64,000 nucleotides of DNA from positions 100,328-164,327 of the forward strand of contig CASPWD010000005.1 of NCBI GenBank assembly GCA_949425635.1, in the 5' to 3' direction. The notes under the pieces were generated by a model that did no database searches, was not told the DNA's origin, and saw nothing but the letters and a program-made list of their open reading frames with translations. The position numbers were made by a program, and so were the translations under genes. This document shows positions 1 to 64,000 of this stretch, piece after piece. The stretch comes from an uncultured Bacilli bacterium. GTDB lineage: Bacteria; Bacillota_I; Bacilli_A; RF39; UBA660. Every line of letters begins with the position of its first letter. Position 1 is the first letter of the stretch.

Positions 1-101
1 GCTATAACGGCTGGACGAAAGTCTTCAAAGTTAAAGTTATTTTTTAAATAAGTTCTTAGTTCTCTTTCATTTTTTGTTTCAACTTTTATAACTAATTTCA
101 T
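1..101 (-). CDS. N-terminal part of hypothetical protein (runs off window start)
   Basis: SD GGTGA then ATG at 101; open frame MKLVIKVETKNERELRTYLKNNFNFEDFRPAVI to the window edge. Confidence 0.7.
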   Translation of the reverse strand, partial: MKLVIKVETKNERELRTYLKNNFNFEDFRPAVI

Positions 102-171
102 ATTATCACCTAATATAATATTAATACTTTTTTAGTATGGAGAAAAGAAAAACATAGTTGAGTTTTTTTCA

Positions 172-732
172 TTAACTATGTTTTATATTATTTAAAATAT
201 CTAATATTTCGTAATAACATGTTGTTTCACCATTGCTTCCATTCCTATTCTCTGGTTTTACAAAGTCGAATATTTCACTTAAGACAAATTCAACATTACT
301 TGGATTTACTTTGTCTTTTATAAGTGTTAAACATGTTTCTTTATATCCTCTAATCATACAACCTGCTAGAGCCTTATAATAACTTTTTTCCGGTAAGGTG
401 GATTGTTTGTACAATTCTAAAGCTAGTGAGTCAGTTACTTTTCGAGGATTACTTATAATTATTTTATTACTTCGAAAAACGCCATTTGGAGTAGATGGAT
501 TGTTGACATTAATTACTTCAGCATCGTCTGGTATTTCAACATCATATAGGGTGTCTCCCCTAACTAACCAACGAAAAATCATATCATAAGTTGAGTAATT
601 AAATCCGCCCATTAACTTTGGATTTTCTTCCTTAGGATTCCAATTACTAGAAATATTTACTTCATTTAATTTATATTCTAAATTATTATTAGCCCCTGAA
701 GTTTTTCCAAACATTACTTTACAATATTTCAT
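172..732 (-). CDS. Hypothetical protein with phage/giant-virus-like N-terminal domain
   Basis: 186 aa ORF 3 bp downstream of the Q-salvage gene; pattern YxK...Y...GGF...V.IPxDAxV...RxNKII. Confidence 0.75.
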   Translation of the reverse strand: MKYCKVMFGKTSGANNNLEYKLNEVNISSNWNPKEENPKLMGGFNYSTYDMIFRWLVRGDTLYDVEIPDDAEVINVNNPSTPNGVFRSNKIIISNPRKVTDSLALELYKQSTLPEKSYYKALAGCMIRGYKETCLTLIKDKVNPSNVEFVLSEIFDFVKPENRNGSNGETTCYYEILDILNNIKHS

Positions 733-735
733 AAA

Positions 736-1671
736 TTAATAATGAATTGTAAGTGTACGATGGTATGGTTTGGTCATCATACTTTTATCTTGGCCAAGTA
801 ACCAAATATAATCGTTAATATCCATACGAGCAACTTTTCCTTCTAATTTTTTTGAAATATAATCAATCACAACAATATCATTAGCTCTTATTTCTATTTC
901 CATAGGAGAGTCTTCATCTAATTCAATTAAGTTATCAACAAGACTTGTTAGTTCTTCATCAAATTCTAGAATACCTAGACATCTCATTACTTGAGGAATT
1001 TTGTAGTCGGCACATCCCATTAAATGAGAATAATCTACTTCTGCATTCTCTATCAATTTTCTAACATGTAAGATATCTGATGTAATAAGTTGGGCACGTT
1101 TATAAAAATATACAGGTTCATTATTGTATATACATTCATCTTTAAAATAACTTAAATTTTCTATAATATAGTCTAATAAAGTAATGTCATCATTCATATT
1201 TTTTATTTCATTATAGAAGTCGCTATCTAATTTAGAAAGATATTCATTCATTTTTGTAATACAATCATATCTTTCTTTTAATAATGGAATTTCAACATTA
1301 CCTTGTAACATATTTGAGAATTCTTCATAAGACATATTAAAGTTTTTGCCTGATTTAAACCAATCAATTAAAATTTTCATAATAGCAAAAGATCCATCTA
1401 ATTTTGAATTATCATCTAGAGTTATTTCCCACTTAGGACTTCCCCAAAAACAATAGTCACCTATTGTATGATAGACAAGTAAGAAATTAATGATGTCTTG
1501 GAAATTCATATCAAGTAAACCAAATGGATTTGAGTCTAACCAATAACTAATATTATTAAAATCTCCATTGCTGATGATTTCATCTAATCTTTTATAATTT
1601 ATTTTTACATGTTTAGAGTTATCACTAACGTATTTAGTAGAATCCTCTATTCTTTTTAATATATCACTCAT
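736..1671 (-). CDS. qng1: Queuosine salvage protein / queuosine-5'-phosphate N-glycosylase (DUF2419, Qng1 family)
   Basis: Family motifs FYKRAQL, ADYKIPQV..LGIL, EIEIRA, DYIW, C-terminal PYHRTLTIHY. Confidence 0.88.
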   Translation of the reverse strand: MSDILKRIEDSTKYVSDNSKHVKINYKRLDEIISNGDFNNISYWLDSNPFGLLDMNFQDIINFLLVYHTIGDYCFWGSPKWEITLDDNSKLDGSFAIMKILIDWFKSGKNFNMSYEEFSNMLQGNVEIPLLKERYDCITKMNEYLSKLDSDFYNEIKNMNDDITLLDYIIENLSYFKDECIYNNEPVYFYKRAQLITSDILHVRKLIENAEVDYSHLMGCADYKIPQVMRCLGILEFDEELTSLVDNLIELDEDSPMEIEIRANDIVVIDYISKKLEGKVARMDINDYIWLLGQDKSMMTKPYHRTLTIHY

Positions 1672-1731
1672 ATTTTCACCTTTTACCTCTCTAATAATAT
1701 TTTAGCACGAATAGAAAAAAGCTTAAATAAA

Positions 1732-2226
1732 TTAAGCCTCTTTTTCTGATTTTTTATATTTTAAAAATTGTTCCATTCCATTACGTTTGTCAGTTTCTTG
1801 GTCATTTTTAATGGAGTCACTTAATAGTTCGTAATAAATACGTTCTTCTAAAGAAAATAGAACTCTTTTTTCTGGTTCTTCATTTATTCCTAGATCACTC
1901 ATTAAAGATATCTTATCGCTTTTACCAAGAGTTGCTAAGAATTTAGAAGTCTCATTATTTTTGAATGATTCCAAAAATTTCTCTTTTCTTATTTCATTTA
2001 ATTTCATATTAGCTTTATTTAATTTTAATGCTAAAATACCTTCATTTTTTTCTAAAGCAATTAAATACAATCCTACTCTTATTGTTTCATTTATATTACT
2101 TAGTGCTTCTATTAACATTTCAACTGTGTAATTAGACTTTGTAAATTCTGTTATCATTTCTTCCATTAAAGGAAAAAGAGTTTTACCATATAACTTTTTT
2201 AATTCATCTTTATTCATTTTCATCAA
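1732..2226 (-). CDS. Hypothetical protein
   Basis: 164 aa ORF overlapping the upstream gene end; no recognised motif. Confidence 0.7.
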   Translation of the reverse strand: MMKMNKDELKKLYGKTLFPLMEEMITEFTKSNYTVEMLIEALSNINETIRVGLYLIALEKNEGILALKLNKANMKLNEIRKEKFLESFKNNETSKFLATLGKSDKISLMSDLGINEEPEKRVLFSLEERIYYELLSDSIKNDQETDKRNGMEQFLKYKKSEKEA

Positions 2227-3028
2227 TACCTATCAATAACATTTTATTTACTACATCAATATCTATATCATCATGAGATATATTTTTGGGTAAAATAGAT
2301 GAACTTAGGTTATCATTAAAATCTAATATACATAGTGGTTTAAAGAATTGTTCATATGAATCTTTTCCTAAAGCTCCACAACATAGAACGAAATCATCTT
2401 GATTAGAGCCATTTTCTTCAAAAACAGCCATTTCTAGTGTAACATCAAAGTAATAGTATTCTTCATTTATTAGTACTAAGTTACTAGTATAAAATTCACC
2501 ATCTTCATTTTTCATGGCTACTGTTAAAACATTCATACCAACTTTTGAAAGAATTTCACTGAAAATATAAGAATTAACTATACTATCAAAATCACCATTA
2601 ACTAAGCCATGATAAAGTTCATTACTAGTTATACTTTTACCAACACTTAATGATTCTTCTTCAAATTCGTCGCTCATAGCTAGATACGCTTGTAGTTTGC
2701 AAGCATTTAATAGTTGGGTAGATGGTGAAGCTGATTCTTCTAATTCTAGACCATTAATAATCTCTCTTATTTTATCTTCTGTTTTAAATTTTGAAGCCAT
2801 CTCATTCATATCAATTGTTAAATTAGTATTATTTTTGCGACATAAATGTAGATTTGATTCAATACATGTTTTTTCTTTACCATTAACGTTAACTAAGTAT
2901 ATGTTATCCCCTTTTCCTAAATAAGAAGTAACACATTTTATTATACCTTTTGAATTACTGCTGATGATAAGAACTTCATCTCCAACGTTGAACTCAGCTT
3001 TTTGAATTTTTGTAAGCATACTAGCCAC
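2210..3028 (-). CDS. SH3/KOW-like N-terminus plus degenerate transglutaminase-like domain protein
   Basis: FNVGDEV..S.SKGII...YLV beta-barrel pattern; NLVLINEEYYYFDVT resembles the TGase HxWNxVxIxxxWYxxDxT motif. Confidence 0.6.
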   Translation of the reverse strand: MASMLTKIQKAEFNVGDEVLIISSNSKGIIKCVTSYLGKGDNIYLVNVNGKEKTCIESNLHLCRKNNTNLTIDMNEMASKFKTEDKIREIINGLELEESASPSTQLLNACKLQAYLAMSDEFEEESLSVGKSITSNELYHGLVNGDFDSIVNSYIFSEILSKVGMNVLTVAMKNEDGEFYTSNLVLINEEYYYFDVTLEMAVFEENGSNQDDFVLCCGALGKDSYEQFFKPLCILDFNDNLSSSILPKNISHDDIDIDVVNKMLLIGIDENE

Positions 3029-3093
3029 ACCACCTATTTTATAGATAAATTATATCATATATATTTTTACTATTCTATTGTTTAAGTTTTATA

Positions 3094-3390
3094 TTATTTT
3101 AACTTCGAATTACTTTCAGCTTCACTGAACGTTGAAGTATGCTCATTACTTTTTTCTTTGGAAGTATAAGCCATTATTTCATCCAGAAACGAAAGATTAG
3201 ATATATCTTCTTTAGTTATTATAATCAATAATTCTTTTGGAGTTATTCCATATTCATTACATGTTTTAGCAATTAATGTAGGATTAGCAATAAGACTTTC
3301 ACATATACTTAATGAATAGGAACTAAACGCTCTTTTTATAGCAGAGTGCTTTCTTATCTGTTTTAAACTTTCTATTATTTCTTTATCCAT
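3094..3390 (-). CDS. Putative XRE-like HTH antitoxin
   Basis: 98 aa, overlaps the upstream RelE-like gene by 8 bp; LIAKTCNEYGITPKELLII resembles an HTH. Confidence 0.45.
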   Translation of the reverse strand: MDKEIIESLKQIRKHSAIKRAFSSYSLSICESLIANPTLIAKTCNEYGITPKELLIIITKEDISNLSFLDEIMAYTSKEKSNEHTSTFSEAESNSKLK

Positions 3391-4183
3391 TGTTCTTATT
3401 CCTTCCTATTGTATTTTTTTCAACATATTCTCTTATTTCTGATAGAACTTGTTGATTTTCTATAATAAGTTCTTCAACTCGATCTTTTTGCTTAATACGT
3501 TTTTTTGTTCTTTCAAAATCCTTAGATAATAAAGAATCCCTTGTTTCAATTTCTTTGCGGTCTTTAAGACTCCAATCGTCTTTTTTTACTCTAACCATTT
3601 CAATATAAATAATATTATTAGGTAATTCACGATATATTATTCTCAATTGAAATCCTTTTATTTCAAGAAGTCCACGTAGTTTCTCTGAACTAGAACTTAA
3701 TCTTTTGCCTTTTTCAACATTACCTAAGTTTGTTCCTTGTTCTAAGGATGATAAAAGGCCAGATATCTGTTCATAATAATGCCTGTCAACATCTCTTTCT
3801 AAATCTTTTTTAAATGAAATATTCCCAGCTGGATTTACTCCAAATATCAAATTATATGGATTGTCATTTTGAGTTTTAGCAGATTCTACATGATGCTCTT
3901 CTATAGTAAAACTTTGAAGATATATTCTTTCGCATATTCTTATTTTGGCTTTCGTAATCTTCGCTTCTAATTCGCATTCCTTTCGATCTTTTGGATTATG
4001 GAAAAATGCAAGTGATTCTTGCCATTCTTGTAATTCTTTATTTAATTCAGCTATTATTCCTTTCATTAAGGGTTGAAAGTTAGAATATGATGATGAAGGG
4101 AGTGCATTTTCGATATCTTCAACATCTAAGGCTCTTATAGCATCTAAATATTTTTGTCTTAATCCTATCATATTATCTATCAT
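3383..4183 (-). CDS. Protein with RelE/Gp49-like toxin domain and N-terminal coiled coil
   Basis: KRL...KLRGLLEIKGFQLRIIY...IIYI...VKK matches the RelE/HigB (Gp49-like) pattern. Confidence 0.55.
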   Translation of the reverse strand: MIDNMIGLRQKYLDAIRALDVEDIENALPSSSYSNFQPLMKGIIAELNKELQEWQESLAFFHNPKDRKECELEAKITKAKIRICERIYLQSFTIEEHHVESAKTQNDNPYNLIFGVNPAGNISFKKDLERDVDRHYYEQISGLLSSLEQGTNLGNVEKGKRLSSSSEKLRGLLEIKGFQLRIIYRELPNNIIYIEMVRVKKDDWSLKDRKEIETRDSLLSKDFERTKKRIKQKDRVEELIIENQQVLSEIREYVEKNTIGRNKNNG

Positions 4184-4237
4184 ATTTTCACCATAATTAT
4201 TATAACATAAATGTGTATATTACTAAAAGTTTTATAT

Positions 4238-4275
4238 AAAAAAAGTATAGTTAGATATAATCTAACTATATTTTT
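4238..4275. terminator. Intrinsic terminator after the ABC transporter operon
   Basis: Perfect stem TATAGTTAGAT/ATCTAACTATA flanked by A- and T-tracts. Confidence 0.75.
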
Positions 4276-4280
4276 GATTT

Positions 4281-6443
4281 TTAACTTAATTTTTCAAATT
4301 GACTATTATATAATTTGCAGTAGAATCCACCTTGAGCCATTAGTTCTTCGTGACTACCTTGTTCAATTATATTACCTTGATCCATAACTAGAATTAAATC
4401 AGCATTTTTAATTGTTGAAAGTCTATGAGCAATAATGAAAGAAGTTCTTCCTTCAGTTAATTTATCCATTGCTTTTTGGACTAATTCTTCTGTTCTTGTA
4501 TCAACATTACTTGTAGCTTCGTCAAGAATTAAGAATGGTGCATCTTCAAGCATACCACGTGCTATAGTAAATAATTGTTTTTGACCTTGACTGACTGTAT
4601 CAGTATCACCTATAACGGCATTTAAGCCTCCTGGTAAAGTCTTAACAAAGTGATCTATACCAACAGTTTTGCAAGCTTCCATAATTTCCTCATCACTTAC
4701 ATGTTCTTTGTTAAAACGCAAATTATCGCCGATTGTACCTTCGAATAACCAAGTATCTTGTAATACCATACAGAATAATTCATGAATATTTTCTCTTGAT
4801 AGTTCTTTGGTAGAAACTCCGTCTATTAAAATATCTCCATCATTTATCTCATAGAATTTCATAAGTAAATTAACCATTGTTGTTTTTCCAGCACCAGTAG
4901 GTCCAACTATGGCAATCTTTTGACCAGGTTTAACATCAACACTAAAATCTTTAATTATCATACGATTTTTATCATAACCGAATTTAACATGGTTAAATGA
5001 AATGTTTCCTTTAACTTTAGAACGATCAAGTCTTTTAACAATATTGTTTTGGTTAGACATCTCTTCTTCATCTATGAATTCAAATACTCTTTCTGAAGCT
5101 GCTGCTGTTGATTGTAAGTTGGTCATAGCTTGAGCGATTTGTGATAATGGATTAGTAAATAATCTTACATAAATCATAAATGCTACAATAACACCAAATG
5201 AAATATGACCATTCATTGCAAGTAAGGCTCCAACAATACATACAGCAACATATCCAAAGTTACCAATGAATCCCATTAAAGGTTGCATTGTTCCAGATAA
5301 GAAAATACTCTTTCTCTTGGCTTCATATAGTGCATTATTTAATTTTTCAAAATCGTTTAATGAATCTTTAACACCATTATAAGCTTTTACAACATTATGA
5401 CCTGAATAATTTTCTTCAATGTACCCATTTAGCTCTCCTAATGCTCTTTGATTTTCATTAAAGTACTTTTGGGATTTACCAAGAATTCCAAACATAAACA
5501 TGAATCCTATCATACTAGATAATATTGCTGTTATAGCCATTACCCAGTTAGTATAAAACATCATTATGATTGAACCTAAAAATAATGTTGAACTGCTTAC
5601 TAAAGTAGATAAACTATTATTAAGGTTTTGAGCTATTGTATCAATATCATTCGTTATTCTAGATAAAATATCACCTGTTTCATGAGTGTCAAAATATTTA
5701 AGTGGTAATGTATTTATTTTACTGCTTACATTTGTTCTTAATTTCTTAGCAAAGTTATTAGAAATGTGTGTCATAGATAAACTTTGAATATAATTAAAAA
5801 GTGCACTAACAATATATAAAACTCCCATAAAAATGGCTATATTCTTTATTTTATTTGTATTCATTTCTGGTTCGATTAAACTATATACAGATTCTGGTAA
5901 TTTATCCATTACTTTTAAAGCATTTTCTGTTCCAGTTTCATCGCCCATCTCTGATAATAAGTTAATCATATCTAATTGATCTTGAACAGTTATAGTAACA
6001 CCTTCTACTACAACATCTTCGAATAATACTTTTAATATTGATTCTGGTAAAGATAAGAAAATACTACTCATATTTTCTTCAGAAGATTCTTTCATATTCG
6101 CTAAGCTATTTATAAACATAGTTTTATCTTCTTCACTTATATCGTTTGACATAAGTATTTCATTTGATTTAATTGTTATTTTTTCTTCAGTAAAGTTGGA
6201 AGATATTTCTTTACTAATAAGTTCAAATTTTTCTGTTTTAGGAACTAACCCTAAACCAATTTCGTCAGCAAAAGTAGATAATTTATTAGGAGCAACCAAT
6301 GATAAAATTGCACTAATCATTGCTAGCACTAATGATAAAATCATCAATACTTTCCAAGGTCTAAGATTAGAAATTAATCTTTTCATTGAGCCAAAGAAAT
6401 CTTTAGATTTTTCTTGAACTCTACGTCCACCTGGTCTAGGCAT
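4281..6443 (-). CDS. Heterodimeric multidrug-type ABC exporter subunit B (TMD+NBD) with large extracytoplasmic insert
   Basis: Walker A GPTGAGKT, signature SQGQKQ, Walker B ILDEATS, AHRLST; six TM segments. Confidence 0.93.
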   Translation of the reverse strand: MPRPGGRRVQEKSKDFFGSMKRLISNLRPWKVLMILSLVLAMISAILSLVAPNKLSTFADEIGLGLVPKTEKFELISKEISSNFTEEKITIKSNEILMSNDISEEDKTMFINSLANMKESSEENMSSIFLSLPESILKVLFEDVVVEGVTITVQDQLDMINLLSEMGDETGTENALKVMDKLPESVYSLIEPEMNTNKIKNIAIFMGVLYIVSALFNYIQSLSMTHISNNFAKKLRTNVSSKINTLPLKYFDTHETGDILSRITNDIDTIAQNLNNSLSTLVSSSTLFLGSIIMMFYTNWVMAITAILSSMIGFMFMFGILGKSQKYFNENQRALGELNGYIEENYSGHNVVKAYNGVKDSLNDFEKLNNALYEAKRKSIFLSGTMQPLMGFIGNFGYVAVCIVGALLAMNGHISFGVIVAFMIYVRLFTNPLSQIAQAMTNLQSTAAASERVFEFIDEEEMSNQNNIVKRLDRSKVKGNISFNHVKFGYDKNRMIIKDFSVDVKPGQKIAIVGPTGAGKTTMVNLLMKFYEINDGDILIDGVSTKELSRENIHELFCMVLQDTWLFEGTIGDNLRFNKEHVSDEEIMEACKTVGIDHFVKTLPGGLNAVIGDTDTVSQGQKQLFTIARGMLEDAPFLILDEATSNVDTRTEELVQKAMDKLTEGRTSFIIAHRLSTIKNADLILVMDQGNIIEQGSHEELMAQGGFYCKLYNSQFEKLS

Positions 6444-8196
6444 CTTTCAATTCCTCCTCACTTAATTGCGATAATGCGATTTCTTTATAAACTTCACAAT
6501 TTTTTAGTAGTTCTTCATGTGTTCCCATTCCAACACATTTTCCTTTATCTAATACGATAATCTTATCTGCATTTAAAATGGTACCAATTCTTTGTGCAAC
6601 AATAACACTTGTTGCATCTTTTGTATAATTTTTTAATTCACGTCTTAATGTAGCATCTGTTTTGTAATCTAATGCTGAGAATGAATCATCAAAAATGTAG
6701 ATTTCTGGATCTCTTGCAATTGCACGGGCAATACTTAATCTTTGTTTTTGTCCACCAGATACATTAGTACCACCACGAGCAATATGTGCATCATATGCTC
6801 CATCCATTTTTTCAACAAAATCAGTTCCTTGTGCTACTTTAACTGCTTCTTTTATTTTTTCGATTGTTGGTTCTTCACGGCCATTGTCACCATAAGCAAC
6901 ATTTTCACTTACTGTACCAGTAAACATAACCGCTTTTTGAGGAACATAACCAATTTTGTTATTCAAGCATTCTAATCTATATTCTTTAACGTTAACTCCA
7001 TCTACTAATACTTCACCTTTAGTTGCATCATAAAATCTTGGAATCAAATTAATTAAACTCGATTTTCCACTACCTGTTGATCCAATAAATGCAATGGTTT
7101 CGCCTTTTTCTGCTTTAAACGAAATATCTTTTAATAAATATTCATCAGCATCAGGATATTTGAATGAAACGTTTTTAAATTCTATTGTGCCAATTTCTTC
7201 AGTAACACCATCAAATGTTCCATCAATAACACTTACTTCTTCGTCTAATATTTCATTAATTCTTCGAGCAGAAATTTGTGCTCTTGGAACCATCATAAAA
7301 ATCATCGCTAACATCAAGAATGACATGATAACTTGCATTCCATAGCTTGAAAAGACAACCATATTACTAAATAATTGTATTTTGTCAAACATTCCAGCGT
7401 TTAAAATTAATATTGTTCCAATAATATAAATACCTAATGTTAATCCATGCATAACAAGATTCATTATAGGAGTCATTGCTGCAAAAGTACGTTGATTAAA
7501 CAATTGTTGATTTGTTAAATCTCTATTAACTTCTTCAAATCTATTTTCTTGAAATTTTTCAGCATTAAAAGCTCTAATTACTCTAATACCTGTTAAGTTC
7601 TCTCTAGTAACTCCGTTGATTCTATCTATAAGCTTTTGTACTCTTTCAAATCTAGGTAATACAATAACTAGTATAATAACAACTGTTGTTAAAAGAATGA
7701 TTACACAAGCTCCAGTTAAAAGGCTCCATTCAAAACCTTTGTTAAGTATTTTTAAAACTGCCCAAACAGCCATTATTGGAGCTTTAACCATCATTTGTAA
7801 TCCCATACCAATAATCATATCTACTTGAGTTACGTCATTTGTTGTTCTAGTAATTAAACTACTAGTTGAAAACTTTTTAATTTCTTCTGTACCAAATTCT
7901 TGGATTTTTCTAAATATTTTCATTCTTATAGTAGTTGCAAAGCTTGAAGCAATATTAGCTGCTAAATAACAAACTATTATTGCAGATATTAAACTACCAA
8001 GAGCACAACCTAACATCAAAGCTCCCTGAGTAATTATATCTTTCATCAAACTTCCTTCAGTTTGAACAAGTCTTGTTATTTCACTCATATAATCAGGCAT
8101 TGTTAACTCTAACCATACTTGAACTATAATTAATAAAAGAGCAAAAATAATACCTACTATTTCTTTTTTTCTTAAATTTTTAAATAATTTTCCCAT
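6436..8196 (-). CDS. Heterodimeric multidrug-type ABC exporter subunit A (TMD+NBD)
   Basis: GSTGSGKS, SGGQKQR, degenerate Walker B IFDDSFSALD, AQR switch (TM287/288- or EfrAB-type pair). Confidence 0.93.
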   Translation of the reverse strand: MGKLFKNLRKKEIVGIIFALLLIIVQVWLELTMPDYMSEITRLVQTEGSLMKDIITQGALMLGCALGSLISAIIVCYLAANIASSFATTIRMKIFRKIQEFGTEEIKKFSTSSLITRTTNDVTQVDMIIGMGLQMMVKAPIMAVWAVLKILNKGFEWSLLTGACVIILLTTVVIILVIVLPRFERVQKLIDRINGVTRENLTGIRVIRAFNAEKFQENRFEEVNRDLTNQQLFNQRTFAAMTPIMNLVMHGLTLGIYIIGTILILNAGMFDKIQLFSNMVVFSSYGMQVIMSFLMLAMIFMMVPRAQISARRINEILDEEVSVIDGTFDGVTEEIGTIEFKNVSFKYPDADEYLLKDISFKAEKGETIAFIGSTGSGKSSLINLIPRFYDATKGEVLVDGVNVKEYRLECLNNKIGYVPQKAVMFTGTVSENVAYGDNGREEPTIEKIKEAVKVAQGTDFVEKMDGAYDAHIARGGTNVSGGQKQRLSIARAIARDPEIYIFDDSFSALDYKTDATLRRELKNYTKDATSVIVAQRIGTILNADKIIVLDKGKCVGMGTHEELLKNCEVYKEIALSQLSEEELKDA

Positions 8197-8198
8197 TT

Positions 8199-8630
8199 TT
8201 ATATCCTTTCTATATTTTTCTTTATTTTATTTAAAATGCGATTGAATTCTGCAAATTCTTCGTCTGATATTTCTGATGATAAAATTTCATCGATTTTATC
8301 TTTATCTTCTCGTAAAATTTCAGCTGTTTTCTTAGATTTATCTGTTAACTTAATAATCTTCATTCTTGAATCTTCTGATGAGTCAACTCTAACTATCAGA
8401 CCATTCTTTTCCATTGTATTCAAAACAGCGGACATTGTTGACTTATTACATGATATAAACCTCTCAATATCTCTTTGACATATCTGCATATCATTATCGT
8501 ATAAGAACATAATTATTCTACTATGTACTGGTGTTACCTCTAAACCAAGCTCCTTATATCTTGCAGATATTTTCTTAAATATACCAATATTTACTTCATT
8601 AAGCTCTAACATAATTGAAGAATTTTGCAC
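8199..8630 (-). CDS. MarR family transcriptional regulator
   Basis: CQRDIE...NKSTMSAVLNTMEKNGLIVR..S.EDSR winged HTH; GTG at 8630 follows SD GAGGTG. Confidence 0.9.
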   Translation of the reverse strand: MQNSSIMLELNEVNIGIFKKISARYKELGLEVTPVHSRIIMFLYDNDMQICQRDIERFISCNKSTMSAVLNTMEKNGLIVRVDSSEDSRMKIIKLTDKSKKTAEILREDKDKIDEILSSEISDEEFAEFNRILNKIKKNIERI

Positions 8631-8644
8631 TCCACTCACCTCAT

Positions 8645-8662
8645 TAGTTCGTTACCGAACTA
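8645..8662. promoter_or_regulatory. Putative MarR operator
   Basis: Perfect inverted repeat TAGTTCG-N4-CGAACTA between the promoter and SD of marR. Confidence 0.7.
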
Positions 8663-8731
8663 TATCATTATACCCCCTATCTAAAACATATTCAAGAAAA
8701 AAGAGATTATCTTAAATATTTTTAATAATCT

Positions 8732-9703
8732 CTAATTAATATATTCTAAACTGCCTTCATTTTTATCACTAATAATTCTAACTTTCATTCCATTTATCAT
8801 TGTAAATGATGGTTTAACATGACCTACATCAAATTTGTAAACTACTGGAATATCTTGGATAGCTTTTTTTATTAATTCTTCATAGGTCATATCAACAAAA
8901 GTATTTGGAATACATACTTTTCCGATAAGAATTGCTTTTGTATATTTAAACCATCCAGCATATTTAAATTGGAGTAAAGTATTATATAAAGCTTCACTAG
9001 TCATACTAAAGACATCAAAGTACCAGATAAATCCTTCATCTTTATATTTTTCTAAAAATTCATTTGTTTTATCGAATTTAGTGCCAATTAAATCTTTTAA
9101 GACATCAATACAACCGCCAATTAAAATTCCTTCTTCATTAACATCACCATTCATATTTATCCATTCATTATCTTTACTTAAATCATCACTAAATGACTCT
9201 TTTTCACACTTATCATATTTATATTGTTTAATTAAATTACCTTTTAATAGTTTAAAATAATTTAAGTAAGATTCATGTAAAGGATTTTCATCTAATCCTG
9301 TCATATTACAAGGGCTATAAATGGTGGCAATATCATAATTTGTTGTTAAAATGTATAGTAAACTAGTAGGATCACTACTACCAGCAAGCCATTTAGGATT
9401 TTTAACTATAACATCAAATTCTACTTTATCAAGCATGTCAAATAAGAAGTCTCCTCCTCGAGCTATGGATACCATATTTACGTCTTTATTCAAAAATAAA
9501 CTTTCTAGTTCTCTTGCTCTTGTAATACTATCACTACTAACAACCCCACCTGTTCTTACATTGGGAGTTTCTATTATAGCAAAGCCATTTTCTTTTAAAT
9601 TGCTAAGAGTTTTTTCATATTGTTCTAACTTATTTGAGACACCACAACTACAAGCAGTAATGCCAATTATATCATTGTCATTTAAGAAATTAGGAATAAT
9701 CAT
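8732..9703 (-). CDS. S66 family LD-carboxypeptidase (MccF-like)
   Basis: ARGG, GSSDPT nucleophile motif, LIGGC, VGHVKP. Confidence 0.88.
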   Translation of the reverse strand: MIIPNFLNDNDIIGITACSCGVSNKLEQYEKTLSNLKENGFAIIETPNVRTGGVVSSDSITRARELESLFLNKDVNMVSIARGGDFLFDMLDKVEFDVIVKNPKWLAGSSDPTSLLYILTTNYDIATIYSPCNMTGLDENPLHESYLNYFKLLKGNLIKQYKYDKCEKESFSDDLSKDNEWINMNGDVNEEGILIGGCIDVLKDLIGTKFDKTNEFLEKYKDEGFIWYFDVFSMTSEALYNTLLQFKYAGWFKYTKAILIGKVCIPNTFVDMTYEELIKKAIQDIPVVYKFDVGHVKPSFTMINGMKVRIISDKNEGSLEYIN

Positions 9704-9726
9704 ATTATCACTCTTTCGTTTTTTAA

Positions 9727-10092
9727 TTATTTATCAATTCTATATGTTTTTTCATTATTCGTTGTTGATGTGGTAACACTTGGATTTGATTCATTTTCTT
9801 CATTATTAATACGAATAAAGCTTGGTAATGGAAAACCATTTTTAGTAAATAAATTTAGTCCATAATAAGCTAATACAAGCAAATCTACTATTAAAAAGAT
9901 AAAATACTGAAGTTTAAATACAAACAATCTTATAAGAAAAATAAACAATAAAAGACTGAAAGCAAAACCACAAATACTTTTCATTTTTGTTGGTTTTGTA
10001 TAAACTCTTCTATAAGAGGAATTAGATGAATTATTCATTTCTTCATATTTACTTAAAAACTTATCTATTATATTAGGATTATTATTTTTCAT
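9727..10092 (-). CDS. Hypothetical two-TM membrane protein
   Basis: Two hydrophobic segments; SD GGTGA before ATG. Confidence 0.7.
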   Translation of the reverse strand: MKNNNPNIIDKFLSKYEEMNNSSNSSYRRVYTKPTKMKSICGFAFSLLLFIFLIRLFVFKLQYFIFLIVDLLVLAYYGLNLFTKNGFPLPSFIRINNEENESNPSVTTSTTNNEKTYRIDK

Positions 10093-10165
10093 ATTATCAC
10101 CACTACTTCTATAATACTATATAAAGAAAAAAGTATCTACTAAGATAGTGATACTTTAATTATTT

Positions 10166-10642
10166 TTATTTTATACTATTTTTATTGAAATACCATATTA
10201 ATATAGAATTTAGAATACTTTGTACTACTACGGCAATACCAAATAATAAGGCTCCAATAAGTTCATTATATACTAAGCAGATGACCATCATAAACATCAT
10301 TACATAGGTCATAATTATTAAGGTAATAACATCTGCTTTACCTTCGATGATTAGATTCGTATTATTTTCTTGGATTTTGTCATTTTTATATAGGAAAATA
10401 ACAGCGATGATAAATATAATGAAACCAAGTATAAACATTATTAAACCTATAGTTTTTAGATTGGAGATTAATTTAGGTGTAAAGTCTATATTAGAAAATA
10501 AGATTTTGGCCACATGTGTTTTACTTATTCCAGCACTAAATAACAATAGTAATCCTGTTAAGTATATTACTAGGCCGACAACAAACATAAACATGTTAAG
10601 GATTCCTAATTTTCTTCTCTTTCTGTCCATATTATCTTCCAA
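10166..10642 (-). CDS. Hypothetical four-TM membrane protein
   Basis: Four hydrophobic segments in 158 aa. Confidence 0.7.
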   Translation of the reverse strand: MEDNMDRKRRKLGILNMFMFVVGLVIYLTGLLLLFSAGISKTHVAKILFSNIDFTPKLISNLKTIGLIMFILGFIIFIIAVIFLYKNDKIQENNTNLIIEGKADVITLIIMTYVMMFMMVICLVYNELIGALLFGIAVVVQSILNSILIWYFNKNSIK

Positions 10643-10669
10643 TCTTTTCTGTTAAATTTTAATATAATT

Positions 10670-11521
10670 CTATTTGTTATCTATTTTAGTGTTGTTGCTT
10701 GTAATATTATCTTTATTATTTTCTGAATTTTGATTGTCTTTTGCTAAGTTGATATCTATGATATTATTTTCAACATGACTCTCTAATTTATTATCAGAAT
10801 TAGAGTTTTTTAAATTTTCTTTATCTTTTGATATTTCTGCAATGTCTTTAGAAGATGTGTCGTTTAAAGGTTGTTCTTCTTTAACTTCAACATACCAATC
10901 TTCTTTTATCTCTTCTTTTTTTGTTTCTTCATTGTTATTATTTAATGGCTTTTTAGTTTCTTCTTTATCTTGATTCTTATTATTTTTTTTGATAACTTTT
11001 ACTTCTGCTTCAACTTGCTCTTCAGGTAACTCTTGATATTCTTTAATCATTGTATCATCTGTTACTATTTCTAATTTTTGAGTCGTTCCTGATATGTCAA
11101 TGACTGCTGTTTGGAATAAATCTTCTTCATTCTTGTTTTGTCTAAACAACTCAAATAAGCTAAGGATACATAAAATTAAACCTATAATTGGACAGACAAA
11201 AATAAACTTTGTAGTTTTAAAAGTGGTTACAGAATTGATATTATTTTTATGATAATAGATTGTTATTTTGTCATCAAGTTCTATATTATCTTTATAATAA
11301 AAATTATAGTTATATGAAGTTTCATCTATATCGTATGATACAGTAATATCATTTTTACCTGTACCATTCTCATCTTTCTTTACATCAACAACTTTGGCTT
11401 CGACACTAATTAAGTCTCTTTCTCCATTTACAATATATATACAAATGACTAAGGATAGAAGAAGTAAGATTCCGATAACTAAAAATATGACGCTTTTTAG
11501 ATTAATTTCTTTCTCAGTCAT
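10670..11521 (-). CDS. Membrane protein, DUF3592-like (TM-beta domain-TM) with charged low-complexity tail
   Basis: TM, VEAKVV...ITVSYDID...ITIYY, TM, then N/K/E-rich tail. Confidence 0.6.
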   Translation of the reverse strand: MTEKEINLKSVIFLVIGILLLLSLVICIYIVNGERDLISVEAKVVDVKKDENGTGKNDITVSYDIDETSYNYNFYYKDNIELDDKITIYYHKNNINSVTTFKTTKFIFVCPIIGLILCILSLFELFRQNKNEEDLFQTAVIDISGTTQKLEIVTDDTMIKEYQELPEEQVEAEVKVIKKNNKNQDKEETKKPLNNNNEETKKEEIKEDWYVEVKEEQPLNDTSSKDIAEISKDKENLKNSNSDNKLESHVENNIIDINLAKDNQNSENNKDNITSNNTKIDNK

Positions 11522-11678
11522 ACTAACACTCCTCTTTATTATGGATTAATTATAACATATCTTAATAGTTAAAAAAAGCTTTATAAAAATTATAGGTATT
11601 ATATTGATTTTTGATTTACGTTAAGAAATTGTCAATAAAAAAGACTGGTATTTTTTACCAATCTTATTGTCTTAACGT

Positions 11679-13421
11679 TTATTTGTTGTCTTTTATAGAA
11701 AGGCCAAGTTCATTTAATTGAGCTTCATCGACATTACTTGGACATTCACACATTAAGTCAGTAGCACTTGCTGTTTTAGGGAATGCGATAACGTCACGAA
11801 TATTGTCTGTTCCAGTTAATAACATAGTTAGTCTGTCTAATCCTAGAGCAAAACCACCATGTGGAGGACAACCATATTTTAAAGCATCTACGAAGAAACC
11901 GAATTTTTCTCTAATATCTTCTTCTGTAAGTTCAAGAGCTTTAAACATAGTTTCTTGAACCTTTTCATCGTGGATACGAATAGATCCTCCTCCTGCTTCA
12001 TAACCATTAATTACGATGTCATAAGCTTTACTATAGCAATGAGCTTTATCTGTAAGTAGTTTATCTACATCCTCATCTTTAGGTGAAGTAAATGGATGGT
12101 GACAAGCCATGTAACGTCCTTCTTCTTCACTATATTCAAATGATGGGAAATCTACTACCCATAATAGTTTGTAATCCTCTTTCTTAATTAAGTCTAGGTC
12201 ACGAGCAAGTTTGCATCTTAAAGCTCCTAGAGATGTTTTAACTACATTGTATGCTCCACTTACGATAAGAACTAAGTCGTTGTTTTCAACATTAAGTGTT
12301 TCTTTTATAGAGTTTACTTCTTCTGCTGTCATTACTTTGAAGATTGAACCAGATACTTCTTCGTTGTATTTCAAGTAAGCAAGACCTGATGCTCTATATG
12401 TTTTAACATAATCAGTTAGTTTATCTAAGTCTTTACGAGAATATTTGTCTGCTACATTTTTAGCAACGATAGCATTAATTACGCCATTGTTTTCGATGAC
12501 CGTCTTAAATACTGTAAATTCTGTATTTTTGAAGCATTCAGTTATATCATGAATTTCCATGCCAAAACGTAAGTCTGGTTTATCTGAGCCATAGTTAGCG
12601 ATAGCATCATCATATTTCATTCTCATTAAAGGAAGTTTTATATCCATACCCTTTACTTCTTTGAAGATATTAGCTACTAGATTTTCTCCTAACCACATTA
12701 CTTGATCTTCGTCAACAAATGACATTTCAACGTCGATTTGTGTAAACTCAGGTTGTCTATCAGCACGTAAATCTTCATCTCTAAAACATTTAGCTATTTG
12801 GAAATATCTTTCAAATCCAGATACCATAAGCAATTGTTTAAATATTTGAGGTGACTGAGGTAATGCATAAAATTTACCTTTATTAATACGACTTGGTACT
12901 AGGTAGTCACGTGCTCCTTCTGGAGTTGATTTACATAGTATTGGTGTTTCTACTTCTAAGAAGTCTAAGTTGTTTAAGAATTTTCTAGTTGCGAAAGTTA
13001 TTTCATTTCTCACAACGAATTTATTTTTTAGGCTTTCTCTTCTTAAATCAAGATAACGATATTTTAATCTTGTATCTTCTAAGGCGTTAGTATCATCTGT
13101 TATCGCGAATGGTATTTCACGAGATTTGTTAATAAGCTCTAAGTTATCCACTTCTACTTCGATTTCACCAGTAGCCAGTTTTTCATTCTTACTTTCTCTT
13201 TCTACTATTTTACCTGTTACTTTAATAACATATTCATTTCTTAATTCGCAAGCTGTTTCATAAGATGGATTTTCTGGTCTTACAATTACTTGCATGATAC
13301 CTGCTCTATTTCTTAGGTCAATAAATATTAATCCACCTAGATTTCTTACTTTAGAAACCCATCCTGAAATAGTTACAGTTTCTCCTACATTTTTAATATT
13401 ATAATTTTTAAATTTTTCCAT
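11679..13421 (-). CDS. aspS: Aspartate--tRNA ligase
   Basis: OB fold [15 protein letters not shown]; [56 protein letters not shown]. Confidence 0.98.
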
Positions 13422-13488
13422 AATATTTCTTCCTTTCTTTTTGTTTCTTTTCTTTTTTGAAGTACTTTATAGTAAGTCTTCAATTAAT

Positions 13489-13735
13489 TAAAAAACAGTT
13501 AATCATCCACAAGGGACGAATAACTGTTGAATCCGCGGTACCACCCAAATTATTGTAGGCTTATTTAGTTTAATATATCTAAATGTTCTACAATCACTTT
13601 TACGATAACGGGTATGGCCGGACTAAATATGAATTTTCTAGTCAACTCCTGAGTGTCTTCGTATGTATTAATATATTAGTTTACACCAACCACTAACTCT
13701 CTTTGATACTTTTACATAGTACTCTTCTCAATCAA
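13489..13735 (-). promoter_or_regulatory. T-box riboswitch with Asp (GAC) specifier and terminator
   Basis: Minus strand: AGAGA and GGTG-AA stem I motifs, GAA-GAC specifier (13655-13657), T-box GGGTGGTACCGCG (13534-13546), terminator AACAGTTA...TAACTGTTTTTT. Confidence 0.93.
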
Positions 13736-13805
13736 CATTTCTACCGATATTTTATATCTATTTGGTTTAGTTGTCAAATATTTTTGTTGAATTACATTTA
13801 TAGAT

Positions 13806-14672
13806 TTAACTAACTATTTTGTTGAGTACCATACTTATTATCATCTCATCTTCTATCTTATTTATAGCGAATACTTTGGTGCCTGCATTATTAAGCGATG
13901 TACCTAAATGATACATAATCTTTTTATCTAATATTATAAATCTATCATGAAATGAGTCGTTATACTTAATAGTTAAATTATTATATTCATAATTATACTT
14001 ATCAATATCTAAATTGCTTAGTCTACTTTTACTACTTATAATAAGATTGACCTCTAATTCAACTTTAGAAATCATATCTAAAACATATTTGTCTGCATAA
14101 GAATCAATTATAATTATATCATTTTTTGCATTTTTTAATATATCAATTATCTTCGAATAAGCATCATATATTTGACCATCGAAAAATATTTCATTCTTTA
14201 ATTCATTTTCTTTTGTTTCTAATTTTGTGAATATTTTGTTTATTTCATCCTCGTGCTTCATAACTAAATTATTAATATATTTTTGTTCTAATAAGTTGCC
14301 AGAAATATACTTTCTCATTGCAACAAAAGCATCCATTATTTTGATACTTACTTCAATTGCTGTTTTTGATCTTAGTACTGTTGCAAGCATTGCCACTCCT
14401 TGTTCCGTGAAAACTCTAGGACTATATCTGTTTCCACCTCTACCATTCACGTTTGAGGTCGCAAATTGCGACTTCAAAATTAAAATGTCACTTTCACATA
14501 AAATGAATGAATATCGTTCTGGAAATTTTTCTTTATTTCTATTCACTGCTTCATTTATTCTCTTAGTCTCAACTCTATATAATTTCGCAAGATCACTATC
14601 TAACATAACTTGTTTACCACGTATTTCATATATCATATTTTCGACATTTAATTCTTTAACTAATTCGTTCAT
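13806..14672 (-). CDS. ORF6N DNA-binding domain protein with C-terminal PLD-like domain
   Basis: IRGKQVMLDSDLAKLY.V, FTEQGVAMLATVL (ORF6N); FHDRFIILD...G.SLN (PLD-like). Confidence 0.88.
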   Translation of the reverse strand: MNELVKELNVENMIYEIRGKQVMLDSDLAKLYRVETKRINEAVNRNKEKFPERYSFILCESDILILKSQFATSNVNGRGGNRYSPRVFTEQGVAMLATVLRSKTAIEVSIKIMDAFVAMRKYISGNLLEQKYINNLVMKHEDEINKIFTKLETKENELKNEIFFDGQIYDAYSKIIDILKNAKNDIIIIDSYADKYVLDMISKVELEVNLIISSKSRLSNLDIDKYNYEYNNLTIKYNDSFHDRFIILDKKIMYHLGTSLNNAGTKVFAINKIEDEMIISMVLNKIVS

Positions 14673-14776
14673 AATTTAATCCCCCTACTTATATTATTAT
14701 AGGTGGACCTGCTATTTCCTTCTTTTTTTTAATAATTTCACAAAAAAACTAGATAATTTTACATATCTAGTAATTA

Positions 14777-16642
14777 TTATTTTTTACTCTTAACTGCTAC
14801 TGCTCCATATGGACTTAAATGGCCTGGCATAGATTTCTTTAAAGTATAAATACCACTATCTGTTTTCTCATACTCACTAGGTACTGGAAATACTCTATCT
14901 TCACTAGTTCTATTAACAGTTACTAAAACTTTATCTTCTTTACTAGTTCGCTCAAACATCAAGTAATCTTTTGTAATATCAAAGATGTTTAATTCTGCTT
15001 CTTTTAAGAATTCCTCACTACTTCTCATCTTACCAATACTTCTAAAGAACTCTAATAACTTCTTATCTCTATGTCCCCAAGGATATGGTTTTCTATTAGC
15101 TAAATTACCAATACCTTGTAAACCGACTTCATCGCCATAAAATATTGATAAAATGCCTGGCATAAATGCTAGTGCAAACACATAAGCTTCATATACATCT
15201 CTACCATGTTTATATTGTTCAGGAGTTAACTTAAAATTACGACACCAATCTAAATCACTGCAGTTTGGATTCCACGCCCACTCTCCATATTCTTGAAAAT
15301 CATAAGTTGAAAATATATTAATTGCTCTTGATATATCATGAGTCGATGTGAAATTCATCAAAGTATTAATAGTATCTTTTGGATACTCATTCTTTATATC
15401 TCTAATTATATAAGCTAACTTATCAACATCACCATATTTAAAATACCTAATTAAAGCATCCACTAAAGAATAATTCATTACTGAATCCATTCCTTTCCCT
15501 GATGATATATAGCCTCTTCCCATACGCATTGGGTTCTTCCATACTTCTCCTAATATAAATCCATCTGCTTTATTTCTCTTAACTGCTTTTCTAATCAACT
15601 CTATAAATTCATCAGTTAATTCATCTGCAACATCTAATCTTAAGCCGTCTATTCCTAAATCAAACCAATGATCTATGACACCGTTTTCACCTGTTATGAA
15701 GTTTTTCCATTCTGGTGAATTTCCATCACATACTGGTAAGTTAGTCATTCCCCACCAATAATCGTATTTAACTTGACCATTCTCATAATGTTTTCTATAA
15801 AATTTAGAATATTTTGAATCAGTACTTTGAAAAGCACCTACGTTATCAAATGTCCCATATTCGTTAAAGTACTTACTGTCGTTACCTGTATGATTAAATA
15901 CTGCATCAAGAACTATTTTCATGCCTTTTCTATGGGCAGCGTCACATAAACTTCTTAAATTCTCATTACATCCTGCATAAGGGTCAACATTCATATAATC
16001 TGCTGTGTCATACCTATGATTAGATTGACTCCATACTATTGGACTTAGATATAGAACAGTTACTCCTAAAGACTTAATATAATCAAGTGTCTCTTCGATA
16101 CCTTTTAGGTCTCCGCCATAAAAATCAGCATTCCAAATACCATTTGCATCAGGTCCTAATACCATCTCTTCGTTCCAAGATTTATGAATGGTACGACGTG
16201 GCATCTCAGCCATTTCCTCTCTACTACCACGGCGATATCTATCGACAAAAATATGATACATAACTGCACCCTTCGCCCAATCTGGGGCTTCAAAATTAAC
16301 ACTCATTTTTAATTTATCTTCAGGTTGCATATCTCTTTCATCAAAAGTTGTACCATTTTTTATATACTTAAAGAATCCATTAACACGACACATAAAATAA
16401 TAATTAAATACTGCCGTTGTTTCTAAATCAATAGTAGACTCAAATATCGCCATGTTTCCTTCACTTCTACTATACTTTAACGGAAAATAAAAATCTTGAC
16501 CGTTATTTTCTACTACCATACTAACATCATCATACCAACCATAATTCATAGGTAACTCTAAACTTACTTGATATCTTTTACCATTGTCTAAATTTTCAAT
16601 TGGTACTATATTACTTCTTGTTTCATAATTATTGTCACTCAT
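14777..16642 (-). CDS. GH13 glycoside hydrolase (neopullulanase/cyclomaltodextrinase/amylopullulanase-like)
   Basis: GGDLKGI, SNHRYD, DAVFNH, GLRLDVADEL, GEVW, THD catalytic regions. Confidence 0.92.
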   Translation of the reverse strand: MSDNNYETRSNIVPIENLDNGKRYQVSLELPMNYGWYDDVSMVVENNGQDFYFPLKYSRSEGNMAIFESTIDLETTAVFNYYFMCRVNGFFKYIKNGTTFDERDMQPEDKLKMSVNFEAPDWAKGAVMYHIFVDRYRRGSREEMAEMPRRTIHKSWNEEMVLGPDANGIWNADFYGGDLKGIEETLDYIKSLGVTVLYLSPIVWSQSNHRYDTADYMNVDPYAGCNENLRSLCDAAHRKGMKIVLDAVFNHTGNDSKYFNEYGTFDNVGAFQSTDSKYSKFYRKHYENGQVKYDYWWGMTNLPVCDGNSPEWKNFITGENGVIDHWFDLGIDGLRLDVADELTDEFIELIRKAVKRNKADGFILGEVWKNPMRMGRGYISSGKGMDSVMNYSLVDALIRYFKYGDVDKLAYIIRDIKNEYPKDTINTLMNFTSTHDISRAINIFSTYDFQEYGEWAWNPNCSDLDWCRNFKLTPEQYKHGRDVYEAYVFALAFMPGILSIFYGDEVGLQGIGNLANRKPYPWGHRDKKLLEFFRSIGKMRSSEEFLKEAELNIFDITKDYLMFERTSKEDKVLVTVNRTSEDRVFPVPSEYEKTDSGIYTLKKSMPGHLSPYGAVAVKSKK

Positions 16643-16748
16643 ATAAACTACTTCCTTTATATTACTAACCCTAATTTATTCTCTCTTAAATTATAACACA
16701 ATTTTAAAACTCTTTAATATAGATATATTTTATGGAAGTATAAAAAAA

Positions 16749-17453
16749 TTAAGCTTCTTCGCTTAATTTCTCTAAAATACCTTTCATTGCTCCTGCAACA
16801 ACATCACAACTACTAATTAAAAATTCTTCATAAGTAACCTTATTATTGTTATTAGGAACATCTGAAATACTTCTAATAATTAAAAATGGAACATGACTTA
16901 AGAAACATACTTGAGCAATGCTTGCTCCTTCCATCTCTACACATAAAGCATTAAATTTATTACTTATCTTTTCACCCATCTTAGATTCTGTGCAGAAAAT
17001 ATCCCCTGATGCAATAATACCTCTATGATAATTAACTTCACTCATACCACCTAATACTTCATTAGCAATATTTAATAAATAAAGATCAGTATCTACATAT
17101 ACTCCAACGCTAGGTATATATCCTTTTTCATGATTAAATGCTGTTATATCAAAATCATGTTGTACTAACTTTTCTCCAAGTACTATATCCCCTACAGATA
17201 ACTTAGTACTTACACCACCTGCTACACCTATATTAAATACATAATCTACTTTCATGTTATCTATTAATATCTGTGTTGTACGAGCAGCATTTACTTTACC
17301 TACACCACATTCTACTAATACTACTTCTATATTATTTATAGTACTTTCATAGAATTTTAATTCAAATATATCGTATTCTTTTGTTATAGTAAGATACTTC
17401 TTTAAAGCATTAAGTTCTTCTTCCATAGCAAATACTATTCCCACTTTTTTCAT
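16749..17453 (-). CDS. mtnN: 5'-methylthioadenosine/S-adenosylhomocysteine nucleosidase
   Basis: GIVFAMEEE, GVGKVNAA, GVAGG, VEMEGAS, IRSISD; start at MKKVG after SD AGGTGA. Confidence 0.95.
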   Translation of the reverse strand: MKKVGIVFAMEEELNALKKYLTITKEYDIFELKFYESTINNIEVVLVECGVGKVNAARTTQILIDNMKVDYVFNIGVAGGVSTKLSVGDIVLGEKLVQHDFDITAFNHEKGYIPSVGVYVDTDLYLLNIANEVLGGMSEVNYHRGIIASGDIFCTESKMGEKISNKFNALCVEMEGASIAQVCFLSHVPFLIIRSISDVPNNNNKVTYEEFLISSCDVVAGAMKGILEKLSEEA

Positions 17454-17514
17454 AGTTATCACCTGTTTATGTATTATAGCAAAGAGTTTATTATAAAACA
17501 ATTTTATCTATATT

Positions 17515-17614
17515 TTTATTTAGTTCTTTAGAGCTTTACATCTCTAAAGAAAAAGTGGAGCTTGTAATCTCCACTTTAGTACTTCTGAAACTGTAGTTTC
17601 AGAAGTTAATTTTT
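17515..17614. repeat. 100-bp triple-hairpin dispersed repeat, copy 1
   Basis: Hairpins 17524-17551, 17552-17577, 17581-17606; ungapped match to 21332-21431. Confidence 0.9.
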
Positions 17615-17649
17615 GGCTTTATGAATAAATCAAAAAATTTATATTACCT

Positions 17650-18672
17650 TTAATCAATCACCTTATTATTCTCTTGATAAACTTTTGACTTATAATCAAT
17701 AATACCATCTTTAGCTAATCTATAAACATAAAAACACTTAATTACATTTAACTCATCAATAGCATCATAACAATATTTTAATTTACTATATTCTTTATCA
17801 TCTATCATCCAGTTATATGCAGTGTTATCTGCTTTAATTTCATAGTCTTCTATTTCTTCATCTTCAGTAGAAACAATACTACCACTCTTAGCTCTATTAA
17901 AATCACTTTTACAATGAGCTAATTCATGTAATAGAGCAAAATAAATATCTGCATATCTTTTATGTTTCTTAGTAATATAAATAGCTGGTTTATCATTTAA
18001 TACCTTAAATGCTCCTCTTATCTTAGCTCCTTTTAAATCATTTTCAATAGCTAAGAAAATACCATTATCATTAAATTTACTAATTAACTCTTTCTCATTA
18101 AAAATATTATTTCTTGCACAATCTCTTATATAATCAACTAATACATTAATATTTTCTTTTTTATAATCATTCACTTGTTGATTAGATACTACTCTATAAC
18201 ATCTTTCTAGCCATAAAGATAATAACTCTGGTTTATCATTTTTACTTTTATAAAAAATAGAATTATCTTCTTTATATAAAGAATCGGGATTAGTTATTCT
18301 TAAATATCTTAATATATCTTTAGCTATGTAATATTCATCTCTTTCATCTGTAAATTGAAACTCATACTCCTTACTAAACTCTTTATAATTAAATTTATTA
18401 ATATATTTTTTTATAGTTAATTTATTTTTATTAAGAAATTCATTAATTACTTTATCCATTTTAAAGTTACGCTCTACATTTTCAATATAAGATACAGGAA
18501 TATCTGTTACAAATGATATGTTATATATCATATTTTGAGACAACTCTATATCTCCTTTTATTATATCTATAAGATTCTTTGGAGTAGTATTAATTCTCTC
18601 TGCAAATTCTTTATTACTTATATTTCTAAACTTAAGAAATTCTTCTAATTGCTTACCAAACTTATTCATCAT
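17650..18672 (-). CDS. HigA-type HTH antitoxin fused to ImmA/IrrE metallopeptidase
   Basis: N-terminal XRE HTH (ISNKEFAERINTTPKNL); FALLHELAH zinc motif with downstream E..AD. Confidence 0.87.
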   Translation of the reverse strand: MMNKFGKQLEEFLKFRNISNKEFAERINTTPKNLIDIIKGDIELSQNMIYNISFVTDIPVSYIENVERNFKMDKVINEFLNKNKLTIKKYINKFNYKEFSKEYEFQFTDERDEYYIAKDILRYLRITNPDSLYKEDNSIFYKSKNDKPELLSLWLERCYRVVSNQQVNDYKKENINVLVDYIRDCARNNIFNEKELISKFNDNGIFLAIENDLKGAKIRGAFKVLNDKPAIYITKKHKRYADIYFALLHELAHCKSDFNRAKSGSIVSTEDEEIEDYEIKADNTAYNWMIDDKEYSKLKYCYDAIDELNVIKCFYVYRLAKDGIIDYKSKVYQENNKVID

Positions 18673-19003
18673 AGTATATCACTCCTTTATGGTCAAAGTC
18701 TTTATAATGCTCATTACTTATATCTGCTAAATCCATAACTAAACAATTATCTTGTGGTTTTACTATTAATCTTATTACACCACCATGTTTAGATAAATTA
18801 AAAGAATAATAGCCACTATTATTATATTTTAGAGGTTCAAAATCATACATATAAGATAAAGGGTTGTTTTTAAGTTCATTAAAATCACATGAATTCTTTA
18901 TTAATTCAATTATATCTTCTAAATTAGTTAATTGTTCTGTTCTATGCTTCTTCTTTAGTTCCTTAAGTCCTTTATCATAGTTCTTGCTGTATCTAATATT
19001 CAT
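18662..19003 (-). CDS. HigB/RelE family toxin
   Basis: 113 aa upstream of and overlapping the antitoxin; FEPLK...GYYSFNL....RLIVKP pattern. Confidence 0.75.
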   Translation of the reverse strand: MNIRYSKNYDKGLKELKKKHRTEQLTNLEDIIELIKNSCDFNELKNNPLSYMYDFEPLKYNNSGYYSFNLSKHGGVIRLIVKPQDNCLVMDLADISNEHYKDFDHKGVIYYDE

Positions 19004-19141
19004 TAATTAACCTCCTGAAAATATTCCTTTCCTTCATGCATATATTAACACAAAAGTTAATATATGTAAAGAAAACTAAAATATAAAAAACTAGTACACC
19101 TATATACTAGTCTATAACTTCACTTTCAATATATAAGTTTT

Positions 19142-21256
19142 TTAATTGCTAAAATCAAAGACAACCTTCTTTTCATCATCTAACTTCAATTTCGCATTAA
19201 AATTCTTACCATTTTTAGATACGAAACCTTCGATATTCGATGTTACACCTTCACTTAATAATTTCTCTACATTACTTTTAGAAATAATACGTCCACAAAT
19301 TTGAAGACTTACCTTAAACTTACAATTTTGATAATCGCGACATCCATATGCAAATCTATTTTTTATTACTTCACCACCACATAATGGACATTTACCAACT
19401 ACATCGCCATAAAAACCAATATCTGTGTCTTTTTCAATCGTAACATCTTTCTTAATAAATACTTCTTGAATTTCTTTTTTAGCTAAGCCAACTGAATCAT
19501 CAACTGTCATTTCGTTTCTAAATACCTTCTTCAATGCCTTACCCATCTCACTTGTCTTATATTTATCCATCGAAATATTCAATTGCATTAATGAATTAAT
19601 TAAGAATTCCCCTTTAGGTAAAATAGTATAAACATCTTTTTTTAAAGAAATATATTCTGATTTCTTCGCATTATCAATAATACCTGTTCTAGTTGCTTCT
19701 GTTCCTAATTCTAATCCTTCAAATATCGCCTTATAATCTTCTGTATCGTCAACTTCCTCACCATTCGCGATTTTCTCATCAATTTCTTTCTTATCCTCTT
19801 TAAAAGGATTCATTAAATAATTATTTAAAGTCTCTATTGTGTAATGCTTTGGTGGTGTCGTCTCTTTTTCTTTTAACTTAAATAAAGTATTAACTTTATC
19901 TCCTATATTTAAATTTGGTAATATCTTATCTTTAGAACTAGGAGAATCAAATTTCGTCCATCCTGGTTCCTTTATAATCATTCCCTTTAAAATAAAATCT
20001 TCATAATCGCCGACACTAATTTTAATTTCGGTCTTTTCTACTTTACAATCATCACTACAAAATACTGCAACAAATCTTTTAAATATAGTTTGATAAACTA
20101 GGAATTCTTCTTCAGTTAATTTATTCTTATCTGGTATTTTATAAGTTGGTGTTATTGCAGAATGGGACTCTATTTTACTATCATCGAATATTGTCTTCTT
20201 ATCTTTAAACTTAACTGGGTAGCCTAACTTAGAAATATTTTCTAATATCTTCTTTACTTTATCTTTCTCTGCAACTGCTAAATACTCTGAATTTGTTCTC
20301 GGATATGTTAAGAAGCCATTTTCATATAACTTCTGAACAATCTCTAAAGACTTATTCATAGGTATCTTATATTTCTTACCTAATAGATTTTGTAACTTAG
20401 TTAATGAAAATAACTTAGGTGGATTCATTACATCCTTTTTAACTTTTTTGTCCACAACAATAGCATCTACACTATTATACTTAGCACACATCTCTAAGGC
20501 TTTTTTCTGATTATCTTTATCAAACTTTTCTTTACTATTTAATTCAACTACTTCACCATTAGTTTCTTCATTACTCCACATACCATAATACATTTCTGGT
20601 TTGAAGTTACGAATGGCCATATCACGGTCATATATTGCTTTTACAATCGGAATAATAACTCTTCCTACTCTAAGTAAAGTTCCTGTCTTAAGGGTAGCAT
20701 ATCTTGTTAAGTTTACACCATATAACCAATCTGTATAAGTTCTAGCAAATCCTTCATTAGCTAAATTATCGTATTCACTGTCTAATTTCATTTCTTGTAA
20801 GCCTTGATAGATAGTCTCCTGTGTTTGATCTGGTAACCATAAGCGATATATTTCTTTTTCACTTTTTAAGGCATTATTTATACATAAACGTACAATAATT
20901 TCTCCTTCTCTATCCGAGTCGCCAGCATTTACTATTTTTACTACATCTTCTCTATTACATAATGAACTTATTATATTAAATTGTTTTTGTACTCCACTAT
21001 CTATTTGCTTATTACTATCTTTCTTTAAATTAAATTTAAACTTTGAAGGAAAGCAAGGTAGATTATCCATCTTCCATTTTGTATCTGTTACATTATCTTC
21101 ATAGTCTTCTATATCTGCTAATGTAAATAGATGTCCGAAAGCCCATGATACTAAATATTCTTGATTAGAATAGTATCCATCATTTCTTTTCATATTACCA
21201 ATAGCACTTACTATATTTCTAGCTAAAGATGGTTTTTCTGCTATTATTAATATCAT
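19142..21256 (-). CDS. topB: DNA topoisomerase III (type IA)
   Basis: IIAEKPS, GHL, DSDREGE, VGRV, catalytic LTYPRT, LGTEATR, C-terminal zinc ribbon and Toprim C-terminal repeat. Confidence 0.93.
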   Translation of the reverse strand: MILIIAEKPSLARNIVSAIGNMKRNDGYYSNQEYLVSWAFGHLFTLADIEDYEDNVTDTKWKMDNLPCFPSKFKFNLKKDSNKQIDSGVQKQFNIISSLCNREDVVKIVNAGDSDREGEIIVRLCINNALKSEKEIYRLWLPDQTQETIYQGLQEMKLDSEYDNLANEGFARTYTDWLYGVNLTRYATLKTGTLLRVGRVIIPIVKAIYDRDMAIRNFKPEMYYGMWSNEETNGEVVELNSKEKFDKDNQKKALEMCAKYNSVDAIVVDKKVKKDVMNPPKLFSLTKLQNLLGKKYKIPMNKSLEIVQKLYENGFLTYPRTNSEYLAVAEKDKVKKILENISKLGYPVKFKDKKTIFDDSKIESHSAITPTYKIPDKNKLTEEEFLVYQTIFKRFVAVFCSDDCKVEKTEIKISVGDYEDFILKGMIIKEPGWTKFDSPSSKDKILPNLNIGDKVNTLFKLKEKETTPPKHYTIETLNNYLMNPFKEDKKEIDEKIANGEEVDDTEDYKAIFEGLELGTEATRTGIIDNAKKSEYISLKKDVYTILPKGEFLINSLMQLNISMDKYKTSEMGKALKKVFRNEMTVDDSVGLAKKEIQEVFIKKDVTIEKDTDIGFYGDVVGKCPLCGGEVIKNRFAYGCRDYQNCKFKVSLQICGRIISKSNVEKLLSEGVTSNIEGFVSKNGKNFNAKLKLDDEKKVVFDFSN

Positions 21257-21331
21257 AGTATCTAGACCTTCTTTCTATTTATTAATTTTTTCCAAGTATT
21301 TCTATTATAACATAAATATTTTTATTATTTC

Positions 21332-21431
21332 TTTATTTAGTTCTTTGGAGCCTTAGGTCTCCAAAGAAAAAATGGAGAGTGTGATCTCCATTTTAGAACT
21401 TCTGAACCTATAGTTTCAGAAGTTAATTTTT
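21332..21431. repeat. 100-bp triple-hairpin dispersed repeat, copy 2
   Basis: Same orientation as copy 1; 13 substitutions, including compensatory pairs in stems 1 and 2. Confidence 0.9.
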
Positions 21432-21453
21432 TTTAAAACATTAAATTATTCCA

Positions 21454-22194
21454 TTACCATAAACTTGGATTTTCAAAACAATCATAAGCGTCATCAGCAT
21501 TTGCCGAATTCCTAAACTCTTTATAAGATATATTGTGTGGAGAATATATGTTATCTCTTTCATAAAAATATGGTTGTTCCCAAAAAATATGATTCTGATC
21601 TTCAAATAAAAATGCAAGAGTTGAACTAAACATCATACAAGGGATATTGTTTTTCAAAAAATAAATTCTTATCTTTATTTTATCTCCTACTCTTATTTTC
21701 CTATCATAGCAACAACTGTACCAGACACTCTTATTATCTACTAAAGTTTCTAGAAAACTATAATCAGTCAAAACTATACTTTTTTTGTTTGTTGAAACAA
21801 TATCTAGACATTCTATATCACTTTTACCTATATTTTTTATTATAACATCTTTAAAATCATGTTTATTCTTATTTTTTATTCCTTTTGGATAAATTATTTC
21901 ATAATTATTATTTTCATCATATTTAATATTAAAAGGAGTTATAAATATTTCCATACTAATATCTAAATTATTGTCTTCCTTTTCAATGTACAACTCTGGT
22001 TTATTTTCAAAGTTCTTTTTCTTTTCATTTTCTAACTTCTCTTTTTGTTTTCGATTTTCTGATTTCCTGTTAAAATATGCTGTTGAAATAAAATTTAATA
22101 TCCAACCAACAATAATACCTATCAAAGTAGCTAAAAAACTATTTTTATTAATATAATTAAAAACATCTTTTAAAATTTCTATAAATTTATTCAT
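21454..22194 (-). CDS. Hypothetical protein with N-terminal TM anchor
   Basis: TM FLATLIGIIVGWIL followed by a charged coil and beta-rich domain. Confidence 0.7.
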   Translation of the reverse strand: MNKFIEILKDVFNYINKNSFLATLIGIIVGWILNFISTAYFNRKSENRKQKEKLENEKKKNFENKPELYIEKEDNNLDISMEIFITPFNIKYDENNNYEIIYPKGIKNKNKHDFKDVIIKNIGKSDIECLDIVSTNKKSIVLTDYSFLETLVDNKSVWYSCCYDRKIRVGDKIKIRIYFLKNNIPCMMFSSTLAFLFEDQNHIFWEQPYFYERDNIYSPHNISYKEFRNSANADDAYDCFENPSLW

Positions 22195-22272
22195 ATTATT
22201 TCCTTTCTTTAATCTACTATTATAATAATTACATTAAAAAAAGCAATGTAATAATACAATACACATTACTTC

Positions 22273-24165
22273 TTATATAGTCAAGAAGTGATTTTTTATA
22301 TCTAAAATTTCTTTTGTTATATCATCAAAAGTAAGATTTAAAGAATAATAGAAAGGCATCTTTTGGCTTTCAGTGTGAACATGTTGATTTAACATTACTT
22401 TTTTACTCATTAGATATTCTTTTGTCACTCTACTTGAACCATTCCATCTATTACCTCCAAATACATATCTAATTTTGTCTCCAAATTGTTTTCTTTGTAG
22501 TCCAGTATCTCCGCTTAAATTAACATAGAATTGTTTTTCGATCCATGCTCTAATTGCGGCACAATATATTATCTTATCAGCTGTATTATTAAGATACGAA
22601 CTATTTTGAAATGTTTTATCGTCAAAGTTTTCTATTAGATTAACTAAATAATCATTAGAATAGTTAATTCCATCTATATCAATATTAAATGGACAATCGT
22701 AATGAAAAATCAAATGATTATCTGACGTATCCTCCCATTCATCTTTCGCTAATAATAATTTTAAATAATTTAAATGAGGATAAGTAATTTCAATATGATT
22801 TAACAATTCAGTTAAACTTAAAACATTTGCGCTAGCCGTATATCCAACTGAATTTAAATATAAAGTATTTTTTCTTTTCTCCATAATTTCATATTCAAAA
22901 GCCGAACTATATTGAGAATTAGCAATATTAATTGTATCAATATTATGAGTAAAAATTAATATATGCTTATTATCTTTTTTAGCTGATGCAATTTCATAAA
23001 TAATTCTATATTGATTAGGTATATCATAGCTACTTAAAGGATCATCTATGACTAAATAACTTTTATCACTTGATACAAATCCTAAAATACAAATAACAAA
23101 AGTCATCAAATTAATTTCACCTGTACTATATGTATCAACATTTCTAGGTAACTTTATATTAATAAGTTTTTGAACATCATCAAAAATAATATCATCTTCT
23201 CTGACATCAAATTGCAATAGAAAAACAGAATTAACATCTTCTTTATGGCTTTTCAAATTATTATAAAATTCATCTTTTTCTTTTTCTAACTCTAAAATTT
23301 TAGCATTTAAATCTATTAGTTGCTGTTTAGACTTTAATATAATCTTTGCCTTATCAGAATTACCGCCACATAGTAAATAATTTTCAATATTAGAAATACT
23401 AATTCCATTATCAACAATTATATTCTTTATATTATTTACATTCTCCAGTATTTTTGAAGGCGACATTCCAGAATGAGACAATTGATAATCTTCAACTATT
23501 TTTTCTTCTAATTTTTCTATTTCAGCTAATTTCCTAGCAATAATAACTTTTATTGGTTCATCATTTATTCTCCCACACACTGGACAAACAACCTCGTCGT
23601 TGTCTAAAAAAATATCAATTTCTTCTAAAATATGTTTTTTGTAATTGTTTTTTAAATCGTCAACCTGAGTTTTTATTTCATTTAAATCTAAAAAGCTTTT
23701 TGCATTTTTTTGAAAGAATATTTGATCATCTTCAGGCATATCAAAAATCAAGTTTAAATGTTCATCACTAAATTTTAATATAGCTTCCTCATGATTTTTT
23801 CTTAATACTTCCATATTATTAGATATTGCCTTTGCATTTGCTGTATTAGTAATGCTAAATTTTTTTAAATTACCTCTGATATCAATATCATCAATTAATG
23901 TTTGCTTCTCACTTAATTTATTATTCAATTCAACAATACTAGCACCAATTATAATATTATTTTTTTGACCAATAACAGATTCTTCTACTTCTTCATAATC
24001 AATAAAAGCATAATCATTATGACGGGATTTTATATTTTTATACAATGTTGATTTCCCCGTACCATTAGGACCTAATATTATTTTTATTTTATCACCCAAA
24101 TCAATACTAAAATCAGCATCAAAATTTAAATAATTTATTTCATTAAAGTTATCTGAATTAAACAT
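22273..24165 (-). CDS. RloC-like ABC/SMC-type ATPase with zinc hook and putative HEPN C-terminus
   Basis: Walker A GPNGTGKS, coiled coil with CPVCG, signature YSTGE, Walker B VIDDPLSSYD, FTHN, C-terminal KVMLNQHVH. Confidence 0.7.
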   Translation of the reverse strand: MFNSDNFNEINYLNFDADFSIDLGDKIKIILGPNGTGKSTLYKNIKSRHNDYAFIDYEEVEESVIGQKNNIIIGASIVELNNKLSEKQTLIDDIDIRGNLKKFSITNTANAKAISNNMEVLRKNHEEAILKFSDEHLNLIFDMPEDDQIFFQKNAKSFLDLNEIKTQVDDLKNNYKKHILEEIDIFLDNDEVVCPVCGRINDEPIKVIIARKLAEIEKLEEKIVEDYQLSHSGMSPSKILENVNNIKNIIVDNGISISNIENYLLCGGNSDKAKIILKSKQQLIDLNAKILELEKEKDEFYNNLKSHKEDVNSVFLLQFDVREDDIIFDDVQKLINIKLPRNVDTYSTGEINLMTFVICILGFVSSDKSYLVIDDPLSSYDIPNQYRIIYEIASAKKDNKHILIFTHNIDTINIANSQYSSAFEYEIMEKRKNTLYLNSVGYTASANVLSLTELLNHIEITYPHLNYLKLLLAKDEWEDTSDNHLIFHYDCPFNIDIDGINYSNDYLVNLIENFDDKTFQNSSYLNNTADKIIYCAAIRAWIEKQFYVNLSGDTGLQRKQFGDKIRYVFGGNRWNGSSRVTKEYLMSKKVMLNQHVHTESQKMPFYYSLNLTFDDITKEILDIKNHFLTI

Positions 24166-24235
24166 TTCTACACCTCTTCTATCAACTTTAACTTTTCTGT
24201 ATTTAAACTCATATCATGTAAAACATTGAAATTAG

Positions 24236-25015
24236 TTACTTTTGAGTTATTTTAGTAATTACATTTAAACCATCAGTAACTTTTGTTAAATCGTTCTCCA
24301 GTCCTTTAGGATTAACTATCCTTTCCTCTGGATCATAAACAAAACATAACAGACACTTACAATCTGGATGACTTTTATAACGATCAATATCAATTATAAG
24401 CTGTTCCCCTACTTGTCTATCACTCAAACCTTTACGTGTCTTTTTTACTTCAATAACAATCTGCTCACTTTTTAACAAAAAATCTTGTCTAGAACAACCA
24501 CCCGCATATGAAGGAGTCCATTCTTCAGACCTAATATCATCAAAATATAGGCACAACAATGCATGTAACAAATCTTGTACATCATATTCGTCAGTTATAT
24601 CTAATGTTTCTCTTGAATCATACCTATTTCTAAGCGTCCTAGCAACTAAATGAAACTTCTCAAATATATTAATCAAAAATTGCAAATTATTATCAAAACA
24701 ATCGACATACGATTTAGAATCATTAATTATTTCATTTTCTTCTTCTAATAAGATTCTTAAATCTTCTATGGTTGTTTGCAAATTTCTTTCAAAAACTTTT
24801 ATAAAAGATGATTTAGGTGTTCCTGATGTATAAACCGATAAAGAATATCTCCTATTTTTAAATTGTTCGACAGTCTCTTCACTATAATATTTTGAAATAA
24901 ACCTTATCAAAGCATTATTCCAAGCCGTAAACTTACTATCACTAGAGGTTAAATTTTTTCCAATGAATTCTTGCGCCTCATTTATAAACTTTTGCAATTT
25001 CTCTTGCTTTGTCAT
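24236..25015 (-). CDS. PD-(D/E)XK nuclease of DpnII/MboI-like family with N-terminal helical domain
   Basis: EYDVQDLLHALL, EEWTPSYAG..SRQDFLL....VIEVK, DIDRY..HPDC..L.CFVYDP. Confidence 0.8.
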   Translation of the reverse strand: MTKQEKLQKFINEAQEFIGKNLTSSDSKFTAWNNALIRFISKYYSEETVEQFKNRRYSLSVYTSGTPKSSFIKVFERNLQTTIEDLRILLEEENEIINDSKSYVDCFDNNLQFLINIFEKFHLVARTLRNRYDSRETLDITDEYDVQDLLHALLCLYFDDIRSEEWTPSYAGGCSRQDFLLKSEQIVIEVKKTRKGLSDRQVGEQLIIDIDRYKSHPDCKCLLCFVYDPEERIVNPKGLENDLTKVTDGLNVITKITQK

Positions 25016-25108
25016 AAACTACCTCCAAATGAAAAAAATATCATATTAATGATATCTCAACCATACTAAATATAACATTTATTAATTTCTTTTACAATAG
25101 AATTTAAG

Positions 25109-25612
25109 CTACTTTAACCTCTTCAAATAAATATTCCTAAGTCCATGCTTAAACTCTCTACTACCAACTAATAAAAATTCATCCTTAACTAAATTATTAA
25201 TAGAATACACATTATCTGGATATATAGTACTAATAGCATACTCATAGCCTAATTCTTTAGAATACTTATCTAATACTTCTAACATTTGATACTGTAATCC
25301 ATTACCTACATACTTAGGATTAACAAACATAGGACCATAATCTACTACCTTCTCATAATCTAAATTATCTAATCCCAACTTTACTAAATCATTATTAGTA
25401 GAAGGTATAAACACCATACTACATACAAACTCATTATCATTATAATACATCCATATCTTAGTATTATTATCTAACATATTACATAAATCTTCTCTACTAA
25501 AATCACCTAACCAATCAGGATATTTCATATTACTTTTTACTATATCTCTATTAGCTATATATTCATCTATATTAATATTATTATTTATACATTTTAAATT
25601 ATCTAATTTCAT
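25109..25612 (-). CDS. GNAT family acetyltransferase
   Basis: FVNPKYVGNGLQ acetyl-CoA motif, PDNVYS; ATG at 25612 after SD AGGAGG. Confidence 0.85.
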   Translation of the reverse strand: MKLDNLKCINNNINIDEYIANRDIVKSNMKYPDWLGDFSREDLCNMLDNNTKIWMYYNDNEFVCSMVFIPSTNNDLVKLGLDNLDYEKVVDYGPMFVNPKYVGNGLQYQMLEVLDKYSKELGYEYAISTIYPDNVYSINNLVKDEFLLVGSREFKHGLRNIYLKRLK

Positions 25613-25659
25613 ATACCTCCTGATGAGTTCATTTACCATTAGTAATAAGTTTAAATTTT

Positions 25660-26547
25660 TTACTTTTGTTCTATATATTTTTCTAAAAGCTCTTTTTTAT
25701 GTGAATATATTTGATTATATGATAATTTAGCAACTAAATCATTCCATTCTATAACTTCGTCATCATCAATTATTATAACTTTTTTATCTGGATATTTTTC
25801 TTGCTTAGAAACTATTATCGCCAACGAAGGAGAGATAGGATAATATAATTCAAATTCATCTGGTATACCATCAAAATCACTATGAAAGTTTATTATAGGT
25901 TGATCCGAAGTTATAAAATTATCGTTTTCACTTTTTAATAAACAAACTTGATATTTTTCTTGAAATAGTGATAAACCTATTTTGAAAGCAATACTATGGC
26001 GAATTAGCATCCAAACATTTTCTCCTCTTATGTCAGATTCTCCCAATTTTGAAAACATGTTTTGAGTATTTTCTTTTATTTTTTTTGTTCGACAATATTG
26101 TTCTGCAATTGCATGAAAAAACTGCATAGAATTAGTTGTATTTTCTAAAAAAGAAAAGTCTTCGTTATATAAAGAATATAATATTGGTTTTAATCTATCT
26201 TCAATTACACAATTGAAATGTTTTTCTTCACTCTGTTTAGCAAATTCAATTATTTCATCTCTTTTTGTATTATCTGACGAGTTACAAACTTTTTTTAACG
26301 CATTATTAATTTGTTCATATATATGCATTAAATTATCACAAGAATTTTTTGCAAAATATTTTCCTATCTCAATTTCTTTATCAGTACATTGTTTGAATTC
26401 ATAAAAATAGTTTTCTTTTCCTATATTCATAATATTAGTAAAAATTATTTTTTTATTATTCATTAAACAATAAATTTTTTCATTTAAGGTCCATGGCCTT
26501 AAATATTTTCTATAAACATAATGCGGTTGTTTTGTAATACTTGACAT
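25660..26547 (-). CDS. DUF4238 domain protein (putative anti-phage)
   Basis: N-terminal HYV..YL..W; FITSDQPI; YYPISP. Confidence 0.82.
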   Translation of the reverse strand: MSSITKQPHYVYRKYLRPWTLNEKIYCLMNNKKIIFTNIMNIGKENYFYEFKQCTDKEIEIGKYFAKNSCDNLMHIYEQINNALKKVCNSSDNTKRDEIIEFAKQSEEKHFNCVIEDRLKPILYSLYNEDFSFLENTTNSMQFFHAIAEQYCRTKKIKENTQNMFSKLGESDIRGENVWMLIRHSIAFKIGLSLFQEKYQVCLLKSENDNFITSDQPIINFHSDFDGIPDEFELYYPISPSLAIIVSKQEKYPDKKVIIIDDDEVIEWNDLVAKLSYNQIYSHKKELLEKYIEQK

Positions 26548-26574
26548 TAAATAATCACCTATAAATAGTATACA

Positions 26575-27404
26575 TTATTTTTTACCTTTTCTACCATATG
26601 AATTACGTGCTAAATTTCCATTTTCATATTTGAAAGTAACTTCTGGAACAACATCATATTTATATTTAATAGTGATATTTCTATCTTTATCAATAACTAT
26701 TCTGTCTATTAAAGTATCAATAAGTTATTTTTTAATCTAATAGTTTTTTTATCTTTTTCAATTTGTAATTCTTTAATAACTTTATCTATATTTGTTGTTT
26801 CTTTATGAATATTTTTAACAATTGGTGCAGTATCTGGATTGGGTATTAAGTGGCCTTTATCTTCTGGGTCTCTCATATAGCCAAAACAAGGTAAACTTCC
26901 AACAAATTTTCCATTTTTTCTTTTTTCATTTAATACATTTCTAATTTTAACTAAGTTTTGCTTACTATAATAATCATTACAAGCGATTATAAATGTTGAT
27001 GAATCATTACTAGCTTGATTTTTAAAACTATCATATGATTCTAATATAGATATAAATCTTATATTATTCTCTGGAAAGAATGTTTCAATATAAAAACCTG
27101 TCATAACATGATCTCTACCTAATCTAGATAAATCTTTAACTATTACACAATTAATTTTTTTATTATTTATATCTTCTAACATTTTTTGAAATCCAGGTCT
27201 TTCAAAATCAGTACCAGAATATCCATCATCAACATATTCTTTAACTAAATTAAAATCATTATTTTTAACATAGCCTCTTAATAATTTTTTTTGATTAATT
27301 ACACTTTCACTATCAGATTCATATTTTTTATCTTTATCTTCTTGAGATAATCTTATGTAGATTCCAACATTGAAATCTACTCCAGTTAAGTAAGTATTAT
27401 ACAT
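26575..27404 (-). pseudogene. Large serine recombinase pseudogene (internal deletion and frameshift)
   Basis: YIRLSQED, S..NQ, DDGYSG...RPGF, VKDLSRLGR intact; sequence breaks after APIVKNI; C-terminal LIDRIVIDKDRNITIKYK lies in another frame; recombinase/zinc-ribbon core missing. Confidence 0.85.
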
Positions 27405-27726
27405 TTATCATCCTTTTCATCTCACTTAATTGGGTATTAAGACTCATCCATGATAGCATCATCTTACTTAACTTGCAAATCATTAGTTAGATAAATCTCC
27501 TTTTTCGTATTTTATTATCTCCTCGATAAGATATTTTAATATTAAATCTTTAAATGAAGTGTTATTCAAATAGTACTCCTCCTTTAGTTTGTTTCCTATT
27601 TATCTATGCTTAATTTAATTAATTTTTCATACATATATCAGACTCCTTTCTAGTTATTAACTAGTTATATATTTAAACTAGTTTAATTAAATTAATCTAT
27701 TATATTTAATTTTAATATTAATATTT

Positions 27727-28098
27727 TTATATTCTATTTATTATATTATTGTAGCTAAATACATCTTTTGAGAAAGAAAAATACATCCATTTAATTAGTC
27801 TTTATAATCTAGACTTATGGATGTATTTATTTCATTAACTATAAATATTTTTCTAATAAATTTATGTTTAAATTCCATTTTAATATAATTATTATCAGAT
27901 AATTCTTTTAGTAACCTAGTTATGGCTCTAGTTCCTAAATTTAATTTATCTGCTAAAACTATTATTAGCATAACAATATCCTTGTTGATAAGTTAATAAC
28001 ACTAATAAACCATATAGTAATTTAGCACTAGAACTTACATTAGTATCCGATAATAACACTATTGGTATCTTTATATAATTATCATAATTCACTTGCAT
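27727..28098 (-). pseudogene. Frameshifted HTH replication-initiator-like gene remnant
   Basis: SD AGGAGG; MQVNYDNYIKIP...SSSAKLLYGLL...GYCYANN, then in another frame LADKLNLGTRAITRLLKEL.DNNYI. Confidence 0.7.
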
Positions 28099-28104
28099 CA
28101 CCTC

Positions 28105-28257
28105 CTAATCTTTATAATTATGATTTTTTAGCATTTCAATATAACCTATTTCTAATAATTCTTTCATCATTTTATAAATAGATAAGTTATAAAATTTAGC
28201 CATTAGTTTTATTCTATCGAATAATTCAAATGGTAAATATAATTTAAATATTCTCAT
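28105..28257 (-). CDS. Small ribbon-helix-helix (CopG/Arc-like) protein, 50 aa, not in ORF track
   Basis: SD AGGAGG; MRIFKLYLPFELFDRIKLMAKFYNLSIYKMMKELLEIG fits a strand-helix-helix pattern. Confidence 0.65.
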   Translation of the reverse strand: MRIFKLYLPFELFDRIKLMAKFYNLSIYKMMKELLEIGYIEMLKNHNYKD

Positions 28258-28554
28258 GTTACACCTCCTTCCTAATAGGATGGTTTCCTATTAAATATTG
28301 TAATTTCTAAAAAAGTAGGATAAGAAGACTATTCTTATTTCGTACTTACGAAATTCATCCTACTTTGTAGGTTAATATAAAGGATGTTAGTCTATTTAAC
28401 CCTTTATTTATCATAGATATTAATTTGTTATTATCATCCTATTTTAATAAATCTAGTAATTTTTATAGGATGATTAGTCATAAACACCACCTCCTTTAAA
28501 GCAACAACAAAAAAAGAAGACCTAAGCCTTCCCATAAATATTGCTATTTTACTA

Positions 28555-28765
28555 TATTTTATCACTTGACTGTATTTAGTCAATAAACTAAATTGTATTT
28601 TTTAGTAGTCGAATAGTAAACTAAATCGTATTCGAATCCTACACAAAAAGTACACTGAATTGTATTTGGATAGTAAACTAGATTATTCATATCTTCACTA
28701 ATGTATATAAACTTATCGCTACTTTACCATATTCTATCACTTGATTTGTTATAGTCAATAAATTA
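28555..28765 (-). promoter_or_regulatory. Two near-identical sigma70-type promoters with intervening short direct repeats
   Basis: TTGACT-16 nt ending TGA-TAAAAT and TTGACT-16 nt ending TGA-TAGAAT; TAAACTA repeats between them. Confidence 0.55.
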
Positions 28766-28836
28766 ATTTTTCTATTTTTTATTATTTTTTGACTTTTTTT
28801 GCCAAAACAATATTCTAAATTTATTATTAATTCATT

Positions 28837-31812
28837 CTATTTATCTTTTAAATTCTTGTATATGTCCTCCATATATATTCCTAAAATACGTTTTTTAATA
28901 TCTTCATCATCTAGTAATAATTTATAGAGTTCTTTATTATGTTCGTATCCTTCTATTAGTGCCTTATCAACATTTTTATAATATGAGAATCCAAAATTAC
29001 TAAATGGATTTATATTAGCACTCGTTTTTAATTCATTATTACTCATTAAAATATCCTTAATTTGTCCTAATGAAGAGGAAGCTAAATCAGAATCAATACG
29101 CATGCCTTTTTCTAAATTAATCTCATCAATTATTTCAGACAATCTCTTTTTTTGTTCTAATTCAATTGATACTGGTCTTGGACTTCCATATTTAACTTCG
29201 GGTTCTGCTACAATCATTGATGTTCCTTCATCAATAACATATTCTCCTGTTTTCTTTTGTTCAAAATTTGAAATATCAATTGCTTGAACAACATTGAAAT
29301 CAACTTTAATTCCAGTTACATCTAATTCTTTATATAGCACTGATAAATAATTATACTTTTTATGTAAATCAACATCTTTAAAAGCAGTTGCTTGGATTAT
29401 AAAACGATAAAATTTATTAAAACTAGAAATATTTTTCTTTATTTCAAATTGTTGCTTTATATCTCTTAATTTTATTTTTGATAATGATCTATCAATTAAA
29501 CTTTCCATCTTTACTCTGTCTGTTATTATTTTTCTTTGCTTATACGCTAATTCATTAAACTCTATTACATCAGCAAAATCCATAAAATTATATGAATCAA
29601 TTTTATCAATTAAATTATAAATTGCTTCTGGATTAACATTTTCAGATAATATTGTGCCATCATAATAAGGAGCAAATGCTTTCTTAATGTCATCATATGA
29701 ATTTTTAAAATCTAGTATAAACGTTTGTTTATTATATGGTGGACAAATTCTATTTAATCTTGATAAAGTTTGAACTGCTGCAATTCCACTTAATTTTTTA
29801 TCAACATACATTGCTACTAATTTTGGTTGATCAAATCCTGTTTGATACTTATTGGCAACTAATAATACTTGATAATCGTCTTTATCAAATTCCTTTTTTA
29901 ACGCATTTTCAAGTATATTGTTCATACCCACTTCACTGTATTCTTTACCATCTACTGTTACTTTTCCAGAAAATGCTACCAATGCTTTAATATCACCATA
30001 ATTATGTTCAGTAATATACCTTTCAAATTCATTTCTATATCTAACCGCAGCTTCTCTAGATGAAGTCACCACCATAGCCTTTGCTTTGCCACCAAGTTCT
30101 CTCATAATACAATTTCTAAAATGTTCAATAATAATTTCAACTTTTTGGCCAATATTAGTTGGATGCATATCTATAAATCTATTAATTTTTCTTTTTACTA
30201 CACTAGCAAACACTTCAGGATTATCTTCCATTTTCTTTTGTAATTCATAAAAGGTTTTATATGTTGTATAATTTGTTAATACATCTAAAATAAATCCTTC
30301 TTCGATTGCTTGTTTCATTCCATAAATATGAAATGGTGCAGGTTTACCTTCTTTATTTAAATTGCCAAATAATTGTAATGTTTGTTTTTTAGGTGTTGCA
30401 GTAAAGGCAATCATAGAAATATTTTTTTGCTTTCCTTGATTACTTATTTCATCAATGATTAAATCTTCAATTGAATCTCCATCCATATCATCATTATCTG
30501 ATAGAACTTCAGTGACTGCGGCCATATTTTTACCAGATGTTGATGAATGTGCTTCATCAATTATAATAGCAAAATTCTTATCTAATATATTTTTAGTTTC
30601 ATCTAATATATATCTAAACTTTTGAATAGTAGATACAACTATCTTTGTATTATGTTTTAATGCTTCTGCTAAATCTGATGATGTGCAGTCTTTATCCATT
30701 ACTTTAACTAATCCTTGTTTATGATCAATTGCTTTAATTGCTGTTTGCAATTGTTGATCAACAACTATTCTATCTGTAATAATTAATACTGAGTTAAATA
30801 TATTATTTTCATCTTTATCATGTAGAGATTGAAGTCTATGAGCTAACCATGCAATTGTTTTAGTCTTTCCTGATCCTGCGCTATGTTCTATTAAATAATT
30901 TTTAGATGTCTTATTAATTGTTATATCACTTATTAAATTTCTAATAGCATCTAATTGATGATATCTTGGAAATATCAAATTTTCTTTTTCTTTTAACTTT
31001 CCAGTTTTAGGATCTTCTTCTGATTCTTTTTCTACATAGATAAAATTCTTAATTAAGCGTAATATAGTATCTTTCTTTAAAACATCTTCCCACATGTATG
31101 AAACATTTAATCCATTATCATTATGTGGATTTCCTTTTCCTCCACCTTCGGTTCCTTTATTAAATGGTAAGAAATAAGATGATTTACCACGTAATTTAGT
31201 ACACATATATGCTTCCTTTGTATCCATAGCAAAATTAACTAATGCACCAAATTTAAATGATAATAGCCTAGTTGTATAATCTCTTTCATTTTTATATTGC
31301 TCGATAGCATTTTCATAATTTTGACCAGATTGATTACTTTTTAATTCTATTGTAATAATGGCTATACCATTTAAAAATATAACTAAATCCATTCTTTCGT
31401 CATCCTTATGGTATACTTCTTCCATAACAGAGAAAATATTCTTATGATAAAGTTCATTTAATTCTTCGTTGAATGTAGTAGCAGGCTTATCATACAGTAA
31501 TTCTAATTTAATATTATTATCAAAATAAACACCTTTTTTTAATCTTTGTATAAGACTACTGTCAGATTTTGTAATTTCACTATTAATTCTTTTAATAATT
31601 AATTCATCTGCATTTTCATGTATTTTTCTGATTTGTTCTATTTTATCTGGTTGAGTATCTTCTAAAAACTTTATTACAAGTTCAGTATCCATAGCATATA
31701 TTGGATTATAATGCTCTTTATTATAGAATCTTTCAATATATTTATTATTATCAACTAAGTAATCAATAATATATCTTTGATACTCGTCTTTTTCTTTAAA
31801 GAAATTATCCAT
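28837..31812 (-). CDS. hsdR: Type I restriction endonuclease subunit R
   Basis: DLVIFLNG...IELK nuclease motif, HSAGSGKT, DEAH, FTATP, QTGFDQP, QTLSRLNR. Confidence 0.96.
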   Translation of the reverse strand: MDNFFKEKDEYQRYIIDYLVDNNKYIERFYNKEHYNPIYAMDTELVIKFLEDTQPDKIEQIRKIHENADELIIKRINSEITKSDSSLIQRLKKGVYFDNNIKLELLYDKPATTFNEELNELYHKNIFSVMEEVYHKDDERMDLVIFLNGIAIITIELKSNQSGQNYENAIEQYKNERDYTTRLLSFKFGALVNFAMDTKEAYMCTKLRGKSSYFLPFNKGTEGGGKGNPHNDNGLNVSYMWEDVLKKDTILRLIKNFIYVEKESEEDPKTGKLKEKENLIFPRYHQLDAIRNLISDITINKTSKNYLIEHSAGSGKTKTIAWLAHRLQSLHDKDENNIFNSVLIITDRIVVDQQLQTAIKAIDHKQGLVKVMDKDCTSSDLAEALKHNTKIVVSTIQKFRYILDETKNILDKNFAIIIDEAHSSTSGKNMAAVTEVLSDNDDMDGDSIEDLIIDEISNQGKQKNISMIAFTATPKKQTLQLFGNLNKEGKPAPFHIYGMKQAIEEGFILDVLTNYTTYKTFYELQKKMEDNPEVFASVVKRKINRFIDMHPTNIGQKVEIIIEHFRNCIMRELGGKAKAMVVTSSREAAVRYRNEFERYITEHNYGDIKALVAFSGKVTVDGKEYSEVGMNNILENALKKEFDKDDYQVLLVANKYQTGFDQPKLVAMYVDKKLSGIAAVQTLSRLNRICPPYNKQTFILDFKNSYDDIKKAFAPYYDGTILSENVNPEAIYNLIDKIDSYNFMDFADVIEFNELAYKQRKIITDRVKMESLIDRSLSKIKLRDIKQQFEIKKNISSFNKFYRFIIQATAFKDVDLHKKYNYLSVLYKELDVTGIKVDFNVVQAIDISNFEQKKTGEYVIDEGTSMIVAEPEVKYGSPRPVSIELEQKKRLSEIIDEINLEKGMRIDSDLASSSLGQIKDILMSNNELKTSANINPFSNFGFSYYKNVDKALIEGYEHNKELYKLLLDDEDIKKRILGIYMEDIYKNLKDK

Positions 31813-33082
31813 ATAACTTCTCTGCTCCTTCCACTCTTTTTTTACCAGTTACATATTCATATATAACTGATTTTTTATATTCTTCTATTTTCTCTACTTG
31901 GTTTTGCTTATCTTCAATTATTATATCTATTTGAGTACATTTTTTATCAAGGTATTTTACTATTTCTTTTTGTTTTTCTATAGTTGGTAAATATAATAAC
32001 ATATTTTTAATTGTGCCTTGATATATACCATCTTGTGCAGATTTATTTATCAATATTCTTTCTTGTTCTAGCATATAGTCAGAATTCATTGAATAATTTA
32101 AGAATTCCGGAATAATTTTTTTATTGCTTCTCAAGAACAAGACGCTTCTTTGAAATGCATATTGTTTTAATTCCTTATAAATCATAGTTCGTCCTACTGT
32201 ACCAACACAGCACATTAACAAATCATTTTTTTTAGGATATCCACATTTAATAATTTCATTATAATCTTTTAAAGAAATCATACTTTCACTATCACTAATG
32301 CATAGACCATTTTCAAATACATTTTTAGCACTCAATAGATATTCACCATTATATACTCTATCAAATGTCCCATGTGTACCATCTGTTATACCAGCCAAAA
32401 TGTTTTTAATTCTAACAAGTTTAGTTTTGTCCTTAAAATTTAAACTTATTCTGCCGCTATTAACAACAATTTTGTATTTATTATTTTCAGTAACCTTTTC
32501 AGTTATTAATAATCTTCTATAATTATTTAAAATTTCAATCTGTTTACATAGATCATTTAATACTTTATCTAAATTAATGATTTTTTCCTCAAGAAAATTA
32601 GCAATCAGTATCTGTTCTTTTTTACTTGGTATTAAATAAGGTAAGTTATTTAAATATTTTGAATCAATATGAGGAATGCCCATACCATTTGTATTCTCAC
32701 GCAATTTATGTTCTAAAAATTTCATAAAGTAATTTGAATATGAACAATTTATTTCTTTTTTCAATTTCAAAATAGCACATGTTGATGCCGCATAACCTTC
32801 TGGATGATTATAAATTATTTCACCTGCATTTGATCCGTCCCATAATAATAACAATTCATTTTTTTTACAAAAAGTTCCATCTTTAGAATACTGTGGTTTC
32901 AAATTGTTATTTCTAATATATTCCATACTTAAATATGGAAACATATCATTGTTGGATTCATCTTCTAAATTTTTTGGCAATTTTGCTTTGTTTACATTAT
33001 AAATATATTTAAATTTACTTATCATCCAATTGTAAGGAATATCCCCAATCCATTCAATTCCACTGTACTTCATTTTTGACAT
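31805..33082 (-). CDS. hsdS: Type I R-M specificity subunit S
   Basis: SGIEWIGDIP, two TRDs each followed by P..EQ..I..L, C-terminal EYVTGK. Confidence 0.93.
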   Translation of the reverse strand: MSKMKYSGIEWIGDIPYNWMISKFKYIYNVNKAKLPKNLEDESNNDMFPYLSMEYIRNNNLKPQYSKDGTFCKKNELLLLWDGSNAGEIIYNHPEGYAASTCAILKLKKEINCSYSNYFMKFLEHKLRENTNGMGIPHIDSKYLNNLPYLIPSKKEQILIANFLEEKIINLDKVLNDLCKQIEILNNYRRLLITEKVTENNKYKIVVNSGRISLNFKDKTKLVRIKNILAGITDGTHGTFDRVYNGEYLLSAKNVFENGLCISDSESMISLKDYNEIIKCGYPKKNDLLMCCVGTVGRTMIYKELKQYAFQRSVLFLRSNKKIIPEFLNYSMNSDYMLEQERILINKSAQDGIYQGTIKNMLLYLPTIEKQKEIVKYLDKKCTQIDIIIEDKQNQVEKIEEYKKSVIYEYVTGKKRVEGAEKLYG

Positions 33083-33084
33083 AA

Positions 33085-35175
33085 TTATATCTCCTTAAAT
33101 AATTTGTTTATTCTTTTATTTAATGATAATTCTATTTCTAAAAATTGCTTTTCTAAATTATCAGATTTTTCTGGTTCTTTATATTCGTAGAAATATCTTG
33201 CAAATGGAATTTCAGCGCCTGTTTTAATAACTGGATTTTTAGCATTCACATCTTCTTCAAATTTTACAATTGCATCCGGAACATGTGGTAACACTTCTTC
33301 ACTCATATATTCATTAATATCTTTTCCATATTTAACTATTTCAATATCTTTTGTAGTCTTATCAAGAATAATTTCACCATTTTTATCTTTATGTATTTCT
33401 GCAGTCTTATCCATTACAGATAAACCATCAGAAATTTTTTCTATCAAAGATTTAGTTACATCATTATCTTTAAAGATATTTTTTAATAATTCTATAAAAT
33501 CTTTTTCATTTTTATAAATTTTATTATTCTTATGTTTCTCTAAAACTTTAAAAATCAAATCATATGTTTCTTTATTATTTAAATATTTATCTAACTCTTT
33601 CTTTTCTTTAGTTGGAATTGGATCTAACATTTGAATTTCATCGACTTTATCTTGATTATAAAATTTATCAAAAGTACCATTAATTCTTAATTGTTCTATT
33701 CTTTCATCATTTATGGCATAATTTCTTTGTAATGGTTGATATACCGCATATTCTTTATACAAAAATTCTTCCTTATCAAATATTTTACTATATTTATTTT
33801 CTTTAAAATCTGCATATATCTTTACAATTTTTTCAATTTGTTTTGGAGATAATTCTTTTCTCTTTTTACCTAATGAGGTTCTTAATTGTGTCCAAAATTC
33901 CTCACTCGTTGCATTAATAAGTTGTATTTTATTTCTTCTTTCCGGTCTTTTAATTGCCTCTTTTGAAAGAATAAATATATAAATACCAATACCTGTATTA
34001 TAGAACAAATCCGTTGGTAATGCTATTATTGCCTCTATTAAATTTTGTTCTATCATCCATCTTCTTATTTGACTTTCTCCAGATGATGTTCCGCCAGAAA
34101 ATAATGGAGATCCATTTGTAATAATAGCTGCTTTACCATTATCATCTAATTTTGAAATAGCATGTTGCATAAATAATAATTGCATATCTCCAGTAGCTGG
34201 TAATCCAGCTCCAAATCTTCCTTTAAATTTTAATTTATATTCTTCTTTAACAGCTTCCTCTACGCCATCAGCAGCATCTTTTCCACCCCAAGGTTGTCCA
34301 AAAGGGGGATTCATGATAACAAACCTCATTTTTTGTTCTCGTTCATTTAATGTAGCTTTAAAACAATCTTTAATCATTGTATCTTGAAATTTAATATTGT
34401 TAGCATTCTGACCTTTAATCATCATATCAGCTAAACATATAGCATATGATTCGGGATTTACCTCTTGACCAAATAATTGAACATCTGCATCTGGATTCAT
34501 TTTTATAATTGTATCCCTTGCAGTGCTTAACATTCCACCAGTTCCACACGCGGCATCTAATATAGTAATTGCTTTACCAGCCTCCATAAGATCATCACAA
34601 CCTTCTGAAAGCAAAACATCTACCATCAATTTTATTACCTCTCTTGGTGTGAAGTGATCACCAGCTTCAGCATTTTCTGAAAACCTTCTAATTATGTCTT
34701 CAAATATATATCCCATTTTGTGATTATCTACAGTTTTAGGGTTTAAATCTAAATTAGAAAACTCTTTAACTACACCTAATAATCTATTATTTTTATCCAT
34801 TTTATCTATTTCTTTTTCAAATGATAAATTGTCTATAATTTCTTTAACATTTGGTGAAAAACCTTTTATATATGATTTAAAATTATCAGCAATATGATCT
34901 GCATCATTTAATAATTCTTTTAAATCAAATTTACTAGTATTATAAAATGAATAGCCTGATTTTCTACATAACATTTTATATGGCGTTGTTTTATCACTAT
35001 TGTATTCATCTAATACTGCTTTTTTAGTTTTTGCAAGTGCACATTCAAATCTTCTAATAATAACCATTGGTATTATTACATCTTTATATTTATCACTTTT
35101 ATATGGCCCTCTTAATTTATTTGCAATACTCCAAACCATATTTACTTCTTTTGTAACATTGATAGTATCATTCAT
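33085..35175 (-). CDS. hsdM: Type I R-M methyltransferase subunit M
   Basis: WSIANKLRG, AGDHFTPREV, DAACGTGG, NPPF catalytic motif. Confidence 0.96.
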   Translation of the reverse strand: MNDTINVTKEVNMVWSIANKLRGPYKSDKYKDVIIPMVIIRRFECALAKTKKAVLDEYNSDKTTPYKMLCRKSGYSFYNTSKFDLKELLNDADHIADNFKSYIKGFSPNVKEIIDNLSFEKEIDKMDKNNRLLGVVKEFSNLDLNPKTVDNHKMGYIFEDIIRRFSENAEAGDHFTPREVIKLMVDVLLSEGCDDLMEAGKAITILDAACGTGGMLSTARDTIIKMNPDADVQLFGQEVNPESYAICLADMMIKGQNANNIKFQDTMIKDCFKATLNEREQKMRFVIMNPPFGQPWGGKDAADGVEEAVKEEYKLKFKGRFGAGLPATGDMQLLFMQHAISKLDDNGKAAIITNGSPLFSGGTSSGESQIRRWMIEQNLIEAIIALPTDLFYNTGIGIYIFILSKEAIKRPERRNKIQLINATSEEFWTQLRTSLGKKRKELSPKQIEKIVKIYADFKENKYSKIFDKEEFLYKEYAVYQPLQRNYAINDERIEQLRINGTFDKFYNQDKVDEIQMLDPIPTKEKKELDKYLNNKETYDLIFKVLEKHKNNKIYKNEKDFIELLKNIFKDNDVTKSLIEKISDGLSVMDKTAEIHKDKNGEIILDKTTKDIEIVKYGKDINEYMSEEVLPHVPDAIVKFEEDVNAKNPVIKTGAEIPFARYFYEYKEPEKSDNLEKQFLEIELSLNKRINKLFKEI

Positions 35176-35389
35176 CTTTTTTACCTCTCTTAACTACTGC
35201 TTGTTGCTTATTTTCATCTATTTTAATTCTGCAATCTTTTCGATTGGTCATTTTTACATCTTTACCTTCTAAATGAAATATGACCATATCCCCTTCTTCT
35301 AATCCCATTTTATCTCTAACAATTTTAGGAATGGTAATTTGTCCTTTCGAAGTTAATTTTGCATTTGCCAAAAGTTCTTCATTATTCAT
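35168..35389 (-). CDS. AbrB/MazE/SpoVT family DNA-binding protein
   Basis: AKLTSKGQITIPKIVRDKMGLEEGD; overlaps the hsdM start. Confidence 0.9.
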   Translation of the reverse strand: MNNEELLANAKLTSKGQITIPKIVRDKMGLEEGDMVIFHLEGKDVKMTNRKDCRIKIDENKQQAVVKRGKKDE

Positions 35390-35396
35390 ATTGTTC

Positions 35397-35414
35397 TCCT
35401 TACTTTCCTTACTT
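35397..35414 (-). promoter_or_regulatory. Tandem 9-bp direct repeat overlapping the SD of the AbrB-like gene (putative operator)
   Basis: TCCTTACTT twice, head to tail. Confidence 0.5.
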
Positions 35415-35473
35415 GATAAGTATAACAGATTTTTATTTAAAGATAAATATTTGAGTAAAAAAAAAGAAAGAAA

Positions 35474-36982
35474 TTAATCTTTCTTATCAAATAATTTTTT
35501 AACTATTAAATCTTCAGAATGCAAATTATTATTTTTACCTAATAATAAATTTTCGTAAAACATAACTAAATAACTACTATCTTCTTTAATTTTTAAATAG
35601 TTATTAAAATAATTACTTCTTACCAAAGCATTTCTAAAATATACAGATTTATCTTTAAATAAGCTATTATTAACATTATAGTCTAAACTAATTAAATACT
35701 TTTCTATAAATAAAGCTGTAGTTCTTGTATTTCCTTCTCTAAAAGGATGTACTTGCCATATATTAGATGAAAACTTTGTTATATTATTAATTACTTCAAC
35801 AATATTCATTTCTTTATAGTTCTTTTCTTTTTCTAAAGATATATCATATTCTAAAGATTCTTTTAGTGTAGTACAATCTCCATAAGCAACTGAATCATTA
35901 TTTAGTATTTTTTCATGTTTAGAAAAATCTATTACTCTAAATTCACCTGCAAATTCATAAACATCTTGAAATAAATATTTATGAACATACTTTAAATAAT
36001 CAACCGATAATTCAAAATTATTTTCTTGTAATAATTCAACAATTCTAGTTGATACGAAATCACATTCTAATTCACTATGATTTATTTCATTTTTTTGTTC
36101 TTTTTCAATATAATATTCTCGCAATTCATTCTTTACTTGATCTATAGTTAAATTACCATCAACATTATCATTAACTAATTTTTCAAAATACTCAGAAGGT
36201 TTTAAATTATCTACTTGTTGAAGCCCAATAGCCATATCCCATTGTAATTGTTTTACATAATTACTAGATTTGTGTTCTTCTTCATATTCATTAAAACTAG
36301 AATCCAATTCTTTTTCATTCATAGAAATACCACCCACTTTATTATAGCATAATTCATTATTATTTATTTCAACTAACAATTCACTAAAGATTTCTTCTAA
36401 CCTTTCATACATTCTTAATTCCCCCTTCAATGACTTGGTTAGAGTGAAAATTTGCCTATAAGACCAATAAATTATTCCAAAAACAATAAGTAAGCTAAAA
36501 AAATATGGTAATACTAAACTTAGCATTTTAACATTGATTCCATCTTTGTTAATAAATGGTATAATTACTGTTATAATTAGGGATATAATGCTCAAAAAGT
36601 TATTATCATTATTTTTTTGAACAACTAAATTTCTATAATGGCAAATAATATTGATAATATTTTTCTCTCTGTACATTTTATTGGATATAAGGAATTCTCT
36701 TATAATTGATATTTCCTGTTGATTAATTTCAGATTGCAATGTGCTATTGTTATTTTTGTTAGGTTGTATACTAATATAAAATTTTTTCTTTAACTCATGT
36801 TCGCTAATCGTTTTAATAGAGTATATTAAAATAATTACTATACCAACACTTATATAAGTATGTTTTAATAATCCAAATACCCATACAGAGAAAAATGATA
36901 TAGCATACACAGCAAAAAATTTTCTTGTTATTCTATTGTAAGCACTTTTCCTTTTATATAATTCTTCAATTTCATTATACAT
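35474..36982 (-). CDS. In-frame fusion of a 4-TM membrane protein and a Fic protein with VbhA-like N-terminal inhibitory region
   Basis: Fic motif HPFREGNTRTT; AIGLQQVDNLKPS; internal TGcTATAAT, GGTGG and ATG at 36322 suggest a separate Fic start. Confidence 0.8.
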   Translation of the reverse strand: MYNEIEELYKRKSAYNRITRKFFAVYAISFFSVWVFGLLKHTYISVGIVIILIYSIKTISEHELKKKFYISIQPNKNNNSTLQSEINQQEISIIREFLISNKMYREKNIINIICHYRNLVVQKNNDNNFLSIISLIITVIIPFINKDGINVKMLSLVLPYFFSLLIVFGIIYWSYRQIFTLTKSLKGELRMYERLEEIFSELLVEINNNELCYNKVGGISMNEKELDSSFNEYEEEHKSSNYVKQLQWDMAIGLQQVDNLKPSEYFEKLVNDNVDGNLTIDQVKNELREYYIEKEQKNEINHSELECDFVSTRIVELLQENNFELSVDYLKYVHKYLFQDVYEFAGEFRVIDFSKHEKILNNDSVAYGDCTTLKESLEYDISLEKEKNYKEMNIVEVINNITKFSSNIWQVHPFREGNTRTTALFIEKYLISLDYNVNNSLFKDKSVYFRNALVRSNYFNNYLKIKEDSSYLVMFYENLLLGKNNNLHSEDLIVKKLFDKKD

Positions 36983-36994
36983 AAATTCACCTTA

Positions 36995-38719
36995 CTACCC
37001 ATTTATGTTAAATAATAATAGCATGTATCCTTTTTCAATTAGTTTTTTATTAATATCTAATGTAATATATTTTGCATAATTAGAATCTGTATTACTAGAT
37101 AAGTTCTCCATAAAGCCTGCTACATAATACACATTTGGTTTTGAAAATAAATCAATAAATTCACTTTTAGATAAAGAATTTATTTTATTATTTGGGTACT
37201 TATTAAGTATATCATCATAATATTTTTCAAATATTTCTTTTTTATCCTTTTCCATCAAATAATGATTGATAAATTCAGCAGATGTTAAAATCTGATTTAG
37301 AACATCTCTAGCCCCATTTCCTTGAAATTTTGATTTGTTGTGTATTAAGTACAAATTGTCGTCATCATAATAAATTAAATCGGCTAACTCAATATTGTTA
37401 CTTAAAACAGTATGTGCAACAATAATATCACCAGAATTTGCAAAGGTTTTATTATATGAATCTTCTGTTAAAGAGCTATCTTTATTCAAAATAATATTGT
37501 TTAATTTTTTATCTATATTTATCATTTGCTCATAACTCTTTTTATATTCAGAATCTAAATTATCTATATAATTATTATCAAACATTAACCAGTTACCATT
37601 AAATAGAAAAAATGGATTTTTACTTTCATCTTCTATATATCCTTGTATACATTGTTTAATTTTAGTAGGGAACAAAATAATATCTCTATCACTATATACA
37701 GTTAAAGTATACTTTAAAATCTTTTCTATAGATGTTTTTGTAATATTTTTTGGTAAACAATTATCAAAAACATCATTCAAAGTTATGGGTTTATCACTTT
37801 CGTATATTATATTACCATCTTGGTCACCGATAATATATCTATTGCCTCCAATACAGTATTCTGAATAATCATCACCAACTAAAAGAAAATTGTCAGTTTT
37901 TTTATCAAGCAAATAATTTAAAAGTATTTCATTTAATTTTTTTGAAGAGTAACCATATTTTTTCACATCCACAAAATAACCTAATGAAAAATTATCATCC
38001 TTTTGCTCAATAGTTATTAATTGATTTAGAACCTTAGTCAAATCCTCTATATTTATTGACTTACGTATTACAAAAGAATCCTTGGCTATAAGATTTAAAT
38101 TTTTTATTTTATTTTCATCAAATTCTATTCCTAATAATTTTATTATTTCCTTATCTATCTCTAAAGAAAGTTCTCTAAAAATAGAACTCATATCATTTTC
38201 TGTATTAATTGTTGTTACATTTCTATTTGAATGTTTGCTCGACAGTCTATTTCCTGACATTCTGTTTTCTAAAACGGACTTCACTACTGGGCTATTTTCT
38301 TTCATTATTTTAGGCAATAAGTATAAACCATAGTTTTTTTGTGTGTATTCATTTATATAATTGCTACCTAAACCACCAGTTAGCAAAAACAAATTATCAC
38401 TTTTCAAATAAGACAAAACATATGAAATATGTGTATTAGATAACTCAATCTTTTCTTCTAAAATATTGTCAATCATCCCACACCATGTTGGATAATGATA
38501 AGTTTTAAAAACTACTCCCTTAAATCCATTATAATTAACATTAACTACTTCATTTTGTTTTTTCCGCAAAACATTATTTTTTACTTCGTTTAAAATTGCT
38601 TTTTCTAATTCTTCGTATGATTTAATTTCAACATTTTTTTCTTCTTCAAAATACTTAACTGAACGACTATAATCTACCTTATAAATACTAAATTGAGTTT
38701 CATACTTTATTTTAGCCAT
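36995..38719 (-). CDS. DUF6119 / TIGR04141-like sporadically distributed protein with putative C-terminal nuclease
   Basis: FSIYK start, LLTGGLG...YGL, FLFNGNW, EDSYN, IELADL....LIHNK motifs. Confidence 0.7.
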   Translation of the reverse strand: MAKIKYETQFSIYKVDYSRSVKYFEEEKNVEIKSYEELEKAILNEVKNNVLRKKQNEVVNVNYNGFKGVVFKTYHYPTWCGMIDNILEEKIELSNTHISYVLSYLKSDNLFLLTGGLGSNYINEYTQKNYGLYLLPKIMKENSPVVKSVLENRMSGNRLSSKHSNRNVTTINTENDMSSIFRELSLEIDKEIIKLLGIEFDENKIKNLNLIAKDSFVIRKSINIEDLTKVLNQLITIEQKDDNFSLGYFVDVKKYGYSSKKLNEILLNYLLDKKTDNFLLVGDDYSEYCIGGNRYIIGDQDGNIIYESDKPITLNDVFDNCLPKNITKTSIEKILKYTLTVYSDRDIILFPTKIKQCIQGYIEDESKNPFFLFNGNWLMFDNNYIDNLDSEYKKSYEQMINIDKKLNNIILNKDSSLTEDSYNKTFANSGDIIVAHTVLSNNIELADLIYYDDDNLYLIHNKSKFQGNGARDVLNQILTSAEFINHYLMEKDKKEIFEKYYDDILNKYPNNKINSLSKSEFIDLFSKPNVYYVAGFMENLSSNTDSNYAKYITLDINKKLIEKGYMLLLFNING

Positions 38720-39016
38720 GATATACACCTCTACTTCAAAAAATAAGCAGTATCCATCTTAAAAAGATTAAATACTGCTATCTTATGTATTAATTATAAC
38801 ACATTTTTCGACATTATTTTAATATTTGCATGTAATTTATACTTAAAATCTAATTTTAAAGCTATTTTAAAAGCAAAAATATGATTTTTGATTAATTATA
38901 CCAATCAGTTATTTTATTCAAATATGGTCGTCTAAATACCCAATTAAATTTAACAATGGTAACTAAACCCACGACCTCTGGTAGTTATATGATTCCAAAA
39001 ATTATTTTCCGGACAA

Positions 39017-39913
39017 CTAATAGTTAAATATCAACATCTTTCCTTTATCATTCTCCCCATCAAACTCCACATATTCCCCTCTTCTTACTCTATCTATAGT
39101 AGCAAAGTCTCTTTCAAATTTAGTCAATGCTAAACTCTTAGTAATACTATCTTCTCTCCTACTAGTCCTCTCATAACCACGTTTCATTAACTCTTTAAAT
39201 TCACTAGATAACAAAGAGCTTCTATAACTTTGTACCAACTTACTATCTTCTCCTACAACACTATCCTTTATATCTATCATATAAACTCTAGCAAGTAATG
39301 ATACTGCTTCATTATGAGATAATTCTTCTACTTCTTCTATATAATCAATACATCTAAAACTATGTCCACATCCATAACATATTCCATAATTCCTACTATT
39401 AACTAATCCCATAGAAGGAGTTCTTTCATTATGAAATTGACATAAGAACATAAAACTATCATTAGAATATAACTTAATCTTAGGATATGTATTATTAGTA
39501 AATACTAAATGAGTAATAGAACATTCTTCTTGTAAATAATCTTCTATATTATCAGATTTAATACTCTTTCTTATTAATTCTAGTATCTTTTCAAAATGTC
39601 CTCTAATACTTTCTACTTCATCTAAATATTCTTTTCTACTATCTCTAGTTTTAATATATTCTTCCTTTAAATCTTTACCAAATACTACATAATCTTTATC
39701 TAATAAATGTTTATTAAGTCTTACATAATCAAACCAGTTCCAATAGCCAGTACTTCTTATTCTATCTAATTCTCTTACTATCTTACTTATATCTTTATAA
39801 TCTTCTCTATCTAATCCTACACTATACAAAGTATTAAGATATTGAGTTAATAATCTATCACAATACTCTAATTCATCATATTTACTAATTTCAAAATAAC
39901 TTCTATCTTCCAT
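39017..39913 (-). CDS. Protein containing a stand-alone primase-type CHC2 zinc finger
   Basis: CQFHNERTPSM...CYGCG....IDYI...E.LS..EAV.LLA; no TOPRIM domain. Confidence 0.8.
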   Translation of the reverse strand: MEDRSYFEISKYDELEYCDRLLTQYLNTLYSVGLDREDYKDISKIVRELDRIRSTGYWNWFDYVRLNKHLLDKDYVVFGKDLKEEYIKTRDSRKEYLDEVESIRGHFEKILELIRKSIKSDNIEDYLQEECSITHLVFTNNTYPKIKLYSNDSFMFLCQFHNERTPSMGLVNSRNYGICYGCGHSFRCIDYIEEVEELSHNEAVSLLARVYMIDIKDSVVGEDSKLVQSYRSSLLSSEFKELMKRGYERTSRREDSITKSLALTKFERDFATIDRVRRGEYVEFDGENDKGKMLIFNY

Positions 39914-40004
39914 ACATATACTTGCTATCTAATTAATGTTTAATATTTATAGTAAAACATAAACAAAAGTTAGTAAAGAAAAAACTAGTAGAATACTACT
40001 AGTA

Positions 40005-41558
40005 TTATTTAAATATACTAATTAAAGATTCAATAACTTTTTCTAAATTAGCCAATATTACTTTTAATTCATCATCACTTAAAGAACAAATATAATCACA
40101 AAAATCCATTTTATTAAATTCTGTTATAGTATTATCATCACCATAATCACCTTCTCTAACCTTAGTAGTATAATAAGGTGAAGTGTCAATAGAATCTAAA
40201 ATTAATGCATTTTCGATACCTTTTTTCATTTTTTTAGAATTTTTATATGTAGGAATAATTCTGGTGTAAACATTATTTTTATCTGTTTCAGATTTATTAG
40301 TATCGCAATCAAACAAACACACATTTTTAAAAGGCCAATTATTAGCTATCAAAAATTGTACAGCTTTGTTTAAAGCATCTTTGCCTGTATTCTCTTCCTG
40401 ACAATTCTTATCATTTATATAACCGATCCATTTAAATTCAAAAGGAATATCATCATATCCAAATACTTCCAAAGCCCTTTTAAAATACTTTTCATCTGTT
40501 CTACCTTCCAAGTATACAGTAGATGTACTCTTATTAAGCCAGTTTACAGAAAAAGCATCCGCAACAGCTTCTATTGTATCGCATTTATAATATTCGGCTT
40601 TATCGCGAACTTCTATTTCACCTGAATCATTGCGTTGCAAAACAATTACTTTATCATTTTTTCTATTATTGTTATGAACTACAAATGGAGAATGAGTTAC
40701 TGTAAAGATTTGTGATGTTTGTTTTCCTTCTTGATCTGTAAAAATATTCTTATAAAAGTCCATTATTTTATTTTGCCAACTAGGATGAAGACTAATTTCA
40801 GGCTCGTCAATAAAAACAAATGCACCATTCATAGAATTAATATCTTTTAATAAGAAACAACCTCTATATACAATTTGCTTTTCCCCTGAACTTAAATTAT
40901 CAATTTCAACTGGTTTATTATACTTTTTAAAAATTATAGATTTATGACCATTTACATTTTCAATTCTACTATAAACTAAATTATTAAACATACTATTAAA
41001 AGCATTTACAAAACGTTTCATTCTTTCGTCAATATTTAATTGATTATAAGGAATACTAGGATTATTTTTAGCTGCTGCAGAGATATCAGCATCATCAAGG
41101 GCTTGAACATCAATTAATAATTGTTTTATCTGTGTTGGAAAATCACTAGATGAACGTTTGCTTTCATTTTCAGAATCTAAATTTAGGCTTGTAACTGATG
41201 TCAAATTCTTAGCATTAAAATTTATATCAACATCTGAAAATATTCCACAAAAATTATATTTTGCATATCCAACATAATTATCATATCCAAAATTATCTTT
41301 AACATGAAAGATGGGACCAGATTGATAATAATTAAGTTTCATTATTTTTTCATTTTTTTCTAGCTCTACATCCATAGAAGTAGAAACTTTATTTAAAGAT
41401 ATGTTATATAATTCATCTAAAATAGTACTTTTTCCTGTTCCATTTTCTCCTGCAAAAATTATTGTATCAACTGCTTTACCGGTTACATCGCAAAAATCTA
41501 AAGATAAATTTCCTAATATTGGATGATTTTTAAATGATATTTTTCTTATTTTATACAT
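40005..41558 (-). CDS. OLD-like ABC ATPase-TOPRIM nuclease
   Basis: GENGTGKS, LSSGEKQ, FIDEPEISLHP.WQ, THSP; TOPRIM YLEGRTD and DCD. Confidence 0.82.
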   Translation of the reverse strand: MYKIRKISFKNHPILGNLSLDFCDVTGKAVDTIIFAGENGTGKSTILDELYNISLNKVSTSMDVELEKNEKIMKLNYYQSGPIFHVKDNFGYDNYVGYAKYNFCGIFSDVDINFNAKNLTSVTSLNLDSENESKRSSSDFPTQIKQLLIDVQALDDADISAAAKNNPSIPYNQLNIDERMKRFVNAFNSMFNNLVYSRIENVNGHKSIIFKKYNKPVEIDNLSSGEKQIVYRGCFLLKDINSMNGAFVFIDEPEISLHPSWQNKIMDFYKNIFTDQEGKQTSQIFTVTHSPFVVHNNNRKNDKVIVLQRNDSGEIEVRDKAEYYKCDTIEAVADAFSVNWLNKSTSTVYLEGRTDEKYFKRALEVFGYDDIPFEFKWIGYINDKNCQEENTGKDALNKAVQFLIANNWPFKNVCLFDCDTNKSETDKNNVYTRIIPTYKNSKKMKKGIENALILDSIDTSPYYTTKVREGDYGDDNTITEFNKMDFCDYICSLSDDELKVILANLEKVIESLISIFK

Positions 41559-41664
41559 TTTTTCACCTCATTTTATATTATACTAAAAATTACCATTATA
41601 ATAAAACTCAATATCACAAAAAGAATTAATATATTTGCTTATTTCAACTATATTTTATCTAATT

Positions 41665-42405
41665 CTATTTTATATTAATATCTTCTCTATTCTCACAAAT
41701 TTTCTTTATTATCTCATCTCTAAGCAAATAACACTCACCATATATCGTCTGCTCTACACCATCATCAAAGATATGGCTAACATCAGGAAGACCATACAAA
41801 TCTCTTTTCTTAGATTCCTCTAACATAGCATTTCTATGTAGTATTTCATCGCTATTAAAATTAGAAGTATCTAATATAAAATGTGGCTCAATATTAATAT
41901 GAGTCTTACCTAATCCTTTATAACAACTAGGTTTCTTCAAGTCCTCTTCACATTCTGGACTATTATATACATCCTCAGCTAAATTGATTGAACCAGCACT
42001 TTGTCCTACTATAACTCCTTCATACTCACTTAATATTTCTCTTAAATTAATTTTCTCAAAATACTGCATTTGCGTATATGTATCTCCACCAGATAAAAAT
42101 ACTAAGTCACTTTTTAATACTCTATTTCTTACTTCATCTTCACTACTCTTATCATCTATTACATAATAATTATCAAAGATAATACCAGATAATTTTAAGG
42201 CGTCAAATAATATCTTAGAATATTCATCTATCTTATCTTTATTACTAGCATCTGCTGGTACATACAGAATACCTCTTGTACCTTCTAATTTACTTTTTAA
42301 TTGATCAACTAATCCATTCGTATTATCTATCTCTTTAGCTACTTTAACTCTATCTATCTTTTCATAATGATTTAAATTACTAGTTAAAAATACTTTCATA
42401 GCCAT
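41665..42405 (-). CDS. Peptidase E-like (S51) protein
   Basis: LSGGDT, GQSAGS nucleophile elbow, PHF. Confidence 0.85.
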   Translation of the reverse strand: MAMKVFLTSNLNHYEKIDRVKVAKEIDNTNGLVDQLKSKLEGTRGILYVPADASNKDKIDEYSKILFDALKLSGIIFDNYYVIDDKSSEDEVRNRVLKSDLVFLSGGDTYTQMQYFEKINLREILSEYEGVIVGQSAGSINLAEDVYNSPECEEDLKKPSCYKGLGKTHINIEPHFILDTSNFNSDEILHRNAMLEESKKRDLYGLPDVSHIFDDGVEQTIYGECYLLRDEIIKKICENREDINIK

Positions 42406-42445
42406 CTCTCCTCATTAACCATATTATAACATACAAAAAGAACAA

Positions 42446-43147
42446 CTAATGTGTTCTATCTAAACTAACCTTCAAATACGTTAACTCCCACTTTCTACCA
42501 TCGTATCCTTTTACTTCTTTTTCTCTTTCTTCGATAACATGGCAATTGTTTCTTACTAAGTCTGCTCCATGATATAAATTATCATCGATACTAAAAGTTA
42601 TATAATCATATTCGTTTTTCAAAGTTTCTATAGCTACTCTAATAAAATCCTCAAAATGAAATACTATATTCAAATTAATTAAATTTTCCTCTTCTTCAAA
42701 TACTAAGAAGTCAGAAAAATATTCTTCATTTTTAAAAACCATATAAAACTTAGCCACACCATCTCTTATCTCTAAGGCAGCTGGTGTATTAGCCATTCTT
42801 AGACCATTCCATTTAATATAATCGTTATAAGTTCCTTTCTTAATTTCATATTTACTATCTTCAACATAATTTGCTATCTTTTCTACTTTCATTCTAAACT
42901 CCCTTTCTTTATTAAGTAAAATATTTATATCTTCACTTTCTAAATAATCATGTATTTCTTTCAAAGATAAATTTAAATCTTTAAGCATTTTTATTTTATT
43001 TATTACTTTTATTTGTACATCTTGATAATATCTATATCCTGTACATTCATCTATAAATAATGGTTTAAATAAATCTATTTCATCATAATATCTTAAAGTT
43101 TTTATTGGTACATTTGTTTTTTTCGAAAAATCTCCTATTTTATACAT
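42446..43147 (-). CDS. MerR family transcriptional regulator
   Basis: YKIGDFSK...KTLRYYDEIDLFKP...GYRYY. Confidence 0.93.
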   Translation of the reverse strand: MYKIGDFSKKTNVPIKTLRYYDEIDLFKPLFIDECTGYRYYQDVQIKVINKIKMLKDLNLSLKEIHDYLESEDINILLNKEREFRMKVEKIANYVEDSKYEIKKGTYNDYIKWNGLRMANTPAALEIRDGVAKFYMVFKNEEYFSDFLVFEEEENLINLNIVFHFEDFIRVAIETLKNEYDYITFSIDDNLYHGADLVRNNCHVIEEREKEVKGYDGRKWELTYLKVSLDRTH

Positions 43148-43237
43148 TTTATTACCACCATTCTATATAATAATTCTAAACTCATTATACTCTAAATTTA
43201 GCTTATCTAAAATATGGTTTTCTCCTTTCTTTTTCAT

Positions 43238-43268
43238 ATATTAGCACTACAGCTAACTGGAGAGTCAA
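43238..43268 (-). promoter_or_regulatory. MerR-type promoter with 19-bp spacer and dyad
   Basis: TTGACT-ctccagttagctgtagtgc (19 nt)-TAATAT; imperfect dyad CTCCAG/CTGTAG in the spacer. Confidence 0.8.
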
Positions 43269-43328
43269 GTTTATTTATTCTTTCTATACTAAAAAAGAAC
43301 ACCCTCGTGTTCCTTTTTCATTTACTAA

Positions 43329-44213
43329 CTAATTATTCGCTTCTCCACTAATCTCTTCAATTGACTTACTTTCTTTTTGCAACATAGCTCCACTACTCCA
43401 CATACTAGTTAAGCCCATATCTATATAAATCAATTGGCCTGACATATATGAGAATATATCACTACCAACTGCAACTAAAGGATAACCCATTTGTTCTGGT
43501 GTAGCAGCATATCCATTCCAACTCTTTAAGAAGATATTACTAATCATCTCTTCACCTTCAGCCACATCCCCATTAGGACTAGTTGACTTATTAAAGTCCT
43601 CTGTAAGCCCAGTAGTAGTATCACCAGGATTAATAGCATTCAACCTAATTCTCTTATCAATAAATTCTGGTGCCATACACTTATAAGTAACATAAGATTC
43701 TAAACATTGCTTAGCAAATACATAAGCACTTTGTATCAACTCTGGATGTTTATCATACCATTCCATCGCCTCATCCCAAGAACTTAAATTAATAAGCTCA
43801 ACTGCCTTATCATAAACAGCTTGCCATCCAAATCCACCTACAGAAGAAATAAAGTTTACTGTACCATGTTCTTTTATTCTAGGTAACAACGCTTCAGTCA
43901 TATACTTCTGACTATAGAAATTAACCTTTTGTACTAATAACTCTCTACCTGGAAAATATGCAATACCATGACATAAGAATAATCCATCTATTTCCTCAGG
44001 TAACTCCGCTATTACTCTATCAATTTCTTCCTTTTTACTTAAATCGGCTTGAAAAGCTTTCGTTACATTTAACTCAATAGGATTAATATCTATTGCATAT
44101 ACATTAGCTCCTAATTCTACCAGTAACTCTGCAGCACTCTTAGCCATACCAGAAGCTGCTCCTGTAACTACAACATTCTTTCCAACATATCCAAATAATT
44201 TTTTTAGATCCAT
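43329..44213 (-). CDS. SDR oxidoreductase (3-alpha-HSD/carbonyl reductase-like)
   Basis: TGAASGMA, SSVGG, YVFAK (YxxxK), NAINPG; start MDLKK after SD GAGGAG. Confidence 0.88.
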   Translation of the reverse strand: MDLKKLFGYVGKNVVVTGAASGMAKSAAELLVELGANVYAIDINPIELNVTKAFQADLSKKEEIDRVIAELPEEIDGLFLCHGIAYFPGRELLVQKVNFYSQKYMTEALLPRIKEHGTVNFISSVGGFGWQAVYDKAVELINLSSWDEAMEWYDKHPELIQSAYVFAKQCLESYVTYKCMAPEFIDKRIRLNAINPGDTTTGLTEDFNKSTSPNGDVAEGEEMISNIFLKSWNGYAATPEQMGYPLVAVGSDIFSYMSGQLIYIDMGLTSMWSSGAMLQKESKSIEEISGEANN

Positions 44214-44333
44214 TAATAATCTCTCCTCTATTCTTAATTTAATTTTACCATAACCATATAAAAAACAGAGCAATTACCTGTTGCCCTGTTTACAACTTGT
44301 ATACTTATCCACAGCCAAATTTTCAACCATTTT

Positions 44334-45335
44334 TTACATAGATGGTGTTCCAAATTCAGTAGTTGATATAGGTAACAATTTTTGCTTATCTAATGTTTTT
44401 CTATAAACATCTAACAATTCTTCAAATATGTCATCATCCATTTCTTTATCGTATAAATCTAATAAAACATACGATAAATTAATTGAATCACTTTTTTTAT
44501 CTTTATATTCTTCTAGTAAACTTTGGAATTCTTCACTACTTTCTTTTCCTTCAAATTTCTTGAGCTTCCATAAAGCATCATTGCTTTTATCTAAATACTC
44601 AAATATTGTATTTAATCTATATCTATTTATATCAGCTATCATTTCTTCATTCGTCTCATACTTCTTACATGAAAAGTCAAATAATTGACCATCCATTATG
44701 TAATCAAATAATTCAAAACATGCCTTGTATTCATCATATACTCGAGATGGAAATAGCCTTTCATCTTTGTATACATAATCTTCTAAATCATATCCAACAG
44801 CTTTTAAATCCTCTCTAAACTCTTGTGACATAAAGATTCTACTACATAAGGATTCTAGAAAACCATCTGACATTCTAAAACCATACATGCCAGTAGTAAG
44901 TAATTCTCCTTCTTCATTGTATCTACAATTTGTAAAGAATCCTGTTGTTCTTTTAACTAAACTATAAGAACTATTAGCTATGGAACATGGTGCAAATTCT
45001 GTCATTACGTGTCCCAATTCATGTGTTAAGATTGTTATTAGCTTAATATAATTACTATCATTTAAATAACTCATTTTGTGAATTACATTGCATTCTTCAT
45101 CATATTTTACATCTGTGGTTCCTAAAATTTTATTTTCGCCAGAAAAATCTACATTATCACTAGATATTTTTTCAAATTCTGATTCGCAGATATTTTGAAT
45201 AGCTTCTAATGGTAATTTACCTTCTGTCTCTTTTATATAATGTTTACAAATAATTCTTACTATTTCTTTTATATCCTCTGGAATGTTAGTTGAATTACTT
45301 ATCATTTCATTAGCTTTGTTTAATTTTTCTTCCAT
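44334..45335 (-). CDS. Hypothetical zincin-like (HExxH) protein
   Basis: LTHELGH plus downstream DGFLE. Confidence 0.65.
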   Translation of the reverse strand: MEEKLNKANEMISNSTNIPEDIKEIVRIICKHYIKETEGKLPLEAIQNICESEFEKISSDNVDFSGENKILGTTDVKYDEECNVIHKMSYLNDSNYIKLITILTHELGHVMTEFAPCSIANSSYSLVKRTTGFFTNCRYNEEGELLTTGMYGFRMSDGFLESLCSRIFMSQEFREDLKAVGYDLEDYVYKDERLFPSRVYDEYKACFELFDYIMDGQLFDFSCKKYETNEEMIADINRYRLNTIFEYLDKSNDALWKLKKFEGKESSEEFQSLLEEYKDKKSDSINLSYVLLDLYDKEMDDDIFEELLDVYRKTLDKQKLLPISTTEFGTPSM

Positions 45336-45383
45336 GATACTACCTTTGGTGAATACTTATTAAATATATTTACCCTTTCTTTT

Positions 45384-45650
45384 TTAATCATCTAATTCTT
45401 CAAAATCATCATCCGATTCCTCTTCCTCGTCAATGTCATCATCATCTTCGATATCATCGTACTCCTCTAAATCCTCAAACTCATCTTCGTCTTCCTCATC
45501 TACATACAATATATCGTCTATATCAAGATCTAATTCTGTTAAATCTAAATCTTCGTTTTTAAAATCTTCAATAACTTCTCTATTATCTTTATCTATATTA
45601 TCTAGATTATTTATGGCTGCTAAATATTCATAATAATCTTGTACTTTCAC
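45384..45650 (-). CDS. Small extremely acidic protein
   Basis: 88 aa, about half Asp/Glu; GTG start after SD GAGG. Confidence 0.7.
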   Translation of the reverse strand: MKVQDYYEYLAAINNLDNIDKDNREVIEDFKNEDLDLTELDLDIDDILYVDEEDEDEFEDLEEYDDIEDDDDIDEEEESDDDFEELDD

Positions 45651-45665
45651 TCTACTTCCTCTTTC

Positions 45666-47438
45666 TTATTTACTAAAACCATAGTAAATTTTCCCTGTTT
45701 CTAAAGTAATACCACGATACTTAGCTAACTCTGAAACTGTAACAATTTGATATCCTCTATCTAATAAGTCTGGTACTAATACTTCTACTGCTTCAGCTGT
45801 TGGTTTATAGATAGAATGCATAAGAATTATTTTACCATCTAGATTACTATACTTATCTATTTCATGTAATGTAAGATCCTTATTTAGATATTTCCAATCT
45901 AAGGAATCAACGTTCCAGTTAATTAATGGTATATCAATAAGTGTTCTTACTTTAGCATTGGCATTCCCATATGGTGGTCTTAATAAAGGTGGATCAATTC
46001 CTAAAACTTCATTAAAAGCTTGCTTACTTAGTTCTATTTCTTTTGCTATTTCTTTATCTGATATAGCATTTAAATTTTTATGAGAATAAGTATGTGTTCC
46101 TACTTCACCAAGAGTGGCTTCTCTTTTAACAACATCAGGATATTTTAGCATTAAGTTACCTAAATCAAAGAATGTTGCTCGAACATTATACTTTTCTAAG
46201 GTATCAAGAATCATTGGTGTAGCAACTGGATTTGGACCATCGTCAAACGTAAGAGCTACCATTGGTTTAGTTGGATCTATTTGCCCTTGTGGAGTGACAT
46301 TATCTTTTACCACTCTATTTTTTACCATTGTTTTTGAAAGATAAGATGTACTAACATACCCCTCTATATCTTTATATCTTACTTTTGTCCAGCTACCTGT
46401 TTGTTCAATTTTCGTTACTTTTTCGTTTCTTTTTATTTCTGCTAGTAAGTCACTTTTAACACTAGCTTCACTTCTTAAATTGACATTTGTTATTGCATAA
46501 AATGTCTCTTCAACAATGTTTTCATTACCAGGTTCTGCAGGAATAACTTTATCAACTTTTTTAGTTAGTTTATTACTTTCAATAAAAGCAAGACCATCAT
46601 TATAAAGGAGAATACTCCAGCCTTTATCGTTTTCTTTATAAACTTTTACTACTTCATCTTTTTTGATGCTACCAATTATTTCACTGCTTACATTATCCTT
46701 ATTATATAAAACAGTGTCTCCAATTGACATATATTCTTTATTTATAATTGTATATACTGGTTCTTCCGTATCACTTTGTTCGTATTCTGTTATTTTGTTT
46801 TCTCTTTTGATAACACTTTCTATTTCAGATATAGGAATTTCTATGTTATCCACTACTAATTTATCACCCTTAATAAATAATTTAGATTCATCTAATGTAT
46901 CATTATCTAAATAACTAGTTAAGGTATCTTTATAACCTTCATTAAATAATTCTTCTTTGTTAATTATTTCTCCTTTATTCACATCAATAATATAAATATG
47001 CTCTTTTGTAGTATTATTTAAATCTAAGGTTTCAATGTTTTCACGTAAAATTAAACTTATAGTATTATCAATACCTATGTAAATTTCATAATCAATAAAG
47101 TAGTATGTATTTACTTCTTCAATCTCAGATAAATATTCAAGCATAGTTTGTTCTTTTATTTCTTCTATTTTAGATGTGATAACTTTATCAACACCTTCTT
47201 CTCCAGTTGTTGGATAAGATATTTTGTAATATATGTTCTTATCTTTATCTTCAATGGAATTTAGGCGACCTACTTGTTTTTTTGTAGTTAAAGTTTCGAA
47301 GATAAGATTGTCCATTTTATTTTCTAATTTTTTCTCTTTAGAAAACAATGAAAATAATAGAAAAATAATTAAACTAAGTGTTAGTAAAACTAAACATATA
47401 TAAATAATTAATTTTTCTTTTTTTACTCCCTCAGTCAT
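45666..47438 (-). CDS. Membrane-anchored peptidoglycan/polysaccharide deacetylase with two SH3b domains
   Basis: N-terminal TM; VNLRSE...WTKVRY...GYVS; ALTFDDGP, HTYSH, RPPYG, DSLDW, LMH. Confidence 0.9.
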   Translation of the reverse strand: MTEGVKKEKLIIYICLVLLTLSLIIFLLFSLFSKEKKLENKMDNLIFETLTTKKQVGRLNSIEDKDKNIYYKISYPTTGEEGVDKVITSKIEEIKEQTMLEYLSEIEEVNTYYFIDYEIYIGIDNTISLILRENIETLDLNNTTKEHIYIIDVNKGEIINKEELFNEGYKDTLTSYLDNDTLDESKLFIKGDKLVVDNIEIPISEIESVIKRENKITEYEQSDTEEPVYTIINKEYMSIGDTVLYNKDNVSSEIIGSIKKDEVVKVYKENDKGWSILLYNDGLAFIESNKLTKKVDKVIPAEPGNENIVEETFYAITNVNLRSEASVKSDLLAEIKRNEKVTKIEQTGSWTKVRYKDIEGYVSTSYLSKTMVKNRVVKDNVTPQGQIDPTKPMVALTFDDGPNPVATPMILDTLEKYNVRATFFDLGNLMLKYPDVVKREATLGEVGTHTYSHKNLNAISDKEIAKEIELSKQAFNEVLGIDPPLLRPPYGNANAKVRTLIDIPLINWNVDSLDWKYLNKDLTLHEIDKYSNLDGKIILMHSIYKPTAEAVEVLVPDLLDRGYQIVTVSELAKYRGITLETGKIYYGFSK

Positions 47439-47503
47439 AAAACTCACCTATCTATATTATAAAACTTTTTTTATTTATTAAACGTTTTTTTATCGTTGAC
47501 ATT

Positions 47504-48643
47504 CTATATTTTTTTAGTCTTTTCTTGGTCTTGTAACCCATTAAAGATATCATTAAGTAATGGATTATTTAAATCTGTATGTTCTTCACTTAATGTTAAG
47601 TTTAAACATTCATCTAGTTCATATGGGAATGAGTATAATTCTAAATCTTTTAAATGATACATAACTCTTCTAAATGTTCTAATGAGCTTATTGGTTGCAT
47701 TATATTGAATTGCATTGTTACGTTCTTGTAATTCGGTTCTTTTTTCTTCATCACTTATATTATCTGCTGCTATACTCCTTGATAAGTATCTTACTGGTAA
47801 ATATGGAATAACTTTAATTTTATTAATTCCTGCACTTTCCAAAAGAGCCATAAAGGCAGTTAATCCTAGAACAAATGATGACGTTACATCAGTAATATTT
47901 TCTGGATAGTAATCACTTGTGCCATTTTTATACGCTTTAAATTCTTCAGATTCATTTTCCATGACGCCATCTTGTAACTTATATAGTAGTCGATTTATTT
48001 TTTTCTTAAATTTTTCTTCGTTTTGATCAATATTCTTCTTTGGTTCTTTTGGTTTCATTAAACTATAAATGTAACAGGTGTTATCTTCTGTTATACCATA
48101 ATAAATACTAAGAATTGGACATCTTAATTCTTTTTCTTCCACTCTATTAACTAAGGTAAAATCTAACCTAGATGCTGTTTCCATAGATATACTATTTTCT
48201 CTATTGGTGACTTCCATTTGGCTTCCTAAGAAAAAATCGCCGATGTTAAATCTTTGGCCATCGTTAAGATAAGTGAAAGTGTCATTTTGCAGAAATTCAA
48301 TTCTTCTTTTTATAAATGGGATAGGATTTGTAAACTCTTCTGTTGATGCATTTACAAAAAGATAAGAAATTAAATATTTTATATGACTATGTCCTGTTTG
48401 ATCTAAGAATGGGATAGCTCTTCTGTTTTTTTCTAATTCCAATGAAATATATTCTTCTAAAGCATTAAAGAAAGCTTCTTCATTCGTTATTCGAAGTAAG
48501 GAAAGATTATTTCCTATAAAAGATACTTTTTCTTTACTATCTTCATATATTATTGTATTAAAACCGATTGGCCATTCTTCACCATCGATGATTATGTTAC
48601 CTTGACTTGCTTCTTTGATAAGTTCATAAAATATTTCTTTCAT
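47504..48643 (-). CDS. Hypothetical protein
   Basis: ~380 aa open frame with SD GGTGA; no recognised motif. Confidence 0.75.
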   Translation of the reverse strand: MKEIFYELIKEASQGNIIIDGEEWPIGFNTIIYEDSKEKVSFIGNNLSLLRITNEEAFFNALEEYISLELEKNRRAIPFLDQTGHSHIKYLISYLFVNASTEEFTNPIPFIKRRIEFLQNDTFTYLNDGQRFNIGDFFLGSQMEVTNRENSISMETASRLDFTLVNRVEEKELRCPILSIYYGITEDNTCYIYSLMKPKEPKKNIDQNEEKFKKKINRLLYKLQDGVMENESEEFKAYKNGTSDYYPENITDVTSSFVLGLTAFMALLESAGINKIKVIPYLPVRYLSRSIAADNISDEEKRTELQERNNAIQYNATNKLIRTFRRVMYHLKDLELYSFPYELDECLNLTLSEEHTDLNNPLLNDIFNGLQDQEKTKKI

Positions 48644-48750
48644 AAATATCACCATACTTCTTATAAATTCATTATAACATTTAGAATTTTAAAAAAGTAT
48701 AATAACTATAAAGAAGCTATTATACTTTACTATAACTTGTTATATTTAAA

Positions 48751-49692
48751 TCACTTTATTTTCATACTTCGACCATTTATACAATGGGATAAGAATTTTA
48801 TATAATTAATCCCAAATCTTGGTTTTTCATAAAGATACATTTTTACTTTTTTGAATTCTCCATCTGGAATCGTATTAACAAACTTTTCTAAAACATCATT
48901 AAATAATTCCTCTTTAGTATTATATATGTGTAATCCTTTATATTTTAGCCAGGCACTTTCAACCCAATAGTACTTTTTGGAATCTTTATAAATTAGGAAA
49001 GCGTGTGAAATATCATATGAATCACTAGGATAATGAATGAAATATGTTCTTAGATCTACTCCTAATTTAGATACAATTTCTCTTTCAAGTTCAACAATCT
49101 CAAAACATGTTCCTATTTTACTTTCTTGTAATTGTCTTGGGTTCTGAAAGTAGAAAGTTTCTTTAAAGTTCCATTTGAAATCAGCATACAAGTTGCCATC
49201 TTTATCACGATATCCTAATTTTATTTTGTCTAATTTTTCCTTTACTGTATTATAGACATTATCACATTTTAAAATCATTGTTCGGCCATTTGTAATAGGA
49301 ATGAAGCCAAGATTTTTGAATAATTTTAAAGCTTTCTTATTGTCTTTATATACCCAAATATATAATTCAGGCATTTCACTTTTTAACTTGTTTATGATGC
49401 TTGTTCCTATACCATTATTACGATATTCTTTAAATAAATATAGTTCATCTATGATGTATCCTGTTTCATAAGGAAGTGTTAAATATGCACCAGCAATTTT
49501 CTTACCAACATAAATTATTTTGTATTTTAAGCAAGTCATTTCAACATTTTTTAGAACACTTTTTCTTATTTTATTTTTTTCAGTATATGATAATACCTTG
49601 TCCATTTCGTCGTCAATCATAGTGACTAGTTTTATACTAGTTAAAATGTCCATGTCTTTATCCTGGGCATTAACTATTTTGTAATCAAACAT
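48751..49692 (-). CDS. GNAT acetyltransferase fused to a transglutaminase/papain-like domain
   Basis: EYRNNGIG and NKKALKLFKNLGF; C-terminal GTCFE, SHAFL, WVES. Confidence 0.75.
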   Translation of the reverse strand: MFDYKIVNAQDKDMDILTSIKLVTMIDDEMDKVLSYTEKNKIRKSVLKNVEMTCLKYKIIYVGKKIAGAYLTLPYETGYIIDELYLFKEYRNNGIGTSIINKLKSEMPELYIWVYKDNKKALKLFKNLGFIPITNGRTMILKCDNVYNTVKEKLDKIKLGYRDKDGNLYADFKWNFKETFYFQNPRQLQESKIGTCFEIVELEREIVSKLGVDLRTYFIHYPSDSYDISHAFLIYKDSKKYYWVESAWLKYKGLHIYNTKEELFNDVLEKFVNTIPDGEFKKVKMYLYEKPRFGINYIKFLSHCINGRSMKIK

Positions 49693-49793
49693 TGTATCAC
49701 CTACTTACGCCACTTATACTATCAGAAAAAAATAAAAAAAGAAAGTATTAATTTATTTATAATTAAGTACCTTCTTTTTAAGTAATATTTATA

Positions 49794-51224
49794 TTAGTTG
49801 TCCTTTTTCTTTGTTTTTATAACTACTCCTCTATTTTTGCAACTATCTTTACCTTCATTACAGTAACCAAATACTTTACATGTAGGTCCTAAACCTTCGC
49901 CAATTAATGGGGCAACTTTTGAAGCTTCTTCAACCATTTTATTAGCAATATCTCTAATTTCCCATTGAGCCTTGGTACAGCATCTCATTCTACTAATCCA
50001 TTCTAAGGTACGACCATTCATAGTAGTAGTAATGTTGCATGCATTTCCAGATAATAAGAAATAAACTAAGTCTTCTGGTCTTACACCTTCTTGAATGAAT
50101 GATTCTTGCATTAATTTATTATTAGCAAAAATTTCATCGTATTCTTCTTTATGTGCTTTTGCTACAGTTGCAGGAGTTACATAGTTTCCTAATTCCATTC
50201 TTGTAAATTCTGGAACCATTAAAGAATGCATTCTATGTCTAGTTATATGAGTAAGGACAGCAAGTGATATTGGTATTTGATATGAGAATGAAACTTGTTC
50301 AAGTTCTCTTTGTTGTTTACTATTAATGATTGCTTGCATGATTCTTCTTTTTATATCTTCATTATGTCTTAGTTCAAATAATACTTCTTCAGCTTGTTCA
50401 TAAGTGTATTGATATCTTGCCATTAATGTACTAACAAGAACTTTCCAATCTGCATTTTCAGTATAAAATGTCATTTCTACTTCATCAAGTAGTTTTACTT
50501 GTTGTGGAAACTCTATTTCTGTAACTAAATTATCTAAGAAAGCAAGTTTATCATCATAATATTTTTTATCAGATTCTTTATCTAAAGCACGTGATAAATA
50601 TGGAACATAATCCTTTATCATTGTAGCTAGTTTCTCTCCTAGCTCACGTACTTCTGTTATTTGTGAAATTTTACCATAAAGCATATCACTTGTCATATTT
50701 AGTAATTCGTTCGCATCACAACCCATTATAATGTTGCTATGATAACAATATGGTAAGATATAACGACAATCTTCTACTGGAATTTCTTCGTCAACAAGTT
50801 CACCATATTTGTTAAATAGTGATTGCATATAAGCTCTATATTCATTTTGCAATTTTGCATTATTTGGTAAGACATTTCCATCTTTATCTTTGAAATCTGG
50901 AACATAAAAGCCAACATTTCTAAAGTCAACATTTCTTCTTGATTTAATTGTAAATGATGTTAAACGATATCCGATTATAATTTGTTCTATTATTGGAGTA
51001 ACATCTTCTAAAGCAAACACTAAATAGTCATGTTCTGATATAGATTTATGACCATATCCAACAATTGCTCTAGCAAGTTTTAAATTTGACTCATAATCAT
51101 TGTGTGTTTCTAAAACTTGTGTTACTGTTCCATCTGCACGTGATAAATTTCCAGCAGATGCAACTATTTGTAATCTTTTTTCTATTTCTTCTTTGGTATT
51201 GTTACCAAGCATTACTACTTTCAT
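49794..51224 (-). CDS. thyX: FAD-dependent thymidylate synthase with two tandem ThyX domains
   Basis: GHKSISEH, SRR, EDCRYILP in the first half; RHR, R.C.KAQWEIR in the second half. Confidence 0.88.
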   Translation of the reverse strand: MKVVMLGNNTKEEIEKRLQIVASAGNLSRADGTVTQVLETHNDYESNLKLARAIVGYGHKSISEHDYLVFALEDVTPIIEQIIIGYRLTSFTIKSRRNVDFRNVGFYVPDFKDKDGNVLPNNAKLQNEYRAYMQSLFNKYGELVDEEIPVEDCRYILPYCYHSNIIMGCDANELLNMTSDMLYGKISQITEVRELGEKLATMIKDYVPYLSRALDKESDKKYYDDKLAFLDNLVTEIEFPQQVKLLDEVEMTFYTENADWKVLVSTLMARYQYTYEQAEEVLFELRHNEDIKRRIMQAIINSKQQRELEQVSFSYQIPISLAVLTHITRHRMHSLMVPEFTRMELGNYVTPATVAKAHKEEYDEIFANNKLMQESFIQEGVRPEDLVYFLLSGNACNITTTMNGRTLEWISRMRCCTKAQWEIRDIANKMVEEASKVAPLIGEGLGPTCKVFGYCNEGKDSCKNRGVVIKTKKKDN

Positions 51225-51431
51225 TAAAATTCTCTCCTTTTACCATTTTGTCTCTACGTTTTTAAGTATACTATATATTATTTTAAAATGAAAGTGTATT
51301 TTTTACACTTTGGTATCATTCTTTTTTATAACCCTATCAGATAGATGTATAATGATTTTTATTGACAGAAAATTTAATTAGGAAACATAAATTTTTAAAG
51401 ATATGGTATACTTTAAATGGGAAGTGATGAA

Positions 51432-52640
51432 ATGAAATTTATCAAAGACTTAAGTGAGAAAGAATATAATGATTTTTTTAAGAGAACTCCTAATAATCAC
51501 TTTATGCAAAGTTATGGTTGGGGGCAAGCTTGTTTAAAAAATAGAGGACAAATTCCTTGCTATGTAGGACTTAAAAATGATAAAGGCAAATTAGTAGCAG
51601 CAGCTCTACTTTTAAAGAAGAAAACCCCACTAAATATGTGCTATTTTTATTCTCCAAGAGGTTTTACAATGGACTTCTCTGATAAAGAAGTATTAACTGA
51701 ATTTACAAAACAGTTGAAAGAATATTTAAAAGAAGAAAATGCTATATATCTTAAATTGGATCCACCTATTATGTATCAAGAAATTGATATGGAAGCTAAA
51801 AAAATTGAAGGTGGAAAGAACAATTATGATATTTTTAATAATTTTATAGAATTAGGTTATAAACATCAAGGCTTTAATAAGTTATATGAAGGGAATCAAC
51901 CACGTTACACTTTCCGTACTTATTATGATAAATATAATAGTTTTGACGAAGTAGAAAAAACTTTTTCAAAGTCATTTGCAAGACCGGTTAAGAGAAGCTA
52001 TAATTATGACTTAGAAGTTTATCAAGCTGATGAAGTTAAGACCTTTCATGATTTAATTAAGATTATTTCTAGTAAAGACGGATTTCATGAGTATAGTTAT
52101 GATTATTATAAAAATGTTTATGAAGAATTAAGTAAACAAGGTTTTGTAAAAGTTTACAATGTTAAAATAAATCCTCAACATTTGATTGACAAATTTAGTA
52201 AAGAACTAGAAATGGAAAAGAAGGAAGAACGTAAAGTAAAAATTCAAAAAGATATTGATTACTTTAAAGATATTCTTAAAATACATGAAGGGGAGTATAC
52301 ATGTGCTTCACTAATATGTACATATTCTGAAACAGGAGCTTGGTCTCTTTACATTGGTAACGATGATGTTGCGACATATACTGGTACTGTTAATAGATTA
52401 TATTATGAATTTATGAAGGATGCTTATAATGATGGATATTTGTATGCTGACCTTTTTGGTGTTGTAGGTGATCCTCATACTGAGTATAAAAATTTAGCGG
52501 GTATTTATGAATATAAAAGAAAAATTGGTGGTGATTATATCGAATTTATTGGAGAATTTGATTTAATCAATAAACCATTTTGGTATAAGGTATTACCTAT
52601 GCTTTTAAAAGTATATCGTACAATAAGGAAAGGAAAATAG
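51432..52640 (+). CDS. FemABX/MurM-type peptidoglycan bridge aminoacyltransferase
   Basis: Reads on the + strand (ATG 51417/51432, TAG ending 52640); HFMQS.GW, YSPRG, QPRY, YKRK.GG...EFIGEFD. Confidence 0.92.
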   Translation: MKFIKDLSEKEYNDFFKRTPNNHFMQSYGWGQACLKNRGQIPCYVGLKNDKGKLVAAALLLKKKTPLNMCYFYSPRGFTMDFSDKEVLTEFTKQLKEYLKEENAIYLKLDPPIMYQEIDMEAKKIEGGKNNYDIFNNFIELGYKHQGFNKLYEGNQPRYTFRTYYDKYNSFDEVEKTFSKSFARPVKRSYNYDLEVYQADEVKTFHDLIKIISSKDGFHEYSYDYYKNVYEELSKQGFVKVYNVKINPQHLIDKFSKELEMEKKEERKVKIQKDIDYFKDILKIHEGEYTCASLICTYSETGAWSLYIGNDDVATYTGTVNRLYYEFMKDAYNDGYLYADLFGVVGDPHTEYKNLAGIYEYKRKIGGDYIEFIGEFDLINKPFWYKVLPMLLKVYRTIRKGK

Positions 52641-52641
52641 T

Positions 52642-52992
52642 ATGTTATTTATATATTATCCAAAGTGTTCAACTTGCTTGAAAGCAAAAAAGTTTTTAGA
52701 TGACAATAATGTTAGTTATGATGAGCAAGACATAAAAAATAATCCACCAACATTTGGTGAATTAAAAGAATATTTTACAAAAAGTGGATTACCAGTTAAG
52801 AGGTTTGTCAATACTAGTGGTCTTTTATATAAAGAAATGAAGTTAAAAGATAAGTTACCTAATATGAGTGATGAAGAGGTTTTAAAGTTAATTAGTACTA
52901 ATGGAATGCTAATTAAAAGACCTCTGTTAATAAGTGATAATTTTGTTCTAACTGGATTTAAAGAAGCTGAATACAAAAGTGCTATAGAGTAA
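52642..52992 (+). CDS. ArsC/Spx family protein
   Basis: CSTC, NTSG..YK, LIKRP. Confidence 0.92.
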   Translation: MLFIYYPKCSTCLKAKKFLDDNNVSYDEQDIKNNPPTFGELKEYFTKSGLPVKRFVNTSGLLYKEMKLKDKLPNMSDEEVLKLISTNGMLIKRPLLISDNFVLTGFKEAEYKSAIE

Positions 52993-53010
52993 AATCTATA
53001 GCACTTTTTT
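52975..53010. terminator. Bidirectional intrinsic terminator between convergent genes
   Basis: AAAAGTGCTATAGA/TCTATAGCACTTTT perfect stem. Confidence 0.8.
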
Positions 53011-53648
53011 TAATTATTAAGTTCAATATATTTAATATCAGTTACAGTCATTCCATCAAAAGTTACTTTGTAAACAGCTGGTGCTGTCCAATGTCCATCG
53101 ACAATTGTTTCGTCTTTGTAAGTTAATATAATCTCATCATCGTAGTTTTTACCGATTTCACACCATGCACTTAATAAGCATGTTAAAGCAGTACTATGCG
53201 AAATAACTGCTACCCTATTTTCTGTTTCAAACATTAAGATATTTTTCATAACTTCAATCATTCTTTTTTTTGTCTGATTTAAAGATTCTCCATTTGGAAG
53301 TTTATAGTCAAAATCCTTAGCTTGCATACGATGAAATTCTTTACTATCAATATTTTCAAAGTTGCCTATTTGTCTTTCATTTAAGCGCTCGTCGATATTT
53401 ATAATCGTATTATTCTCTTGAGCGATATATTTAGCTGTTTCTAATGAGCGAACATAATTAGATGAATAAACAGCATCTATGTTTTGTAATTCCTCTAATT
53501 GGCTCATACTTTTAGCTTTGGCTTCACCGCTTACAGAAAGAAAAGCTTTTTCATTTGAGGTTTGAAAGTCGTCACTCATACTAATATTTTTTATATTACT
53601 CTTTGGTGTAACTTCAGAATGTCTTATTAAATATACTACTGTTTCCAC
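53010..53648 (-). CDS. Histidine phosphatase (phosphoglycerate mutase-like) family protein
   Basis: LIRHS, SS..RS.ET, RLNE, GES, ISH. Confidence 0.88.
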   Translation of the reverse strand: METVVYLIRHSEVTPKSNIKNISMSDDFQTSNEKAFLSVSGEAKAKSMSQLEELQNIDAVYSSNYVRSLETAKYIAQENNTIINIDERLNERQIGNFENIDSKEFHRMQAKDFDYKLPNGESLNQTKKRMIEVMKNILMFETENRVAVISHSTALTCLLSAWCEIGKNYDDEIILTYKDETIVDGHWTAPAVYKVTFDGMTVTDIKYIELNN

Positions 53649-54115
53649 TAAAAGATCACCTCAAATAAACCAAATGATACAGCCATCATAATAAGCCCAG
53701 CAAGTAAGACTCCAGCTGTTACAGCAAGAACTGTTTTTTTGAAGTCTAAGTCTAAGATACTTGCAGCTAATGTACCTGTCCAAGCTCCTGTCCCAGGTAG
53801 TGGAATTCCGACAAATAAGAATAGTGCCCAATATAATCCTTTACCTGCTTTGGCTTGCAATTTACGGCCGCCTTTTTCGCCTTTAAGTAAACACCAAGTA
53901 AAGAACTTTCCTATATATTTTTTATCTTTTCCCCATTCTAAAACTCGTCTTGAAAATAGATATATTATAGGAACTGGTAACATATTACCTATTATGGAAA
54001 TAATAAAAGAGATAAGTTTTGGCAAACCTAGACCTACAGCTATTGGAATAGCTCCTCTTAGTTCAATTAACGGAACCATAGATACTAAAAAAACTATTAT
54101 ATATTTTACTAACAT
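53648..54115 (-). CDS. Putative small multidrug export protein (COG2426)
   Basis: SMVPLIELRGAIP, FVGIPLPGTGAWTG. Confidence 0.88.
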   Translation of the reverse strand: MLVKYIIVFLVSMVPLIELRGAIPIAVGLGLPKLISFIISIIGNMLPVPIIYLFSRRVLEWGKDKKYIGKFFTWCLLKGEKGGRKLQAKAGKGLYWALFLFVGIPLPGTGAWTGTLAASILDLDFKKTVLAVTAGVLLAGLIMMAVSFGLFEVIF

Positions 54116-54154
54116 AAAATCACCTTACTATTTTTATTTTTATAACGCTTTATA

Positions 54155-54679
54155 CTATTTAATGTCTATGTATTTATATTCCTCGTATTTGCCTATTTTA
54201 CAAATTATTTTACTAGGAAATATTTTAAAACGATCGAGATAAGATATTAAAGCCTTGTTATATTTAAGAGAAAATTTATTTATAACTTTATTGTATCTTT
54301 TTAAATGACGTTCATATTTAACATATTTGGGATTATTTAGAAGTTCTGGATAAGCCGTAGATGCCAATAAAATTTTTTTTATTTCAGAACTTAGTTGACT
54401 ATTAATCGTTATCTTTTTATTTAAAGTATATTCATTATACTCTTTTATATAGTCATATAAGTTACTGCTTAGACTTTCAAAATCTATTTTATTGAATTCT
54501 TTAATAATATCAATCATTTTATAAATAACATTTAATCTAGTTATAAAGATTTTATCTAATTCATTAAATTGATTTATTAGATTACGTTTTCGTTTATTCA
54601 CGATAGTTAGTTCAAGTATAATAAATAAAATCAACCATATAAGTAAAACTATAAGTAATATACTTAATGAATTTTTCAT
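54155..54679 (-). CDS. LemA-like membrane protein
   Basis: N-terminal TM, YPEL, YN....Y......FP pattern. Confidence 0.65.
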   Translation of the reverse strand: MKNSLSILLIVLLIWLILFIILELTIVNKRKRNLINQFNELDKIFITRLNVIYKMIDIIKEFNKIDFESLSSNLYDYIKEYNEYTLNKKITINSQLSSEIKKILLASTAYPELLNNPKYVKYERHLKRYNKVINKFSLKYNKALISYLDRFKIFPSKIICKIGKYEEYKYIDIK

Positions 54680-54750
54680 ACCTTAAACACTCCCTGTAAG
54701 AATTATATCACAAAAAAGAAGAATTATTCCATTCTTCTTTAATTATTTTG

Positions 54751-55746
54751 TTATTCAAAAATATACCATTTATTTTTTATTTTTACAGCGTTAACTTCTG
54801 TTCTTTCAATCTCTTTGTCTCCGTCGTTGTCTATAGTAAATTTAATTGAGTATTCTACAACATCTTTGACATCTTTTTCATTTATATCGTAACTTTTTTC
54901 TAGTTTTTCAGCATAATCTTCTATTTGATCTTTATCGTATTTTTCATAATCAATTATTTTATATTTTAAAATTTTATAATCTCTTTTTTCAAATCTTTCA
55001 AAAGTTTCTTCAAAAGTATCTTCAAAATCTTCATCCGTTAAGTCTTCCATATAATCTATGTAGTCCTCATGAAAAATTTTAGTCATTTTTTTAGCATCAT
55101 ATTTTACCATTGCGCTAGCATATGTTTTAACCACACCTTTTGATCCACCTGTTTGCATGTAAGTTCCTAAACAAAATAATATAGCTAATACAACAATTAT
55201 TGATATTATTAATACTTTTTTGTCTGTTTTTAACTTCTCTGTGTAACTACTGAATCCAGTTTTAGCTTTTGCTGCAAGTTCATTTGCCTTAGCTTTTGCT
55301 GCATCCGTATTTATTATTGGAGCTGTTGCAACTGGTTGTTGTGTTTGAACATTTGGTGCTGCTTGATTTTGAACTTGTCCAGAGAATGTTGATGTATTTT
55401 GATTTATGTTTGGCATTTCAAATGATTGAGGTTGACTTGGTGTTGTTGCTACTCCAACTGATTGTTGTTCTACTACTGGAGTTTGTTGAACTACTGGTTG
55501 TACATCTACTGATGACTGTTGAACAGATTTTTGTTCAGCTACTTGTGTTTGTGAAGAACTTGTTTGTACTGCTGTAACTGGTGTAGATTCACTAGCCTGT
55601 GATTCATTCGAATTATTAACTTGAGTTGTTACGATAGGTGCTGCATCTGTAGTTGCTGATGTAACTGGTTGGGTTGGTTGTTGTTGATTTTGTAGTCCTC
55701 CATTTGGTAGTGGACTTTGATTATTTTCATTATTCATTTTTTTCAC
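54751..55746 (-). CDS. Membrane protein with Q/T/P-rich disordered N-terminus and NTF2-like extracellular domain
   Basis: Low-complexity first ~150 aa, single TM, ends VKIKNKWYI. Confidence 0.7.
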   Translation of the reverse strand: MKKMNNENNQSPLPNGGLQNQQQPTQPVTSATTDAAPIVTTQVNNSNESQASESTPVTAVQTSSSQTQVAEQKSVQQSSVDVQPVVQQTPVVEQQSVGVATTPSQPQSFEMPNINQNTSTFSGQVQNQAAPNVQTQQPVATAPIINTDAAKAKANELAAKAKTGFSSYTEKLKTDKKVLIISIIVVLAILFCLGTYMQTGGSKGVVKTYASAMVKYDAKKMTKIFHEDYIDYMEDLTDEDFEDTFEETFERFEKRDYKILKYKIIDYEKYDKDQIEDYAEKLEKSYDINEKDVKDVVEYSIKFTIDNDGDKEIERTEVNAVKIKNKWYIFE

Positions 55747-55832
55747 TCCGTTTTCTACTCTATTATCAGAATAATATAGATAATCTTAAAAATCAATAAT
55801 ACTTAGATGCTTATTTACATTAAATTTATAAT

Positions 55833-55995
55833 GAAAAAAAGGAAAGATGTATTCTTTCCTAAAAAGTGTGAGTTTTGAGTTTATATGTTATTTTAATTGT
55901 ATAGGGTTTATATTATATAATTAAATTTATTATTATTTTTGTCTTTAATTAATAACATTATTTTAATTTCTTTTTATCTTTCCTCCTTTTCATAA
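55833..55995 (-). ncRNA. Candidate small RNA or small-peptide transcript
   Basis: Own promoter with TTCAYW repeats and -10 TATTAT; terminator GGAAAGA/TCTTTCC plus T7; no ORF above 16 aa seen. Confidence 0.4.
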
Positions 55996-55999
55996 TTTA

Positions 56000-56042
56000 A
56001 TAATACTATTCAATTATGAAAATTAAGTGAGGAAAAAGTGAA
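56000..56042 (-). promoter_or_regulatory. OmpR-type direct-repeat binding site plus -10
   Basis: TTCACT/CTCACT/TTCATA at 11-bp period, 9 bp before TATTAT. Confidence 0.6.
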
Positions 56043-56056
56043 ATATTTCTTAAGAA

Positions 56057-57481
56057 TTATTTTTTTAGATTATTATTTTTTAAATTATTTATTTTGTTTA
56101 CTTTAAAATAAAAGGTTGTGCCTTTATTCTTAGTACTTTTTACACCATATTCGAAGTTATGGCTTTCTAAGATACTTTTTACTATTGATAAACCTAAACC
56201 AGTTCCTACAACATTACGTTGGTGATTTTTTTCATTTTTATAATATTTATCCCAAATATGTTCTATTTTATCTTTATCTATTCCCTTTCCAGTATCTTTT
56301 ATAGATATTTCATATGATTTTTTTCCTTCTTTAATTGCAATGAAAATGGTTTTGTCATCCCCAGTATAATTTATTGCATTGTTGATAAGATTATATATTA
56401 CCTGATTTATTTTATTTTTATCCGCTCTTATATTTACTTCTTCAGGAAGTGATACATTAAATGTATATCCTTCTGTATCACGTAAGTAATCATATCTTTT
56501 TAAGATATCTTTAACCTCTTTAGTTAAGTCAAAAGTTTCTATTTCTAGAGTATCTGAGTTAGCTTGAAGTTTTGATAAAGCTAAAATATCTCCAACTAAT
56601 ATATTTAGGCGGTCTGTTTCGTCAATAATAACATTTAAATTAGCATTCATCTTTTCTTTATCTTTATATGTTATATCTCTTACCATTTCCGCATAGGCTT
56701 TAATCATTGTTAATGGAGTTTTTAAATCATGGGAAACATTAGCCATTAAGTCGCGACGATATTGATCTGTTTTACTTACTTCACTTTCTAAGTAATTTAA
56801 TGTATCTGCTAATTCGTCGATTTCTTTTATTCCATGATGTTCAAAATCAATATTATAATTTCCATTTGCTAATAATTTTGATTTCTCTGTTATAGAAACA
56901 ATTGGTTCACTTAAAACTTTAGCCAAAAACAAACTTATTACAATAGCAAGAATTATAACAACAATGGCTAAATATAATAGTTGGTCTTTTATTATAGTAT
57001 AATTTTTATTTACATTACTAAGCATAGTGAAAAGAAAGATATATCCATTATCTACTTTTATTCCATATAATAAAGCAGAAGATTTATAGTCAGGATTTAC
57101 TAATTTAATGGCTTTGATTTCTTCACCACTATTATAAAGACTTGTCATATATTGATTAAATTCTTGATTATCACGACCTAATAAACAACCTGTTGAAGCA
57201 TCATTGTATAATTTATCTCTTCCATATACATCCATATATTCTATACATACGGCATTATTATAAACAACATTTTTTAAATAACTATGTAACTCATCGGAAT
57301 CTTTATCGTGAATTTCTTCAGCGATTTTTTCCATATCTTTTATTTGGTATTTTTCGTACAAGTAGTTTGAAAAAAGAATTTGAGATTCCCAAAGTAAAAG
57401 GATTATAAATACAGAAAACAATATTAGGTAAAACATTGTTTTATAACGAATACTACTTGTTTTTAGTTTCTTGATATTCAA
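56057..57481 (-). CDS. Sensor histidine kinase (HAMP-HisKA-HATPase)
   Basis: NVSHDLKTPL, NLINNAINY, DTGKGI, GTGLGL. Confidence 0.95.
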   Translation of the reverse strand: MNIKKLKTSSIRYKTMFYLILFSVFIILLLWESQILFSNYLYEKYQIKDMEKIAEEIHDKDSDELHSYLKNVVYNNAVCIEYMDVYGRDKLYNDASTGCLLGRDNQEFNQYMTSLYNSGEEIKAIKLVNPDYKSSALLYGIKVDNGYIFLFTMLSNVNKNYTIIKDQLLYLAIVVIILAIVISLFLAKVLSEPIVSITEKSKLLANGNYNIDFEHHGIKEIDELADTLNYLESEVSKTDQYRRDLMANVSHDLKTPLTMIKAYAEMVRDITYKDKEKMNANLNVIIDETDRLNILVGDILALSKLQANSDTLEIETFDLTKEVKDILKRYDYLRDTEGYTFNVSLPEEVNIRADKNKINQVIYNLINNAINYTGDDKTIFIAIKEGKKSYEISIKDTGKGIDKDKIEHIWDKYYKNEKNHQRNVVGTGLGLSIVKSILESHNFEYGVKSTKNKGTTFYFKVNKINNLKNNNLKK

Positions 57482-58127
57482 ATTTATACCCTATTCCTCT
57501 AACCGTTTTTATTAAATCACCATAGTTATTTAAATTTCTTCTTAGTGTTTTGACATGTGTATCAATTGTTCTGTCATTACCATAAAAATCATATCCCCAT
57601 ACATTAGTTAGTAATTGTTCTCTTGAAAGAGCAATATTTTTATTAGTGACAAAGTATTTTAGTAATTCATATTCTTTAGGTGTTAGATAAATTTTTTCTC
57701 CATCAATAATGACATCGTGAGCTTTATCATCTATTACTAAACCATCGAACTTGTAGATTGATTCTTCTCCAATACTTCTTTTTATTACTGCTTTCACTCT
57801 TGCAACTAGTTCTTTAGGACTGAAAGGTTTTGTTACATAATCATCTATTCCTAAGTCAAATCCAATAAGTTTGTCATATTCTTCACTACGAGCAGAAAGC
57901 ATTATAAATGGAACGTCACTGAATTTTTTTATTTCTTTACAAGCTTGATAACCATCTTTATTTGGCATCATTATATCCATTATTATTAATGAATAATCGT
58001 TTTCTCTAGCTTTATTTACCGCTTCTTCACCATCTATTGCTTCAGATACTTCGTATCCTTCTAAGCTCAGGTATTCTTTTATTACTTCTCTAATAAGCTG
58101 CTCATCATCACATACAAGTATTTTCAT
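57453..58127 (-). CDS. OmpR/PhoB family response regulator
   Basis: CDDE, DIMMP, KPFS, LTPKEYELL, RTIDTHVKTLR, VRGIGY. Confidence 0.96.
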   Translation of the reverse strand: MKILVCDDEQLIREVIKEYLSLEGYEVSEAIDGEEAVNKARENDYSLIIMDIMMPNKDGYQACKEIKKFSDVPFIMLSARSEEYDKLIGFDLGIDDYVTKPFSPKELVARVKAVIKRSIGEESIYKFDGLVIDDKAHDVIIDGEKIYLTPKEYELLKYFVTNKNIALSREQLLTNVWGYDFYGNDRTIDTHVKTLRRNLNNYGDLIKTVRGIGYKFEYQETKNK

Positions 58128-58150
58128 GTCACTTCACCTCTTAAGTTAAT

Positions 58151-58182
58151 ATTTTATACTATATTTGTGAAATTACAATGAA
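58151..58182 (-). promoter_or_regulatory. Autoregulatory direct-repeat site plus -10 of the two-component operon
   Basis: TTCATT/TTCACA at 11-bp period, 9 bp before TAAAAT. Confidence 0.55.
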
Positions 58183-58202
58183 AAAAAGGTAGACTTGCCA
58201 CC

Positions 58203-58925
58203 TTAATCATCTAATTTAACATTATGATAAATATCTGTTACATCATCAATATCGTCTAATAAATTATAAAGTTTGTTAAATACTTCTAAATCTTCACCTT
58301 CTAAAGTAACAAGATCTTTTGCATACCATCCTGATTCATCTACTTCGAAGTCAACATTTGGAATTACTGTCTCAATAACTTCTTTTGTTTTATAGTTATC
58401 CCCATATTTTACAGAAATTGTAAGATATCCATCTTCATTTTCGAACTCAACTGGTTCTATTTCAGCATCTAGTAAAGCCATTAGTATTTCTTCTTCAGCG
58501 TCTGATTTAAAACTCATTATAGCTAGATTTTCATAGTTATATGATACAGAATTATTAACACCTAAACTCTTTTTCATTTTATTGAAAGCAGCTCTAACTT
58601 CACCAACTGTTCTATTTACATTATCCGTTAATGTTTTAATCATAAATGTTGATGCTCCAGGACCAAATCCTTCATAATATATTTCTTCATATTCATCTTT
58701 CCCAGCACCTTTAGCCTTATCGATAGCTCTTGTTATAATATCCGCTGGAACTTGCATTTTTTTTGCTTTTTCTACTAAATGTTTTAAAGCACTATTTGCT
58801 TCGATTTCTGGAGACCCATTTTTAGCGGCAAGATATATTTCTTTTGCAAAGTTTGTATATACTTTACCTTTAGCTGCTCCTGTCTTTTTTATTTTAGCTT
58901 CTCTAACTGCGTAAGCTCTTCCCAT
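58203..58925 (-). CDS. yebC: YebC/PmpR family protein
   Basis: MGRAY, IIT.AIDKA, YEGFGP, TDNVNRT, DDVTDIYHN. Confidence 0.95.
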   Translation of the reverse strand: MGRAYAVREAKIKKTGAAKGKVYTNFAKEIYLAAKNGSPEIEANSALKHLVEKAKKMQVPADIITRAIDKAKGAGKDEYEEIYYEGFGPGASTFMIKTLTDNVNRTVGEVRAAFNKMKKSLGVNNSVSYNYENLAIMSFKSDAEEEILMALLDAEIEPVEFENEDGYLTISVKYGDNYKTKEVIETVIPNVDFEVDESGWYAKDLVTLEGEDLEVFNKLYNLLDDIDDVTDIYHNVKLDD

Positions 58926-58978
58926 AATTTACACCTCTTTTAAACTTGTTTTATTATACATAATATATTCTTATAATA

Positions 58979-60034
58979 CTAGAAAAATTTAATTTTTTTA
59001 ACAAATTGGTATATAAAATGATTATTATCTATTCTACGTATTAATTTTATCATTTTATATGAATTATAGACATTATAGTAGTCAATATCCTCTTTTTCTA
59101 ATATATATTCTAATGATTTTAATACTGCTTCTTTCGTTGTATTTACATTAAAGAAATTTTTTATTCTTCTTTTCTGTCTTTTAGGAATCTTTCTTGTTAT
59201 AAATTTATAATATTCATTACTTCTTTTCTTAAAACAATATTTATAGCCATCTAGATTCTTTAAAATTCTTAGGGTATCATAATATCCCATCATTATGTTA
59301 TCTTTAATAATTTCACGATTTAACTCTAATATTCTTCCTGTATCACGACTTGGATAAATATATGTGATTTTTACATTTCTTGGTGGTTTACGATTTATTC
59401 CTATACCTTTAATATTTATAACATAGATATCTTTATAATTTTTGTCTGCCAAGAGTTTTATAGGGGAATTATCATAAAATCCTCCATCAATATAATAGTG
59501 ATTATCTAAGATTCTTTTTTCTCTAAATGCGGGAAAATAACTACTAGCCATTAGATATTCTAATAATTTATTTTTATTTTTTATATCTTCTTTATTAATG
59601 TATAGGGGCTTAATTCCCTCATGCCTTGAAACTTTAACTGTTACTAAGCCAAAGTCTAAATCGCTTGATTCTAAAGCTTCATAATCTATGACTTTTTCTA
59701 TTTCGGATAGAAGTTTTGTATTATCTAACCCAAAGTTTAAAACAACTTTTTTTAAGGCTGAAAAAGAAGATATTAGTGATTTTATGTCAATATCTTTTTT
59801 AGTAACTGTATCAATAAATTTTTGTTCAAAACCAAGCAATATACCTGGATTTACATTAGACCAAAATTCTAGTAATTCAGTTGCTTTGTTACTAGCTAGC
59901 ATTGCTGCATTAAATGAACCTATCGATGTACCTACATAGCCATTTAGCTTTATTTTACAATCGCGGAAAGCGTAATATGATCCTATTTGGTAAGATCCTT
60001 TGACACCTCCACCTTCTAAAACTAGTCCCTTCAT
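58979..60034 (-). CDS. Patatin-like phospholipase
   Basis: LEGGGVKG, GTSIG, DGG. Confidence 0.92.
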   Translation of the reverse strand: MKGLVLEGGGVKGSYQIGSYYAFRDCKIKLNGYVGTSIGSFNAAMLASNKATELLEFWSNVNPGILLGFEQKFIDTVTKKDIDIKSLISSFSALKKVVLNFGLDNTKLLSEIEKVIDYEALESSDLDFGLVTVKVSRHEGIKPLYINKEDIKNKNKLLEYLMASSYFPAFREKRILDNHYYIDGGFYDNSPIKLLADKNYKDIYVINIKGIGINRKPPRNVKITYIYPSRDTGRILELNREIIKDNIMMGYYDTLRILKNLDGYKYCFKKRSNEYYKFITRKIPKRQKRRIKNFFNVNTTKEAVLKSLEYILEKEDIDYYNVYNSYKMIKLIRRIDNNHFIYQFVKKIKFF

Positions 60035-60035
60035 A

Positions 60036-60992
60036 TTATTTCTTTTTACTCTTTTTTGAATAAAATGCTACAAAAGGTAAAGCAAAAAATCTTGGTAGTA
60101 CTCTTGTTGCTTTGTATTTATACTTAGTTAAGGTATTATAATATACATCTAAATTTTTACTTCTAAAATGTAAGATTTCATCTAATTTATCACCATCTTC
60201 ATAGAATCCACCATAATAGTTCTTTTCGGCAAAAAGATATGCAGATAAGAATTTAAGTGATATTCCATATGTCTGAAATAAGTAAACTAAATAATCACAA
60301 TACTTGGTTCTGAATTTTTCGCCACCTGCTACGTTAAATGTTTTTTTGTTGATTTGTTTTTTAAAGTCAATAGCACAAACAAAAGCATATCCAGCATCTT
60401 CAGATGATAACAATTCACATTTACTATCAGGAGTTATATTATAAATTAAACTTTCTGGACCAGGATCACCTAAGATATATGAAAGTCTAAAGATTGAATA
60501 ATTTTTTAAGTTATCTTTAATATACTTTTCGCATTCTAATTTATATTTAGAAAAGTAATCGTATTCATCTAAATTTGGCTTTGTAGATGTTGTAATGTTT
60601 TCATATTTTTCTTGTTTACCATAAACAGATGTACTTGATGAGTAAAGTAAAAAGCAATCTGGATTATAGTCGCTGATTGAATCGACGATTTGCTTTGTAC
60701 CATTCAAGTCTATTTCTTTACATAAGTCTTCACGAACATTAGCTAAAGGTGGGAGAACTCCTGCTAAGTGAATAACGACATCATGATCTTTAATTAAAGC
60801 ATCAATTATTGCACTATCATTAATATCTCCATATACAATATTTATTCTTTTACGGAATGGCTTTAATCTTTTATAGACATGTTTCGTTTTTAGTTCTAAA
60901 GCTGTTATTTCGTATTTTCCTTCGCTTAAAAGAAATCTTATTACTTGCAATCCGACAGTTCCACCTGCTCCTGTTACTAATACTTTTTTCAT
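60036..60992 (-). CDS. NAD-dependent epimerase/dehydratase (extended SDR)
   Basis: TGAGGTVG, HLAG, SSTSVYG; FSKYK in place of YxxxK. Confidence 0.85.
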   Translation of the reverse strand: MKKVLVTGAGGTVGLQVIRFLLSEGKYEITALELKTKHVYKRLKPFRKRINIVYGDINDSAIIDALIKDHDVVIHLAGVLPPLANVREDLCKEIDLNGTKQIVDSISDYNPDCFLLYSSSTSVYGKQEKYENITTSTKPNLDEYDYFSKYKLECEKYIKDNLKNYSIFRLSYILGDPGPESLIYNITPDSKCELLSSEDAGYAFVCAIDFKKQINKKTFNVAGGEKFRTKYCDYLVYLFQTYGISLKFLSAYLFAEKNYYGGFYEDGDKLDEILHFRSKNLDVYYNTLTKYKYKATRVLPRFFALPFVAFYSKKSKKK

Positions 60993-61051
60993 TTCTACAC
61001 CCTCTTTATGATACTCTTATTATTATAATACCATAATAAAATATTATTTAA

Positions 61052-62056
61052 CTAGTAAAGTTCATCACTACTAGTTGCGTTTAACGTTAAATCGGCGAAT
61101 TCACCTTTTAAATATAAAGGATAAGCAGCAGCTCCAATCATAGCAGCGTTATCTGTACAATAAGCCATTCTTGGTACAGAAAGTTCAACACCATATTTAT
61201 CTGTTACTTTCTTAATTTCTCCACGAACAAATTTGTTAGCAGAAACACCACCTGCGATAATCATATTTTTAACATTATATTTTTTGATAGCAAGTTCTGT
61301 TTTTCTAGCTAGTTGATCAACTGCTGTATCTTGAAAACTTCTTGCTAAATCCGCTTTATTTATTTCATTTCCTCTTTGAGCTTCATTGTGAACTAAGTTA
61401 ATAATGCTACTTTTTAGACCGCTAAAGCTCATATTAAATGAATCATCATTCATTGGAATTGGTAAGTTATAAGAATGTTCTCCTTCTAAAGCCATTTTTT
61501 CAACGTTAGGTCCGCCTGGATATTTTAGGTCAAGAACTCTAGCTACTTTATCATAGCATTCACCGATAGCATCATCTAATGTTCCACCGATATGAGTGAA
61601 TTTATAATCATCTTCCATTAAGATTAAGTCAGTATGTCCTCCACTAACTACTAAGGCTAGTAAAGGAAATTCCATCTTTTTTTCTAAGTTATTAGCATAT
61701 ATATGGCCTGCAATATGATTTACAGCTATTAAAGGTTTCTTATATATGTAAGATAAGGTTTTAGCGAATTCTACACCTACTAATAAGCTTCCAAGTAATC
61801 CTGGAGCATATGTAACTGCTACAGCATCAATTTCATCCATCGTCATGTTAGCTTTCGTTAATGTTTCTTCTAAAACCATGGTGATATTTTCTGTATGCAT
61901 ACGTGAAGCTATTTCAGGAACTACTCCACCAAATTCGGCATGAGTGTCCATTTGAGTTAAAACAGTTAGTTGAACACATTCTGTTCCATTCTTTATTATT
62001 GCCATACTTGTTTCATCACAAGATGACTCTATTGCTAATATATTAATGTCTTTCAT
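61052..62056 (-). CDS. tsaD: tRNA N6-threonylcarbamoyladenosine transferase TsaD
   Basis: IESSCDET, GGVVPEIASR.H, HIAGH, VSGGHT, DDAIGE, AGGVSAN, TDNAAMI. Confidence 0.98.
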   Translation of the reverse strand: MKDINILAIESSCDETSMAIIKNGTECVQLTVLTQMDTHAEFGGVVPEIASRMHTENITMVLEETLTKANMTMDEIDAVAVTYAPGLLGSLLVGVEFAKTLSYIYKKPLIAVNHIAGHIYANNLEKKMEFPLLALVVSGGHTDLILMEDDYKFTHIGGTLDDAIGECYDKVARVLDLKYPGGPNVEKMALEGEHSYNLPIPMNDDSFNMSFSGLKSSIINLVHNEAQRGNEINKADLARSFQDTAVDQLARKTELAIKKYNVKNMIIAGGVSANKFVRGEIKKVTDKYGVELSVPRMAYCTDNAAMIGAAAYPLYLKGEFADLTLNATSSDELY

Positions 62057-62058
62057 AT

Positions 62059-62478
62059 TTATACATCTCTTTTCATTATTAAAGCATCGTCATTTCCATA
62101 GTATTTTTTTCTTCTATACATTTCTACAAAATTGTGTTTTTTATAAAGATTAATAGCAGGATTGTTATGTTCATTTACTTCAAGCATTATTGTCTTTGTA
62201 TCATTAAACATTGTTAATAAGTGATCGATAAGTACTGATGCAATTCCTTTATTTCGATATTTAGAATCTGTAACAATATTTACGATATCAATAGTTTCAT
62301 ATGATTTTGTAATGTGAAGAAATGCTATTAAGTCATTATTATCATAATATCCAATAATATAATCGTATGTTGAATTTAAAATATTTTCTAAATTAAATAG
62401 TTTAGTGAAATTAGGATTAATTAATGTACCTAGCTCATTAAATCTATTTAAATCTTCTATTTTTATATTATCGACCAT
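62059..62478 (-). CDS. rimI: RimI-like GNAT acetyltransferase
   Basis: YRNKGIA, LEVNEHN.PAINLY, RKKYY..DALIM; tsaB-rimI-tsaD context. Confidence 0.85.
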   Translation of the reverse strand: MVDNIKIEDLNRFNELGTLINPNFTKLFNLENILNSTYDYIIGYYDNNDLIAFLHITKSYETIDIVNIVTDSKYRNKGIASVLIDHLLTMFNDTKTIMLEVNEHNNPAINLYKKHNFVEMYRRKKYYGNDDALIMKRDV

Positions 62479-63040
62479 TTAAAGCACTTATTCCTTTGAT
62501 ATAAAGTGGTTTTACTTCGTGTGGTTTAAGAGTGTTTAATTTCATAGTATATTCGTATACGAGTTCATAATTAATGTCTAATGATGTTTCTACTTCATTA
62601 TTATTTTTGAACTCTTCATAAGCTGTTTTTCCTAAATATTTTAGTTCTTCTATTTTTTTGTTATCTTTGTCAAATTCTCCAACATAGGCTCCGTTACGAT
62701 CTTCTAGAGCAACAATCTTTTTATCCTTGTTAATATTTAAAGCAAGAATTGTTAGTGAGTCGATTACTCTTATAGGAATATTTAAACAATAAGCTATTGT
62801 TTTACCAATTGTTACAGCAATTCTCTCCCCTGTAAATGAACCTGGACCATTTACAACAATCACATTATTTATGTCTTTGATGTCAATATCAATACTTTTT
62901 AAAACTTTATCTAAAACAGGCATTGCTATTTCGCTATGTTTATTAGATGAAAGAATATCTTCTTTAGCGACTATCTTTCCGTCCTTATATAAAATTATTA
63001 AAACATTTTTGTCATGTGTATCTATAAATAAAGTATACAT
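62468..63040 (-). CDS. tsaB: t6A biosynthesis protein TsaB
   Basis: IDT, HS, GPGSFTG.RI, PLY. Confidence 0.93.
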   Translation of the reverse strand: MYTLFIDTHDKNVLIILYKDGKIVAKEDILSSNKHSEIAMPVLDKVLKSIDIDIKDINNVIVVNGPGSFTGERIAVTIGKTIAYCLNIPIRVIDSLTILALNINKDKKIVALEDRNGAYVGEFDKDNKKIEELKYLGKTAYEEFKNNNEVETSLDINYELVYEYTMKLNTLKPHEVKPLYIKGISALNGR

Positions 63041-63102
63041 AGTACCACCTCTCGTGCCTTATTATACCACAATTAGACCAAAAGAAAAAACTCTTTCGAG
63101 TC

Positions 63103-63555
63103 TTATAATACTGCTTCACATAAGTCTTCGTATTTTTGTCCATATGGAGTGAAGACTAATACTCTTGAATTGTCACCAACGACTTTGAATTTTATTTCTA
63201 GTCTTTCTTCTGGTAATTGTCCTTCAATCATTTCTGGCCATTCAATTATGCAAACACCTTCTTTGTTAAGGTAGTCATCTAGACCAAATTCTTCTGTTGC
63301 GTCATCTAATCTATAAACGTCCATATGGTATAATGGCATTTCACCATCTGGATATTCTTTTACTAGGCTAAACGTTGGACTAGTAATTGTTTCATTGATT
63401 CCTAAGGCTTTAGCAAATCCTTTAACAAATACTGTTTTACCACTACCTAATTCACCATCTAGGCAAATTACCATACCTGGAAATTTTTCACTTTCGATAT
63501 TTTCAGCAATCTCCATTGTGTCTTCTTCAGATCTTGATGTATATTTATAATTCAT
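63103..63555 (-). CDS. tsaE: t6A biosynthesis ATPase TsaE
   Basis: GELGSGKT, SPTF, HMDVYRL, IEW; ATG at 63555. Confidence 0.95.
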   Translation of the reverse strand: MNYKYTSRSEEDTMEIAENIESEKFPGMVICLDGELGSGKTVFVKGFAKALGINETITSPTFSLVKEYPDGEMPLYHMDVYRLDDATEEFGLDDYLNKEGVCIIEWPEMIEGQLPEERLEIKFKVVGDNSRVLVFTPYGQKYEDLCEAVL

Positions 63556-63706
63556 ATTATTGTCGAGTAGACGCCTCGACTGCACCTCTCTTTCAAAACT
63601 TAGCAAGTATGTGTTATTAAGGATGTCACTATATCTTGCATTATCTAAATAAATTATAACAATATTAATTTTATAATTTCAATATATATGTAATTATTTG
63701 ACATAA

Positions 63707-64000
63707 TTAGAATGAACTTAAACAACTATTTATTTTATTATATATAAATTCTGCACCTTTTTGGGTATAATGTATTCCCTCATTAGTTTCAATCATACTA
63801 GTATAATTTGGTGTATTTACAAATGGTGTATAAGTATCACAATACTTTACATTAGAATATCCCGAACTGAAGGCAGACTTTAATTTATTATTAAGAACTT
63901 CAATATTTGAATTACGACAATATTTAGCTATATTATCATTGCAGGGATTTACACTAACTATCAAGATATTCGCTTTTCCATTAACTTGATTTATTATGTT
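63707..64000 (-). CDS. C-terminal part of SGNH/GDSL hydrolase-like protein (runs off window end)
   Basis: Frame open to 64000; N..L, YCD, EGIHY block-V-like motif. Confidence 0.65.
   Translation of the reverse strand, partial: NIINQVNGKANILIVSVNPCNDNIAKYCRNSNIEVLNNKLKSAFSSGYSNVKYCDTYTPFVNTPNYTSMIETNEGIHYTQKGAEFIYNKINSCLSSF

Follow-up and report, generated by a model that had tools for sequence, protein, structure and literature searches.

Two copies of a hairpin module lie in the 64,000-nucleotide stretch of bacterial DNA analysed here (the window). Judged on its sequence, the element is a previously undescribed family of small structured repeats that shows clear covariation and occurs in few genera. 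We tentatively read it, with slightly less than even confidence, as a composite terminator/insulator module, a new low-copy REP/BOX-like hairpin repeat that was probably duplicated within a defence hotspot.

A repeat of three adjacent hairpins

A sequence-only reading of the window had described a 100-bp triple-hairpin element in two copies. Realignment of 17515-17614 with 21332-21431 confirmed a gap-free match with 13 differences, at alignment positions 16, 21, 25, 26, 31, 41, 47, 48, 52, 60, 66, 76 and 79. As that reading had it, stems 1 and 2 (H1 and H2) each carry one full base-pair swap, at 16/31 and 41/60, and the remaining changes fall mostly in loops (21, 25, 26, 47, 48 and 52) or a linker (66), with two (76 and 79) at the tip of stem 3 (H3). 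The second copy is the sole other full-length match in the 2.39-Mb assembly (E 2.3e-29), and a covariance model scores the pair at 132.5 and 125.4 bits. Both copies fold into three adjacent hairpins, with minus-strand energies of -37.0 and -37.2 kcal/mol (z -7.35 and -6.68; equalled by 0 of 200 shuffles); the plus-strand fold is also significant (z -5.47 and -5.83).

The two copies have the same orientation, and each was found, as claimed earlier, between a stop codon (17650-17652 for copy A, 21454-21456 for copy B) and a promoter-like TGnTATAAT (17481-17473 and 21312-21304), here on the minus strand. Since the local genes are all on that strand, the order of the hairpins along the transcript is H3-H2-H1. 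The repeat itself is real, but the earlier description has to be amended on two counts: the stems follow one another as 3-2-1 along transcripts, and the conserved unit exceeds 100 nt, taking in an A-tract on the 5' side and a short AAATAAA tail. Most copies of this unit also have a fourth, A/U-rich hairpin (H4) on the 5' side. The module as a whole measures 100-140 bases and contains three look-alike hairpins (Table 1).

Table 1. Coordinates of the two hairpin modules and their neighbouring features in the window.
Feature	Position	Strand	Remarks
Copy A, whole module (H4-bearing A/U-rich 5' part, H3, H2, H1, AAATAAA tail)	17508..17649	-	Directly after stop of 340-aa gene
Copy A H3 (stem 3)	17581..17606	-	11 pairs, 4-nt loop, -13.1 kcal/mol; terminator-like on +
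Copy A H2 (stem 2)	17552..17577	-	Followed by TTTTTCTTT on minus strand; -11.3 kcal/mol; terminator-like on - (17577-17552)
Copy A H1 (stem 1)	17524..17551	-	5' arm is the U-tract of H2; no U-tract after; -10.5 kcal/mol
Promoter-like site of nucleoside phosphorylase gene	17473..17501	-	TTGTTT, 17 nt, TGc-TATAAT; just downstream of copy A
PNP_UDP_1 nucleoside phosphorylase gene	16749..17453	-	Probable start ATG at 17453, with ribosome-binding site; ORF lister gives TTG at 17501
Copy B (A-tract, H3, H2, H1, tail; no H4)	21325..21439	-	~15 nt after stop of 246-aa gene
Copy B H3	21398..21424	-	A-G mismatch beneath UAUA loop
Copy B H2	21369..21394	-	Terminator-like on minus strand (21394-21369)
Copy B H1	21341..21368	-	A-G mismatch beneath CUAA loop; -14.2 kcal/mol
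Extended -10 (TGt-TATAAT) of topoisomerase III promoter	21304..21312	-	Read from sequence
Topoisomerase III gene (Toprim, Topoisom_bac, Toprim_Crpt)	19142..21256	-	Gene after every type-B copy
Two-gene cassette (113 aa + 340 aa)	17650..19003	-	Between topoisomerase III and copy A

Pairing is conserved across the genus

Sixteen copies were found, 14 of them in eight of the 27 genomes of the genus and two on one metagenome contig. The genome that contains the window (G000) has two and the seven others have one to three, all in one region. A degenerate H3 pattern run against the metagenome collection was too loose, matching at least 116 loci, and scanning 80 of these with the model yielded true copies on one contig, so that further copies may exist in that collection.

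Thirteen copies were aligned for analysis of covariation, giving 39 hairpins, 27 pairs and 351 pair cells. The cells are paired in 98.3% of cases, as against 85.0% in shuffles, and pairing falls to just 21-61% when partners are slid by 1-3 columns. Two-sided changes occur at 15 of the 27 pairs, a number reached by 0 of 500 shuffles, which bears out the earlier suggestion of selection on structure. All three stems are kept through many sequence states across clades. Watson-Crick pairs make up 342 of the 351 cells (G-U and A-C account for three each); with stems this nearly pure, the pairing itself carries no RNA-strand signal, which counts against the terminator/insulator reading.

The three hairpins share one unit design, consisting of about nine pairs, an A-G mismatch, one closing pair and a 3-4-nt loop. 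The mismatch lies under the small loop in the same strand-specific sense in 27 of the 39 hairpins, reading A-G along the minus strand and C-U along the plus; the reverse sense occurs in none, and one is flipped. This strand-specific mismatch and the fixed orientation to genes appear to favour one strand. A terminator can do with fewer than three hairpins and requires no conserved loops or A-G mismatch (27/39), which counts against that reading. The loops of the element lack GGA, the motif of CsrA-type loop binding. The 11-4/6-11 layout of the hairpins may resemble that of Xer dif-type sites.

The element is more conserved than neutral sites nearby. Between G000 and G018 the identity is 0.905 for copy A and 0.885 for copy B, compared with 0.71 and 0.68 at four-fold sites of the flanking genes, and between G000 and G013 copy A stands at 0.747 against 0.535. 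Between clades the sequence of copy B is near neutral (0.573), with the pairing still kept. It is highly improbable, given these values, that the element has no function of its own and is duplicated intergenic DNA whose paired changes come from template switching in DNA palindromes rather than from selection. Templated correction of palindromes would give nearly pure Watson-Crick stems like these, with as few G-U as A-C cells (three each of 351), one hairpin tip is flipped, and the module is missing before the same genes in several species: before topoisomerase III in G017, G019 and G022, and before the amylase gene in 10 of 16. Conservation is nevertheless well above that of four-fold sites, the three stems endure through many sequence states across clades, and the A-G mismatch has been left 'uncorrected' in most hairpins. 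The copy also decays where the downstream gene was not found: G023, in which topoisomerase III was not found, has a second copy that is degraded and truncated inside H1.

Relatives of the element and the repeat-family alternative

The element matches no known Rfam family, a point on which the earlier reading holds. At gathering thresholds the sole match in the whole window is a T-box at 13509-13744; with E up to 10, the best match within 17440-17680 scores 18.6 bits against a cut-off of 86, and the G003 copy gives no match with E up to 0.1. No match to the element was obtained in the plasmid and phage collections, and two patterns gave 0 matches in viral contigs. At class level the covariance model matches in 2 of 151 genomes, G000 included, and a 16-mer pattern of the hairpin tip matches in 3 of 301 (control, one match); a family-wide spread of the hairpin unit was not seen with this pattern in the 301 genomes or with the model in the 151.

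Related units with RAGAC-NNNAG-GCUY tips occur in other genera, at five scattered housekeeping loci in G182 and two loci in G177. How the G177 copies are oriented with respect to genes is ambiguous, their best-matching loop being a palindrome. In G182 the related hairpins adjoin a canonical terminator, and one set is seemingly in a 5' leader, within ~40 nt of a start codon; both placements speak against a terminator. A search of G000 for other units of the design, in the A-G/C-T class, gave A/T-only chance hairpins beside the element's own and none with G-C.

It is rather unlikely, in our estimate, that the element is a small selfish or domesticated repeat of the REP/BOX kind, whose hairpin units are recognised on one strand (as ssDNA or RNA) by a factor not encoded adjacent, its terminator look being a side effect of its residence in intergenic DNA. 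A single unit design in all three hairpins with its strand-specific mismatch, the scattered related loci in G182 and G177, and the four exact 16-mer matches in G182 against one in the control all suggest such a repeat; PMC3049150 likewise presents the pneumococcal BOX, RUP and SPRITE repeats as limited to a few related species. Within the genus, however, there are one to three copies per genome in a single region, none were found on plasmids, phages or viral contigs, and G000 has no further G-C-containing units of the design. Nor did the Y1 (HUH) transposase profile PF01797 match in G000, an assembly that is 93% complete, although it matched in 6 of 14 reference genomes used as a control. A REP or MITE driven by HUH/RAYT, along the lines of the earlier REP/MITE suggestion, is not supported, given these counts and the missing Y1 match; as for the linked transposase or integrase that the earlier reading suggested looking for, the integrase profile PF00589 has no match on the contig (C5) that holds the window. 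As to MITE features, end-to-end similarity is weak and A/T-rich only, and a clean pair of filled and empty sites with a target duplication did not emerge, since variable DNA lies upstream of every copy. A candidate target-site duplication around the extra genes of G018 was rejected, the blastn overlap being weak A/T-rich similarity.

The module borders exchangeable genes in a defence hotspot

All 16 copies run in the direction of the genes, beginning 0-40 nt past the end of the upstream gene and ending 15-30 nt before a conserved promoter. The stop codon that precedes a copy always belongs to a variable gene, mostly of defence type; type B copies lie just upstream of the conserved topoisomerase III promoter and type A copies just upstream of the conserved nucleoside phosphorylase/amylase promoter. 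These promoters are present with or without the module: TGnTATAAT occurs upstream of topoisomerase III in 10 of the 10 genus genomes with the gene and on the metagenome contig, hairpins or not, and the ATAGATAAAnTTG region of the copy A promoter recurs ahead of the amylase leader in G003, G005, G013 and G002. The wider region is flanked by conserved SDR and ThyX genes on one side and amylase and AspRS genes on the other, and the defence genes enclosed vary by genome (type I restriction-modification, a DpnII-like nuclease, AAA_21, Fic, reverse transcriptases and Cas9). A tracrRNA or other CRISPR-linked RNA was considered and rejected, since no Cas9 match was obtained in G000 and the element bears no relation to the CRISPR repeat of G013.

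The copies sit where gene content differs between genomes, in agreement with the earlier note of change points. Homology of copy A with G018, G023 and the metagenome contig begins at the module although the upstream genes differ, and that of copy B with G018 and the metagenome contig starts at 21432. The 113-aa/340-aa cassette is absent from this place on the metagenome contig and is found elsewhere in G006 and G023.

Such a setting could suggest a recombination site, or portable homology, that serves to exchange, stack or move gene cassettes inside the hotspot, and we consider this unlikely. Direct repeats do bracket topoisomerase III together with the 113/340 pair in G000 and G018, topoisomerase III alone on the metagenome contig and a single TPR gene in G013; the gene order differs between clades, with A-amylase before B-topoisomerase III in G013 and G005 and the B block before A in G000 and G018. 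H3 is alike within a genome and different between clades, which suggests exchange between copies, between-genome homology breaks at or inside the element, and the H3 tip of one copy is the exact inversion of that in its neighbour, a DNA-level event. Against this, breakpoints at the edge follow in part from how the conserved block is defined, in the 20-30-kb islands most of the variable genes are not separated by an element, and the only flanking repeat seen is ATTAAA, which is short, A/T-rich and includes a stop codon. The three pairs of half-sites differ and co-vary, which suits sites bound by one protein poorly.

No recombinase is common to the loci either. The tyrosine recombinase profile PF00589 has five matches in G000 and none on the contig of the window, and no IntI-type enzyme was found among the neighbours in G013, G005, G006, G018 and G023. 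A serine resolvase gene (26709-27404) is present in G000 only among the loci compared, 5 kb from the element; a res-type site was rejected, as no serine recombinase is adjacent and the arms of H1, H2 and H3 differ and co-vary rather than repeating one motif. The attC-like site suggested by the sequence-only reading is likewise not borne out: there are three separate, near-perfect hairpins (98.3% of cells paired), the element brackets at most two gene blocks per genome, most variable genes have no element behind them, and the contig has no tyrosine recombinase. In a more speculative form, which we regard as very unlikely, the hairpin unit would be a recognition mark for a factor acting on ssDNA or RNA, and the rows would define borders at which gene blocks (defence genes, topoisomerase III) are captured, stacked and moved, in a hairpin-guided cassette system unlinked to a recombinase and distinct from integrons.

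A possible composite terminator and insulator

A terminator scan gave six terminator-like sites in the scanned 5.8 kb, with 0.8 expected; in both copies these include H2 on the minus strand and H3 on the plus strand. In both copies a G+C-containing stem is followed by a U-rich tract for H2 (-) and H3 (+). H2 with its U-run on the minus strand thus looks like an intrinsic terminator in the sense direction, and H3 with its T-run on the plus strand like one in the antisense direction. No other terminator-like site was found in G000 between the 340-aa or 246-aa gene and the next promoter. Relatives that lack the module and have the same promoter carry a plain hairpin and T-run there (G022 before topoisomerase III, G002 before amylase), and G001 keeps H1 alone, followed by TTTT. 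In this clade H1 has no U-tract, and it lies beyond the expected termination point, which is a point against a terminator. So is the rarity of the arrangement: the usual terminators of G000 are single A-tract/stem/T-tract hairpins, and among its 195 perfect hairpins three stand side by side at these two sites alone.

The plus strand could also be read as a small RNA gene antisense to the local genes, about 100 nt long, comprising H1, H2 and H3, with its 3' end at the T-run that follows H3. A row of three hairpins of which the last is a terminator is a common small-RNA shape, H3 followed by TTAATTTTT makes a good intrinsic terminator in both copies, and the plus-strand fold is significant (z -5.5 and -5.8). 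We think this distinctly unlikely, since no conserved plus-strand promoter was found (39 promoter-like matches against 43.8 in shuffles), the conserved mismatch reads A-G along the minus strand but C-U along the plus, the element keeps its orientation relative to the flanking genes at all loci examined, and Rfam has no match.

Under the terminator/insulator reading, the function under selection would be termination or insulation, and the structure would act as RNA. The module would work in the direction of the genes, closing off the upstream gene and shielding the conserved promoter downstream. Transcripts from the often-exchanged upstream gene would pass H3 and end at H2, with its hairpin and U-run; the A-tract before H3, a U-run on the other strand, would stop transcription in the opposite direction. 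H1 and the A/U-rich H4 would be extra structure, perhaps back-up barriers or protection of RNA 3' ends. The three hairpins are versions of one unit, and the module probably arose by tandem duplication and would then have been copied to a second promoter inside the one defence-gene hotspot, with recombination between copies keeping them alike.

If the module insulates, it shows how a genome swaps hotspot defence genes without disturbing the conserved genes beside them, and it would be a strong, portable two-way stop signal before a fixed promoter. The unit design is compact and well defined, its A-G mismatch persisting as the stem sequences change, and it might be used as a terminator part in low-G+C bacteria. 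A recognition site, if that is what the unit is instead, would imply a new partner protein among uncultured gut Firmicutes. On either reading, the structured repeat family is new.

Comparison with known systems

The element resembles intrinsic (Rho-independent or bidirectional) terminators in its position after stop codons, in the H2 stem and U-run in the gene direction, and in the A-tract before H3 that makes an other-strand terminator. It differs in being a row of three to four hairpins, conserved between two loci and across species, with shared loops and the A-G mismatch. An attC site is one imperfect hairpin with extrahelical bases and conserved R and L boxes, used by a linked IntI integrase. 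The element shares with attC sites its place right behind gene ends, in one orientation, as a structured repeat in a region of exchangeable genes; it differs in that its hairpins are three and near-perfect, that no tyrosine recombinase is linked to it and that no more than two 'cassettes' follow one another.

REP, BIME and REPIN sequences with RAYT transposases (PMC2817692, PMC3116915, PMC3733652) are likewise short palindromic intergenic units in composite blocks, with proposed roles in termination and mRNA stabilisation. REPs usually exceed 100 copies, alternate in orientation in BIMEs and are accompanied by a RAYT gene, whereas the element has one to three copies, units in the same orientation and no Y1 transposase found. 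The BOX, RUP and SPRITE repeats of pneumococcus are, according to PMC3049150, modular, strongly folding small repeats of a low-G+C Gram-positive that are likely to affect co-transcribed genes. They are spread widely through the chromosome, unlike the element with its two promoter-proximal sites; the likeness is one of description, and no sequence relation is claimed. Finally, the locus is like the core defence hotspots described in PMC10250203 in that conserved flanking genes enclose genome-variable defence genes; the abstract of that paper mentions no structured repeat at slot borders, and the hairpin module is an extra feature of the hotspot here.

A three-hairpin module in two copies

The module, a block of three adjacent hairpins (H3, H2 and H1 in transcript order), is a real, structurally selected and previously undescribed low-copy element bordering a hotspot of defence genes. 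Its two copies in the home genome (G000), A and B, align without gaps over their 100-bp cores with 13 differing positions. Positions 16/31 and 41/60 are partners of one base pair each, in stems 1 and 2 of the sequence-only reading (H1 and H2); of the other differences, six fall in loops, a linker has one, and the remaining two are at the stem 3 (H3) tip. Folding the minus strand gave three adjacent hairpins per copy (−37.0 and −37.2 kcal/mol, z −7.35 and −6.68), equalled by 0 of 200 shuffles, and the plus strand gave z values of −5.47 and −5.83. The gapless alignment, the two base-pair swaps and the shared three-hairpin fold confirm the two-copy structured repeat proposed from the sequence alone. 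No full-length match besides the second copy (E 2.3e-29) was found in the 2.39-Mb, 29-contig G000 assembly. A covariance model scored the two copies at 132.5 and 125.4 bits, with weaker reverse-strand echoes at identical sites.

Between 11.6 and 51 kb all sizeable ORFs are on the minus strand, so the element reads A-tract, H3, H2, H1 in the gene direction. Copy A begins directly past the stop codon of a 340-aa gene; beyond the phosphorylase gene that it precedes lie an alpha-amylase-family gene, an ORF6N gene and a T-box-led aspartyl-tRNA synthetase. Copy B begins ~15 nt past the stop of a 246-aa gene and precedes the topoisomerase III (TopoIII) gene. Copies upstream of the phosphorylase-amylase promoter are termed type A, and those upstream of the TopoIII promoter type B. 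A defence and mobile-type island extends upstream of copy B to ~41.6 kb, encoding an AAA_23 ATPase, a DpnII-like nuclease, DUF4238, a serine resolvase, a type I R-M system, Fic, DUF6119, a primase-type zinc-ribbon protein and an AAA_15/21 ATPase.

Several neighbouring features were also observed. The 340-aa gene and a 113-aa gene behave like a movable two-gene cassette: no such pair separates TopoIII from copy A on a metagenome contig, in G006 it stands upstream of TopoIII, and in G023 only a 341-aa homologue of the 340-aa protein was matched, beside other genes. The 340-aa protein has an HTH-like match at its N-terminus and a PD-Lambda-2_B-like match. A different 305-aa gene occupies the place of the ORF6N gene in G018, and this place may therefore be a second small variable slot. 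An ORF-free stretch of ~1.4 kb within the island may be a decayed gene or a non-coding element.

Positions of the module copies and of neighbouring or related features
Feature	Position	Strand	Details
Copy A	17508-17649		core 17515-17614
Stop codon of 340-aa gene	17650-17652	minus	directly before copy A
Promoter-like site past copy A	17501-17473	minus	TTGTTT, 17 nt, TGc-TATAAT; PNP_UDP_1 nucleoside phosphorylase gene; copy A ends ~20 nt before
Copy B	21325-21439		core 21332-21431
TGt-TATAAT past copy B	21312-21304	minus	upstream of TopoIII gene with Toprim_Crpt tail
113-aa + 340-aa gene pair	17650-19003	minus	
ORF6N-domain gene	13806-14672	minus	between amylase gene and T-box; candidate defence family PDC-S05, E 2.3e-96
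T-box leader	13509-13744	minus	135.4 bits; upstream of aspartyl-tRNA synthetase gene
Aspartyl-tRNA synthetase gene	11679-13421		
ORF-free stretch	27405-28836		no ORF >=90 aa; serine resolvase gene to type I restriction R subunit
Amylase leader, relatives	L035:1750-2090; L036:9390-9720; L064:7380-7640; L089 (G002)		
5S rRNA-like sequence, G019	L074:140-260		
CRISPR array, G013	L079:1864-3715		28 repeats of 36 nt
H3 tips, G013	L063:1680-1705; L063:2942-2967		second and third copies

Distribution of the module

The covariance model matched 8 of 27 genomes of the genus at E <=0.001 (G000 included), which as relatives are not independent samples. Fourteen copies were collected in the genus: three in G013, two each in G000, G018, G005 and G023 (one of the last truncated), and single copies in G003, G006 and G002. 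Among one genome per genus of the family, 5 of 151 matched at E <=0.01, the four outside the genus weakly (33-46 bits), and at class level 2 of 151 did so (G000 and G182, the latter from another genus). At least one metagenome contig carries two copies, a lower bound from a loose search pattern. No copies were found in the viral contigs, plasmids and phages searched, and the element matched no Rfam family.

Base pairing is conserved among copies

Covariation was assessed on 13 aligned copies, with 27 pairs in three helices and 351 pair cells. Paired cells made up 98.3% of the 351 (shuffle mean 85.0%), two-sided change occurred at 15 pairs (shuffle mean 8.1), with 0 of 500 shuffles reaching either value, and the covariation score was 0.418 versus 0.163 in shuffles; this control ignores relatedness, so its figures are no probabilities. 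Sliding the partners by 1-3 columns, which preserves relatedness, lowered pairing to 21-61%. Watson-Crick pairs fill 342 of the 351 helix cells, with three G-U and three A-C, and stems of such near purity make the pairing itself silent on RNA versus DNA.

The element is conserved above neutral sites. Between G000 and G018, identity was 0.905 in copy A against 0.68 at four-fold sites of the phosphorylase gene, and 0.885 in copy B against 0.71 at those of TopoIII. Between G000 and G013 it was 0.747 in copy A and 0.573 in copy B, against 0.535 at four-fold sites of TopoIII. Copy B is near-neutral in sequence between clades with its pairs retained, which has the look of selection on structure.

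The hairpins are versions of one unit

H1, H2 and H3 are versions of a single unit: nine pairs, then an A on the 5′ side facing a G on the 3′ side, one closing pair and a loop of 3-4 nt. The A-G mismatch is present in 27 of 39 hairpins and the reverse arrangement in none; five have a Watson-Crick pair there, and one has C-U because its tip exactly inverts that of the neighbouring copy. In G013 the H3 tips of the second and third copies are exact reverse complements of each other: a small DNA inversion has taken place inside a palindrome. The mismatch belongs to the gene-direction strand. It would lie on the wrong strand for a plus-strand small RNA, which also has no conserved promoter and is very unlikely. 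A neutral duplicate, its palindromes corrected by template, is more improbable still, as conservation exceeds that of four-fold sites and the mismatch remains uncorrected.

H3 is similar within one genome and different between clades, and type B copies also differ between clades in H2 and H1; sequence is evidently exchanged among the copies. Most copies carry an additional A/U-rich hairpin (H4) 5′ of the A-tract.

Hairpin rows with the same tip design were found at housekeeping loci in two other genera. The G182 rows are found upstream of parA, between nifU and polC, after xseA facing spoIVB and at two further sites; a canonical terminator often adjoins them, and a start codon is no more than ~40 nt from one set. 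Those in G177 are close to hsp20 and to a pyruvate:ferredoxin oxidoreductase gene. Elsewhere in the family the tip 16-mer is rare, matching in 3 of 301 genomes (4 of 6 matches in G182; control, 1 match). The common unit design, together with the relatives scattered through G182, supports a REP/BOX-like repeat that an unlinked factor recognises, but low copy number, the lack of a Y1 transposase and the lack of clean insertions make this doubtful. The first two points also leave an HUH-mobilised element unsupported, and REP with RAYT was rejected on both copy number and transposase.

Conserved promoters and variable upstream genes

Type A copies stand upstream of a promoter that, on the metagenome contig and in G000, G018 and G023, drives the phosphorylase-amylase block. 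The same type A promoter instead drives an amylase leader of ~330 nt in G003, G005 and G013. The type A promoters have the -35 region ATAGATAAAnTTG in common. The amylase gene was found in 16 of the 27 genus genomes. G002 keeps the amylase promoter, but a plain terminator stands before it in place of the module. The leader itself, conserved in G003, G013, G005 and G002, runs from a consensus promoter to the amylase gene and terminates in a terminator hairpin; it matched nothing in Rfam at E <=0.1 and may be a riboregulator of unknown kind.

TopoIII was found in 10 of the 27 genomes, six of them with the module upstream. Elsewhere its promoter is preceded by H1 alone, directly behind a stop codon (G001), by an abutting gene with no hairpin (G017), by an unrelated plain hairpin and T-run (G022) or, as judged by eye, directly by a 5S rRNA-like sequence and T-run (G019). 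TGnTATAAT is kept at the same place in all 10 genomes and the metagenome contig, indicating that it is the promoter and that the downstream transcript does not include the module.

Upstream of the copies, gene content varies by genome and is mostly of defence type, for example AAA_21, a Dam methylase with a DUF6997 nuclease, a MutH-like nuclease, reverse transcriptases, Fic and Cas9-Csn2. In G013 TopoIII is followed by a Cas9 locus with a CRISPR array downstream of it, unlike G018, where Cas9-Cas2-Csn2 genes are upstream of copy B. A tracrRNA was ruled out, G000 having no Cas9.

Cassette exchange through a recombination site or through portable homology would fit the direct repeats, which enclose only TopoIII on the metagenome contig, TopoIII with the 113/340-aa pair in G000, and one TPR gene in G013, as well as the differing order of A and B blocks between clades. 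No recombinase is common to the loci, however, and most genes of the island are not followed by an element, which makes this explanation quite unlikely. A res-type site was rejected on both recombinase and half-sites, and the attC-like site suggested earlier found no support in either structure or an integrase.

A possible composite terminator

In both copies H2 with its U-run is terminator-like on the minus strand and H3 on the plus strand, and a terminator scan found 6 sites versus 0.8 expected. No other terminator-like site was found between the upstream genes and the next promoters, and where relatives lack the module, plain terminators take its place. From these features and this placement we infer, tentatively but as the likeliest of the explanations considered, that the module is a composite two-way terminator and insulator. 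It would close off whichever gene has been placed upstream and shield the conserved downstream promoter, with H1 and H4 perhaps acting as additional barriers or in 3′-end protection. H1 lies beyond the expected stop point, and termination leaves the three units, the conserved loops and the A-G mismatch without explanation. Covariation and mismatch conservation both give clean signals, but the function they probably serve is an ordinary one.

Comparison with known systems

The module belongs to none of the families tested. It would work like a block of intrinsic terminators, and is alike in kind to REP/BIME and pneumococcal BOX-type repeats (for the latter, PMC3049150). Its genomic setting matches that of core defence hotspots (PMC10250203).
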